Assembly (NCBI RefSeq): GCF_000143415.4
Contig: NW_003314267.1
Location: 1,985,497 to 2,049,496 of the forward strand
DNA length: 64,000 nucleotides
Direction of reading: 5' to 3'
Origin: Selaginella moellendorffii
Lineage: Eukaryota; Plantae; Lycopodiophyta
The notes beneath the pieces are model-generated. The model was not told where the DNA came from. It saw only the letters and a program-made list of their open reading frames with translations, and did not search any database. Both the position numbers and the translations under genes were made by a program. Positions 1 through 64,000 of this stretch are shown piece after piece (position 1 is the first letter of the stretch; each line of letters starts with the position of its first letter).

Positions 1-1751
1 AACGTGGCTACCTGAAACATAAAGAGGCTCTCAAGAGGATCTCCACAAAAATAATGACTTGCCTCGTCACCCTTTCTTATGCAGTAGCCACAGTTTTCTT
101 TGATTGACGACTCTGCCTTGGTCGTGTTTGTCTTCAAATCTGGCTCGAACTTTAGCTGTTGTCAAGCAAAAGATTTAGTCAAGAGAAGCTATATAGAACT
201 TGATACACACGAATCATATCTTACCTCAATCGAGCCACAGTTCGTTGCTCCGACTAAAGCCATGGACATGAGTCCCTCCTGCCATTCCCCTTCCAGCACA
301 ATCTGGACGAAAGAGACGTGATCAGACTCATATCTGCTGCACAGTACTGCAACTTACTCGCTCATTGACAACATAGAGATTCTTAATTGTCCTGGCGGCA
401 CGCGCATTGACAGGATACAGATCTCCTGGACAATTGGAAATGGAGAAAAGCACTTTAAAATGCACCCAGCTTGAAAGGCATTCAAACTTGTACCTGAGAA
501 GTGACGCCGATTCTCTATGCACCAGTTGGAAGGAGAATGCACGCGGTGATAATCTCCAGGGCCCAGATACAAAACGCAATAGAAAAGTGCGCGAGGGGGC
601 CTGGAAAGATAAAGGCATCCAAACATCACACAAAAAACGAAGGTACCTTACCTTACCTCACTTCCTTGGGCCGCTTGTCAGTGCCTGGTGAGCGCCAGAA
701 TGTAAATATACTTCGGGACGATTTCTTTTCTTCTGGTGCCGCTGCAGTCTTTATCGGATTCGGTTCAAAGCCAAGGAGAGCAGACAGCGAGTACGTAAAT
801 CCTTTCACTTGCTCTACCTTCGCTCCCGGTTGCGCAACACGGCCATACCTCGTGACTATGCCATCCACAGGGCTCAGCTGTGCATTATGAGAATTCAGCT
901 ATCAGCAGGAAAACAATAAGACAAGATAGACTTACCATACAGTTTTCTCGAGTGTCGATCGGCCGTGCTCCTGCTTTCAGTCCTCTGGCAAAAAACTCGC
1001 GAAGCGAGGAGTACTCCTCCAGAGACAGAGGTACCTCGTCCAGGTCTGAACAACACATTTAAGTTAAGTTTTTCGCAAGTCTTGTACATATACCTGTGTG
1101 AAACGCTCGAGCCCAGCCCTTGTACACATAAGGTCGTGACCACGTAGGCAAGTTCTAAGAGAAGAAAAAAATAAGAAACATAAACAATGCATGAAACCTG
1201 ACTCACAATAGACGAGATCGATCCCCAGACACGAGAGATGAAGCGCAGTGGCAACAGTCGTAGAAACGAGGCCTGGAAAACAAGAAAGAAAATGTAGGAA
1301 CCTTAGACCTTTCCAAAAACCCGGAAACTCTTCTAGTGTACCTTGGTGTCTGGGGAAAACTCTGGCTCGATTCCCTTTTGTATCGCAAGCTCCATCTAGA
1401 AACAAAGTAAACCATCCATCAGCATTGTCACATCACAGGCTACCATCGAAAAAAATCCACCTGTTTCTCCTCGTAAATTCTCTTTCCTTGCAGCACTGCG
1501 ACCATCGCCAGTGTCGCGACTGTAGCGCCGGGAAGAAAAGACCTAGCTGCGCCATGCAAGAAAGAAGCATTCGGATGCGGAATAGGATCGATCGAGCTCT
1601 CACCTTTGCCCGCTGCTGATCCCGCTGGCTGCCGCTCCCGCACCACAGATTCTTCCTCGGCGGCCGCGGCAGCGGTGGCGCCGGATGCCGAAGAGCTGAA
1701 TCGCGCGCGCGATCGCGCCCTCCATCGCAATATTTTGGAGAGGAGCGCCAT
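1..1751 (-). CDS. PSD1: Phosphatidylserine decarboxylase proenzyme 1 (mitochondrial type); multi-exon, 3' end runs off the left edge
   Basis: ATG at 1751 with Arg/Ser-rich presequence. Spliced exons give [79 protein letters not shown]. The last visible exon starts VAT, just before the expected GST cleavage motif. Confidence 0.95.
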
Positions 1752-1999
1752 GCAAGAAGAGCTTGCCCTACTCAGCTTCTACTAAAATTCCTTATATATT
1801 CTCTAGAAAATCTTTGGTTGGAGATTTCGTGGAGCTCAAGATACGTCCAGAAAGAACCCCAAGTAAACTCGATCGAGAGCTCCCAAAACTTTTTTACCGA
1901 TCGATCGATCTTGCTAGAGTGGAGATTTTCACAGCAAAAAAACTATGGGATTTCAAGCTCGATTCCTTGTAGGGGGTTTAGGGTTTAAAGCTTGGTGTG

Positions 2000-3690
2000 A
2001 TGCTGCGGAGACGCCTCTCTTCGCTCTTTCGACGGGCAAATGTGGCCTTTTTCTCGCAATCTTCGCCGGGCTCGGGTTTGATCGATCTGTGCCTCGGTTT
2101 GTGCAATGGATTTGATTTTCTTTTTCCTCGCAGGCTCGCTCGATGTTGCTGAAAATCTCAATAGCAGGTAAGCCGCGTTGGCATTTCATGTCTATCCATC
2201 GTGTTATAAGCTTCTTCCTCGTTGTTCTATCTCTTCTTGGCATCGTATGTAGTGTAATTCTAGAGAAGTTCTTGCCATTTTGCGTTAACACAAATCTTCG
2301 TTTTTCAAGCTTTGATTCTTTCTAGCCGAATGGTAGCATGATCTTTTTCTTTTTCTTTCTCTTTTCTAGGATCGTCATACCAAACAAGCAACGAAAGAGA
2401 GTCAAGCCAGGGGTGATCTCACGAGAGTTGGCTCTACCGAAAAACACAAAGAGGCCTATGTACGCGCGAGAAACTGTGCGAGGAACTCCAGAGCAGCCAC
2501 TCGAGCCTCAGGTGCACGATGAGCACGACCGAAAATCCATGAGAACTTCGTGCCGGTTGGCTGCTCAGGTCTTGGAATACGCTGGAACTCTTGTCAAGGT
2601 AACATTCACCGCTAGATTTCTCTCAGAAAGAAAAAGGAAGTCTGATTGTTTTCCTTCAAAAGCCAGGGGTCACGACCGATTACATTGACAGGCAAGCTCA
2701 CAAGTTGATCATGAACTCCGGAGCGTATCCCTCTCCGCTCAGATATGCGCGATTTCCAAAGAGCATTTGCACTTCAGTAAACGATGTTATATGTCATGGA
2801 ATCCCGGATTCCCGTCCGTTGGAGGCAAGATCTCTTTTTCTCTTTCTGTTTTCTTCTTCGCAGATCAAGCTTCTCTTACTCCAGCTGCTGCTTTAGGATG
2901 GCGATATCATAAACATCGATGTCACGGTGTACAGAAGCGTAAGGTTTCCACTTCTAGTTTTTCCAGGATTGTTAGCTTTGATTGATTTCCTTGTTGCAGG
3001 GATTTCACGGCGACACATCGAAGACGTTTCTTTGTGGCAATGTCGACGACGAGCTCAAACAGCTGGTGGATGTAAGCTCTTTCCATTTTTACTTTTCCAA
3101 ATCGATATTATTTGTGTTTCTTCTGATCTTTTCTAGGTAACTCGAGAGTGTTTAACCATGGCGATTTCTATCTGTGGCCCTGGAGTTGACTACAGACTCA
3201 TTGGAGAAACAATCAAGTAAATAAAAGTGTTATCTTTGTTGCCTCACAGGATCTTTTTATTCTTCTTCCTAGTGAAATTGCCGATCGCTACAACTATGGC
3301 ATCGTTCGAGACTTTCTCGGTCATGGTATTGGCAGATACTTCCATTCCGCTCCAGCGATCATACCTTACCGTAAGCGTTTTCTTCTTTCGCAGCTCCAAA
3401 GTTTCTTAAGTTTCATCCTTCCAGGCAATAGAATTCCTGGAAAAATGCAAGTGGGAGAAACATTCACTATAGGCAAGACAAGAAAGAAGGAAAAAAACTC
3501 TCTCGTTTAATAGCTCTCACGTCTATGCTCTGATCTCGCAGAACCCATTTTAACGACTGGAGGAACGGAGTATCAGATTTGGAACGATGGTTGGACGGCA
3601 GTAACTAAGGATGGTAGCTATGCAGCACAGTTTGAGCACACTGTGCTCATCCTAGAAACTGGTGTAGAGATTCTAACACTGCCTCTCTGA
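2000..3690 (+). CDS. MAP1D: Methionine aminopeptidase type 1, organellar (MAP1D-like), about 10 exons
   Basis: Motifs [86 protein letters not shown] at 3688-3690. ATG at 2000 opens a transit-like [12 protein letters not shown]; first exons less certain. Confidence 0.9.
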
Positions 3691-3699
3691 GACTTGTTT

Positions 3700-5800
3700 T
3701 CCATAGAATTTGAATTCTTAACATTAGCATTTGGCCAAAACTACAAACTTTTAAACTTCTTTTTTAATATCTATTTTATTACTAAAAGGGAGTTTTATAT
3801 AACTTTAGGATACATTTTTTAACTGCTTTTATGACTTAAATTAGGTTACTACTTTAACAATAATCACTAAAACAATGTAGCCTTATAAGAAAATGCTGAA
3901 TTTAATTTTAATCTATATCCAAACATGGTTAAATATGTTAAAACTTTAGAGATGATGTTTTTGGTTTGCATAAGCAAACTTGTAAACGGACTGGGATGGT
4001 AGTGAATATACCAAGAATATGTTTGAATATTTTAGGATATTCTACCATCTAATGGTTGTTAATTTTGTATTTATAATTTTAAACATGTTTATAATGTATA
4101 AACTTTCTTAAACCCTATCTAGTATATTCTTTTTTATTACATCATCTATATATTCAATAAGATTAATCTTGTATTTATCAATTACAAACATTCTTATAAT
4201 TGTTAACTTTATTCGATCAATTGGATTAAAAAATAAGAATAACACTACTATTAAACAAACAAAACATTGCTACATGCAATGCATAGCAAATTTTTATATA
4301 AATTTAGTTATTTAATTAATTAATTTTACAAATAATAAAGAGAATAATGCCTTAGAATTATTTTGTTATTATTGAGTATAAAGAAAAAATAAGGTAAAAC
4401 GTTTTTCCTCTTTTATGACTTTTAAAAACAATAAGTGCCAATATTTTTCTACTTCTTTACTAATATTTAAATGATATTAATACATTTATATTACAATGTT
4501 AAATTTAAATGACTATTAACAAATTCATAAACTATAATTACATTTATAATTAAAGTGCACTCTTCAAAAGTAAATAAAAGTATTGAAATTTATAAATAAA
4601 ATTATACGTTTCATAAATTTAATAAAAAATAGTTTCTAATTTTTAAAATTTAATTTCAGCATCGTCATTACCCTTGTGAAATATTTTTTGAAATTCTATT
4701 TTTTATCTAAAATATATATAATATTAATAATGCTAAAAGTTTTACAAATTGTTTCTTTAAGATGTTTACAGCAAAGTATGTTATTAATATTTTTATTATT
4801 ATTATTACATTAATTTTTATTAAAGTGTTTATATATATACTATCCAAATTAAAATTATAATATTTTTCTTAAAGAATGTATAACTAATTGAAATAACTGT
4901 TATAAATTGTATTAATATCAATTAAATGATCTTTCCTTGTAAACCTTTCTTATACAGATGGTGTTTGTTATGAGTTTAGCATTATAGAGAGAGCCTTTTT
5001 AATAAATAATATATAATTGATGACGGATTAGTTTATCACAAAGTATTTTTTCTTGTATTTATATGTAAAATAATTTTTTTTTCTTTTGTTGTAATAAATG
5101 CAAAAGTTTTCTTTTTGGTTTTTTTTACCCATAAATGCAACCTTTCCCCCTTATCTAAAGGGCGTGCGTTTAAAGAATGTGCAACAAATATATTAACGAA
5201 TGAAATTAAATATCTGATTTCTACCAAATAGTGTCAAATCAGAATTCACTAATGCAACCAAAAACATGTTTTGAGTCACTCTTGGACAGTAAATGTTTTT
5301 TTTGTTTTTGTTTTTTAGTTTTAATCTTTTCTTTTTCAAGAATGCTATCTTAAATAACATCCCAACTATAATCAACTGTCATCATCTCTCTTTTACTGCC
5401 TTTCAAATGAGTTCAAATTACATTTAGTTTTCGTTTTCTTAATACTCACCATTATAGTGAATTAATTAAATTTTCTATTCATAACAAAATTATTTATCTC
5501 AAGAAAGTATTTTTAAAACAATCATGAATAATAAACTTATTTTAGATAATGTTTTAATTTTTTTGTCCCTTATGAGAAAATAAAATCTTTAATAACCTTT
5601 ATTGAAAATTAAAACTACACACTTATTAATCTTTGTTTTAAATTGAGGATTTGAAAAAAAACATTGTAATCATGAAAGAAAAATAATAAAATCACAAAAT
5701 GTTTAAAATATAAAAATCAGGCTTACCAAATTTTTAAAAAATGTTTAATAAAAATTTGAAATATTTTAAAATTATATATACATTTACATATCTTTTTAAT
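3700..5800. other. Very AT-rich intergenic block, no recognisable coding content
   Basis: Abrupt composition shift relative to flanking genes; only short low-complexity ORFs. Confidence 0.7.
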
Positions 5801-5894
5801 ACTTTACAACCGCGCAGAGGAGGGATCCAGCCGTGCGATTGGATCGTATCGGACGGTTCCGCGACTAGAAAACGCCATTATCGCCAATCTCGCC

Positions 5895-6327
5895 ATGGGA
5901 GTGACCAAGGAGGGCGTGGAGGAAACGCTCAAGGCCAAGCTCACCCCGACCCATCTGGTAAGCCCAAGTTCTTACTAGTTCTCGCCTCCTGATCCTCGCG
6001 GCTGGTTCTCACTTTTCAATTTCTCGCGATTTTCCTTCCAGGTCGTCATCGATACATCCGGAGGGTAAGCGCGCGGCGATGATCTGTGAGAGAATTCTCT
6101 GGCCTTCCCTAATGTTTCTCTTGGATTGTAGATGTGGGGCTAGCTTCGACATCGAGATCGCGTCTTCGAATTTCGAGGGCAAGAGGCTGCTGGAGCGCCA
6201 TCGCCTAGTGAACGCGGCGCTGGCTGAGGAGCTCAAAGACATCCACGCCCTCTCCATCCGCAAGGCCTTGACGCCCAAGCAATGGGAAGAACAGCACCCA
6301 GCGCCTGAGAATCTGGCCACGGCGTGA
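5895..6327 (+). CDS. BOLA2: BolA-like protein 2, 3 exons
   Basis: MGVTKEGVEETLKAKLTPTHL / VVIDTSGG / CGASFDIEIASSNFEGKRLLERHRLVNAALAEELKDIHALSIRKALTP, joined by GT-AG introns. Confidence 0.95.
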
Positions 6328-6442
6328 GCGCTCTTCTATGAATTACTTTCTTTCTTTTCAGCACAAAAAACCCCCGCGAAGAATTCGCTCGCTTTAAAGA
6401 ATCTCATCTACCATATATTTTAGGGTTTTCTGTGCGAGAGCG

Positions 6443-9400
6443 ATGGCGGCCTCGCGGCGTGGCCAGAAGAGGAAGCGATCGGGCAATTCGCGAGGTATAG
6501 CTTCCTCCCAGTTCTCCTCTCGCGATGAAGGCGCCGATTACAAGCACTGCGGGTTCCTCCTCACCGCCGTGGAATCCGATCCTCTCCTCCATGATCAGAG
6601 CAGCATTCCCCCGGATTGCTGCTCCAACAGCGGTGAAGATTTCGGCGAGCTAGTCCAGTGCCGCGATGGCGTCCAGGAGGCGCCAGACGAATGTAGGTTT
6701 TCCAGCCTCGTGGGAGCCGAGTGTGAATTAACTGGCCAGGGCGCCAACGCTACCATTGCGATTGACGCCTTTCACGCGATTCCAGCCGCAATCGCGGAAG
6801 AATCCGTGCTGATCGATCCCGCCACTCCGGATTCCACGTCGCGGAGCTCGGAAAAGTGTCGCAGCAGCTCAGGGAAGCGGCGGGGCAGCTCTAGCGTCAC
6901 GATTCCAAGCATTGTCTCGCAGCTCCAGAGAGTGGCTTCCATGAACGGCTTGAAATTCCGGGGCCGCGTTGTCAAGGTTGTCCAGAAAGGGGCCGTGGTT
7001 CGTGCGGTGGTACTCATCGATGTGTTCTTTCCTTTGCGGCATTTTATCACGCTTAGCAGCTGGAAGGGTGGCAGTGCCAGTGCTTTCGCCATGGGCCACT
7101 TGAGGTAAGCATAGGTCTTGGTGTTTCTTAGCATCGTTCTTAGCTCTAAGAAGTTTTATAGTTTTGGCGATCCATTCTAAAAGAAAAAACTTTACGTTTT
7201 TCTTGCAGCTGCGATTGGAGCCGGAGGAAAGAGCTTGAAGCTTCAAGTTCTTCGATCGATGACCGAGACGTGTGGAACCTTTCGGAATGCCATGTTGTTG
7301 GCTGCTCTCTACACTCCAGTGTGTCCACTTCCGTCAAGAACACGAGGTTTAGTCTTCACGAGATTTTTAACTCGCTCTCGGCCGGCGATGCAGGCAGGAG
7401 ATTCGTAGGCACCAGCTTAGTCTGTGCTGGTGATGAAGATCGTCGGTGCAGTGGCTTGTGGGATCTCCCCGACGAGATCCTCACGTCCGTCTTTAGCAGG
7501 CTCCTTCCCAGGGATTTACTGAGCATTGCAGCGGTTTGCCGGCACACCCGCGAACTGACGAGGTTTATCGTCCCTTGTATGAACCTTCGACTGTTTCCAC
7601 ACCAGAATGCGGCGGTCCAGTGGATGCTCCACCGCGAGACGAATCCACAACGTTTCAGGAACCCGATACATAAGGATTTACAGACGGAAGATGGATTCCA
7701 CCTCTTTTTGAACAGCGTTACCGGGGAGATTTCTATCGAGATGCCGGAGCTCAGCGACTTCCGTGGGGGCCTGTTTTGCGACGAGCCGGGACTGGGAAAA
7801 ACCATCACAGCTTTGTCACTTGTACTGAAGAGCCAGGGGATCTTTCCATCTCCTCCACCGGGTGCTGAAGTTTGCTGGTCTTCTAGTCTGTCGGGCGAGA
7901 AGATCGGATACTACGAAGCAACCTCAGGGACGCAGAGAATGTCGTTACTGAAGCGATGCATGGCTATGAAGGGACGTAGATATCAGCTCGGAGCGGAAAC
8001 TCCAAGCGAGTTTGGCAAGCGGAAGGCAGCGGCTGACGACTCTATACTAGAGCCTTTGCGCATCAGGAGGAAGCTTTTGGACAGCTATGGTGACGGTAGC
8101 GAAGAAGCTGGTGTTGCGGATATCGGGGCAGCAGCAGCAGCATCACAGCAGCCAGAAGTAGCTGATGATGTGTGGGTGCAATGCGACGGCTGTAAGAAAT
8201 GGCGTAAACTGGCACACGGTTGTGGCTCTCCTCAGGATGGTTCGGCCTGGTTTTGTAAGATGAACAGGAACCCTCAGTATCAGAGCTGCTCAGCGCCGGA
8301 AGAATCATGGGACGGGAAAGACAGTATTTCTCACTTGGAAGGCTTTCACAGGAAAGGCAGCGAGGCTGGCCTGGAGCGGAACGTGTCGTTTTTCTTTTCG
8401 ATCCTGAAGGACCGTGCGGCGTTACTGAACTCCGAGGCCAAGAAGGCATTGAACTGGCTAGCAGATTTGCGTTCTTTGGAGCTTACAAAGATGGCAAGCT
8501 CGGGTATCCCAGTTCCGCAGCACTTGAGAATGGTCTCGGTCACAGGACGGACGGAGCACGAGTACGAAGAGTTCTTCCTGGCCTTCGGCCTCGTCCCAAA
8601 GCAGGACAAGAAGAAGGTGCCGAAATGGCAGTATCCGGAGGGACTCACGGGCTTTCACCTCGACACGTTAGCTCTCAAGTGTGCTCTATCAAAGCCCGTG
8701 GAAGAAGTCACTCGGGTATACCTCTCAAAGGCAACCTTGATCGTGGTTCCGTCAAACTTGGTGGAGCACTGGAAGACTCAGATACAGAGGCACACGAGTG
8801 ACAAGCAGCTGCGAGTTTATGCCTGCCTCGACTCGAAAAACGCTCCTACGTCGCACAGCCTTGCGTGGGATTACGACATTGTCATCACGACGTTCAACCG
8901 GCTCAGCATTGAATGGAACAGCAGGGAGAGCAGCCTGCTGATGCAAATACACTGGTTTCGGATTATTCTGGACGAGGGGCATACGCTCGGAGCTAGTTTC
9001 TCACTCACCAACAAGCTTCAGATGGCCGTCAATATGCGGGCTTCATGTCGGTGGGTTCTCACAGGAACTCCTACACCGGATACTCCATACAGTCAGCTCG
9101 TCAACCTTCATCCTATGCTGAGGTTCCTCCATGACGAGCTCTATGGTAGCCAGATCAAGCTTTGGGATGCTGCAGTTTTGCGTCCCTTTGAAGCACACTT
9201 GGAGGAAGGCAGGCTCCGTCTGGTGGACTTCCTCCGGAGGTGTATGATCAGTGCAAGGAAGGCCGACTTAAGCTCCATTCCTCCGTGCGTCCGGAAGGTC
9301 AAGCTGGTGGAATTTACAGACAACCATGCTGCCAGCTACAACGAGCTCGTGGAGACGGTCCGGAGAAATCTTCTCATGGCAGACTGGAATGATCCCGACC

Positions 9401-10727
9401 ACGTCGAGTCTCTCTTGAATCCGAAGCAGTGGAAGCTCAAGAATACTACGTTGAGAAACGTCCGGCTGTCTTGCTGCGTTGCGGGCCACATCAAAGTCCG
9501 GAATGCTAATCAAGATATCCAAGAAACGATGGAGATGCTTGTTCAGGACGGCATGGATCCAACCTCGGACCAGTATGGATTCATAAAGGGCTCTCTTCTG
9601 CTTGGAGGAAACTGCTTCAGGTACTAAAGTTTTATCTTTTTCCTTTTAACTGATTCCATTACTTCGTTTGCAGGTGTGGAGAATGGTGTAGACTTCCGAT
9701 CTTAACACCTTGTCTTCACTTCTTGTGCTTGTCGTGCGTATCGTTGGATTGTGAACGGTGCATTTTACCGGAATGTGGAAAACCGTACCAAATGCAGACA
9801 CCGAAAGCTCGTCCAGAGAATCCAAATCCGAAATGGCCAGTTCCACAAGATCTTATCGAGCTACAACCATCCTATATCCAAGTAAGCGAATGGTCACTCA
9901 AAGGTAGCTGGCTCACGGTTTTTGGTTGTGCAGGAAGACTGGCATTCTGAATGGCAAGCAACGTCAAGCAGTAAAGTCTCTTATCTTGTTGAAAGGCTGA
10001 GAGGCCTGCAACAGGAAAACGGGAAACTGCCTGAAAAGGCCATCGTGTTTTCCCAGTTTTTGGAGCATATAAGTGCAATTGAAATGCAGGTAAAGAGCTG
10101 TCGCGAGTTTGGCTTACGATCTTACTTTCGTGTTCTTCGCAGCTCACCAAAGGAGGGATAGAGCATGCAGGAATGTACAGTCCCATGCCTGCTGCAAGCA
10201 AGGTAGAAAGCCTTTCTTTTTCTCACGTTTGCTTATTGTGAAGCTGGATGCTATCAGATGAAATCCTTGAGAACGTTCCAAGAGAACCCCAAATGCGTCG
10301 TCCTTTTGATGGATAGCAGCTCTGCTCTTGGACTGGACTTAAGTTTCGTCACCCATGTTTTTCTCATGGAACCCATATGGGATCGCAGGTTCTTTCAATC
10401 AGCCTTTAGTAGGATTCATTCTTTTTGCTTTTATGTTCTAAAGTTTTGAGTGCCTGGCAGTATCGAGGAACAAGTTGTGAGCCGTGCTCATCGAATGGGA
10501 GCCACTCGGCCAGTGCTTGTGGAAACCTTGGCAATGGCTGGGACGATCGAGGAGCAAATGCTGGGCTTCTTACAGGCATGCTACGTGAAAGCTCTCGAGG
10601 ATTTGCTTGTGCTAATTGTACTCGTTTGTTTCAGCGCTGCTCGGATCCAAGTCGAGGGCACCATGATCCTGCGGAGCTGCAATATCTCACCCGTTTAGCT
10701 TTCGTCAGGAAACATGGCAGCCACTAA
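6443..10727 (+). CDS. F-box / CW zinc finger / SNF2 helicase / RING protein (At3g54460-like)
   Basis: F-box LWDLPDEILTSVFSRL; Walker A DEPGLGKT; CW finger VWVQCDGCKKWRKL..WFC..CSAPEE; DEGH; LTGTP; RING-like CGEWCRLPILTPCLHFLCLSC; helicase-C IVFSQFLEH, LGLDLSFVTHVFLMEP, QVVSRAHRMG. Confidence 0.93.
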
Positions 10728-10729
10728 CG

Positions 10730-12570
10730 CATAGGAAAATTGATTTTTATTACACCATTTCTTTGTCCACAACTGAGGATAAAAAATATAAATAAAATAT
10801 TTAACGTTTAAATGGCCACAAAAGGGCTCATCATTGGATTTATCGCATCTCCCATTTTTTCAGGGATGTAAATAAAATATTCTTGTATTGTCCAACTATT
10901 GTATAATCTCCCATTATTAAGAAACAGAAGATGGAATCATCAATAGATAAAATAAGGGAGCATTTCTAAAATACCCTTAAAATGTGTTTCTTTTCTATAA
11001 AGGACAAAGTGAATATTATTTTAAAATATTGGTTTTATTATTTCACAGGTTGGTCTGTTAACCTTAAAAAATAATTTTTACTCTTAAGAAGGGTCTTATT
11101 TTCTTTCAGTTGTACAACATTGTTTTCTTGGGACCACACAATATACATAGAGCATTCTTTATATTCATTTGATACATTAGTTAAGCTGACTATGCAAAAA
11201 CAGTTGCAACCTTTTTTTATATAATTCTAAAAATAATCCATTTTTTAATCTAAATGGCTAATTCACAACAATTTTCTAGCTAATTACTAATTACATGGCT
11301 ATAATTGTATTAGCCCCATAATTTTATCAGTCAAAACAGATTATAACATTGAAATTCCATCTTCTCCTAGAGGTTCTTTAAATTCATACTAGAAATACCA
11401 GCAAATGCTAAGATGCATATCAATATACAAATATGAGTTACAAAGGTCATTAAAAAGACCTCTTTGTATATTATAGAGATCTTGTATAAGCTGTATACTT
11501 TAATGTAAAACTAAAAAGAGTCTGGAAACACGAGATGTCCTTGGGGTATGGTGTTTTGAATTTTATTTTCTATCTTGAATGGGATTTCTATGTTTAATAG
11601 CTTAAGTGTGATGCGTGGGTTGTAAGGTCTTCTCTCCTTTGATTGGCCACAACACAATCTAACAATCTAAAACTATTGATAAAGCATTTTTTAGAATAAC
11701 GTGTCATAGTGATATATTCCTTAAGAGAATAAGAATTACAACATTTTTAGGTAAGAGTTTGTATGGTGGAAGACTAGAAGGTGTAATAGAATTAAAAAAT
11801 TCAACTAAATTTTTTTCTGGATGTTCAATATCAACATAATCACACCATAAGTGCATATATCACTTTGCAATTAAGAGACTACAATATCATTGATTGGGAT
11901 ATATCAATTAAGTGGGGCAAATATTACTTTGTTAACTGCACTATAAGGATTTGAAATATGAAGCAATGATGGGTAAAAAAAATGATAATAGAGGCTATAT
12001 AATAAGACTGTAAAGTTGGTAAATTAAATAGTTATTACCACCAATTTAAAGCACCAAATGATTTATTTTCAGTAAGTCTTATATTTATTTTAAAGTTAGT
12101 TTTCTTAAATTTTGGTATAATCTAATTAGTTTTACAAAATATAAAATAAATTTATACTTTAACAATTAGTAGTGTTTGTCCAAAGTCTCCCTCTAAAAGG
12201 TAATTTAGAATTTTAAAGATAGTTTAATATTTGATCAATAGCAAAAAAAAATGTATAGATCTTGTAAATATGATAATTTTATTCCTTTTAATTATACATG
12301 ATACTATGGTTTTCATTATAAAATGATTATATTTTGTTAATAGTTTAACATTTGTTAAACAAATTTTAATTTAACATGTTGCCATATGGTAATTTTATAA
12401 TCCATCTTGGTCATTGGAATTTAAATCAATTTTTACTGACACAAATCTATAGATATTTAACTATTATTTAAAGTAATTTCGTAATTTAATTGTATTAACT
12501 TTGGCAATATATACCACAGCTTTCGTTTGAAATAAATACATGTAGATACAGAATGATTATTCAGTGAATG
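10730..12570. other. AT-rich intergenic block
   Basis: No entries in the ORF track; strongly AT-rich between two convergent genes. Confidence 0.65.
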
Positions 12571-12576
12571 AACAGG

Positions 12577-13405
12577 CTATAAATTTTTACACCCTCTGTT
12601 CTTTTCCCACTCTTTGGTTGGATGATAATTTAACAAGCGGAGTTCTTCTTCGGCCCTTGCAAGCTTCGTTCTATTGCTGTTCTGTACAGTGAAAAGCTCG
12701 AGGAATGTCAAAAGCCAGTCTCTACACATGAAAACTTACAAGATTCCTTTGCAGCCTCTGCATTTGTTCCCTGCAAACTTTAACCTCCATTTCGAGATTG
12801 TGCCTGTGACTGTCTGGATCCACCAATTGCTGCTGCTGTATCACTTGCTGGTGTCGAGTTCTTACCGCTTGCGGTTGCCAGATTTGAAGAGCAGTCGAGG
12901 CTTGCCTGCACTGACATAAGTGGTCTTTCTTTCTCAATCCAAAGCCATTACCTTGCATTGTCTGCTCTGATTAGTTCTCTACTTGCTAATGCCACTCTCC
13001 TCTTCTCAAGCACAAAATCTCGTGCCAAAGTCTTGTACTCCCTCTGGAGCAGCAAGATCTGGCTCTGGATCCTCAGCATACGCCGGTTATAATCGTTCTG
13101 TCTGGAGAGTTTGATCCTTCCATACCTGGAGAAGAAAAAATGAAAATTTTCTCAAGAGCTAGGCTAGGAGAAGCTCACCTTGTTGCAAATCGCCTCTTCC
13201 ACGCCACCGCTGTCTCTCCTTCTGTCATGCTACTGCTGCTGCCCAGCTCCTGGTCCCAAAGCAGCCTCCAAATGCAATCCAATTCACTCACGCGTCGCAG
13301 CGCCCGGCACGCCATCGAGATCAAACACACATCCCTGTAATCCAGCCGCGATCGCTCCACGGCGCCAAGGATCACTCGCTGCCAGAGCTCGTCTGGAAGA
13401 TCCAT
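12577..13405 (-). CDS. SKIP24: F-box protein SKIP24-like, 4 exons
   Basis: MDLPDELWQRVILGAVERSRLDYRDVCLISMACRAL, later RQASTALQIWQPQAVR, LEMEVKVCREQM and terminal LNYHP. TAG at 12577-12579. Confidence 0.85.
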
Positions 13406-13410
13406 AATCG

Positions 13411-13476
13411 AAGAGCCCTAACATTTCAAAGGGTTAAAAAAGTGCCAAGGGGAAAAAGATCTTTAGGGTTTAAAGA
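13411..13476 (+). promoter_or_regulatory. Telo-box-containing promoter segment, copy 1 (directly upstream of the SKIP24 ATG)
   Basis: AAGAGCCCTAACATTTCAAAGGGTTAAAA...TTTAGGGTTTAAAGA; recurs at 18141-18195. Confidence 0.75.
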
Positions 13477-13503
13477 AAATTAACGCGGAATTTTCTTAGG
13501 GTT

Positions 13504-15074
13504 TTGGGATATTGGAGGGTGGTGGAGCAGCGATTATTTTGTGCGGAATTCAAGGAAGAGTGGCTGACGTCCAATCCACCTACAGGGCGGGCAAAGAAGG
13601 ATCTTGAGGAGGAGCTGGAAATTGCTGGCAATCTCAAGGTTGCTGTTCAGACTGGGGAGAGCACTTACCGCTTTCGAACCAACACAGTCGGGCAGCCTGA
13701 CCTGTTTGTCAAGGGCGCAATAGATCGGCCTCTCATCGTTGGAATTGTCGACTTCCATCATGCTGTAGAAGAAGCTGTAAGGTCTGGCTTGGGTTTCCTT
13801 GTTCGTGAACTCATCCATGTTACAGGAGGCTTTTTACGTACATGATGATCACCGGTGCTTGTTTTGGTGTGGTCGTGGATGCTGGATCCATCCAGTATGC
13901 CAAGATGAGTCAAAGAGACACGCTCCAACTTTACCTGTTCGCTCCGGTCGGCACTCGGTTTTCTGCTTCAGCTGGCAAGAGACGAACCTGAACCTCCACA
14001 GCAGTCGATTGGTGATTACGCGCTAAGCTTATCCAAGCTCACGCCCAGGGATTCTCGAGTGGTGGAAAGCTTCAAGTCCAGCACAGGTCATGTCATTCAA
14101 TCGTTCAAGACATGGTGAATCTCAGCTTTGAAGACTTGGAGGATGTCTCTTGCAAGTGGCAGAGAGACGCTAAGTCATCTGTCGTCTCCGCCAAGTACAA
14201 GCAGCAGCCGGTGGTTCTCAAGGTGCGGGACTTGACTACTCCCTGGCTTCTGGGCGTGGAGACGTACCTCCTTAAGAGGTGGACGCGTACAAGACGCTCC
14301 ACACACTGCAGGCACGCTCCACGCCTAGTCTCGTGGGACTTCTTGTGTGGGACAATGTTCGCCTGAGACCCCTGGCGTGAATCCTGGCAAGAGCCTCATA
14401 GGCAGGAGCAAGTGCTGCTTGTATGTCTCGCACGCTAAACATCAAGTAGCTACTCAGAGGCCAACCTTCGTCGCTGGACGGGGACTTGACGCCTCTCAAG
14501 ATCCTCCTCAGAAGAGGAAGCAGCAGCAGCCAGTTTCTTGGGTTAAGATCATTGGCTTCTCCTCTGCTTCCTACGTCCATGTTGCTGAAGGGGGGAGATG
14601 GCTAAGCTTCATCAATGTTTCGAGGAGGTCTTCGAGTTCGTTCAGGCGGGAGGAGGGCATGGCAGTGGATCGCTTCCGCCTTTCTTTGCAGAAAAGCTCG
14701 TCGATTGTCCACAATTTCCCAAGATTCGAGATCTTCTCAACGCGTACGTGAATGTTCCAATCGTAGGTACATGTGTGCTTGGTTTTCAGGTTGGGTGTCA
14801 ACCTGCAAGGAGATGACGACGAGTCGTTATCCAAGACGGAGCATCTGAAGCGTCTGATTTGTAAGCTCACGTCTCTCCTGCCGTGTTCATGCTTTTTGAT
14901 CCGTGTTTTCAGGTTGTCTCACGACTTCAAAGAGTACACATGCTGCTCGATGCGTTGACGGCTCTGGTCGACAACCCGAAACTCCTTGAAGAGGAGCTTC
15001 GCTTCGATGGGCTCATGAGGTTCCTCGCAGATGAAGAAAAGAAACATATGAAAGGCGGCAGCGTACTTGCATAA
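13504..15074 (+). pseudogene. Disrupted Crinkler-type restriction-endonuclease-fold + protein kinase gene
   Basis: REase-like VGQPDLFV..LIVGIV and QEAFxYMMITGACFGVV (frameshifted). Kinase-like VVLKV, APRLVSW, inverted AYEALARIHARG, then (H>D)GDLTPL(N>K)ILL and VKII(D>G)F. Stops and frameshifts present. Confidence 0.6.
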
Positions 15075-15165
15075 TGCATGATCCAGTCTAGCAAAAGCGC
15101 GTATCAATCAAGTTCCTCACTGTTCTAACAGATGTTTTTTTATTCTTCACCTTTTGTTGTTTGCA

Positions 15166-15514
15166 ATGGCCACCGCTGCTGCTGGCGCTGCTGCTACCAC
15201 GCCCACCTGCGGCTGCACTGCGGGGTGTGCTTGTGGGAATCCATGCCCATAGATCTTGATTGATCGACAAATCCTTGGATCACGGATGTGCAGCAATGGG
15301 TGCTGCTGGACGAAGGTTGTTTTCCTATCGATTAAATGCTGGTTTGGCAACTCCTTTGATCCTGTGCTAGTGGCCACGACGGAGTTTTCTGCGAATGCGG
15401 TGAGAACTGCAAGTGTGAGACATGCACCTGTGGCCTCAGGCGAGCCCTTCTGCAAGTGCGGCCGGACGTGCAGTTGCGAGACTTTGCTCTTGCCCCAAGC
15501 CAGTGCAAGGTTGA
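15166..15514 (+). pseudogene. Metallothionein type 4 (Ec)-like pseudogene
   Basis: Three Cys clusters: CGCTAGCACGNPCP(stop), HDGVFCECGENCKCETCTC, FCKCGRTCSCET/CSCPKP. Premature TAG and two frameshifts. Confidence 0.7.
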
Positions 15515-15942
15515 TGGACTCAAGAGAGATTTTTTTGCAATTTTTTGCCGAACAATATTTTGCAAGTTTTGCTTTGAGAAATAAATCCTTGACCATAGTT
15601 TTATAATTTCAATGCTTTAGATCCTCGATCTTTTGATGAAGAACTGGAACAACGCTCGCTTGTTGTCATCCAGCTTTCTATACTTCTAAAATCTCTTCCA
15701 ACGAGGAGATCTTCCATTACCATCATCACGTCCGAAAATCAAAACTCTCCAAAACTGAAAAAGAGAGACATTTTCTCTTCTCTATGGCCTGTGACTATTG
15801 GCAAAGAAACGGCAAAGAAGCTGGTCCGGAGTGCTCACCAAGAGGAAGCCATGTTTTCTTGTGAGGCTAAGCGTTTTTTAAAAATCACTCCATAGTAACA
15901 TTGTGTGTCCTTTTATCCTTAACGTTTGGAACCAAGTTTTTT

Positions 15943-16515
15943 TCATTCCAGCAATCCATAAACCAACACTTTTGATTCCTCCTCCCAAGGTATTTCCACT
16001 TCTATTGTTCGTTGCCTATGTGGTCGGCCACTGGGCAGTCTATCTGGACGTTGTTTCGGGCCTGGATATGGAATTGACTCCTCCCATCCCTCCATTCCTG
16101 GAACTATCCACAACTCATTTTCCTGTCGACTATCCAAGTATTGGAAGATTTCAGGCTCCATGCCTGGAAATAGCAATTTGTTGACATCTTCCCAAATGTA
16201 AGGATGCTCCTTTGGGTGTTGATCAACTCTGTAGATACTAAATCTCACCTCCTCCACCTTGTCAAACACGCCTGCCAGCCACAAAATCCTCAAAGAGCAC
16301 AACATTTGCAAGGTGTCTTCATCCATGCCAGTCTCCCAGCGCTGGATTTCAAAGTTGTAGCCCTTCCAGTTGGTCTCCATGGTGATGGCAAGAGCGCGTT
16401 CGTTTTTGTGGTAGTGTATCCGTCCCCACAGTGCTACAAACTTTTCAACTATCAAATCTTGAGCTTCAGCCGGGAGGCTTGAGAGATGCTCAATAAACAT
16501 TTTTTCGCTCTCCAT
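15943..16515 (-). CDS. Intronless 190-aa ORF of unknown function, weak F-box-like start
   Basis: Clean ATG-to-stop ORF with globular composition; LSSLPAEAQDLIVEK near the N-terminus; TATTTAAA about 30 nt upstream. Confidence 0.4.
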   Translation of the reverse strand: MESEKMFIEHLSSLPAEAQDLIVEKFVALWGRIHYHKNERALAITMETNWKGYNFEIQRWETGMDEDTLQMLCSLRILWLAGVFDKVEEVRFSIYRVDQHPKEHPYIWEDVNKLLFPGMEPEIFQYLDSRQENELWIVPGMEGWEESIPYPGPKQRPDRLPSGRPHRQRTIEVEIPWEEESKVLVYGLLE

Positions 16516-16779
16516 TGAAATTAATAAAACCTAAACCTTTTGAGCATTTAAATAGCGTAAAGGCTTAGCAAAAGGTGACATAACTAATATCCCTTTTTAC
16601 ATTGTTAAGTAAGTAAGCTAATGTTTGATTTTTGTAGTAATAATATACATGCGATGGAAGAAGACATCGATCCCAATTTCAAAATTTGTTGCTCGGAGCC
16701 ATAAGGCTTCAGGAACTTCCCTCCACTGTGCAGCCTCAGCATCATTAGGTGACACGTACAAGTTTATGCCAAAGAAGTC

Positions 16780-16873
16780 ATTTCAGAGCCAAGTTAAAAG
16801 ATGTTCCAAAAACTGCATTTCAAACAAGGATGGGTTACTACAAGTTTTTAGTGAGGCCATTTAATTTGACAAA
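16780..16873 (+). mobile_element. Short Ty3/gypsy reverse-transcriptase fragment
   Basis: DVPKTAFQTRMGYYKFLVRPFNLT resembles the RT motif [22 protein letters not shown]. Confidence 0.7.
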
Positions 16874-17127
16874 ACCTCTTGAGCTTGGGTTCCAGAAGGA
16901 ACCAGACGTGGCATGGAACGATCTGGTTGAGGATCATGATGGAGCCCATGAGAGATCCGGATGTGATACCATCGCCATCTTGCTCGGCTGCTGCTGCAAG
17001 AATGAGAGTAACGCGTCGCTCTTATTTTGGTGTTGGCGTGAAGATGAAGCCACAACGAAGCTAGCTCCCGCGTATTTTCTTGTAGAGAAAATCTCGTGAC
17101 TGCGACGCTCACGACGCTCAAAGAACT

Positions 17128-17900
17128 GTGTCATCCAAGGGGTGGGAGACGGAGCTCTCGATCCCCGAGTACGTCCGCAACAACACCCAAACAGGATCCA
17201 CTAGCAAGCCGAATCGCAACCTCACCAGGGGCGAGCCATTAGAGGACAAGTGCAAAGGCGTCACATTCTCCTGGGTCTTCAACGTCATGGAGCCCTCCAC
17301 CAGTGGACGCTTCAGCTATTTCGATCGAAGCGGAGGAACACACCGAGAGTACGTTGTCCAACCAAGTTCACAGGAGGCACAAGTATATACTCTTGCCGGA
17401 GTACATGAGGGAAGTCATCAAGCTCGGCGAGAGTTTGAAGCGACAGAACCAAGACCGGCAGCTCTACACCAACATAACTCGGACGACTGGGGTTACATGG
17501 ACGCCACGAGCCTGGCGCTGGATCCCGAGCTCAAAAACAAGATCATCTAGGACCTGGAGTCGTTCATGGCTAGCAAGAAGTTCTTTAGCAGGGTAGGGAG
17601 AGCTTGGAAGCGTATCTCTTGTATGGGCCTCCGGGGACGGGGAAGTCGTCACTCATCGCGGCCATAGCGAACTACACGCAGTACGATGACTACGATATGG
17701 AGCTGACTGAGGTAAAGAGAAATGCCCGACTTGAGGAAGCTGCTCATGGGGATTTCCAACAAGGCGATCATCGTGATCGAGGACATCGACTGCTCTCTGG
17801 AGCTCAAGAAGAGGGGGAAGCCAGCGCCATAGGAAGAAACCAAGAAGAGAGATAGAGAGCCCGAGAAAAAAGTTAAGAAAAGAGCAGCAGGTCATCCCCG
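17128..17900 (+). pseudogene. Plant BCS1-type AAA-ATPase pseudogene (truncated)
   Basis: LALDPELKNKII*DLESF..FFSRVGRAWKR, YLLYGPPGTGKSSLIAAIANY, KAIIVIEDIDCSLEL. Stops, frameshifts and loss of the C-terminus. Confidence 0.88.
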
Positions 17901-18140
17901 ACAGAAAGTGATTGAGGCACTGCAGGATCGAAAGGAGCAGGCTGCAAAGAAAGAGGGAGAAAGAGGAAAGAAGTATAACACAATTGCTGTCCTTTTCTTA
18001 CTATGCATCACTACAAAGATAAAAAAAACGCACTTAGATCCGAAAAGAGCGATAGTCTGCTGCGACACAAAAGCCGCAAGGTCGCTTGTTGGCATTTTTG
18101 AGAGCTCAAAAATCAATGCAAGTGTGGTCAGATAAGTCTT

Positions 18141-18195
18141 AAGAGCCCTAACATTTCAAAAGGTTAAAAGTGAAAAAGGTTTTAGGGTTTAAAGA
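18141..18195 (+). promoter_or_regulatory. Telo-box-containing promoter segment, copy 2 (directly upstream of the serine racemase ATG)
   Basis: AAGAGCCCTAACATTTCAAAAGGTTAAAA...TTTAGGGTTTAAAGA. Confidence 0.75.
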
Positions 18196-18202
18196 CACCA
18201 CC

Positions 18203-19483
18203 ATGGCTGTGGAGGATTACGCTGCTAGTCTCGACTCGATCCAGGCAGCTAGGAATCGCATCCAGGGCCAAATCCGCGTGACTCAGGTGATTACGTCGTC
18301 GTCGCTCGATGCGCTCGCCGGGAGGAGCTTGTTCTTCAAATGCGAGCTATTCCAACGCGGGTAAAATCCTTTCTTTCGCTTTTCCAGTGTAGAGTTCTCC
18401 TCTTGGTTCTTCCTCCAGTGGCGCATTTAAGATCAGAGGCGCCTCCAATGCGATCTTCTCTCTCTCGGACGATCAAGCCGAGAGAGGAGTCGTGACGCAC
18501 AGCAGGTAAGAAGATCGAGCTTCCATTCCTTGTCGATGTTCTTTTAGTTTTTGTTCTTGAGTGTTTCTAGATCGTTGCAGTGGCAACCACGCGGCGGCGC
18601 TTGCTCTTGCGGCCAAGCTACGAGGAATTCCAGCGCACATCGTCGTGCCTCGAAATGCTCCAAAGTGTAAAGTCGAGAATGTGGAGCGCTATGGAGGGAA
18701 GATCTCGTGGTGCGATCCAAGCGTTGAGTCGAGAGAGGCCGTGTGTGCCTCCGTGAAGAGCAAAACCAATGCGGTTCTCGTCCATCCTTTCAACGATCCA
18801 CAAGTTATCAGGTGTGAGTTTGACAATCTTCTTTCTCGCTGATGTTCTTGGAGTTTTCTTTTCCAGTGGTCAAGGCACTGTTGCTCTCGAGTTTCTTGAG
18901 CAAGTTCCGCAGCTCGATGTGATCATCGCTCCGATAAGTGGTAATGAACCTTGTTTTTTCTTCTTTGAGCCAGCTTAAATTTTCCATCTTTCGTTTGAAG
19001 GTGGTGGCTTGATATCTGGTATTTCCATCGCTGCAAAAGCGATCAAGCCCGAGATTAAAATTATCGCCGCCGAGCCAACCGGTGCTGATGATGCCGCGCG
19101 TTCCAAAGCAGCCAATTCAGTGCAGACGAACAAACAGACTTGCACCATAGCAGATGGACTGCGAGCATCGCTTGGATCTCTCACTTGGTATTTCAGTTAC
19201 GTGATATCTTTCCAGGTCTAAAAATGCTTCCTTTAGGCCCATCGTTCGTGATTTTGTGGATGAAGTCGTGACCGTCGACGACTCCGCAATCATCGAAGCA
19301 ATGAAGATGTGCTACGAGAGGCTCAAAGTTGTAGTGGAGCCGAGCGGGGCCATCGGTCTAGCGGTGGTTTTGTCTGATAAGTTCCGCTCGAATCCGGCTG
19401 TCAAGCATTGCACCAACGTTGGGATCGTTCTTTCCGGTGGGAACTGTGATCTCACAGGACTTTGGGAGTCCCTTCCCAACTAG
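18203..19483 (+). CDS. SR: Serine racemase (PLP fold II), 7 exons
   Basis: LFFKCELFQRGGAFKIRGASNA (PLP lysine), HSSGNHAAA, LVHPFND, GQGTVALEFLEQ, PISGGGLISG, TIADGLRA, VEPSGAIGLA, LSGGNCD. Confidence 0.95.
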
Positions 19484-19687
19484 ACCAAGTTCTCTATTCC
19501 AATGTAAGGCTTTTCAATGTTTTCTTTTCATTCCTGACGTGTTCCTCTTTCTCTTCCACTTTAAGTATGGCGTTGCGTTGAATCTTGGGCAACCAGGAAT
19601 AGGAAGAGTACAAGTCACGTATGACAACGATGAATTGGTAAGCACTCAGTGGTGTTTTCTGTCTGAAACTCTTTTACCCCACCTAAC

Positions 19688-21690
19688 TTAGCTTTCGTGC
19701 TGTGACTTCAGAATTTCCATCATGTCATCCACGACCTTGCGTATTTGCTCGCGCGAGTGCAGCGGAGCAGGATAAACAACATTGCAGTGGAGGCAGCCGT
19801 CCCGGATGGAATCAAACAGTGCAAGCGAGGGTCCAACTCCGTGCACGGAAGCACAGCCGACGTAGTCCTCCAGACCAAGCGTGTGTTTCGTCTCCTCCTC
19901 CGACTCGTCAGCTATGACATCCTGGAAGACAACCATGAGAGACGTCCTCAAGGTCCCGGAAGGCGTGAGGTTCGGGTGCTGCAAGGCCTGGAACATGAGA
20001 TAGTTGATATCTCCCATGTCGGTGAAGTGCTTGCGGTTCTTTATGGCGTTGGAAAAAGAGTCGGAGCATCGCCTAGACAGGTCCCAGAAGCCCGTGTCTT
20101 GGTTCACGTGATGCGTGTTCAAGATGGCCGAATGGTAGAATCCTGGATGGATGGAGCAAAGCAGGCTTTTAGAAAGGAAAACGAAGTCACGGGAACAGGA
20201 AGTTTTGGTTTGACAACGTACCAGCAGTGGATCGTGAGAGCGAGTCAATGTGGTTGCGGCAGTCGACGAGGCCGATGATCGCAAAGTGCTCGGATCTATT
20301 GCCGAGTTGCTTGTAGATTGTGGTGGCCCTGAGTCCAGCAGCGACGAGAGCTCCAAACAGGTTGGTTTTCTCGAGAACGCAGCGCTACAAGCACAGAAAA
20401 ACGATCTAGGAGTGAGAACAAGATGGAAAGAAGAAAGAGGCTGGGAAGAAATTATTGCCAGGAACAAACGAGAAGACCGTAGCTTGGAAGAAATGATAGA
20501 GCCAAAAAAAGCTTCGCAACTGAAGAGAAGAACACCCGAGCAAGCAACCAAAACTATGAAAAACGATTCAGGAGTGAAAACAAGATCGAAAAGGAAAGAA
20601 GCTCGGAAGTAACTATTTCCAGGAAGAAAACATCAACATCGTGGAGACGCGAATTATCTGAGACAAGTGAGAGTTTCGCAGAGGCAGCAAGAAGATCGTA
20701 GCTTCGAAGTCAAGGAAGGAATGATAGAACATGAAAGCATGGAACAAGAAGATAATCTCTTGGAAGTCAAGGATAAATCCGAGAAAACTACGCAACTCAA
20801 GAGAAGAACACCAGCAAGAAAAACTATGAACCAAGAAGGGAATTCAACTTCGCAACTCCAAGAGAACACCCAAGCAAAAAATACTATGGAACAAAGAAGA
20901 TCACAGCTGGGAAGAACTCGAAAAGGATGGAAGAAGATCATACCTTTGTGAGGCTTTTGGTGTGCTCCAAGCTGAGAGAAGCTCGGACGAGCTCCGTTCT
21001 CCTGGGCTCTTCAACGTTGTCAAAAGGAAGCAGTGCATGGCGCAGTGATCCCAGCGAGTAGCCCAGCAAATCCACGCCGTGAGCCCAAAAGGGCTTGTTC
21101 GCCTGGCCCCTGGGAATCGCGTCCTCGATCGAGACAAGCTCCTCCACTCCATCGCCATCTTTTCCTTCTTGCTCGTCATCACCCCTCAGGCGATGGAGGA
21201 ATTCGGACATGATCACCGCGGCCGCGGCTCTATCGCACGCCGCGGTGTGGACTCTGATGACAAAGAGAGATTTCTCGCCCAGGCGGTGGAGGCGAGCGAA
21301 GAACACCGGCACTGGCGCGTCGCGATCCGTCCAGGGATTGGAATTCATCTCGGATTCGATCGTCTGGAGCAGCCAATCTTCGGGATCGTCGTCGCCATGC
21401 GCTAGCTCCTGGATCGCTACAGTGGCATTGGCATTCACCTGGAAGGCGGGCTTGTCGGGCTCGATCCACACCAGCTGCGAGAGGAGGCGCGGATGCCTGG
21501 CCAGGACGGCGTCGAGCGCGCATTGGAAGACGCCCACATTCACGGATCGGCAGAACAAGAGGCCGAGGACTGTGATTCCCGTGCCGCTTTCCACCGCGCG
21601 GCACCAATTGTGCTCCGTGGCGCCCAGGATTCGATTGAAAGGACCTTCCTCCAGCCGAGGCGGTCGTGAGGAGCTCTCCTCGTCCGCCAT
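19688..21690 (-). CDS. CoA-dependent acyltransferase/condensation-fold protein (At3g52610-like), 3 exons
   Basis: RILGATEHNWCRAVESGTGITV, RVHTAACDR, KPFWAHGVDLLGYSL, GFYHSAILNTH, HFTDMGDINYLM, CASVHGVGPS, YPAPLHSREQ. Intron 1 spans 20385-20943. Confidence 0.88.
20399..20930. repeat. Imperfect internal duplications expanding intron 1 of the acyltransferase-fold gene
   Basis: AAACGAT..AGGAGTGA.AACAAGAT twice; CGCAACT..AGAGAA..CACC..AGCAA..ACTATG three times; AAGA.CGTAGCTT.GAAG twice. Confidence 0.65.
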
Positions 21691-22239
21691 AGCTAAAGTC
21701 GGGAAGATTAAACCTAATATTATAAAGTAGAACGTATGGTTTGCCTAAATGTTAGCTTCTTACCTTTAACATATAATAGTAAGGAAATTTGTACCAATTT
21801 AGGGCTTGTACCATCCAAACCCCAAAAACAATGGAAGGTGAGTAAGAAGACTAAAATATATTCCTTTTGATTTGGGTGCATAAAATTTTCACTACAAGAC
21901 AAAGGATTTTGATCTGATTTTTAGAGATCTGTTTGAGAAGGAGGTGGCAGGGAAGGTTAAAGCGGTGTTCAAAAAGTGTTTTTGGAATCCTTAGTGGTGT
22001 GAGTGCATAAGCTTAGATTTTAATAAGGATTGGAGAGATTTATGGTTGGTTGTGGAAACACTTGAAAGAGCTCTAGAAGATGCTATTGTGATCCTCACAC
22101 AAAGAAAATGTTTTTTTAAATATGTAAGTAATGTTAAATTTTTAGCTGAATATTATCGGCTATAATCTTACATTTATTTTTTAATCAAAGATAATGTTAA
22201 AAAATGCAATATCAAGATTGTTTTTTGGATATAATTAAG

Positions 22240-23650
22240 ACCACCCATACCATAGTCTCGTCTTCTAAAAATTAAGTTATCCATCCATGAGTGCTTATCC
22301 CATAACCACACTTTAGCATCTTTAAAATGCTTAAATATATAAAGAACACCCTTCCCTAATATCCCTTCTTTGATCTTTATTAAATTCTTTTCTGTCCATA
22401 GTTGTGCTCACAAACACTGCCATTGATTTAAGGCTTGAAGGCTTGACCACTATATTCCATTGACCTTTGGAACTTTTTTGACACATGATTATATCTTTAG
22501 TCACTACACAAGAGGATTGCTCTTTTTCTTTTTTATAGTCCAGGACTTTAGAACAATATTTCAAAACACTATGGCCCAACTTGAGTTTTGTGGATACTCT
22601 CCCCACCTTTTGCCTCTAGGTGCCTAACCATGTGGCTAGAGCGAGGTTCTGATAAGTTATACTAGATATCCAAGCAGGTAGTGTGACCCACACTTGGATT
22701 GGGAGCATTGACCATTCGATCTCCCGAGGGAGCTATACTTGACTCTTGAATATTTCACTAGATTATCTTATATATTCATCCATATTCACTTTAGCCTTAA
22801 ACTCCTCAGTAGTTATATCATCAACCATCATATGGATATACCCTTCCTTAGTCACATTAGCCTTTCTTGGCCAAATTGGTTCCATTGGAGTCATCCCTCT
22901 ACTATCCTAGGGTTCAAATATAGAGGGAAAGAGCCCATGAATAAGAGTGAATAAGGGAGTATTCTTATTCCCTTATAAGAATAAGGGAAAGACCCCCTTT
23001 TTCAATTGGCTAAGGGTTTTGAGATATTTGAGGTTAAGTGTCCTTGGGTTTGAATAGTATTGGGTTAGGTGACCTCCTAAGAAGTCTAAACTCATGAGCT
23101 TATAGTTTGGGAAATGATTGCTTTGGGCTTTCACCTCTGGACTTGGATTCGGACTCAAATTTGGACTTAACTTTAATCTCAATCTTGGTCTTGGTCTTGG
23201 ATTCCTTCTCAGACTCTATCTTAGATTTTTGCTCTGACTCTATCTCTGACTCTTTATCAGATTCCATCTTGGACTCCTTCTCAGACTTTGTCTTGGACTC
23301 CATATCGGATTCCTACTCGGACTCCATCTCAAACTCCATCTCAGATTCCTACTTGAACTTTATCTCAAACTCCCCTTCTCAAACTCTATATTGGACTCAG
23401 CCCTAACACTTCCATATATCACGACACTTGCCATGTGTTAGTCCTTCTTGTGCCCTTTTCTAAAGACTTATTCACCAATTGCTTTGCACTCATTCCACAA
23501 ACACTTTATTCGGAATTCCATTCCTACCCTCAACTTTTTAAGTTATAACTTTTGGTTTAAACATGTTATGCTTGTTGGACTTTTGCTTCAATGACTACCA
23601 TATAGCATACCTTCAACTCCACTTTTGGGCTTAGGGATTTGTGTCTCACA
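22240..23650 (-). mobile_element. Old, truncated and degenerate LTR of family A
   Basis: Colinear with LTR 23836-25257, including the GACTC minisatellite and terminal GGGATTTGTGTCTCACA; heavy C>T erosion. Confidence 0.8.
23033..23086 (+). other. 5S rRNA-like internal promoter segment (A box to C box), Cassandra-type
   Basis: GTTAAGTGTCCTTGGGTTTGAATAGTATTGGGTTAGGTGACCTCCTAAGAAGTC aligns ungapped, 42/54, to the plant 5S rRNA sequence as recalled (GTTAAGCGTGCTTGGGCGAGAGTAGTACTAGGATGGGTGACCTCCTGGGAAGTC). Confidence 0.75.
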
Positions 23651-24829
23651 ATTGATTGCAAGCAATTAAAGGGAATAACTCAAGAGACGATCTATAAGAG
23701 TTCAAATATAAAAGAAAAAGGCCCATTGTAAGTGACTAAATTTTTTATTTTACTTTAGTCACTTTTGACCACTTAAAGGAGTTTCACTTATAACCTTTAT
23801 AATTTTTATTCTAGACTTGGAAATTTACTAGCCTCTGTAAGTGACAAATTTTTCTATTCTACTTTATTCGCTTAACCGCACCTCTAACCACTTGGAGGAG
23901 TCTCATTCACAACCTCTATAAGTCCCATTCAGGACTTAGGGCTTGCTAGCCCCAAAAATGGCATCCATGCCACTCAACCTTTACACTTGGTCCAAGTGCT
24001 CCACGTGTCCGATCCCATGATCGACACCCCAAGGTACCACTGACATATGAGCCCGTTACGCTAGGCCACGCTCATTCACCTTGGTCACATTGGTGGTCTA
24101 ACACCACCTGCATTACAATCCTGTCTCTCCAAGATTGGGCCATCCGTCCATGAGTGATCATCCCAGATCCACTCCTTAACATCCTTAGGATGCCCACAGA
24201 CATGGGGAATAGCCTTCCCCAATATCCCTTTTCCGGTCCCCACCAAATCCCTTTTTGCTCATGGCCGCATTCGCCAACACCGCCACTGGATCGAGGCCCA
24301 CAGGCCTGACCACTAAGTCCCACGGTCCTCTAGGACTTCTTTGCCACATGACTGTATCCTTGGTCTCTACTCCAAAGGATTACTCCTCTTCCTTTCCACA
24401 GTCTGGGACTTTGGGACAACATTTCGGAACACCGTGGCCCTATGCGGGCCTCATGGGTACTCTCCCCGCCTTCCGCCTTTAGGTGCTCTAGCTATGGGCT
24501 TAAAGCGAGGTTCCATTGAGCCACGTTAGGTATCCAAGTAGGTAGTGCCACCCACACTTGGACTGGGAGCATTGGCCAGTTGATCTCCCTGGGGAACTAG
24601 AGCCGGCTCTTGAACACTTCACCAAGCTACCCTGCTTGTCGGTCCGTGTTCACTCTAGTTTTAGACTTCCCAGTGGGCAGCTCATCATCTAACACTGGGT
24701 ACAGCCTTCCTGGGCCAAACTGGCCTTTCTTGGCCAAACTGGCTCCACTGCAATCCTCCCCCTACTATACTTTTGGAGCTCACCAAACCCCCCAGGGTCT
24801 GGGAGATGAACGCTTTGGGCTTTCACCCA

Positions 24830-25010
24830 CTCAGACTCGAACTCGGACTCGGATTTGGACTCGGACTCAGACTCGGACTTAGACTCGGGCTCAGGCTCGG
24901 TCCCGGTCTCGACCTCGGACTCCCTCTCGGGTCCTTCTCGGACTCCATCTCGGACTCCATCTCGGTCCATCTCAGACTCCATCTCGGGTCCATCTCGGGT
25001 CCATCTCAGA
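24830..25010. repeat. Hexamer/12-mer minisatellite (GACTCG, CTCGGACTCCAT) inside LTR A; related arrays at ~23140-23400, 36830-37130, 39165-39415, 45490-45740
   Basis: Directly visible tandem units; copy number differs between paired LTRs. Confidence 0.9.
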
Positions 25011-28000
25011 CTCTTTCTTGGACACTTCCACGTGTCATGTTTTGGTCCTCTTGTGTCCCCTTTTCTAGAGACTCACTCATGGCTTGCCCCGTGCTTGTTC
25101 CTCGAGCCCTTTGTTGGGAGTTCCACTCCCACTCTTGACCTTTTCAAGTTGGAGCTTTTAGTCCAAACGTGTTATGCTTGTTTGGGTTTCACTTCAGCCA
25201 CTACCACGTGGCGCCCTTTCGGCTTCACTTTGGGGCCTAGGGATTTTGTGTCTCACAACTCCACCACCCATAGATGAAGTTCGATGTCCTCATCGAACGG
25301 TAAACCCTTTTATAAAGTAACACCCACAGGTATTACCATTTCCATCCTTGGCACCAAGCCAATATTTGTCTATGGTTTGACCCCGAAGGCTCACCATGCC
25401 TTGTCCATCCTCTAAGGAGTATAGTCTTTCCAACGTAGAGACTCACTCGACCACCTAGGGTGGTTTGCTCCCTTTTATTGGTTCAGTTCTCGCTAAACCC
25501 GTTAGAGACACTCTCTTTAACTCAATTCCACTACTCATTCTTGAGTAGTCTTAGATTCCATTGACATAACCTTTGCACTTTGGAACTTTTAATTTTGACT
25601 TCTCCGAGTCAATTTCCTAGGTGTCTCCGACACCTTACGTTGCACATAGTGCAACTCCACTTCCTTATCCTAGGAAGTTCTTTACTTGAGGGTACCATCA
25701 TCCTCTCTTCGATATCGTGCCACCTTTGGGCACTAAGTTCCAGTTATCATAATTGGTGCTAGGGCTGCCCACGGCCCTATTATTTGGCTACCTTACCGCT
25801 CCCCCCTTTGGAGCATCCACTTTCTCCAAATCGAAGCGATTGGGAATCCATCCTTGGGGAAACATTGCCTTTCCCACAATCCGTTAGCACCCAACACATT
25901 AGTGTTCTCAACCCAACTTTGCCATTTGGATTCTTTCCCATGATTCTTATGGCTCTTTCCTTAGCCATTAATCTTTTGCTCCTATCCTTGATTATTGCAC
26001 CCAACAACATAGAATCCTTACCTCCATTTTCAATGTTTCCTTTCAGTTCCATAACAAGCACTTTGCTTTGCCAAGTCTAGAGGGTGTTCACCCCTAATAT
26101 GTCTCTTTAATATTTTCTGCCATGGGCTCTATCCACAGCCTAACTTTTGAGACCCTCCCTTGGATCTCTTATAGAGACTACTTTTCTCGGACTTATTATG
26201 CCATATCATTGACATAGCTCATTTCCCTTAGATGTTCTTCCCACTTAGTCACCTTGACCAAACCACACCATTATCAATAGTTCAAATCAACACTTTGAAC
26301 TAGGAATCGTATTCCTTAACCCAAACAAAGACCTTGTCCTTGTTTAGCTATAAGATCACTTAGTGATCTCATCTTGACCCCTTAATAGGTCTACCAATAG
26401 GAACTAGGTCTTCCAGACCCTTCTAAGTTGTTGACTATGACCTTAGGGGCATCCCCCACACTTGGCGGTGCACCCAAGCCAGCCCTTCCAGCTAAGGATC
26501 CATAGCAACTGAGACTAGGTGTCCCCATCTCATTCACCACGTCCTTGGTGCCCTTTGCACCAAAGTGTTCAAGTTAGATATGCCAAGCTTTCACTCTAAG
26601 CAATCTAACCGTGCATCACGACTCCAAGGCATCCCCTGTTTGGCGGTGTGCCCAAGCCAATTTCCTCATTGAGAGTCCATGACCACCAAAATATGAGTGT
26701 CCTCATATTCCAAACCATCACCACGCCCTAATGATTTGGGACTCAAACCCAAGCACTAGAGGGTCGGGACTCGAACCCAACCTTCATATATGCATCTACG
26801 GAAGGCATCATCCAAGATGCCTGGCATGACTCCCCATGTTGGTGCATCAACTTATAGTCAAAGCGCGCTATAGATCACAGCTTAGGAACCTAGTTCCTCC
26901 GCACTGCCAAGTCCTCTTGCTTGACAAATATGTGATCATGCATGGACTCTTCCATGCTCGGTCCCATGGGTTACCCCTTTTGAAGTTAGCACCCTCAACT
27001 AGGGGATTTGTCCCCTTGAATTGCCAATCTCACTTAGCAAGTCATCCGGCCACCGTAATATAGTTCATGCATAAGCGTGAAAGTCCTTAACCACCGACTT
27101 TCGTTCAAAGCCCTCTCTTTGAACACTCGGGAACCACTTCCCCAACCTTGATAGCCTCGCCCCATGGCCAACTTCAAGACTACGCTTCTGCTGCACCACT
27201 CTAATTTCGCACGCTCTAGGAACCATTTACGCTTGGCTTTCTAGGTACTAAGCTACCTAGAATCGTCTTCAGAAACTTTTGAAGGAACTATTTCCCTTAG
27301 CTTGTTAAGGCCTCTCTTTTCGCAAGCTTTTTAGTTGCTATATAGTCTAACATGGACAATTCCATATTTTAGACTCTCCATGACATCACGGTTGCTAGCA
27401 ACAAAACACTTGAGCCCCCACTTGGTTTTCCACTCCCAATTGGCATAACCACCCTTGGTTATACCTTTCGATTCCTATGGTTTGGTTCTATCCCTTTACT
27501 ACTTGTTTTTGGCTTCACACCTTTCCTTCGGTCATTTTCCTTAAGACTAGGAGGATAGCTTTGCACTTTCCATCATGCCTTAGCAAGTATTCTTAGGGAT
27601 GAACTGACCCGATAACCTAGGGAGTGGTTCCTCAATCTAGGTATGCTCACTTTATAATCCCACACACCGGGATTAATATTATTGCTTATTGGCCCTTATA
27701 TGCCCATCACTAGCCTTGCCAAAATTCCATTTTTTGGCTTTGTCCAATTCAGGTAGACAGTTTTCTCCCGTCTTCGCAACCTTGGACATTTGGATAGCAC
27801 CTTCTATCCATTATTCGCTAGGGACTTAGTCCCTTGGGCCTTATCTATTGCTCTCGTGACATCAAACACCACCTCTTGGTGTTCTAGAGTGTTTGGATGT
27901 CCCAAATGATGGCCTCTTTGACAATGAGCATTCCCTTTTACGACATTGACTTACTATTTCGCAACATAAGCAATTTATCCCCCATAAGGGTATATCTAAC

Positions 28001-28216
28001 TTTCTTATGCTATTAAGAAGTTTTTACCTTCTATCAGTTTAACCAATTATCTTGCACCTTTTGCTTATTTGCCTAATAGTTGTCAAGTCCTACAACTCAT
28101 TGCTGGTGCTTCCACACCTCCATCATTGTTTTGGTCACCACTGTCAGGAATCCCCCAATTCTTGCCACATTCCTGACTCTCGCCGGATTCCTGACCTGCA
28201 GACCACATTCCTGATT

Positions 28217-28294
28217 CTCAAGACACTTCCCTATTCCTGACTCTCGAGACACTTCCCTATTCCTAACTCTCGAGACACTTCCTTATTCGAGACT
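28217..28294 (+). repeat. 26-bp tandem repeat in LTR B (3 copies in the 5' LTR, 2 in the 3' LTR)
   Basis: CTCGAGACACTTCCCTATTCCTGACT units account for the 413 vs 387 bp LTR length difference. Confidence 0.9.
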
Positions 28295-29586
28295 TTCTGA
28301 TTCCCTGTACGATTCCTAAGTCTCGAGCCACATTCCTGATATTGATGTGGTGCCTCCTCGACCTCAGCTATATTTAGGCCGTCCACGATCCAAGAGTGGT
28401 GGAGCTTCATCAACCTATAGTATATATAGGTTAGCCTTGTTCCATTTCTCCACAATCTGAATCAACGCCAATCTAAGGCCTTTTCTTTGTTTCCACTAGC
28501 TTTTCTCTTTGTCTTTTGCATTTTCCAATCTTGATCTTGTTGGGGGTCTTGATAGTTTGATTCAGATTGTGTTTTTTGCTTTTGGTTTAGCTCGTTTTGA
28601 TTGTTTGATTGCCTTTGTCTTTTTTCCTTTTTTTTTTTTTCTTTCTTTCTTTTTGCCGATGGAGTCTCCAAGCCATCCTGATTTCTTTGCCGAAGTCCTT
28701 GCAAAAATCCAGTCTGAGAATACTGAGCTGAAGGCGACCCTTCTTCGCATGCAGCAGGAGCTTGCTTCACTTTCGGCTCAAGGATCTAGCAAAGTTCCTG
28801 AACCGAAGGTGAGTTTCCCGGCGAAATTTTCAGGCAAGCGTTCGGAGCTTCGCGGATTTCTGAACCAAATGGAGCTGATCTTTGCACTTCAACATCGGCG
28901 GTACCCCACTCCCGAGTCTCAAATCAGCGTGATTGGGACGTTGCTCGAAGATGCAGCTTTGTCATGGTTTTCTCCTCTTTTGGAGAAGAGCATGAAAGGG
29001 GTCGTGGTTCCAGAGCTGATGGATCTTCAATTGTTCAAAGAGAAGCTCGAAGCATGTTTTGGTGAGACAGATCGGGTTTGGGCTGCTACCACAAAGATGA
29101 GACTCGTCTTGCCTTGATCTACGCTATAGAGTTCCAACTCCTTGCCTTGGACACTCAGTGGGATGAGCGGGCTCTGATTGACCAATTTCATTTCAGCCTC
29201 AACAACGGTGTCAAGGATTTGTTGCTCACCATGGAGGATCCCAAGGACCTGTCGGACGCCATCAACAAAGCTGTTCGATGTGACAATCATCTATTTGAAC
29301 GTCGTCAGGAAAGTCACCGTGCCACTGTTTTTCCGTCCTAGACTCAGGAATCCCAGCTTGAGTCTTTGGGGCATACTTCTGAACCTACTGTTTCGGTCCC
29401 GATGGATATTTCTGGTACTCCCCGACTCATTAGAGGGAAGTTGAGTCCTGCTGAGAAGCAACGTCGAATATCTCATAATCTTTGCCTCTACTGTGCTGAT
29501 CCTAATCACAAAGCAGCTGTGTGTCCCAAGAAGCCTCCCCGTCTGCTCGAGTTCACTCTGCCTCAAAGTCCACCTCTGTTGTAGTC

Positions 29587-29631
29587 GGGAAACGACCCTG
29601 TCCAAACAGAGTAGGAGCTGTCTATTTGGAC
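29587..29631 (+). promoter_or_regulatory. Programmed -1 ribosomal frameshift signal between gag and pol of element B
   Basis: G GGA AAC in the gag frame, 6-nt spacer, stem GTCCAAA/TTTGGAC; the protease ORF is in the -1 frame. Confidence 0.75.
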
Positions 29632-32600
29632 TCCCCGAATAAAAATCATTTTTCTTCTTTATCAAGCTCCTCACCACCTTTCATTAAAGCCACCATCAAT
29701 TCCCGCAACTTCCGTGTCCCATGCCTCCTTTCTTTCACCGGACAATCAGGACTCAAGGCTCTGGCGCTACTGGACTCGGGTGCAACTTCCTGCTTCATGG
29801 ACACGGACTTTGTTGCCCGACATCACATTCCTCTTTCTCCTACCATACAGGATCTGAGGGTTGAAGGCATTGGCGGGCATTTTGTGTCTCCATCTTCTGG
29901 ACTTAGGGAAACGTTGCCCGTTCGAGTACACATCGGGTCCACTGTCACCGATATCGCCTTCAACATCATCAATAGTAAGTCCTCCTTTGTGGTGCTCGGT
30001 CTTCCTTGGTTCCAACTACATCAACCTCAGATTTGTTAGAAGGAATTACAGCTCATCTCTCCCACATCACCATCTCCCACGGCTTCCCCTGCTGTTCATC
30101 GAGTCTGAATCAGGAAAAGTTCCCTAAACTCAAATCGGGGTTCTGTTCCTGACTCTACGAAGTTTTCACCCTCTTCTTTTTCCTCTCTTCCATCTTACAC
30201 TGGACAGTATCCTCGTCTCATCATTCCATTTAGTCGTACACCTCCTCCTATCTCCACAATCACTATGAAAGAACTCCTTCATGAAGAACCTATTTTCCTT
30301 TTTGCTTTGCATGTTTTTCCTGTCAGTCTTACTAAGAAGTATCATGATTTTGGGGATGTTCTTGACAAGAAAAAAGCTAGTGTACTGCCTGTTCATCGGC
30401 CTTATGACTGTCCCATTGATTTACAAGAAGGAGCATCACCTTCATGGGGGCCTATCTACGGGTTATCCCCGTCCAAGCTTAAGGCCCTCAAAGAGTACGT
30501 GGATGAGAACCTTGCCTTGGGATACATTCAGCATTCGCAATCCCCGGCTGGAGCGCTTGTCTTCTTTGTCAAGAAGAAGGATGGGAGTTTGCGGCTAGTC
30601 ATCGATTACCGAGGTTTGAACAAGGTGACTGTTCGGAACCGTTATCCGTTGCCCCTGATCTCGGACCTGTTGGAACGCCTCGGCGGTGCCCGCTTCTTCA
30701 CCAAGATTGACCTCCGTGGCACATACAACCTGATCCGGATCCGGCCTGGTGATGAATGGAAGACTGCATTCCGAACCCGCTATGGCCACTTCGAGTACAC
30801 TGTCATGCCATTTGGCTTGACAAATGCTCCAGCAGTTTTCCAACACATGGCGAACGACGTCTTTTAGGAGTTTCTTGATCAAATGGTGATCGTCTACCTC
30901 GATGACATCCTTATCTACTCAAAAACTCAGGAGGAGCACGACGAACATGTATGCAAGGTGCTGGCGAAGCTGCGAGAACACGGCCTATACGCGAAGCTTG
31001 AGAAATGTTCCTTCGATCAATAGTCTGTGGAGTTCCTTGGGTACATTGTCACTCCTGAGGGTATCACGATGGATCCTGCCAAAGTCAAAACTATTCTTGA
31101 GTGGGAGCCTCCACAATCAATGTCGGACGTTCAGGTTTTCCTTGGCTTCGCCAACTTCTACCGCAAATTCATTGATCACTACTCTGACATTGTCCTTCCT
31201 CTCACGCATCTCACTCGCAAGGATGTTCCCTTCTCTTGGTCTGCTACTGCCCAGCACGCCTTCGACACACTCAAGGCAGCCTTCAGTTCTGCACCCGTTT
31301 TGATCCATGCTGATTCCTCACAACCTTTCTTCATCGAGGCTGACGCCTCTGACTTTGCCATCGGTGCTGTGCTGTCTCAACTCGGAGCAGATCAAGAACT
31401 TCATCCGGTCGCTTTCCATTCTCGGAAATTCCAGCCTGCGGAGATCAATTACAAAATCCACGACAAGGAGCTCCTTGCCATCGTGGATTCCTTTGGAGAG
31501 TGGTGCCGTTTCTTGGAGGGGCGGGCCATCAAACAACAATTTGGATGGATCACAAAAATCTCGAGTACTTTGCCACTTCCCGAGTTTTAAGCCGTCGTCA
31601 AGCAAGGTGGGCACAATTCTTGAGTCGGTTTGACTTTGTTATCAAGTACAGACTGGAAAGCTTCAAGGCCTTCCTGATGCTCTTTCAAGGCACTCCTATC
31701 TCAGTCTCAGGCCTGGTAATCCTGCCTTCGATCAACAGGATCAAGTTATCCTCGGTCCTGATTGGCTTCAAGTTATGGCAATTTCCCTGGCCCCTCAGGA
31801 CTCCTCCTTGATGAATGCAATTAGAAACGATCTTCAATCCGATGATCTCGCTAACGAAATTTTTCCCCATCTTCAAGCTGGACACCCAGTGACTCCCGAC
31901 TGCCGGTGATTTGACGAGTTTGAGTTCCTAGATGGCTTATTATACTGTGGGGAGCAGCTTTACGTTCCTGAAGGTGATGCTCAAAGGTTGGTTCTGATGG
32001 CGTGCCACAATAGCCCGACTGCTAGTCACTTTGGCATTGCGAAAACCTATGAGCTAGTTGCATGGGACTTTTGGTGGCCTCACATAGACGACTACATCAA
32101 AGCTTTTGTTACCTCCTGTGACACTTGCGCCCAAAATAAGGTACCTCGCCACCGTCCTTCAAGTTTGCTTCGTTCCCTTCCGGTCCCTTCAGGTCCTTGG
32201 GAATCCATCTCCATGGATTTTTTGAGTGATCTTCCGAGTTCTGAAGGCTTCAACAGCATTTTAGTCGTGGTGGATCGCTCCTCAAAGATGGTGCACTTCT
32301 TGCCATGTACCAAGGAGTTTTCGGGCGAGGACATGGCAAAATTGGTATTCAGGGAAATTTTCCGACTTCATGGGATTCCTACAGATGTGGTTTCGGATCG
32401 GGGGCCTCAGTTCATCTCTCATTTTTGGCAACGGTTTTTGCAGCGGCTTGGAGTGAAGGCCAACCTCTCTTTGGCATATCATCCTCAAACTGATGGGCAG
32501 TCCGAGCAAACAATTCAGACGTTGGAACAATTTTTGAGGTGCTTCATCAACTATCATCACGATAACTGATTCGATATCCTTCCCCTTGCTGAGTTCTCCT

Positions 32601-35600
32601 ATAACAACTCTGTTCACTCCTCTTTTCGAATTTCCCCCTTCTTTGCAAACTGGCCGAAATCCTCAATTCAATCTCTCACTTCCTTCTCCATCCGAATCCT
32701 CTCATTCAAATCCCCGCTCTGAGGCATTTGTCTCCAACCTCCAGGAAATCCACAACTCCATCTCCTTCCACCTCCATTGTGCTTAGGAATCTCATAAAAC
32801 ATTTGCCAATGTCCATCGTCAGGATTGTCCCCCTTACAATATCAGGGATAAAGTCTGGCTCCTCAGGCAAAATATCTCTACCACCAGGCCCTGTCCAAAA
32901 CTTGATTTCAAACGCCTCGGTCCTTTCCCTATCACTACCATCATTAATCTTGTCACTTATCGCCTTGCACTTCCCTCCTCATATCAAATTCACCCTGTTT
33001 TTCACTCCTCTCTCCTTGAGCCTTATATTCCCAGTCCTATTCCCAATCGGGTCATTCCTCCACCTCCACCAGTGCAGCTCGAGGATGGGTTTGAGTATGA
33101 GGTTCAGGACATCCTTGATTCCAAGATTTCACTGTCTAAACTCTATTATCTGATCGACTGGAAGGGTTACGGACCTGAAGAACGCACTTGGGAACCTGCA
33201 AACAACTTGATTCATTCTCCTGACCTTGTTTAGGACTTCCACCGCCGCTATCCTTCTCGTCCCAGTCCTCATTCTTTTTCTCCATCTCCCATCCCTCGCC
33301 GCTCATCTCATCCTTCTTGTCGTTCTCATTCACACCCTCGTTCCACTCGTTCTTGAGGAGGGGGTGCTATCAGGAATCCCCCAATTCTTGCCACATTCCT
33401 GACTCTCGCCGGATTCCTGACTTGTAGACCACATTCCTAATTCTCAAGACACTTCCCTATTCCTGACTCTCGAGACACTTCCCTATTCCCGACTCTCTGA
33501 TTCCCTGTACGATTCCTAAGTCTCGAGCCACATTCCTGATATTGATGTGGTGCCTCCTTGACCTCAGCTATATTTAGGCCATCCACGATCCAAGAGTGGT
33601 GGAGCTTCATCAACCTATAGTATATATAGGTTAGCCTTGTTCCATTTCTCCACAATCTAAATTAACGCCAGTCTAAGGCCTCTTCTTTGTTTCCACTAGC
33701 TTTTCTCTTTGTCTTTTGTATTTTCCAATCTTGATCTTGTTGGGGGTCTTGACAACCACACTCTACCACATGCCTTCCAGCTTAGGCTATGCCATTCCCA
33801 TTTCCGTTGAGATTCCCTTGGCAAGGGGTTCTTATGAACCCACCAACATAACCTCAAGGTATCACACCTTGGCATATTTGGTGCCTCCACACCATTGGCC
33901 CCACGAGCTTATTCTTATGACACTACTTATTAGTGTTTAGGTCTTTGCCAAGACCAATATAGTTGTTCCTCATGCTAACTATCCGTTAGCACCGCACTAT
34001 AGTGTTTGCACCCAACTCTAGGCCAAAGTTGCTTTCTTCTGGGAACATTTTTCCCACAACTTTAGTATGGCACATTCTGCCATCAATGAGATACCTACTG
34101 TTCTCATACTTGGATCTTATGATTCTACCCATACCTCATAGGAGACCATACAAATCAGTCCAAATGCTTCAACCAATCCCTTAGGACCATTCCCTGACTC
34201 CACTTGAGTCATCTAGCATTTTGGACTTTCCTAATCCAACAACCTACAAGGTCTTAGTCTTCGAGGTGCCAACTCGCTGGAACACAACTTGTTGTATTCA
34301 TGTCCTACTCACAAGGACAATCTTTGCAAGTGTTACTCCGACACTTGATGATTTTCTTGGGGCTAACGTTTGCCCCTTAGGACTATTTGTCCATGTGATG
34401 AAAATAGCAACTCATCTTTAAGTACACCCCCAACTCCTTGGGTTGTTCCAGCATTTATTAGAGGTAACCCCAGCTACCATTTCGAGGACTTGTGTCCTCT
34501 TCTGTATTTGACCTCCCACGGTCACCAATTTCAGTCTCAAATTTATGAGTACCAGCCTCAACTATATAAGGGTAATCTTGTGACTCCTTTATTGTTCTAG
34601 AGTCCGCATCTTTCCCGTGATCCCAACTGTAGTTGTTTACCACAACTACATCAAGCAGTTTGCTAAGTCAAACGCTTATCTGGATCACATCCTCAACTCT
34701 CTGAGGAAACCCTTTGTAGCGCACCTGAATTTGGAGCCGAACTCCAAGCCCGTTGCGCTACGAAACGAGGGTCCGGTACAATCCCACGAGCACCAGCTCC
34801 CCGTATCCAGCACCTGCACGCAAAATGGTGTCAGACGGAGTCTGGCACAATTTTGGCATACCGGTGGCCTAACGCGAGAAGGAGGGTACTCCACCGACTA
34901 GAGCAGCGTGGAGCTTGGGCTTAGACCCAAGCCGGACGCAGAACAAGGAGCGACACAGCCCAGCGGGAGCCAAACTAATGTCTCAGGTGGTCGGACATGC
35001 ATTCCAACCACTATCCCTACTATACATTTGGAACCCCCCACAGCCCCCCCCCCCCCCCTTGAGGGACACACGCTTTGGGCTTTCACCCCAAGCCTCCCTT
35101 AGTACCAGGAGTTAGTCTCTGGGACAAGTCCGAAACTTACTAAATATGGAATGTCCTTAGATTGCGAATTTGGACATGGGATGAACACCATTGTGTTCAG
35201 ACCGATCTCTATATTCCGTAGATATGCCAAATGAGCTAATCTAGACACCTTCCATAAATAGCATTCGGGACTGAAATGAGACCAACACAAAGGGCGTGAT
35301 AGCGAGGGTGTTTGGCAGACACGGTAAGCTATCATCCGGCGATATTGAGGGACTAGTCTCAATATGCGAGGGTTCTTGCCAAGCCAGTGCAAGACAGAGC
35401 AAAAGAGAACTAACAAGCCGGGCCAAGTATGCTTGGCTAAATAGACACTTAGGAATTCCTTCCTTATGCTCATCCGGCCAAGTACAGATGCTAAGTCCAG
35501 TTTACTAACACTTGGACAAGAGGGGCCAATAAAGGGAACCAGCAGTACCGACCTCCTACCGTCATGGCAGTAAGGAAAGAGTGCCCGTAAGGACTGGTCG

Positions 35601-38349
35601 ACAAGTATCTTTCGATACCCGAAGTCACATTCGCGACACCCTTATACTGTTCCCAAGATCCCAAAGTCGTTCCCTTACTGGCCCCTTTTCTATCCACCAC
35701 ATCGCGCCCAAGTTCACATATGAACTTGAGTGGAGAGCCATGTCCTCTCAACATGCTACTCCTCAAGGATAGGCCCACTCCTAGGACCTTCTGATGGCAA
35801 TATCAATGGTGATATACTTGAGCACCAATAAAAGTCAGACTAAGGAACAGCTCTGATACCAAGTTGTAAGCGACAAATTTTTCCATTCTACTTTATTCAC
35901 TTAACCGCACCTCCGACCACTTAGAGGAGTCTCATTCACAACCTCCATAAGTCCCATTTAGGACTTGGGGCTTGCTAGCCCCAAAAATGGCATCCATGCC
36001 ACTCAACCTTTGCACTTGGTCCAAGTGCTCCACGTGTCCGATCCCATAACCGACACCCCAAGGTACCACCGACATATGAGCCCGTTACGCTAGGCCATGC
36101 TCATTCACCTTGGTCACATCGGTGGTCTAACACCACCTGCATTGTAATCCTGTCTCTCCAAGACTGGGCCATCCGTCCATGAGTGATCATCCCAGATCCA
36201 CTCCTTAGCATCCTTAGGATGCCCACAGACATGGGGAATAACCTTCCCCAATATCCCTTTTCCGGTCCCCACCAAATCCCTTTCTGCTCTGGCCGCAATA
36301 CTGCCACTGGATCGAGGCCCACAAGCCTGACCACTAAGTCCCACAGTCCTCTAGGACTTCCTCGCCACATGACTATATCTTGGTCTCTACTCCAGAGGAT
36401 TACTCCTCTTCCTTTCCACAGTCTGGGACTTTGGGACAACATTTCGGAACACCGTAGCCCTACGCGGGCCTCATGGGTACTCTCCCCACCTTCCGCCTTT
36501 AGGTGCTCTAGCCATGGGTTTAGAGCGAGGTTCCATTGAGCCACGCCAGGTATCCAAGTAGGTAGTGCCACCCACACTTGGACTGGGAGCATCGGCCACT
36601 CGATCTCCTGGGGGAACTAGAGCTGGCTCTTGAACACTTTACCAAGCTACCCCATTTGTCGGTCCGTATTCACTCTAGTTTTAGACTTCCCAGTGGGCAG
36701 CTCATCATCTAACACTGGGTACAGCCTTCCTGGGCCAAACTGGCTCCATTGCAGTCCTCCCCCTATTATACTTTTGGAGCTCACCAAACCCCCCAGGGTC
36801 TGGGAGACGAACGCTTTGGGCTTTCACCCACTCAGACTCAAACTTGGACTCGGACTCAGACTCAGGCTTGGACTCGGACTCAGGCTCGGGCTCGGGCTCG
36901 GTCCCGGTCTCGGTCGCAACCTCGAACTCCATCTCGGGTCCTTCTTGGACTCCATCTCGGACTCCATCTCGGTTCATCTCGGACTCCATCTCGGGTCCAT
37001 CTTGGACTCCATCTCGGTCCATTTCGGACTCCATCTCGGACTCCATCTCGGTCCATCTCAGACTCCTTCTTGGACTTCACTCGGTCCATCTCATACCCCA
37101 TCTCGGACTCCATCTCGGGTACATCTCGGACACTTCCACATGTCATGTTTTGGTCCTCTTGTGTCCCCTTTTCTAGAGACTCACTTATGGCTCGCCCCGT
37201 GCTTGTTCCTCAAGCCCTTTGTTGGGAGTTCCACTCCCACTCTCGACCTTTTCAAGTCGGAGCTTTTAGTCCAAACGTGTTATGCTCGTTTGGCTTTCGC
37301 TTCGGCCACTACCACGTGGCGCCCTTTCGGCTCTACTTTGGGGCCTAGGGATTTTGTGTCTCACAGCCCCATCAATGGTATTTATATAAACCTTTGCACT
37401 TGGTCCAAGTGCTCCACATATTCAATCTTATGATCAACACCCCAAAGGTGCTACCAATATATCAACCTGTAACACTAAAACCATATCCATTTACCCTTGT
37501 CTCATTGGTACTCCTAAACTACCCATGCCATAGCCTTGTCTTTCAAAGACTAGGCCATTTGTCCATGAGTGATCATCCTAGAATCACTCTTTAGCATCCT
37601 TAAGATGCTAAAAAACATGGAAAATAACCTTCCTTAACATCCCTTTTTTGGTCCCCACTAAGTCCCTTTTCGTCCCAGTCGTGTTTGCCAATATTGCCAT
37701 TGGATCAGGGCCCAAAGGCATAACCAATATATCTTATTGACCTCTGGGACTTCCTTGCTATATAATTGCATCTTTGGTCACTACATAAAAGGATTGTTTT
37801 TCTTCCTTTCCACAATCTAGGACTTTGGGATAATATTTTGAAACACTTTGGCCCTATATGAGCCTTATGGGTACTCTCCCCACCTTCTGCCTTTGGGTGC
37901 TTTAGCCATATGGCTAGAGCGAGGTTCTAATATGCAACACTAGGTATCTAAGTAGGTAGTACCACCCACACTTAGATTAGGAGTACCATTTGATCTAGAG
38001 CCAACTTTTGAATACTTCACCAAGTTAACTCATTTGTCCATTTGTATTCATTCTAGCCTTGGACTCCTTAATGGTTATATCATCACCTATTATGTGGGTA
38101 TAGCCTTCCTTAATCATATTAACATTTCTTAGCTAAACTGTTTCCATTGGAGTCCTCCCCCTATTATACATTTAGAGCTCACCAAACCCCTTAAAGTCTG
38201 GGAGATGATCACTTTGGGCTTTTACCCTTGGACTTAGATACGGACTCGGACTTGGACTCAAACTCAGACTTGGATTTGGACTCGGTCTCAAACTTAGTCT
38301 CGGTCCCAGTTTTGGTCTCGGTTTCGATTTCTTTCTCGGCCTTGACTTT

Positions 38350-41300
38350 TATAGTGCATATGTGTAAGCCACAAATTTTTCTTTTCCAATTTGCCAGCTT
38401 ACCTCGTTTATCCGACCAACACTACCTTGGCTTGTGCTAAGTTCCCTTGAGAAGTTCCCACCTATTGTACCAGCTCCTACTTGGTCCTCCTTGGTTTCAG
38501 CTACTCACTGCATGAGCAACGGAGTGTTAGCCTTCCGTCTACGGATTCCCAAATCCCTCCCAATCCCCCTCCCCAGGTTAGACTGGACTTAAGGTTCGGC
38601 TACACTCCCCGCAGGCACAAGCAGCCAAGCACACCAAGCCTCCAGGTTCCTAACACCCCTTGGTACAACAAGACTTGATCATGGGACCCTCTAAGTCCCA
38701 AGCCTTGGGTGCAACATTTGCTTCGGGACATCGGGGCGAAACACTGTGGCCTAGCGGCCTGGTATGGGTACCTCTACCCCCCCACTTCCATCCCGAAGGG
38801 AAGGCCCAAGCCCCTAGGAAGGGCGAGGACCAATGAGCCACAAGGTACTCAAGTGGGGCACCACTCCACATGAGCCGGGAGCACCACAATTGGTTTCCTT
38901 ATTGGGAGTGGCAGCTGCTCTTGAGCACTTCCCTGGGTGGCCCCTCCAGCACCACCCAAGCCCATGCTCACTCCCACCCAAGGCCCTTCGGCCCCAGTCT
39001 CAACCTCAAGTCAGTTTGGAAGCACCACTGGAGAGTTCCTTCAAGACTGGTTCCTAGACCTCACTATCCCTACTATACTTTTGGAACCCCCTACAGCCCC
39101 CCCCCCCCCTGGGAGACGCATGCTTTGGGCTTTCACCCCTTGACCTGTATTAGTATTTATACTTAGTCTCAGATTCGATCTCGGACTCAATCTCGGACCC
39201 GACTTCGGACTCGGTCTCGGACTCGATCTCGGACCCGATCTCGGACTCGACTTCGGACTTGACCTCAGACTCGGTCTCAGACCCGATTTGGATCTCGGAC
39301 TCTGTCTCGAACTTGGTCTCGAACTCGGTCTCCGATTTGGCCTCGGACTCGATCCCGGACTCTATCTCGAACTCGGTCTCAGAGTCGGTCTTGGACTCGA
39401 TCTTCGACTCGGTCCCATCCGATGAACTCTTTGTCATTTCGGTCATGCTTTTGGGGATCCTTTAGCCTACGGCATCTCGGGGAGTCGGTTCCTTACAACT
39501 CCACCACCTATAAAAGAAGTTCAATGCCCACATCAAACGTCTCTTTTTATCTTACGACTTGTTGACTATGTCTCTGGGGGCATCCTCCCTGGCCAAGAGC
39601 CCATGACAACGGACTATAAGTGTCCCTATACCCCTCACCTCACCACACCCTAGTATGGGGTCAAGACTTGAACCCAGCCTTGCTTTACTAGGGGGTTGGG
39701 ACTTGAACCCAACCTCCGTAGAATACCTCTACGGATTCGACATCCCCGCGGGGAGTCGGGCGTAGTGCTCTATGCCTGGTCGACCTAGCTAACCCATGCT
39801 AATTAGCTTACCTTCGGCGTGCCTTCGGGTCCCAACATATGCCACTTGCTCAACTTTGCAAATTGATATTTTAATTGAACTTTGCATAAGTACATAGAGT
39901 TCTGCCTTGCAAAAATTCCTCCACTAGATCTCGCGCGTTCACTAGGTTCTCCTCCAGTTCCCATGTTGCTTCGCAGTATGGAAATCCTTTCCACTTCACA
40001 TGGAACTCTCTCACCTCGCGTCCTTGTCGCTTGCTCTTGTGCGCATTGAGGATGGCCTTGACTTCGTATTCCTCTTCCCCTTGGATAACCTCAGGTAAAG
40101 GTCTCACTTGGTCTTTGCGAAGTGGATCCTCAAAGTACAGCTTGAGTAAATTCATGTGGAACACGAGGTGCATCTTCCCCATCTCTCGAGGAAGACGGAG
40201 ACGGTAAGCCACTTTAACAATTCGTGCCTCAATCTCGTAAGGCCCCGCGAACCTGCTTAAGGAACTCAAGATCAGTTCATTTCTAGGAATACATGCATTT
40301 TACCTTTGGGTCAGCTTCCGACTGATCCCACTTAGTAGCCTCAGGTTCTTAGTCTTCAGCCACACCTTCTCCCCAGCTTGGAACTCTACATCCCGACGCT
40401 TCTGGTTCGCGTATTTGGTTTGCCTTTGTTGAGCCCGTTCCAAGGAATCCCTCACTAGATTCCAAATGCTGAGTCTTTCCGCCATGAATGCCTCCACTAC
40501 AGGTAACTCTCCATGGTACTCGGCCATGCCGAGCTCCATAGGACCTTCAATAGCTCGCCCATTGATGACTTCCCATGGACTCACCCCGATACTCGAATGT
40601 GGTGAGTTGTTATAACACATTTCCGCAAGTCCCAAATGACTTACCCAATCGGTCTGGTCTCCTGAGACATAGCATCGCAAATAATCCTTCAGCTGCCTAT
40701 TCACCCTTTCCGTTTGTCCGTCTGTCAAGAAGTGTTAGTGCCATCAAACTTGACTTAATACCCAATATCTGTCTGTGGGTGATAGGCTGTGCTGAATTTC
40801 AACTTGGTGCGATACTGTTCTAGGAGAGTCCTCCAGAACCTACTAGTGAAGATCTTATCCCAATCTGAGATGATCTCTTCTAGCTTTCCCCACACTCGAA
40901 CCACTTGTTCGAATAATAGCTTCGCCACACCTTCCGCATTCACTTCCGTTGTGGTGGGTATGAAATGTGCCATTTTCAAAAATCGATTCACCACCACGAA
41001 TATCGCATCAAACCCCTTGCATGGGGGCAGTCCCATGATGAAGTCCATCGTAAGACATTTCCACGGATGATCTGGAATTGGGATGCTTTGCAACAAGCCC
41101 CCACTAGCCTTAGTCACGGCTTTGACTTGCTGACATGTTGGACATGTCTTTACATAGTTTTGGACGTCCTTAGCCATATCTAGCCAATGGTACTTCCTCT
41201 TGAGTAAGCCCATCGTCTTGGGCACTCCGCCGTGTCCCACAAGAGGTCCGTCATGACACTCTTCTAAGGCTACCTTCCTTAGTTCCCTTTCAGGAACATA

Positions 41301-44300
41301 CACCCTCGTTCGCTTGTAATAGATGAGTCCGTTGTGTTCTGCATAGCCCATTTTCTCTTCCATTGGTAGCTCACCTCTCTAGTGAGCTTCCCGTGCCTCT
41401 AGATTCCTTAGCAACACTTCTTGTGCTAGACCATCGTTCTCATATATTGTCCGCACATCGTCCCAAAAGGTTGCTGTCACATTGGATATCGCCAACTTCA
41501 AGCTCGCTTTTCGACTCAACGCATCTGCCACAATGTTGCTCTTCCCAGGCTTGTACAGAATCTCACAATCAAACTCAGCCAAGGCATTGGCCCACCGACC
41601 CTGTTTCCCTCTTAGGTTGGGCTGTGACAAGAAGTGTTTCGTTGCCACATTGTCCGTGTAAACCTTGAAGTGTCTCCCAAGGTAGTGTCGCCACTCCTTG
41701 AGCGCCTTGACCACCGCAAACAGTTCCTTCTCGTGAGCAGGCCACTTCCTTTGAGCCTTGTCCAACTTCTTCGAGAAGAACGCTACTGTATGGTGGTCTT
41801 GCTTCAAAACTGCGCCCAACACAAAGTCCGAAACATCCGTTTCTTCCTCAAAGTCCTTACCAAAGTCTGGTAATGCCAACACAAGAGCCTTCCTCAACTT
41901 CCCTTTGAGGTGGACGAATGCCGCCTCACATTCCACTGTCCATACCATCTTCCCTTTTCTTATTTGGTCCGTTAAGGGCAGGGCTACTCTCGAATAGTGT
42001 CTGATAAACTTTCGGTAGTAGTTGCATAGCCCCAAGAATGCCCTCAACTTATGTACATTCGATGGTCGCTCTCATTCCTGGATCGCTTGGACCTTCTCCG
42101 GGTCCACCTTGAGCCCCTCTTGGCCCACCACATGCCCGAGAAACTTTACCTCTTGTTGAGCAAAGTCACATTTGCTCTCTTTAGCATACAGTTTGTGTTC
42201 CCTTAGTTTCTCAAACACCTTCGCCAAGTGTTCGGCATGCTCCTCTAGCATCTCGCTATAGATCAGGATGTCGTAGATATAGACGACCACAAAGTGATCC
42301 AGATAGAATACAAAGATATGGTTCATCAACGCTGAAAACATTGCCGGCGCATTGCACAGCCCAAAGGGCATCACCAGAAACTCAAAGCTCCCATACCTGG
42401 TTCGACAGATTGTCTTCTCGACATCTTCCTATGCTACCCTAATCTGGTAGTATCCTGACCTGAGGTCAATCCTCAAGAAGTATTTTGCCTTTCCCAACCT
42501 ATTGAACAGGTCCTCAATTCCTGGCAAAGGGTACTTGTTCTTCTTTGTATACTTGTTGAGCAACCGGTAGTCTATGCATATGTGCATAGATCCATCTTTC
42601 TTTTTCACAAATAACACTGGCACCCCATACGGCGACTTGCTCAACCTGATATACCCTTTGTCCACCAACTCCTCTAGTTGGCACTTGAGCTCCTTGAGTT
42701 CTTTTTCTTTCAAACGATAGGGGGGACAAACCACCACCTCAGCACCCTTGACCAGCTCAATCTTATGTTCTGTCAGTCATGCGGGGGGCAGCCCCGCTGA
42801 TAGCTCCTCCGGCATGGTATCCTGGAATTGGTCCAACACCCGTTGGATCACTAAAGGTACTTCTTTTGTTCTTGTCTTTTTGTCACTCTTCACTGAGAGT
42901 AAGCACAAAAATACTACCTTAGTTCCTTTTGTGAGTTGTTTTCTCGTGGATACCAGGTTTAAGCAAGAATCTTTGGCCTTGCTTTGCCCTACCTTTAGAT
43001 CCTGGGCCTCCACCCTAGAACTTCTTCCTTGGGCATTTGCCAGTACCACAAGGTTTCTACCTTATCCATGTACGGCTACCACGAACCGATTGAACCAATC
43101 CATTCCGAAGATCACGTTAAATCCCGCCATGTCTAACATGGTGAATTCCATGTCCACCTTCCAAGTCCCTACTTCGACTCTCGCTTATCGAAGTACCTCA
43201 TCGGTGCTTTGGCTACCTTGAACAAACTCTATAGTCCTTGGTTCGCCTAGCTGCTGCACCGTTAGTCCGGCTTGCCGGACTATGTCTGCAACCACAAAAT
43301 TATCTGAAGCACCTGTGTCAATAAGGATCTTAACAAAGCTACCTCTGAGCTTCCCTCGGAGGGCTAGTAGATGTCGCGAACGACTCTCTACCAAAGTTGT
43401 TCGTGTAATGAGTAACTTTGAGTTAAGGACTGGATCACATACCTTAGTTTGGACTTCACCCGACTTGATGGCCATATTGGCTCTAGCCTTCTTCGGGTAG
43501 GGACATTCCCTCGAAAGGTGTCCCGCTTCACCGCAGTTGTAATATATTTTGTTTCCCATGTTGCTAAACGACTTGACCTTTTTATCCATGGGTTTGTCTC
43601 TTTTCGCTTGACTCCCCCATGTACTCGCTTGCTGGCCACCGGATTTGCCTTTCCGGAACCCCGAGGACTTATTCTTAGAGAAACTCTTCTTGAATTTCCC
43701 TCGGCTATACGTTCCCCTTGGTTTGGCCCCTTTGCTAAATGTGGATCCCAACCCCGTCGTGTTTCCCTTTCGTAGGTTATCGTTGAAATGCACCTTGATG
43801 GCCGCATCCAACGCTTCCTTGTAGTTGGTCGGGTTCCACCGCATCACCTCACCGCGAGCCCAGGTTTGCAAACCTGATATGAAGGCATGGAACACGTCCA
43901 TATCCCCCATGTCCGTGAAAGTATCCTCTTTGCCATAAACCCATTCACATACTCCTGAATGGTTCCGGTCTGCTTCAGCCTGCTCAGCTCGTCTCTTAGA
44001 TGCAGAGTAGCATTTGGAGGAACGTAAGTCACGCAGATCCTCGCCTTCATCATTTCCCAAGTGGCCACCGGTCCTTCGTTGGCCTCTGTCATTCTCCACC
44101 AAGACTTGGCATTATCTGCCAAGTATGGTTTTCCACATGGGACCTTCTCTGAGCTTGGTAACCGCAACGCTCGGAAGTAGTCCTCCATATCATAAAACCA
44201 ATCCTCCACCACCTTATAGTCATTCACTCCCTTGAAGACCAATGGGGGCTTTGGTTTGTACTTGGGAACTACCTGAAGGACTGATTCCACTTCGGTCTGT

Positions 44301-46377
44301 TCAACCTTGTTTGGTTCTGCCTCAGTCCCTACTGAAGGGTCCGCACCTTCTACACTACTAACATCCGCAGTCTTTCGCTTTTTCTTCTGCTTCTCATCAC
44401 GCTTTAGCTTGCGTATGAGAGTCTCTAGTAGGGCATTGGTCTGTGCCAATTGTCCTTCTAGAATGTCCAATCGAGCCTTGGACAACCGAACCTCGCCACC
44501 GGACTCCTGTTTAGAAGTTTCCTCACTGGAGTCCTCCTCATGCAAGGATTCCTCATCCATAGCCTCTTGTTCGACCGGAGGCTCCAGCTCTGGCGGAGGT
44601 TCTGTCTCTGCCTGGGTTCGCTTACGCCCTACCTTTGTCATCTCCCAGCAATCCGCCTCTATCCTTCGCTAGAACTGAGGAAAAGGCTCCGATACCAAAT
44701 TGTAAGCCACAAATTTTTCCTTTCCAATTTGCCAGTTTACCTCGTCTATCCAACCAACATTGCCTTGGCTTGTGCTAAGTTCCCTCGCCAAGTTCCCGCG
44801 TATTGTACCAGCTTCTACTTGGTCCTCCTTGGTTTTAGCTACTCACTACACGAGCAACGGAGCATTAGCTTTCCATCTACGGATTCCCAAATCCCTCCCA
44901 ATCCCCCTCCCCATGTTAGACGGGACTAAAGGTTCGGCTACACTCCCCGTAGGCACAAGCAACCAAGCACACCAAGCCTCCAAGTTCCTAACACCCCTTG
45001 GTACAACAAGACTTGATCATGGGACCCTTTGAGTCCCAAGCCTTGGGTGCAACACTTGCTTCGGGACATCGGGGCGAAACACCGTGGCCTAGCGGCCCGG
45101 TATGGGTACCTCTACCCCCCCACTTCCATCCCAAAGGGAAGGCCCAAGCCCCTAGGAAGGGCGAGGACCAATGAGCCACAAGGTACTCAAGTGGGGCACC
45201 ACTCCACATGAGCCAAGAGCACCGTAGTCGGTTTCCCTATCGGGAGTGGGAGCTGCTCTTGAGCACTTCCCTCCGACACCACCCAAGCCCATACTCCTTC
45301 CCACCCAAGGCCCCTTGGCCCCAGTCTCAACCTCAAGTCAGTTTGGAAGCACCACTGGAGAGTTCCTTCAAGACTGGTTCCTGAACCTCACTATCCCTAC
45401 TATACTTTTGGAACCCCCTTCAGCCCTGCCCCCCTGGGAGACGCACGCTTTGGGCTTTCACCCCTTGACCCGTATTAGTATTTGGACTTACTCTCAGATT
45501 CGATCTCGGACTCGATCTCGGACCCAACTTCGAACTCGGTCTCGGACCTGATCTCGAACTTGACTTCGGACTCGACCTCGGACTTGGTCTCGGACCCGAT
45601 TTGGATCTCGGACTCTGTCTCGAACTCAGTCTCGAACTCGGTCTCAAACTCGGTCTCTGATTCGGCCTCGGACTCGATCTTGGACTCTATCTCGAACTTG
45701 GTTTCAGAGTCGGTCTTGGACTCGATCTTTGACTCGGTCCCATCCGATGAACTCTTTGTCATTTCGGTCATGCTTTTGGGGATACTTTAGCCTACGGCAT
45801 CTCGGGGAGTCGGTTCCTTACAATATGATCATAGGATGAGATTTGGATATACTGTCACGGTGGGTCCTTGGAACCTTGGGGGATAAATGGGGATAAAATA
45901 GTCACTAAGGGTTCTCTCATCAAATAATTACCCCTTTTTCAATTAGGTTTGGTATCAGAATAAATGGCATGGGTTTGATTCCCATTGATTAGTGGCTACT
46001 TAAAAATATAATATACCCTTGAGCAAGGTATATTCTTACCCCTGAATTTGAAATTGTACATATTGGGCATCCATGAGTACGTCCTTCCTCTTGGTAAAGT
46101 ATCCATAGACGAAGGTATCCACCGTAGGACTGCAATACAAGTGGATGACTAGTTGCCTCCTATGGAATAGCTAGTTTACACAATGAAAGGATTAGTAGAT
46201 TTAGTGCCAAAATGGAGGTATTAGTTTCCTTTGGCTCAGTAGAGGTTAGTTAATGAGGACATTGACATATTTGGCTCAGTAAGAGTTATTAGTCAATAGT
46301 CAATAAGGACATTGACATTTCTAAAGGGGGGGTGAGTGTAGCATATATGATCATGGGATGAGATTTAGATATACTCA
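38350..46377 (+). mobile_element. Element D: short non-coding TRIM-like element (~570 bp without C), interrupted by element C
   Basis: Direct repeat ATATGATCAT(A/G)GGATGAGATTT(G/A)GATATACT at 38350-38362+45828-45853 and 46337-46375; PBS TGGTATCAGA 45950-45959; PPT AAAGGGGGGGTGAG 46323-46336; 3' repeat appears truncated. Confidence 0.7.
38363..45822 (-). mobile_element. Element C: full-length decayed Ty3/gypsy chromovirus
   Basis: LTRs 38363-39497 and 44701-45822; perfect TSD ATATG; PBS TGGTATCGGAGCC (44685-44697); gag from ATG 44641, zinc knuckle YNCGEAGHLSREC, protease LIDTGAS, RT, RNase H, integrase HHCC, GPY, chromodomain YEVKAILN..FHVKWKGFPYCEATWE. Confidence 0.95.
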
Positions 46378-49305
46378 AGTCCATCTTAGATCAATATTGA
46401 ACTTTATTTTGGACTCCATCTTAGGTCCATTTTAGGTCTATATTGGACTCCATTTTGGACTCATTCCTAACATTTCTATGTGTCACAACACTTGTCATGT
46501 GTCAATCCTTCTTCTGTCCCCTTTTAGAGACTCATTCACAAATTGTTTCATATTCATTCTTTAAGCAGTTTGTTCGAAGTTCCATTCTTACTCTTGACTT
46601 TCCAAGTAGGAGCTTTTAGTCTAAATATATTACATTTATTGGACTTTTGCTTTGACCACTACCATATGGCATCCTTTTTACTCCACTTTGGGGCTTAGGG
46701 ATTTGTGTTTCACACCCATAAATAAAAGTGCACCCCTTTTAGTTGAAAGTCTTTGGATAATTATACATAGGTTTGAATAATACTGAGCAACCCAATATTG
46801 AAAGAGTGGAAGTTACAAAGACAAGTTTTATGAGTCCATATTAAAAATGGTTTTAAAGGCTAATTGAAAGAATTACATAGATACAAGGTTTCACATTTGT
46901 TATAGTTATATTTTGGATTTTAATCCCTTATTTCAGTTTAAAGTTATTGTTTTCAGAGGTTATAATTGGTTCATCAGAATTCCATATATAGATGATACTT
47001 ATGGTATAGCTTTTGTTTATATTGTTATTATAGTTGACGGCAACTATATTGTAAGTTGGTGGTGTTATGGAAGTTTTACTATAGTGTGCAATAGCTTAGT
47101 AAAAGTTTCAAATGTTCTATCAAATTTACTTTAATTAGGCCTTTTCATCTTATTGAAGAAGTCTAGAGAGAGAGAGAGAGAGATAAATATGCCAATTAGT
47201 AGTGTAATATATGGATTATATAAGGTCTATTTTTCTTATATATGAGTATAGCCATACCTTTGGCCCCTCAGTAAGCACTATATAAAACTTATCTAAACTT
47301 CCTTCACTCATGAATTTTTTATCAACATCTTTACCACCTAACCCTTCATCATTTGATAAAGCTTTGAGCTCCTTAACTTGTGTCACAACCTAAAAAACAA
47401 AAAAGATATATGCATCAAATAATGCCTTCTTGGTGCTTTCCATGCCCTTTTAGAAGCCTCCCCCAAGCATCCTCATCATTGATGGCAACACTTATTCCTA
47501 ACTACTCCCTACCTCCTATTATACTTGATTTCTACATAGATACTTTGAGAAGCATCTTTATCTCTAACATTTGCCTATCAAACTCCTAGATTTCCTTCAC
47601 TAACAGCTTAGTCCAATGCTTTGTAATGAACATCTTCTCAATCTGGGCATCACTTACCTACTTAGCCTTTTGAGATTCCCTTGCTTGAACTGTTGAGGCT
47701 TCAAGTTACTACTCCAACTCACTAATATATGCATGTAAGCAAGCTTCATCACAAGCCTCTACCTGGTCAAGACAATTTTTCAGCCACCCATTCTCTATGA
47801 GTAACTTGGAGTTAACATCTTCTTAGTGCCTCATCTTTTCATGAGATGCTTCTGCTAGCATCCAAGTCCTATATATCCATGTCAAAGGCCAGTGTTCATC
47901 CATTCCCCATACCTGCAATCTATACTCCTCTTGGATTTGTTAAATTCTAGTTTTCACTAGCTTCTAAATAATTGCCTCATGTGTTAAAATACTAGAATGT
48001 CCTATATTCCCTCACAATTGGGAAAACCATTCATCGCCACTCAACAATCTCCCCTTATACTACTATGAGATATCTTAGTGCATTCCCAGTGGTAAAACTG
48101 GATAGACAAGGGAATCCTTATTACAAATCTTCCATGAGCATTCTTTTATAAAGATAGCCACTACCTTACATAACTTCTTCATCTCAAGGCTTTCATAGTT
48201 ATTGCATAGATCCACTATAAAAATCTCCTAACACTTTGCATGAATAAAAATCTCCCCAACCTTGACCTTTTGTCTATCCCCAAAGGTAAGTGGCATATCT
48301 GGGTGAGTAGGGTTGGTATGATCATCAACTTCATAATCTATAGCCTAGTTCCAAATTTGATCCCTATGTGGGATGTAAGAAAATTGTTGTGAGATCCTCA
48401 TAAAAAATCTTATATTTTGCTAATAACTTTTATAAAATCATGATCTTTCATATATGAGGATCTATTACCTAGGGTATTGCAAAATCAACAAGATCACCAC
48501 GTGAGCCTCCATTCAAAAACCATTAAAGCTAAAGAACGTCAATTCCATTATATTCGTGAATAAGCCTCTATAGATGTAATAGCTTGTTCATTTCTCCATG
48601 TTAAACTCTCCTCTAGCTGCATGTGATAATTTTTCCCTCACCTTCTTGGGTGTAGGTTTGCCCTCTACTTCAAGATCTTGGATCAGAATTTCCTTTCAAA
48701 CTTTCTTTACCGATTTCAAGGTCATTTAATAGTGACTCCTCCTCTTTGGTTCTCAATGCTTTTTGTTACTATAAGATTTTGGCACATAGATCTCTTCACT
48801 AACACTTAATGCCAAAAAGGTCATCTTCAGATTCTTCTAAGACTGAACACCCTTTTCCTTTCCCCACAAGAACTTAGAATCCATCAAGAATATTCCCATG
48901 CATACACTATAGGTATTTATGCCAACTAGCTTGATTATTTAAGTCTGATGGGCAATAACTTTCACAATTAATTTTGTGCCATATATCAAGGGTTGCCATG
49001 TGTTTTTCAACTTTTTTTTTCTCACTTTTCTTATCTTTTTTTTTCTTCACTCTCTTTCTTTATCATTTTTCTTATTTCTGTCATTTTTTTCCTGCTTCCT
49101 ATGGTCCTAATACAACCTAAATGTCTCCATAATATCTTCCTTAAGGAAGACATATGAGTAATATCTAGCAATTTGATGCTATTCTTTATCTTTAAGGATC
49201 AAGTTTTGGTTATGTCCCTCTTTTCAGCCCATAACTTTGTATGGTCCCTTTATCATTGCCTCAAAATACACCCAAAAGCATTTTTTCTTCTTCTGCATTG
49301 ATATT

Positions 49306-52300
49306 GGAGAGATAGATTATCTAATTTAGAGTGCAGATTGCTACTACTACAACCACTAATCAGCAGCTCCAGCCTTGATCCAGCTGCAATCTTCTATTTT
49401 TGTGAATCTTCATTTAATCACCCTAGCTCTTGTGCCTTTGTTGAGACTGTAAGCTTTGCTCAAAACTTTGGCCAGGCCAGGGCTCCCAACAGCATAGTTC
49501 AGGGTGGTCATGCCACTTTGCACCAAGCTCTGGTGGATTGCTCCAGAGATTTGACCCGAGTGCAAGTGTTGAAAACGATCCCGAGAGTGAGATATTGAGA
49601 ATGATTCTGAGAGTGAGATCGAACGTTGGCCTCGCAGCGCTAGTACCTAGAGAAAACTAAGATTGTGAAGCAAGCAAGCTTCTACCATGCTCACCACACA
49701 ATCTCTGAGATGGCGGAACACACTGTGAGCATCTTGATGATGGTCACCTCCCTTGGCCTCAACCTTGAACAAAAAAAGTGTAGCCCCCTAATGCCATTTG
49801 GACTTTGGAACAATAGTTTAGAACACCGTGGCCCTACGCAAGCATCATGGGTACTCTCCCCACCTTCCGCCTTTGGGTGCTCTAGCCATGGGGCTCAAGT
49901 GAGGTTTTGTTGAGCCATGCCAGGTATCTAAATAGGTAGTGTCACCTATGCTTGGACTGGGTGTATTGACAATTTGATCTCTCGAGGGAACTACAGTTGG
50001 TTTTTGAACACTTTATCAAGCTACCCCACTTGTCAATTTGTATTCACTCTAGCTTTGGACTCCTTAGTGGATATATCATCACCCAACACGTGGGCATAGC
50101 CTTACTAGGTCACATTACCCTTTTTTGGCCAAACTGGCCCCATTGGGGTCCAACCCTTACACTCTCCCTATTATACTTTTAGAACCCCCTGCACCCTAAA
50201 TCCTAAATCGCTGCCTCCTTCGCCCCAGCTGTGCCACTGTCGACGGTGTTGCCATTGGTTCTGGCGGAGGTTCGCCGGCTTGTTAAGGAGGCCATGGGTG
50301 AGAAGATGTGTCCAATGGTTAAGGAGCCGTCCATGGCTGAGGAGAGCATGCTAGGTGAGGAGACACGATTGCCACTACTGCCACAACCACCATGACCGTC
50401 ACCACTATCGTCACCACGACTATCACGACCATTGGCTTACTGCCATCATCCTCACCACCACCACCAGTGTAGGGGATGGGGACTTATGCTCACCACACAA
50501 TCCCTGAGATGGCAAAACACACTGTGAGCACTTTGATGATGGTCACCTCCCTTGGCCTCAACCTTGAACAAAAGAAGTGTGGCCCCCTAATGCCATTTGG
50601 ACTTTGGAACAACATTTCGGAACACTGTGGCCCTATGCAAGCCTCATGGGTACTCTCCCCACCTTCCGCCTTTGGGTGCTCTAGCCATGGGGCTCAAGTG
50701 AGGTTTTGTTGAGCCACACCAAGTATCTAAGTAGGCAGTGTCATCCATGCTTGGACTGGGAGTATTAACAATTTGATCTCCTAGGGGAATTATAGCTGGT
50801 TCTTGAACACTTCATCAAGCTACCCCACTTGTCAGTCTATATTTGCTCTAACTTTAGACTCCTTAATGGATATATCATCACCCAACACGTGGGCATAGCC
50901 TTCCTAGGTCACACGAACCTTTTTTGGCCAAACTGGCCCCATTGGGGTCCAACCCTTACACTCTCCCTATTATACTTTTAGAACCCCCTACACCCTAAAC
51001 CCTAAACCGCTGCCTCCTCCGTCCCCAGCCCTGCCGCTGTCGACGGTGCTACTGTTGCTACCGCTAGTCCTGCCGAAAGTTCACCGGCTTGTTAAGGAGG
51101 CCATGGGTGAGAAGATGTGTCTAATGGTTGAGGAGTTGTCCATGGCTAAGAAGAGCATGCGAGGTGAAGAGACACGATTGCCACCACTTCCACAATAACC
51201 ACGACCATTGCCACTGTCATCACCATGACCATCAACACTACTGCCACCGTCCTCACCACCACCACCACTGTAGGGGATGGGGACCATCACCAACATGATT
51301 AATGGATTGGTATTATCATTGTTGTTCCTGTTATGTCTAGCGCAGTAGGAACATCTATCATACTCCAAAAGATGAAAGTATGTAATTAGGTGTGTGTGTG
51401 TGAGAGAGAGAGAGATTATCTAACTTAGAGTGTAGATTGTTGCTACTACGACCACTAATCAGCAGCTCTAGCCTTGATCCAGCTGTAATCTTCTATTTTT
51501 ATGAATTTTCATCTAATCACCCTAGCTCTTGTGCCTTTGTTGAGACCATAAGCTCTCGTGGATGCTCAAAACTTTGGCCAGGTCGAAGCTCCCAACAGCA
51601 TAGTTCAGGGTGGTTATGCCACTTTGCACCAAGCTCTGGTGGATTGCTCTAGAGCTTCAACCTAAGCACAAGTGTTGAGAACGATCTCAAGAGTGCGATA
51701 TTGAGAATGATCCTGAGAGTGAGATAGAATGTTGGCCTCACAGCGCTGGTACCTAGAGCAAGTCGAGATTGTGATGGGAGCAAGCTTCCACCATACTCAC
51801 CACACAATCCTTGAGATGGCAAAACACACTGTGAGCACCTTGATGATGGTCACCTCCCTTGGCCTCAGCCTTGAACAAAAGAAGTGCAACCCCTTGATGC
51901 CATTTGGACTTTGGAACAACACTTTGGAACACCATGGCCCTACACGAGCCTCATGGGTACTCTCCCCACCTTCTACTTTTGGGTGCTCTAACCATGGGGC
52001 TCAAGTGAGGTTTTGTTGAGCCACATCAGGTATCTAAGTAGGTAGTGTCACCCATGCTTAGACTGGGAGTATTGACAATTTGATCTCCCGGGGGAATTAC
52101 AGTCGGTTTTTGAACACTTCATCAAGCTACCCCGCTTCTCAGTCTGTATTCGCTCTAACTTTGGACTGCTTAATGGATATATCATCACCGAACACGTGGG
52201 CATAACCTTCCTGGGTCACACTAACCTTTCTTGGCCAAACTGGCCCCACTGGGGTCCAACCCTTACACTCTTCCTATTATACTTTTAGAACCCCTTGCAC

Positions 52301-52640
52301 CCTAAACCCTAAACCGCTGCCTCCTCTGCTCCCGGCCCTGCTGCTGTCGACGGTGCTACTATTGCTGCCACTGGTCCTGCTGAAGGTTCGCCAGCTTGTT
52401 AAGGAGGCCATGGGTGAGAAGATGTGTCCAATAGTTGAGAAGCCGTCCATGACTGAGGAAAGCATGTTGGGTGAGGAGGCATGATTGTCACCACTGCCAC
52501 AAGCACCACGATCGTCGCCACTGTCGTCACCACGACTATCGGCACCATTGCCACTGTCCTCACCACCACCACCACTGTAGGGGATGGGGACCATCACTAG
52601 CATGATCAGTGGATTGGTATCATCATTGTTGTTCCTGATA
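49306..52640 (+). repeat. Three-copy tandem array of a chimeric 0.8-1.3 kb unit containing a family-A LTR fragment
   Basis: Shared core starts near 49688, 50487 and 51794. Each copy has an LTR-A fragment (GGACTTTGG..CCAAACTGG) followed by ACCCTAAACCCTAAAC and a GC-rich CCA/CCG-rich tract. Confidence 0.9.
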
Positions 52641-53910
52641 TCATTGTTGTTTCATGATATTGACATGTGTAGTACTTTTTGTAACTCCAAAATTAGCACA
52701 TCTAGACCTTGGACAATAGCCACCTCACTCTTCCTTGCTTCTAGGATTTGTCATATCACTTTGTGGTAGGGATCACAAAAATTCTTAGCCAAATTGTGGG
52801 AAACTAACACTCCTAGATTTTGCATGAGAAGGACCATTCCATCAAGATTCAATAGTACAACTAAAATGAACTTTTGACACGTTTAAGGTGTCATGCTAAC
52901 ATCGAGCTCTTTTAGAGAATGGTGAGAATACTCCACATTCATGTCCAAAAGAAGATTTTCCTTAGCAAAAAAATGTAGAAAGATTTGTCACCACCACCTC
53001 ACTATTTAAGCCTTAATATGTGCCAATTGTGATCCTCTTGTGGAATCTCCCATCCAAGGAAAAATTGCTCCTTCTCATTTTCTTGATCTTGGGCATGTCC
53101 TCGTTACTTTTAAACTCCAAACATACTTACACCACCCTCTTAAGCATCTTTTCCCTTGGCATTGGCTTGAGGTACTATTATTAGTGTTTTTCCTTGGGCA
53201 TGCTTTTTTTCCTTCTCAGCAATAACAACAAAACTTTACTTCTCAGATTTCACAAAAGATTCACTTGGTCATGAATTAGATCCACCATCAACCATCTTTT
53301 TGCATTCAACTCTTCAAAAAGATGCTACAATAGTATTATGTTAAAGATTATCAAAAGAAACTCAGAAGTTAATTCTTTCCCCACATGCAAGAATTGTCAC
53401 ACAATCTTTATAATATTAAGAAAGGTGTAATGAACAAACTTAAACCACATGACATAAAATATTTAACATATTAGCCTAGCAATACTTCCTTGATCTTTTG
53501 CCAACATAGCCTAGTTGCTCTATGCTTATTAATAGTAGCCTTATAACACAAAATATGCATGCACATGTGACCCAACATTGTAGCACATTGTAGATGCCAA
53601 CATAGGATCTCCAAACATGCTCACTCCAAAGTACTCGGGAATATTAAAATAAACATAATTGTTGTTCAGATAAAAGATCCCACATCCAAATGTGAGCATG
53701 CTCCAATTTAAGTTGTAAACAACAAAACACTGTTTACTCTAGAGCACACGCCAAGAAACATTGTTAAACACAAAATCCCTCTTTCCATCACGAGTTTGTC
53801 CTTTAGAAACCCAATTAGTTAGGGTTTGTATAGGGAACGTTAACTTTTTTACTTTTTTTCAGTAAAATAAGACTTTTGAATTTTTTACCACTTTAGGGTT
53901 TATAGGGCTT

Positions 53911-54716
53911 ATGCTCCGGGCATGGATTGGAGCTAGGTCGCGGTCGAGAGCGCTGCTCCAGCAGTGCCGACGGCTGAGCGCGCCGCCTCCTCAAATTGTG
54001 GATCCCGCCGATGGATCGCCTCCGCCTCCGCCTCCATCTCCGCCTCCTCCCGCCGTGATCGACAATGAGGAGACGAGGCGCGCCAAGCAGCGCGCGGCGG
54101 ATCTCAAGGCCATCTATGAAGGTAAGATGGATTTCGAGATCGCTACCAGGGTCGCATTTGGGGAATCTAAGAATCCAAATCCCAAGGAGCTCGGGTATGT
54201 TGCTAGAGTCCTCTTTGGGAAATAAGTGTCTTCCTCTTTCTTCCAGGCTTGATTGGCACTTGTGGCAGTTCTTCGTATGCGTCGTCGTCCCGGTTTCTCG
54301 TAAGCGACCAAAGTTCTAGCTCGATTTTTCTTTGTGGCTGAGCGCTTTGATTCTCTTGTCTGGAGCAGTGATCTACATGGTGGCAATGTACGCGCGTCGA
54401 GAGATTCGAAGATTGGAGAAGGTAAGGATGGAACTTGGAGAGCTTTCTCTAACCATTTTTTTCTCTTTTCCAGGAGAGAGGGATTGAGCCACTGCCAAAG
54501 AAGACATGGGCGAATAGATACGAGATCGATCGATTGCAAAAGGAGTACCAAGCCAAACGAACAGTGAGGCGCGCGGGATTAGACGTCGAAGAGCTCAAAT
54601 CTCTCAAAGGCAGGCTCGATTCGATCGATGACAAACTCGCCAAACTGGAAACGTTTTTAAATCGCCCAGCGCTTCCAGAGATACCTTCAAGTCCTCCAGC
54701 AAATCAATCAAAGTGA
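53911..54716 (+). CDS. Single-pass membrane/coiled-coil protein, At1g80980-like, with putative mitochondrial presequence; 4 exons
   Basis: Spliced WHLWQFFVCVVVPVSL-IYMVAMYARREIRRLEK..ELKSLKGRLDSIDDKL; telo-box just before the ATG. Confidence 0.7.
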
Positions 54717-54792
54717 CGAGCTTGTTTCAATCCCCACCGTCAAATTTGCCGGGCGATCTGACGGTCACGGTTTTACGTTATTAGGGTTCTTC

Positions 54793-57001
54793 ATGGGTAG
54801 TGTTTCGTGGTTGAGGCATATTTCCAGCGCTAGGGTTTTAGGCTTGAGGATCGATCGTCGGCGTTTTTACAGCGTGATGCCGCGAGGAGAGGAATCAGCA
54901 GCTGGGGCGGAGGCATCGGCTTCGGCGGTGGAAGCATCGCCAGGTATGAGCAAGAAAGCCGCACAGAAGGCCGCGAAGAAAGCCGAGAAGGAGCTCCGCC
55001 AGGCTGCTGCGCTCGCCGCGGCTGCCGCGGAGGAGGAAGAAATTGATCCACTGGCGGACAAGTACGGGGATACGAAGCTGGAGGATTTGCAATCCAAGGC
55101 TGTGACTGGGCGGAAGTGGACCGAGATTTCGGAGCTTGGGACCGATCTGGAGGGCTCTACTGTGCTGGTTCGTGGGAGAGTTCACAGCAAGAGAGCGAAA
55201 GGGAAGATGGCATTTTTGGTGCTTCGTGAGACTATCCATACCGTGCAATGCGTGGTTTCTATGGAGAACGTCGGGAGCAAACAGTTTGTGAAGTATGCGA
55301 GCTTGCTGAGCAAAGAGTCCGTTGTGGACGTGACGGGAAATGTGTCAAATCCAAGAAATCCAGTGTCTGGGACGACACAACCGGTAAGTCTTTTTCTTTT
55401 GTCGTGAAGTCATCTTCATCGTGTTCGTGCTTTGTTCTTCACAGGTGGAAATCCAGGTGACAGAACTCCATTGTATATCTAGGTCGACCAACGAGCTCCC
55501 TCTTCTGTTGGAAGATGCCGCTCGCAGCGACCAGGATATTGAGAAAGCTGCAAAGGTGAGTCGAGTCTCTTTTCTATTGCGTGGTTTAGTTTGATTTGTT
55601 TCTCTTCAGGAAGGCATTCAATATGCACGCGTTCTACAAGACACGAGGCTGAATAACAGGGTCCTTGATCTTAGAATCCCTGCCAATCAAGCGATCTTTA
55701 CCGTTCAGTCGGAAATCTCAAGCGTATGTGCTTTGTTCGTTTTGTGACGAATTGTGGCGCTGAGAAGCTTGTTATGGTTTTTTTCAGCTCTTTCACGACT
55801 TTCTACGGGCTAACAAGTTTCGCCAGATCCACACGCCAAAGCTTATCGCTGGTGCTAGCGAAGGTGGCTCTGCAGTGTTCAAGCTGCAGTACGCTAATGA
55901 TCAACCTGCATGTCTGGCTCAATCACCGCAGCTGCACAAACAGATGGCAATTTGTGGTGACTTCCGTCGAGTTTTCGAGATAGGTCCTGTTTTCAGAGCC
56001 GAAAAATCTTTTACTCATCGGCACCTGTGTGAATTTATCGGGCTCGATTTTGAAATGGAGATCAAGGAACACTATTTCGAGGTAGAGTTTATTTGAACTA
56101 GACGATGGGTAACTTTTCCACTTGCAGATCATCGACCTGATTGGCAAACTCTTCATCTATGTGTTCAACGAGCTTAACAAGAACTGCAAGAAAGAGCTTG
56201 AAACGATCAACAGCCAGTATCCTTTTGAGCCATTGCAGGTTTGCTTACTTGTAAATTCAGTATAAATTGTTTCAACTGTGTACCTCTTTCAGTATCTCGA
56301 CGAAACCCTGGTACTCGCATTTGCCGAGGGGATTCAGATGTTAAAGGTGATTGTTTCTATCATTGATTTTTGCAAGACCTGACGCGTGATAACAGGAAGC
56401 TGGGTTTGAGACTGATCCTCTTGGAGACCTTGACACAGAAACTGAGAGGAGACTGGGACTTCTTGTGAAGGAGAGGTGAGTAGTTTGTTTAACCCCTCTC
56501 ATGCTCTTACGATTGATTCTTCTTCACAGATACAAGACTGATTTTTATATTCTTCATCGATATCCACTTGCTGTCCGGCCATTCTATACCATGCCTGCTG
56601 TCGACGATCCTAAATATTCAAACTCATTCGACGTTTTCATTCGGGGTTAGTCATCGTTGTTTCCTGTCGTTATTTGTTTGTTCTGATTGTCTTTTGTAGG
56701 CGAGGAAATCATCTCCGGTGCCCAGCGTGTTCATGACAAGGATCTTCTTCTAAAGCGGATCGAGGAGTGCAACATTGATCCAAACGCTATTGGCTTGCAG
56801 AACTACATAAATTCTTTCAGGTGAATAGCGAAAACATTAAACTTTTTGCGTGACAAATTTCCTGTTACTGGCAGCTATGGTGCACCACCTCACGGAGGCA
56901 TTGGCGTCGGCTTGGAACGAGTAGCGATGCTCTTCTGCAATCTGGACAACATAAGGAAGGTCTCTTTGTTTCCTCGTGATCCTAATAGGCTGGCACCTTA
57001 G
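54793..57001 (+). CDS. Aspartate--tRNA ligase, eukaryotic cytosolic type, with a 28-aa N-terminal extension; about 11 exons
   Basis: OB fold [113 protein letters not shown]. Confidence 0.97.
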
Positions 57002-57051
57002 ATCGAGGATAACGGTGTCCTGATAATTAGGCACCAGATTTTGCACAAGTG

Positions 57052-58130
57052 TTACAACCCATATTGACGCAAGGGATGAGGTTCTTCTTCTTCTTGCTGC
57101 TTCTTGTTGATCTTTCTCTTTGGAAAGACAGGAGGCCTTTCGTCCCTGAGCAGTGGTATCTTCTGTACGTTGTCGATCTTGTGAGGTACATTTTTGAACT
57201 TGGAAATGACAAATCTTTGCTTAGGCCTCGGCGGGTTCCTCCAGCAGAACCAGCGTATTATTCTCATGTCGGTGGTCTTGTTGTTCTTGACAGGGACAAA
57301 GACTGGCCTGATAACTTGGAAGTCGTGATGGTGTTGGGTATTCATCCTGATGAAATCGTTTCCATAAGCATAGCGAATGACTTCATCCATGCTGTCGCCC
57401 CTGTTTCAGGAAAAGAAGAACACGATCATATTAAGCAAAGATTGACGAAGACACCACTTTGGTTCAAACCTTTCGAGCGGTGTGCCGTAGACGTGGTCTG
57501 GATTTACTACCGATGGAAGTGGAGCAACGTTTGCCTGGTACAAAGCAAGGTTGTCATGGTGGAACTAGCAATTCGAGGTAAAGTTTACCAGTCTCTGCTT
57601 GACTTTGAGCTTGATTGGGTGCTCTCTTCGGTACATTCTCTGTTCGTCTGCCCGTGTGACTTTCCTGAGAGAAGGAAGTGGCGAAAAGAAGAAAAGTTTG
57701 AGTTTTGGAGTGTTGGATCTTACATTTTCGGAGCCTTCTTGTTCATAGCTCGCAGATCAGTGCCTTTGGCAGCGCTTGGGTCAGGGACGTTCTCTCGGAA
57801 GACCATCACTGCGAGGAACCAATACCCGAGTTAGTGTTTCCCTCATCGAGTGATCGAACAGGCCTGGACTAACTAACGTTCTTTCACTGTAGGAGAATAC
57901 TCGTTGAGCACTCCATAGATGAAGTTGTCGCTGGGAAGATCCCTGGTGCATCGTTTTCCCTGGAACGAGGATTGACATGAGCAAAGCCGATGAAGAAACT
58001 TGACGCAAGATAGAGGTACCGCTCCCAGCTTCGGTTTGATGAGAATCTCATCCTTTGCAGATGAGCTCCGGACATTCCCCATTCTGGGATGATCCGACTC
58101 GTCGTAAGTCATGTTGCCTGGATTCGACAT
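57052..58130 (-). CDS. CFAP77: Cilia- and flagella-associated protein 77 homolog (DUF4483), multi-exon
   Basis: HPRMGNVRSSSAKDEILIKPKLG / GKRCTRDLPSDNFIYG / GTDLRAMNKKA / PDHVYGTP / SMDEVIRYAYGNDF match the FAP77 family pattern as recalled. Confidence 0.7.
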
Positions 58131-58428
58131 CGCGGAAGAAAGCTTGAAAGCGATCCGCCAAAGCCGACTTCTTCGACCAATCAGCTCGGCAGGCCTATCA
58201 AATTTTGAGAATGCGATAATATGCCATTGCGCGGCAACCAATTGGCGCCCACTCGTAGGCGCGTCATCCGCACCGTCCACGTGTCCAGGTGTATCGAATT
58301 CAAAGTTTGAATAAAAGAATATACCTAAAACTGACCTATCTCTGTTCAATGCTTGATATGCTATTTTGATTCTAACAATGTGGGCTGGGAGAGAGGTGTA
58401 GGGTTCTTGGATTCTTATGATCCAAGAA

Positions 58429-59833
58429 ATGGGGAAGAGGCGGCACCGTCTCTCGCTGGGCGGCGTGATCTTCAGCGCCGGCGCCGTGGTTGCGCTCGTC
58501 GTTGTGCTGCTCGAGGTGTCGTCCGCCTCGAAGCCAAAGAAGGCGACTTCCACTCGCCAGGTGCCGATCAATTCGGGATTTCGGATCGTCCGTGAGTATC
58601 CGCACGATGCGAAGGCATTCACTCAGGTTCGATCGATCCATTTCGCTGCTGAATTTCCAGCTCAAAGAAGAATTTTTCTTTCTTTGCGATCAAAGGGGCT
58701 TTTGTACCATGGAAACAATACACTGTATGAATCCACTGGGCTGCATGGAGAGGTACGCGAAAGTTTGGTAAAGTTCGTTCTGGTTCATTTACAAGGGTTT
58801 GGTGCTAACAGTCGTCAGTACGTGAAGTTGATCTTCAAACGGGAGAGGTTTGTTTTCTTTCTTTTATCTTTTTGCAGAAAATATATGTTCCAATGTCTGT
58901 GCAGGTTAGAAGGATTTATCGTCTGCAAAGCAGGGATTTTGGAGAAGGATTGGCACTTTGGGAAAACAAGTAACCTCTTTTTAAGATTCGGTGATGGTTT
59001 TGTTAATTCTAGCAGATTTTTACAGGTTACTTGGCAAACTAACAAAGGATATATCTACGATGAGAAAACACTGAGTCTCGTAACTTTATACTGCTTCAGA
59101 GGTATATGATCACGATACTTTGCATTTCTTTCCAGCTAGGAACATTCAAGCATCCCATGACGGATGGCTGGGGATTGACGCACGACAACAAGCATATCAT
59201 AGGAAGCGATGGAAGCTCCACTTTGTACTTTCTAGACCCACACAGCTTTTCAGGTTTGATGGTTTTTTCAGTGATAGATTTTGCAAGAAGAGTTGATCGC
59301 GCATTTCAGAGATAAGAAGAATCACAGTTAAGGACAATGGAGAAGCTGTGGAGCTTTTGAACGAGCTGGAGTATGTGAAAGGAGAGATCTGGGCGAATGT
59401 TTGGCAGGTACTTCGAAGCAGCGTATTCTCACTTTTCATCTTTTTCTTTTCTTTTGACTCCGCAGATGAATTCTATTGCTCGAATCTCTCCCAAGGACGG
59501 TAGAGTCGTAGGATGGATAGTTTTGGATGCACTAAGGCAAGTTGCTACCTTTTGTCGCGTTCCTGCTTAACATTTCTTATCCCGCACGCAGGAAGAATCT
59601 CATTTCTGCTGGAAACAGGGTATGAAAAGTTCCAAGTTTCTTTGTGTTTATCTCTGTTTCCTCCAGAATATAGACGTGCTAAATGGCATTGCTTGGGATG
59701 AGGAGCAAGACCGTCTCTTCGGTACGTGTTTGACACTCTTTGCACGATGCTGAATTCTTCCTTGATCGATACAGTAACTGGCAAGTGGTGGCCAAAGCTC
59801 TACGAGATCGTTCTGTCCCCGGAACTCTATTAG
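58429..59833 (+). CDS. QCT: Glutaminyl-peptide cyclotransferase (plant type I QC), about 10 exons
   Basis: Signal anchor then EYPHDAKAFTQ-GLLY..LYESTGLHG, FGEGLAL, QVTWQ, DGWGLTHD, SDGSSTLYFLDP, LNELEYVKGEIWANVWQ, DVLNGIAWD, FVTGKWWPKLYEI. Confidence 0.95.
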
Positions 59834-59973
59834 ACACGCACAAAGTAGCACAAGCAACTGCTATGGACGGTGGTATTATCAATGTACAATTCTTTCCAAT
59901 TTTATTTTTTTTCCTCTCGTTTGCTCTGCTTCACAGGAGGTCCCAAGATTGCATTTTTGTCGATCCATCCAAG

Positions 59974-60246
59974 TCAGAATGACGCTTCTCTCCACGACGA
60001 CGCCGGGAGCACCGAACGGACAGTCTTGAGGTCCCGAAGCCATTTGACGCGCTCGTAGCTATCCCCGGGCGCGTCGGCGTCGCGCAGCATGGATCGCACC
60101 AGCGACGCCGTGACGCGCCAGGAGCAGAAGAGGAAGATCCAGCCCAGTACCACCAGCCCCCACGCGAAGAAATCCTCCGCCGCCACCAATCCATCGCCGT
60201 CCTCGTCGCCCATCATCTCCAAGACGACGCTCTCCATCTCCGCCAT
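59974..60246 (-). CDS. Possible small membrane protein (90 aa), unknown function
   Basis: GC-rich intronless ORF with one hydrophobic segment FFAWGLVVLGWIFLFCSW; no family recognised. Confidence 0.35.
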   Translation of the reverse strand: MAEMESVVLEMMGDEDGDGLVAAEDFFAWGLVVLGWIFLFCSWRVTASLVRSMLRDADAPGDSYERVKWLRDLKTVRSVLPASSWREASF

Positions 60247-61687
60247 TTGGGATTTCTTCTCTCCCTTCCTCGTCCCATGCCAACACGTTGCCTGGACAAA
60301 ATTTAGGGCACACGCGGCACACAGCATATTCTGGGACGGGAGGGATATTCTAGAATATGCTTCTGTGCCGAGGCATATTCGGGGAGGCCTTTTAAAAAGC
60401 AGTTTCTAGAATATACTTTATGGCGGGGCATATTCGTATTTTTGACTTTTTCATTTCTTTTGTTAAAGGTTTTTGTTGCTCATAGAGTCCACGCTCCTTT
60501 TTGTGCGATTTTGAATCATTGCATCGATCTTGACGAGAATGCAATGCATTTGGGTGGACGCAAGAGAAAAAGAGGCGAAGAAATTGATAGAGATTTATTG
60601 GTGGTCCAAGTTTTTTTCTGGTTTTTTTTTTTCTAGCCTTTGATAGAGCTCTTGCTACAAGGCATTTCTAGTGGCGCTTCATGGTTCCGGAATCTCCATT
60701 ATTGGGGCAGGGGGGGAGGACTTTCTCAAATCGAGACTCAGCTTGGCTTTTTGACAATGGGGAAGAGCGCAAAATCTCTACACAAAATCAAAAGATTCGC
60801 ACCGGATCAAAGCATCCAAGACTCTCTCCCCCTTCTTGGCATATGCGGCGAATCGCGCGGGGGACTTTTCCTCCCTCCCATTGTTCGTTATGATTGTTCC
60901 CCGGGACACAATGGGCGACCGCCACGTGTACGTCCGCCCGCGGGGCGATCGAGCTGTCAGATCCGGTGGACGGCCAGGATTCACTCTCCCGTGGATCCTC
61001 TTCTTTTTCGCGCCAGTATTTGATTGGGAAATGCACGATATGGACATTCGGGGCCACATTTTTTATTTCTTTTTCATGCATCCATCCTAGTGTTTAGAAA
61101 TTAGGCGCTCTTTCGGTGGGCTCTAGGGATATTCCATGTCTCGCGTAGAAATTACTGTTCCAGCGATTGCCCACCCACAACACAACCTGTCAAGCCCTAA
61201 ATTTAAAGACAAGCCTCCCAAACAAATGGGAAAGACCAGCCGGATTCCAAACGGGATATCAAATCCGGCTTTTAATACCGCTGTACTTGGGCACCATGGG
61301 CCGGCCGTACAAGTGGCCCAAACCGCGTGTGTGTGTGTTTTAGCTGCTGTGGGGTTTCCGCCCGTCCGCGTTCTTCCCAGGGAGAGAGTAAGCGATGATC
61401 AAGCTAGGGATTGCTCGTCCGCGGAGTGGCGCTGGCTGTAAATCCTTGCCAGGCGCCTCTTGTTTTGCCGGCATCGCGAGGTTTGCAGGAAATCTTGCGC
61501 GCTCGGGAAAATCCAGGTGCTAGAACACGCGGATTTCCAGTGCATGCGAGTAATGCAAGTTGTGGCGCCGGAAATTTCATGCTGGGAGGGAGGGATCGAG
61601 GAGCCAGTCCGGCGCTAGCGAGGAGCTTGGAGAGGGTTTCGTTTTTTCTTCTCGGCCGGCTTTAGATCTTTTGGGGGGGATTTTTGG

Positions 61688-62041
61688 ATGACAGTCTCCG
61701 TGAGGATGATGAAGGTCATGAGATGGCCGCTGCGGTCGCTCATGACGAAAAAGTTCTATGTGACAATGGTGCTGCACGGGATGGACAAGCTGCTGGCGGC
61801 CGACGATTCGAAATTCGTGGTGGATGTCAAGTGGAAGGGGCCGAAACGATCGTTGGGGCCTCGTTTCCGGAGCGTGAAGAGGGAGCGAAGCGCCGAAGCT
61901 GCTGCTACCATGGACGGAGCGCTGGAGTGGGAGCAAGGATTTGACTGCGAGTGTACTCTGGCTCTTGCCAAGGAGAATGGGTTCTACCCATGGGACGTTT
62001 ACCTGGTCGTGCGCAAGGTAAAGAAATCTTTGGTTTTTAAT

Positions 62042-62072
<31 letters not shown>

Positions 62073-64000
62073 GAGACTGACGATTCGAATTTTGTAGATC
62101 ACTCTTAATGGGGCCAAGGCCAAGGCGTCAGTCTTTGGCTCGGGATATCTGAATCTTGGGGAGTTTGCTCCTCTAGCTGGGAGTGCACGACATAGAACGA
62201 AAGTTTCCATTTTGGGGGGCGAAAGTGAGGAAGCGATTGGTGTAAGTTTGTGCTTGTTAGGAAAAGCTTTGTCTCGTGCAGCCTAGCTGACAAGAGCTGT
62301 GCATGTCGCAGGTCACTTTGAGCTTTGAGGAAGTCCCGGAAGCTGTGGAGACCAACTTTAGGATCATGGCACCGGCGATCCCATGCATCTCGCTGTGGGA
62401 GAGGGATGACTTGGGGGATGGCGGAGATAAACCGATGCTGCGTACGAAGAAGTCGCGGGTGGAGGACGCTGCCATCGACATCAGAACAAGTGACGAGAGC
62501 TCGCAGGATTCCCCCGATCGCTTCGAATCCGATTCTGTTGACAACTTTGAGGACAGTGACGCTGTCGATGACGAGGAATTCACTTCTTTCCGCTATGGAA
62601 GAATCGCGGGGGCCAACCAGCTGATAGGAAAGAGCCACGATCAGAGGGCGTCGAATGACGAGGAAGTTTTGGTGTTCAATGGCGGGACAGCGCTAAAGCT
62701 GGCGGAGGAAACTTCATCGTCGGATTCAGACCAGGCGGCGTCTCAGTCGTCCATGAGAAGGATGTTGTCGTGGAGGAAGAGAAAGCTGAGCTTCCGATCC
62801 CCGCGGGCCAGGCGAGGCGAGCCACTTCTCAACAAGGCATACGGTGACAATGGAGGTGATGAAATCGACTGGGACCGAAGGCAAGCCGAGTCACCAGAAG
62901 AGTCTCTTGGAAGCATGGTAAGTGTGTTTCCTTTAATATCTCCTTTTTCTTTTCTATCTGTTTCACGTGCTAACATGTGAACCTTCTTCCAGCTCCGACT
63001 AAACAACGAGAAGAAGACGGCCATCGAAGGAACCTGGGATTTTGGCGAGACGTTTCAAGTAGGCAGCTGGGAAGCGAAAGAGCTGACGAGCCGAGACGGG
63101 CAGATGATGCTCTCGGCCAGCGTCTTCTTTGCGTCCATCGATCAGAGAAGCGAGAGCGCAGCCGGCGAAAGCGCGTGCACCGCTCTGGTTGCCGTTATAG
63201 CCGACTGGCTCCACAGGTTCCCGGCGTTCATGCCAAGCCGAGCCGAGTTTGATCTGCTGATACGCGAAGGCTCGGCCGAGTGGAGGAAGCTGTGCCAGGA
63301 CGCCACCTACAAGGACCGCTTCCCGGATGGGCATTTTGATCTGGAGACCGTGATCGAGGCGGCGGTCCGGCCGCTGACGGTCGTCCCGGAGAAGTCGTTC
63401 GTGGGGTTCTTCCGGCCGGAAGGGCTGGGGGAGTCGAGCGAGTTCCTCGAGGGGGCCATGTCCTTCGACAACATCTGGGACGAGGTGGAGCGGTCCGGGC
63501 CGGCGGTGTACATTGTCAGCTGGAACGACCACTTCTTCGTCGTCAAAGTTGACGAGCAGAGCGTGCACATCATCGACACGCTGGGGGAGCGGCTGTTCGA
63601 GGGGTGCGATCAGGCGTACGTTCTCAAGTTCAACGAGGCAGCGCGGCTGTCCTTTGTGCCACCGGCGGAGGCAGCGGCTCCAAAACAGGAGCAAGGAAGT
63701 AGCAGCGGCAGTGGCAGCGACAGAGAGAGCGACGATGGAAAGAAAGAAGAGGCAGCAGCAGCAGCAGCAGCAGCAAAGAAGGATGATTCTCAAAAGGAGT
63801 CCGAGGAAGCAAAGCAGGAAGAACAGGCTAGCGAGGAAGCGGAGAATAGCGAGAGGAAGATGAGGGAGTTCTCCGGAAGGAACGCGTGCAAGGAGTTTGT
63901 CAAAGGCTTTCTGGCGGCGATTCCACTGGGGCAATTGCAGAGCGACGTGAAAAAGGGGCTGGTTGGAAAGGACCATCTCCACCGGCGGCTGCAAATCGAG
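61688..64000 (+). CDS. NT-type C2 (EEIG1/EHBP1) domain protein, At3g11760-like; runs off the right edge
   Basis: MMKVMRWP..KKFYV..VDVKWKGPK..FYPWDV; LSWRKRKLSFRSP..GEPLLNKAYGDNGGDEIDWDRRQ; FASIDQRSESAAGESACTALVAVIADW; HFDLETVI; YIVSWNDHFFV; IIDTLGERLFEGCDQAY. Confidence 0.92.

What the first reader, a model, noticed from the sequence alone, without database searches (positions are those of the whole stretch)
54793..54879. Cytosolic-type AspRS with an in-frame mitochondrial presequence-like extension and two start codons
Seen: ATG 54793 adds [28 protein letters not shown] (Arg/Ser-rich, one acidic residue, ending R-F-Y-S) before a second ATG at 54877 that opens the usual acidic/Lys-rich cytosolic N-terminus. 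A telo-box-like motif precedes each ATG (54781, 54831). Established: R-x-Y/S is the R-3 mitochondrial processing motif; S. moellendorffii mtDNA lacks tRNA genes; in Silene, mt-tRNA loss was accompanied by cytosolic aaRSs gaining transit peptides. Inference: dual targeting to charge imported cytosolic tRNA-Asp.
Basis: partly seen in the sequence, partly recalled or inferred. Interest (0 to 1): 0.7.

Follow-up and report, generated by a model that had tools for sequence, protein, structure and literature searches.

The report
Spikemoss AspRS with presequence-like upstream start
The spikemoss's single cytosolic-type aspartyl-tRNA synthetase gene has an extra upstream start codon that would add a 28-residue peptide resembling a mitochondrial import signal. 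This is a plausible but unproven way to charge tRNA-Asp inside mitochondria that have lost all their tRNA genes.

Summary
The window is Selaginella moellendorffii scaffold GL377571.1, and the gene is its eukaryotic-type AspRS (10 exons, 54793-57001). All nine introns are confirmed by spliced RNA contigs from four studies.

ATG1 (54793) opens a 572-aa ORF identical to RefSeq XP_002965575.2, so the long form is already annotated, though it is named 'cytoplasmic'. ATG2 (54877) gives the N-terminal length typical of 146 plant cytosolic AspRS. The older JGI model starts at ATG3 (54946).

The 28 extra residues are basic (6 Arg, 1 Asp). They end in R-F-Y|S-V, the MPP/ICP55 '-3R' motif, two residues before the canonical Met. 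ATG1 has a weak initiation context, ATG2 a better one, and no out-of-frame ATG lies between them. This matches the layout of the known dual cytosol/mitochondria plant aaRS genes.

Function is not shown. RNA contigs start at 54766 in one run and at 54810 in another, so they straddle ATG1, and contigs cannot give a transcription start. No other Selaginella sequence was reachable, and no targeting predictor was available. In Silene, AspRS is one of the enzymes that was not retargeted.

Verdict: a credible candidate (about 50%) and a new member of a known kind.

The parts
54793..57001 (+). Eukaryotic (class IIb) AspRS gene. The 10 exons are 54793-55383, 55445-55555, 55610-55723, 55788-56081, 56128-56238, 56293-56346, 56396-56475, 56530-56645, 56700-56820 and 56875-57001. 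It encodes 572 aa from ATG1.
   Evidence: The spliced translation is identical to XP_002965575.2. All 9 introns appear as GT..AG joints in contigs of 4 runs. Pfam PF01336 and PF00152 match.
54793..54876 (+). In-frame 28-codon N-terminal extension opened by ATG1. It is basic, Ser-rich and presequence-like.
   Evidence: The amino acid sequence is identical in the second haplotype.
54862..54876 (+). Codons for R24-F25-Y26-S27-V28. This is a -3R type MPP/ICP55 processing motif ending 2 residues before Met29.
   Evidence: Sequence. Motif definition RX(F/Y/I/L)|(S/A)(S/T), or (S/T/V/A) in dual-targeted proteins, from PMC4986872.
54877..54879 (+). ATG2, the canonical cytosolic start (544-aa form). 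Its context is G at -3 and C at +4.
   Evidence: The N-terminal length from ATG2 equals the median of 146 plant cytosolic AspRS (offset +1, 5-95% range -12 to +14). Context.
54946..54948 (+). ATG3, the in-frame start used by the original JGI models (521 aa), just before the Lys-rich helix.
   Evidence: EFJ32995.1 and EFJ15871.1 begin MSKKAAQ.
54949..55017 (+). Lys-rich N-terminal helix typical of eukaryotic AspRS ([21 protein letters not shown]).
   Evidence: Conserved block in alignments with plant AspRS.
54782..54788 (+). Telo-box-like TAGGGTT, 4 nt upstream of ATG1. It is followed by the pyrimidine run TTCTTC (54787-54792).
54831..54837 (+). Second telo-box-like TAGGGTT, inside the extension and 40 nt upstream of ATG2.
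54717..54792 (+). 76-nt spacer between the upstream gene's stop codon and ATG1. It must hold that gene's 3' end and the AspRS promoter or leader. The second haplotype differs by a 12-nt insertion after 54723 and a G>C at 54755.
53911..54716 (+). Upstream neighbour: an expressed 4-exon gene for a 209-aa protein with no Pfam match. It has its own basic N-terminus, a Pro-rich tract, a hydrophobic segment and a coiled-coil tail.

Best explanation
This is the single cytosolic-type AspRS gene of Selaginella moellendorffii, and it probably makes two proteins from one reading frame. Initiation at ATG2 (54877) gives the ordinary 544-aa cytosolic enzyme. Initiation at ATG1 (54793) adds 28 residues that act as a cleavable mitochondrial presequence. 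MPP would cut after F25 and ICP55 would remove Y26, leaving a mature enzyme only two residues longer than the cytosolic one. That enzyme would charge imported cytosolic tRNA-Asp in mitochondria that encode no tRNAs. The two forms would arise by leaky scanning past the weak-context, short-leader ATG1, by a second transcription start between the two ATGs, or by both. Shown: the gene model, the ORF, the composition and motif, the canonical position of ATG2, and RNA contigs that contain ATG1. Inferred: use of ATG1, import, cleavage, and the role in mitochondria.
For: (1) The long ORF is real and equals RefSeq XP_002965575.2. (2) ATG2 gives the canonical N-terminal length. The long form, at +28, is an outlier among 146 plant cytosolic AspRS, only 5 of which are >= +27. 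(3) The extension has net charge +5 and one acidic residue. The canonical N-termini have a median net charge of -2. (4) R-F-Y|S-V fits the plant -3R MPP/ICP55 motif and lies at the junction with the canonical Met (PMC4986872). The combination of charge and motif was found in no other of 727 control ORFs. (5) ATG1 has T at -3 and G at +4; ATG2 has G at -3. No out-of-frame ATG lies between 54628 and 54946. Arabidopsis ValRS, ThrRS and GlyRS use this leaky-scanning layout for cytosol plus mitochondria (PMC8770321). (6) A spliced AspRS contig in run X9 starts at 54766, 27 nt upstream of ATG1, and contigs in X1 and X2 run through it. (7) The mtDNA has no tRNA genes (PMC5654404). The species has the plant presequence import machinery (PMC3095331). 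(8) There is only one locus, present as two haplotypes with the same neighbours, so a cytosolic form must also come from this gene.
Against: (1) Contigs cannot define a transcription start. In run X12 the AspRS contig begins at 54810, 17 nt downstream of ATG1. ATG1 is only 76 nt from the upstream gene's stop codon, so reads over it may belong to that gene's 3' UTR. (2) In Silene, AspRS was not retargeted after loss of the mitochondrial tRNA-Asp; the organellar enzyme serves, so retargeting is not a necessity (PMC10375062, PMC13308715). (3) I found no sequence from another Selaginella species. The closest relative in the databases is 67% identical: Diphasiastrum, which has no extension. (4) The two haplotypes show no difference from 54756 to 55215, so they carry no information on constraint. 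(5) Amphipathicity is only moderate (maximum hydrophobic moment 0.49) and 26-28 residues is short for a plant presequence. (6) Translated non-coding DNA is naturally rich in Arg, Ser and Leu. GC by codon position in the extension (0.39/0.54/0.57) does not resemble the rest of exon 1 (0.62/0.47/0.62). (7) The RefSeq start choice is not evidence. On the other haplotype RefSeq starts 24 codons further upstream, at an ATG created by a 12-nt insertion.
Confidence: 0.5

Rival explanations
1. The enzyme is cytosolic only. ATG1 lies in the promoter, the extreme 5' leader or the neighbour's 3' UTR, and is in frame by chance. The main mRNA starts between the two ATGs (about 54800-54810). That start would lie downstream of the TTCTTC pyrimidine patch and the first telo-box, with the second telo-box in its 5' UTR, and only the 544-aa protein would be made in meaningful amounts. 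The 572-aa RefSeq model would be a longest-ORF choice.
For: The AspRS contig of run X12 starts at 54810. The upstream-gene contigs of X9 and X12 end at 54725, leaving uncovered gaps that include or abut ATG1. Only 76 nt separate the genes. RefSeq picked a still more upstream ATG on the other haplotype, which shows that its rule is simply the first in-frame ATG. An open 27-codon stretch has about a 27% chance of occurring at random. Arg/Ser/Leu richness is the default for translated non-coding DNA, and the GC pattern by codon position is not coding-like. AspRS was not retargeted in Silene.
Against: The combination of net charge +5 and a -3R motif placed exactly at the canonical Met was unique among 727 control ORFs. 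One spliced AspRS contig starts 27 nt upstream of ATG1. Weak ATG1 context, better ATG2 context and no intervening out-of-frame ATG make up the designed-looking layout of known dual-targeted aaRS.
Confidence: 0.35
2. ATG1 is used, but the extension is a plastid or ambiguous (plastid plus mitochondrion) transit peptide. It would serve chloroplasts, which in Selaginella also import many cytosolic tRNAs.
For: Selaginella plastids have lost about two thirds of their tRNA genes and import around forty nuclear tRNAs (PMC11573648). Most organellar aaRS of Arabidopsis are dual-targeted. Dual-targeted proteins show the cleavage motif RX(F/L)|(S/A)(S/T/V/A), which fits the V at +2 here. The peptide is rich in Ser.
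Against: 21% Arg and a short length are more typical of mitochondrial than of plastid transit peptides. I could not establish whether plastid trnD is lost in S. moellendorffii. No predictor or experiment was available.
Confidence: 0.08
3. ATG1 is the main or only start, and the extra 28 residues are a non-targeting N-terminal tail, for example an added basic tRNA-binding or regulatory appendage on a cytosolic enzyme.
For: Eukaryotic AspRS already carries a basic N-terminal tRNA-binding helix. RefSeq annotates the long form as cytoplasmic.
Against: Among the 146 plant orthologues only two have a comparable basic extension, the gene models of Taxus and Camellia. MGSVSW does not fit the N-myristoylation consensus, because W sits where a small residue is required. 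The weak ATG1 context argues against it being the main start.
Confidence: 0.05

Closest known systems
Arabidopsis ValRS (AT1G14610), ThrRS (AT5G26830), GlyRS (AT1G29880): one gene with two in-frame AUGs giving cytosolic and mitochondrial isoforms by leaky scanning (Souciet 1999 and Duchene 2001, as cited in PMC8770321)
   Same: One gene of eukaryotic type. The upstream AUG adds a presequence and the downstream AUG opens the cytosolic enzyme. The first AUG is in the weaker context, and no out-of-frame AUG lies between them.
   Different: Here the enzyme is AspRS, for which no plant case is established. Import and use of ATG1 are untested, and an alternative transcription start is equally possible.
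Silene cytosolic aaRS retargeting after mitochondrial tRNA loss (Warren et al. 2023, PMC10375062; proteomics in PMC13308715)
   Same: Loss of mitochondrial tRNA genes, import of cytosolic tRNAs, and newly acquired N-terminal extensions on cytosolic aaRS. The extensions often arise through alternative transcription starts that give a long and a short isoform.
   Different: In Silene, AspRS belongs to the class that was not retargeted. The one S. vulgaris duplicate was not accepted as a likely case. If the Selaginella case is real, it goes further than Silene.
Trypanosoma brucei, two eukaryotic-type AspRS, one cytosolic and one mitochondrial (Charriere et al. 2009; known to me only from its title in the reference list of PMC4394434, as the paper was not held)
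   Same: The organism has no mitochondrial tRNA genes, and a eukaryotic-type AspRS works inside the mitochondria on imported tRNA-Asp.
   Different: There are two separate genes there. Here a single gene would supply both compartments.
Arabidopsis organellar AspRS AT4G33760 (bacterial type, chloroplast plus mitochondria; table in PMC13308715)
   Same: It is the enzyme that would normally supply mitochondrial AspRS activity in a land plant.
   Different: It belongs to a different evolutionary type. I could not check whether S. moellendorffii keeps such a gene or where its product goes.

Membership tests
Eukaryotic/archaeal-type (class IIb) aspartyl-tRNA synthetase | N-terminal OB-fold anticodon-binding domain (PF01336) | tested here: met
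   E = 1.9e-11 for residues 124-189 of exon 1. It is also listed for XP_002965575.2.
Eukaryotic/archaeal-type (class IIb) aspartyl-tRNA synthetase | Class II catalytic core (PF00152) and full-length similarity to plant cytosolic AspRS | tested here: met
   PF00152 is on record for the product. Identity to 146 plant cytosolic AspRS is 55-68% over about 490-540 residues.
Eukaryotic/archaeal-type (class IIb) aspartyl-tRNA synthetase | Lys-rich N-terminal helix of eukaryotic AspRS | tested here: met
   [14 protein letters not shown] aligns with the same block in other plants.
Dual cytosol/mitochondria aaRS made from two in-frame AUGs | Two in-frame AUGs with no stop and no out-of-frame AUG between them, the first in the weaker context | tested here: met
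   ATGs at 54793 (T at -3, G at +4) and 54877 (G at -3, C at +4). All four ATGs in 54600-54960 (54628, 54793, 54877, 54946) are in this frame.
Dual cytosol/mitochondria aaRS made from two in-frame AUGs | mRNAs that carry the upstream AUG | tested here: inconclusive
   Contig 5' ends are at 54766 (X9) and 54810 (X12). The X1 and X2 contigs are continuous with the upstream gene. Contigs cannot show a start.
Dual cytosol/mitochondria aaRS made from two in-frame AUGs | Long form imported into mitochondria and short form cytosolic | not testable with these tools
   This needs GFP fusions, in vitro import or organelle proteomics.
Cleavable mitochondrial presequence, -3R class | Net positive charge, almost no acidic residues, rich in Arg and Ser | tested here: met
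   6 R, 5 S, 1 D, net charge +5. Among control ORFs, 4% have >=6 R and 10% have net charge >=+5.
Cleavable mitochondrial presequence, -3R class | RX(F/Y/I/L)|(S/A)(S/T) processing motif | tested here: met
   R24-F25-Y26|S27-V28. The +2 residue is V, which fits the variant reported for dual-targeted proteins (PMC4986872).
Cleavable mitochondrial presequence, -3R class | Amphipathic helix | tested here: inconclusive
   The maximum Eisenberg hydrophobic moment is 0.49 (18-residue window), which is only moderate. TargetP and MitoFates were not available.
Cleavable mitochondrial presequence, -3R class | Conservation among species that share the need | tested here: inconclusive
   No other Selaginella AspRS was found in the searched collections. 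The two haplotypes are identical here.

The most novel reading that the evidence does not exclude
[quoted passage not shown] Even AspRS, which Silene did not retarget, would be supplied to mitochondria (perhaps also to plastids) by the cytosolic gene. It would do so through a de novo 28-residue presequence, with a telo-box before each start setting the ratio of the two isoforms. The ancestral bacterial-type AspRS would then be dispensable in mitochondria or already lost.
Probability: 0.3. Interest if true: 0.6.

Novelty: new member of a known kind. Interest (0 to 1): 0.4.

Why it matters
Selaginella is the extreme plant case of organellar tRNA loss: no mitochondrial tRNA genes, and plastids that import about forty nuclear tRNAs. 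The papers I could search say nothing about which synthetases charge those imported tRNAs. The 2024 S. kraussiana tRNA-import paper does not address aaRS at all. A cytosolic AspRS with a built-in presequence would be a concrete, easily testable first entry in that list. It would also contrast with Silene, where the organellar AspRS was kept. If the extension is not used, the case is still a useful warning. The current RefSeq proteins (572 aa, and 596 aa on the other haplotype) carry N-termini chosen as the longest ORF in a region only 76 nt from the neighbouring gene.

Tried and rejected
1. Word search with exon 1 alone returned only fragments at <=55% identity, because the length filter hid full-length relatives.

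2. The exhaustive representative search with exon 1 returned no Selaginella representative. Its top hit is a 3139-aa low-complexity protein and is spurious.

3. A profile of exon 1 plus a 612-aa carrier (A2) was swamped by grass sequences.

4. Aligning the exon pieces to Vitrella AspRS alone gave a scrambled alignment (A3), which I discarded. Adding two more full-length sequences gave a clean alignment (A4). That search finally found the S. moellendorffii RefSeq proteins.

5. Exact look-ups of the 544-aa short form and of the second haplotype's 572-aa form in transcript assemblies found nothing.

6. The Taxus locus could not be fetched because the file was too large.

7. Haplotype comparison as a test of constraint was uninformative: there are no differences from 54756 to 55215.

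8. Structured RNA in the leader is rejected. There was no Rfam hit in 53000-58000, and the folding z-score of 54756-54900 is 0.10.

9. N-myristoylation of MG... is rejected, because W sits where a small residue is required.

10. I could not establish from the papers whether plastid trnD is retained in S. moellendorffii; the information is only in figures.

Full report
**What is there.** ATG 54793 is in frame with ATG 54877, and the 28 codons between them encode a peptide with 6 Arg, 5 Ser and a single acidic residue. I built the gene model from the sequence: 10 exons, 54793-57001 on the + strand, all introns GT..AG. Spliced contigs from four runs of four different studies show all nine intron joints, so these runs are RNA and the model is right. 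The 572-residue translation from ATG1 is identical to RefSeq XP_002965575.2, 'aspartate--tRNA ligase 1, cytoplasmic [Selaginella moellendorffii]', on scaffold GL377571.1. This settles the organism. It also shows that the long reading frame is already the annotated protein, although it is named cytoplasmic. The original JGI model (EFJ32995.1, 521 aa) starts at a third in-frame ATG at 54946. Pfam finds the OB-fold anticodon-binding domain and the class II core.

**Which start is the ancestral one.** I compared the protein with 146 plant cytosolic-type AspRS (55-68% identity). The N-terminal length counted from ATG2 sits at the median: offset +1, with a 5-95% range of -12 to +14. The form from ATG1 is an outlier at +28. 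The canonical N-termini are acidic (median net charge -2 over the first 28 residues), whereas this extension has +5. The closest lycophyte available, Diphasiastrum, has no such extension. Among the five models with comparably long N-termini, only two carry a basic, transit-peptide-like extension before an internal Met: a Taxus and a Camellia gene model. I could not fetch the Taxus DNA to check it.

**Is the extension more than chance?** The window holds 727 ATG-opened, stop-free 28-codon stretches on both strands.
- 4% have six or more Arg.
- 10% have net charge of at least +5.
- 0.8% have R-x-[FYIL]-[SA] within four residues of the end.
- Only the finding itself has both charge and motif.

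These criteria were chosen after seeing the sequence, and translated non-coding DNA is inherently rich in Arg, Ser and Leu, so this is indicative only. The motif R24-F25-Y26|S27-V28 fits the plant -3R site. That site is now understood as MPP cleavage followed by ICP55 removal of one residue, with consensus RX(F/Y/I/L)|(S/A)(S/T), or (S/T/V/A) in dual-targeted proteins (PMC4986872). It lies two residues before the canonical Met, so a processed organellar enzyme would be almost identical to the cytosolic one. Amphipathicity is only moderate (maximum hydrophobic moment 0.49), and the GC pattern by codon position is not coding-like, though 28 codons give little power.

**Start-codon layout.** ATG1 has T at -3 and G at +4. 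ATG2 has G at -3. All four ATGs between 54600 and 54960 are in this one frame. This is the layout by which Arabidopsis ValRS, ThrRS and GlyRS make mitochondrial and cytosolic forms through leaky scanning (PMC8770321). The telo-box-like TAGGGTT motifs are real, at 54782-54788 and 54831-54837. The motif is about twofold enriched in the window, and four copies cluster at the starts of this gene and its upstream neighbour. A pyrimidine run, TTCTTC, abuts ATG1. From general knowledge of plant core promoters, this is compatible with a transcription start either just upstream or just downstream of ATG1.

**RNA evidence.** The stop codon of the upstream gene is at 54714-54716, 76 nt from ATG1.
- In run X9 the spliced AspRS contig begins at 54766, 27 nt upstream of ATG1.
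- In X12 it begins at 54810, 17 nt downstream of ATG1.
- In X1 and X2 a contig runs without a break from the upstream gene into AspRS exon 1.
- In X9 and X12 the upstream-gene contigs stop at 54725.

That stopping point coincides with a haplotype difference, a 12-nt insertion after 54723, followed by a SNP at 54755. Assembly breaks there are therefore expected and say little about RNA ends. All the runs were contigs, which by the tool's own statement cannot show a start, and a contig across two genes shows no single transcript. So ATG1 lies at the very 5' edge of the transcribed region. At least some assembled RNA contains it, but whether that RNA is AspRS mRNA or the neighbour's 3' UTR cannot be decided here.

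**The second haplotype.** On scaffold GL377621.1, with the same neighbouring genes, RefSeq gives 596 aa. The 12-nt insertion creates a further in-frame ATG in a strong context (A at -3, G at +4), only 16 nt after the upstream gene's coding end. This shows that the RefSeq start is simply the first in-frame ATG of the model and carries no functional weight. It also implies that AspRS mRNAs of that haplotype most likely start downstream of about 54725; otherwise little cytosolic enzyme would be made from it. The 28-residue extension is identical in the two haplotypes, but so are the 460 nt from 54756 to 55215, so no constraint can be read from this. Only this one locus (two haplotypes) plus a 106-aa fragment elsewhere was found in the 90% cluster, so the cytosolic enzyme must come from this gene.

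**Biological context.** S. moellendorffii mtDNA has no tRNA genes (PMC5654404). Selaginella plastids import about forty nuclear tRNAs (PMC11573648). The species has the plant-type presequence import apparatus (PMC3095331). The searchable literature contains nothing on aaRS targeting in Selaginella.

[quoted passage not shown] AspRS, however, is explicitly among the enzymes that were not retargeted. The organellar AspRS appears to charge the imported tRNA-Asp, helped by the shared G73 discriminator, and later proteomics agreed (PMC10375062; PMC13308715). Import of the cytosolic AspRS is therefore not forced by tRNA loss. On the other side, Trypanosoma brucei, which also lacks mitochondrial tRNA genes, uses a eukaryotic-type AspRS in its mitochondria. 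I know that paper only by its title in a reference list, because it was not held.

**Other checks.** No Rfam family matches 53000-58000 on either strand. The leader does not fold better than shuffled sequence (z = 0.10). Minus-strand ORFs over exon 1 are ordinary antisense ORFs of a GC-rich exon.

**Verdict.** I give about 50% to a dual-start gene whose long form is imported into mitochondria. I give about 35% to a cytosol-only enzyme with a fortuitous upstream ATG at the promoter/leader boundary. The rest goes to a plastid or ambiguous signal, or to a non-targeting tail. In kind it is a new member of a well-known class, dual-localised plant aaRS made from two in-frame AUGs or two transcription starts. 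It would be notable mainly because it concerns AspRS, in the plant lineage with the most extreme organellar tRNA loss.

Noticed in passing
window 54723-54724; L002:2993-3004: The second haplotype carries a 12-nt insertion (GTAAAAATCATG) that creates an in-frame ATG in a strong context, 24 codons upstream of ATG1. RefSeq therefore gives 596 aa on that haplotype and 572 aa here for what is the same gene.
   Followed up: yes
window 53911-54716 (+): The upstream neighbour is an expressed 4-exon gene for a 209-aa protein with no Pfam match. It has a basic, presequence-like N-terminus (MLRAWIGARSRSRALL...), a Pro-rich tract, one hydrophobic segment and a coiled-coil tail. Two telo-box-like motifs (53820, 53894) lie just before its ATG.
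   Followed up: partly
window 57001-57300: RNA contigs continue past the AspRS stop codon, and in two runs they skip 57165-57224 as a GT..AG intron on the + strand. The region overlaps a convergent minus-strand gene with a CFAP77 domain (about 57052-58130). So there is either a spliced AspRS 3' UTR or overlapping transcripts.
   Followed up: no
protein P0385 (EFJ30308.1), on a third S. moellendorffii scaffold: This is a 106-aa fragment, >=90% identical to AspRS exons 7-9, and probably a partial duplicate or pseudogene piece.
   Followed up: no
proteins P0377 (Taxus chinensis), P0294 (Camellia fascicularis), P0056, P0266 (Vitrella): Other cytosolic-type AspRS gene models also carry basic, transit-peptide-like in-frame extensions before the canonical Met. 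They are either recurrent retargeting or recurrent longest-ORF annotation artefacts.
   Followed up: partly
window 55101 (run X2): One contig has 31 unrelated letters before 55101, inside AspRS exon 1. It is probably an assembly chimera.
   Followed up: no
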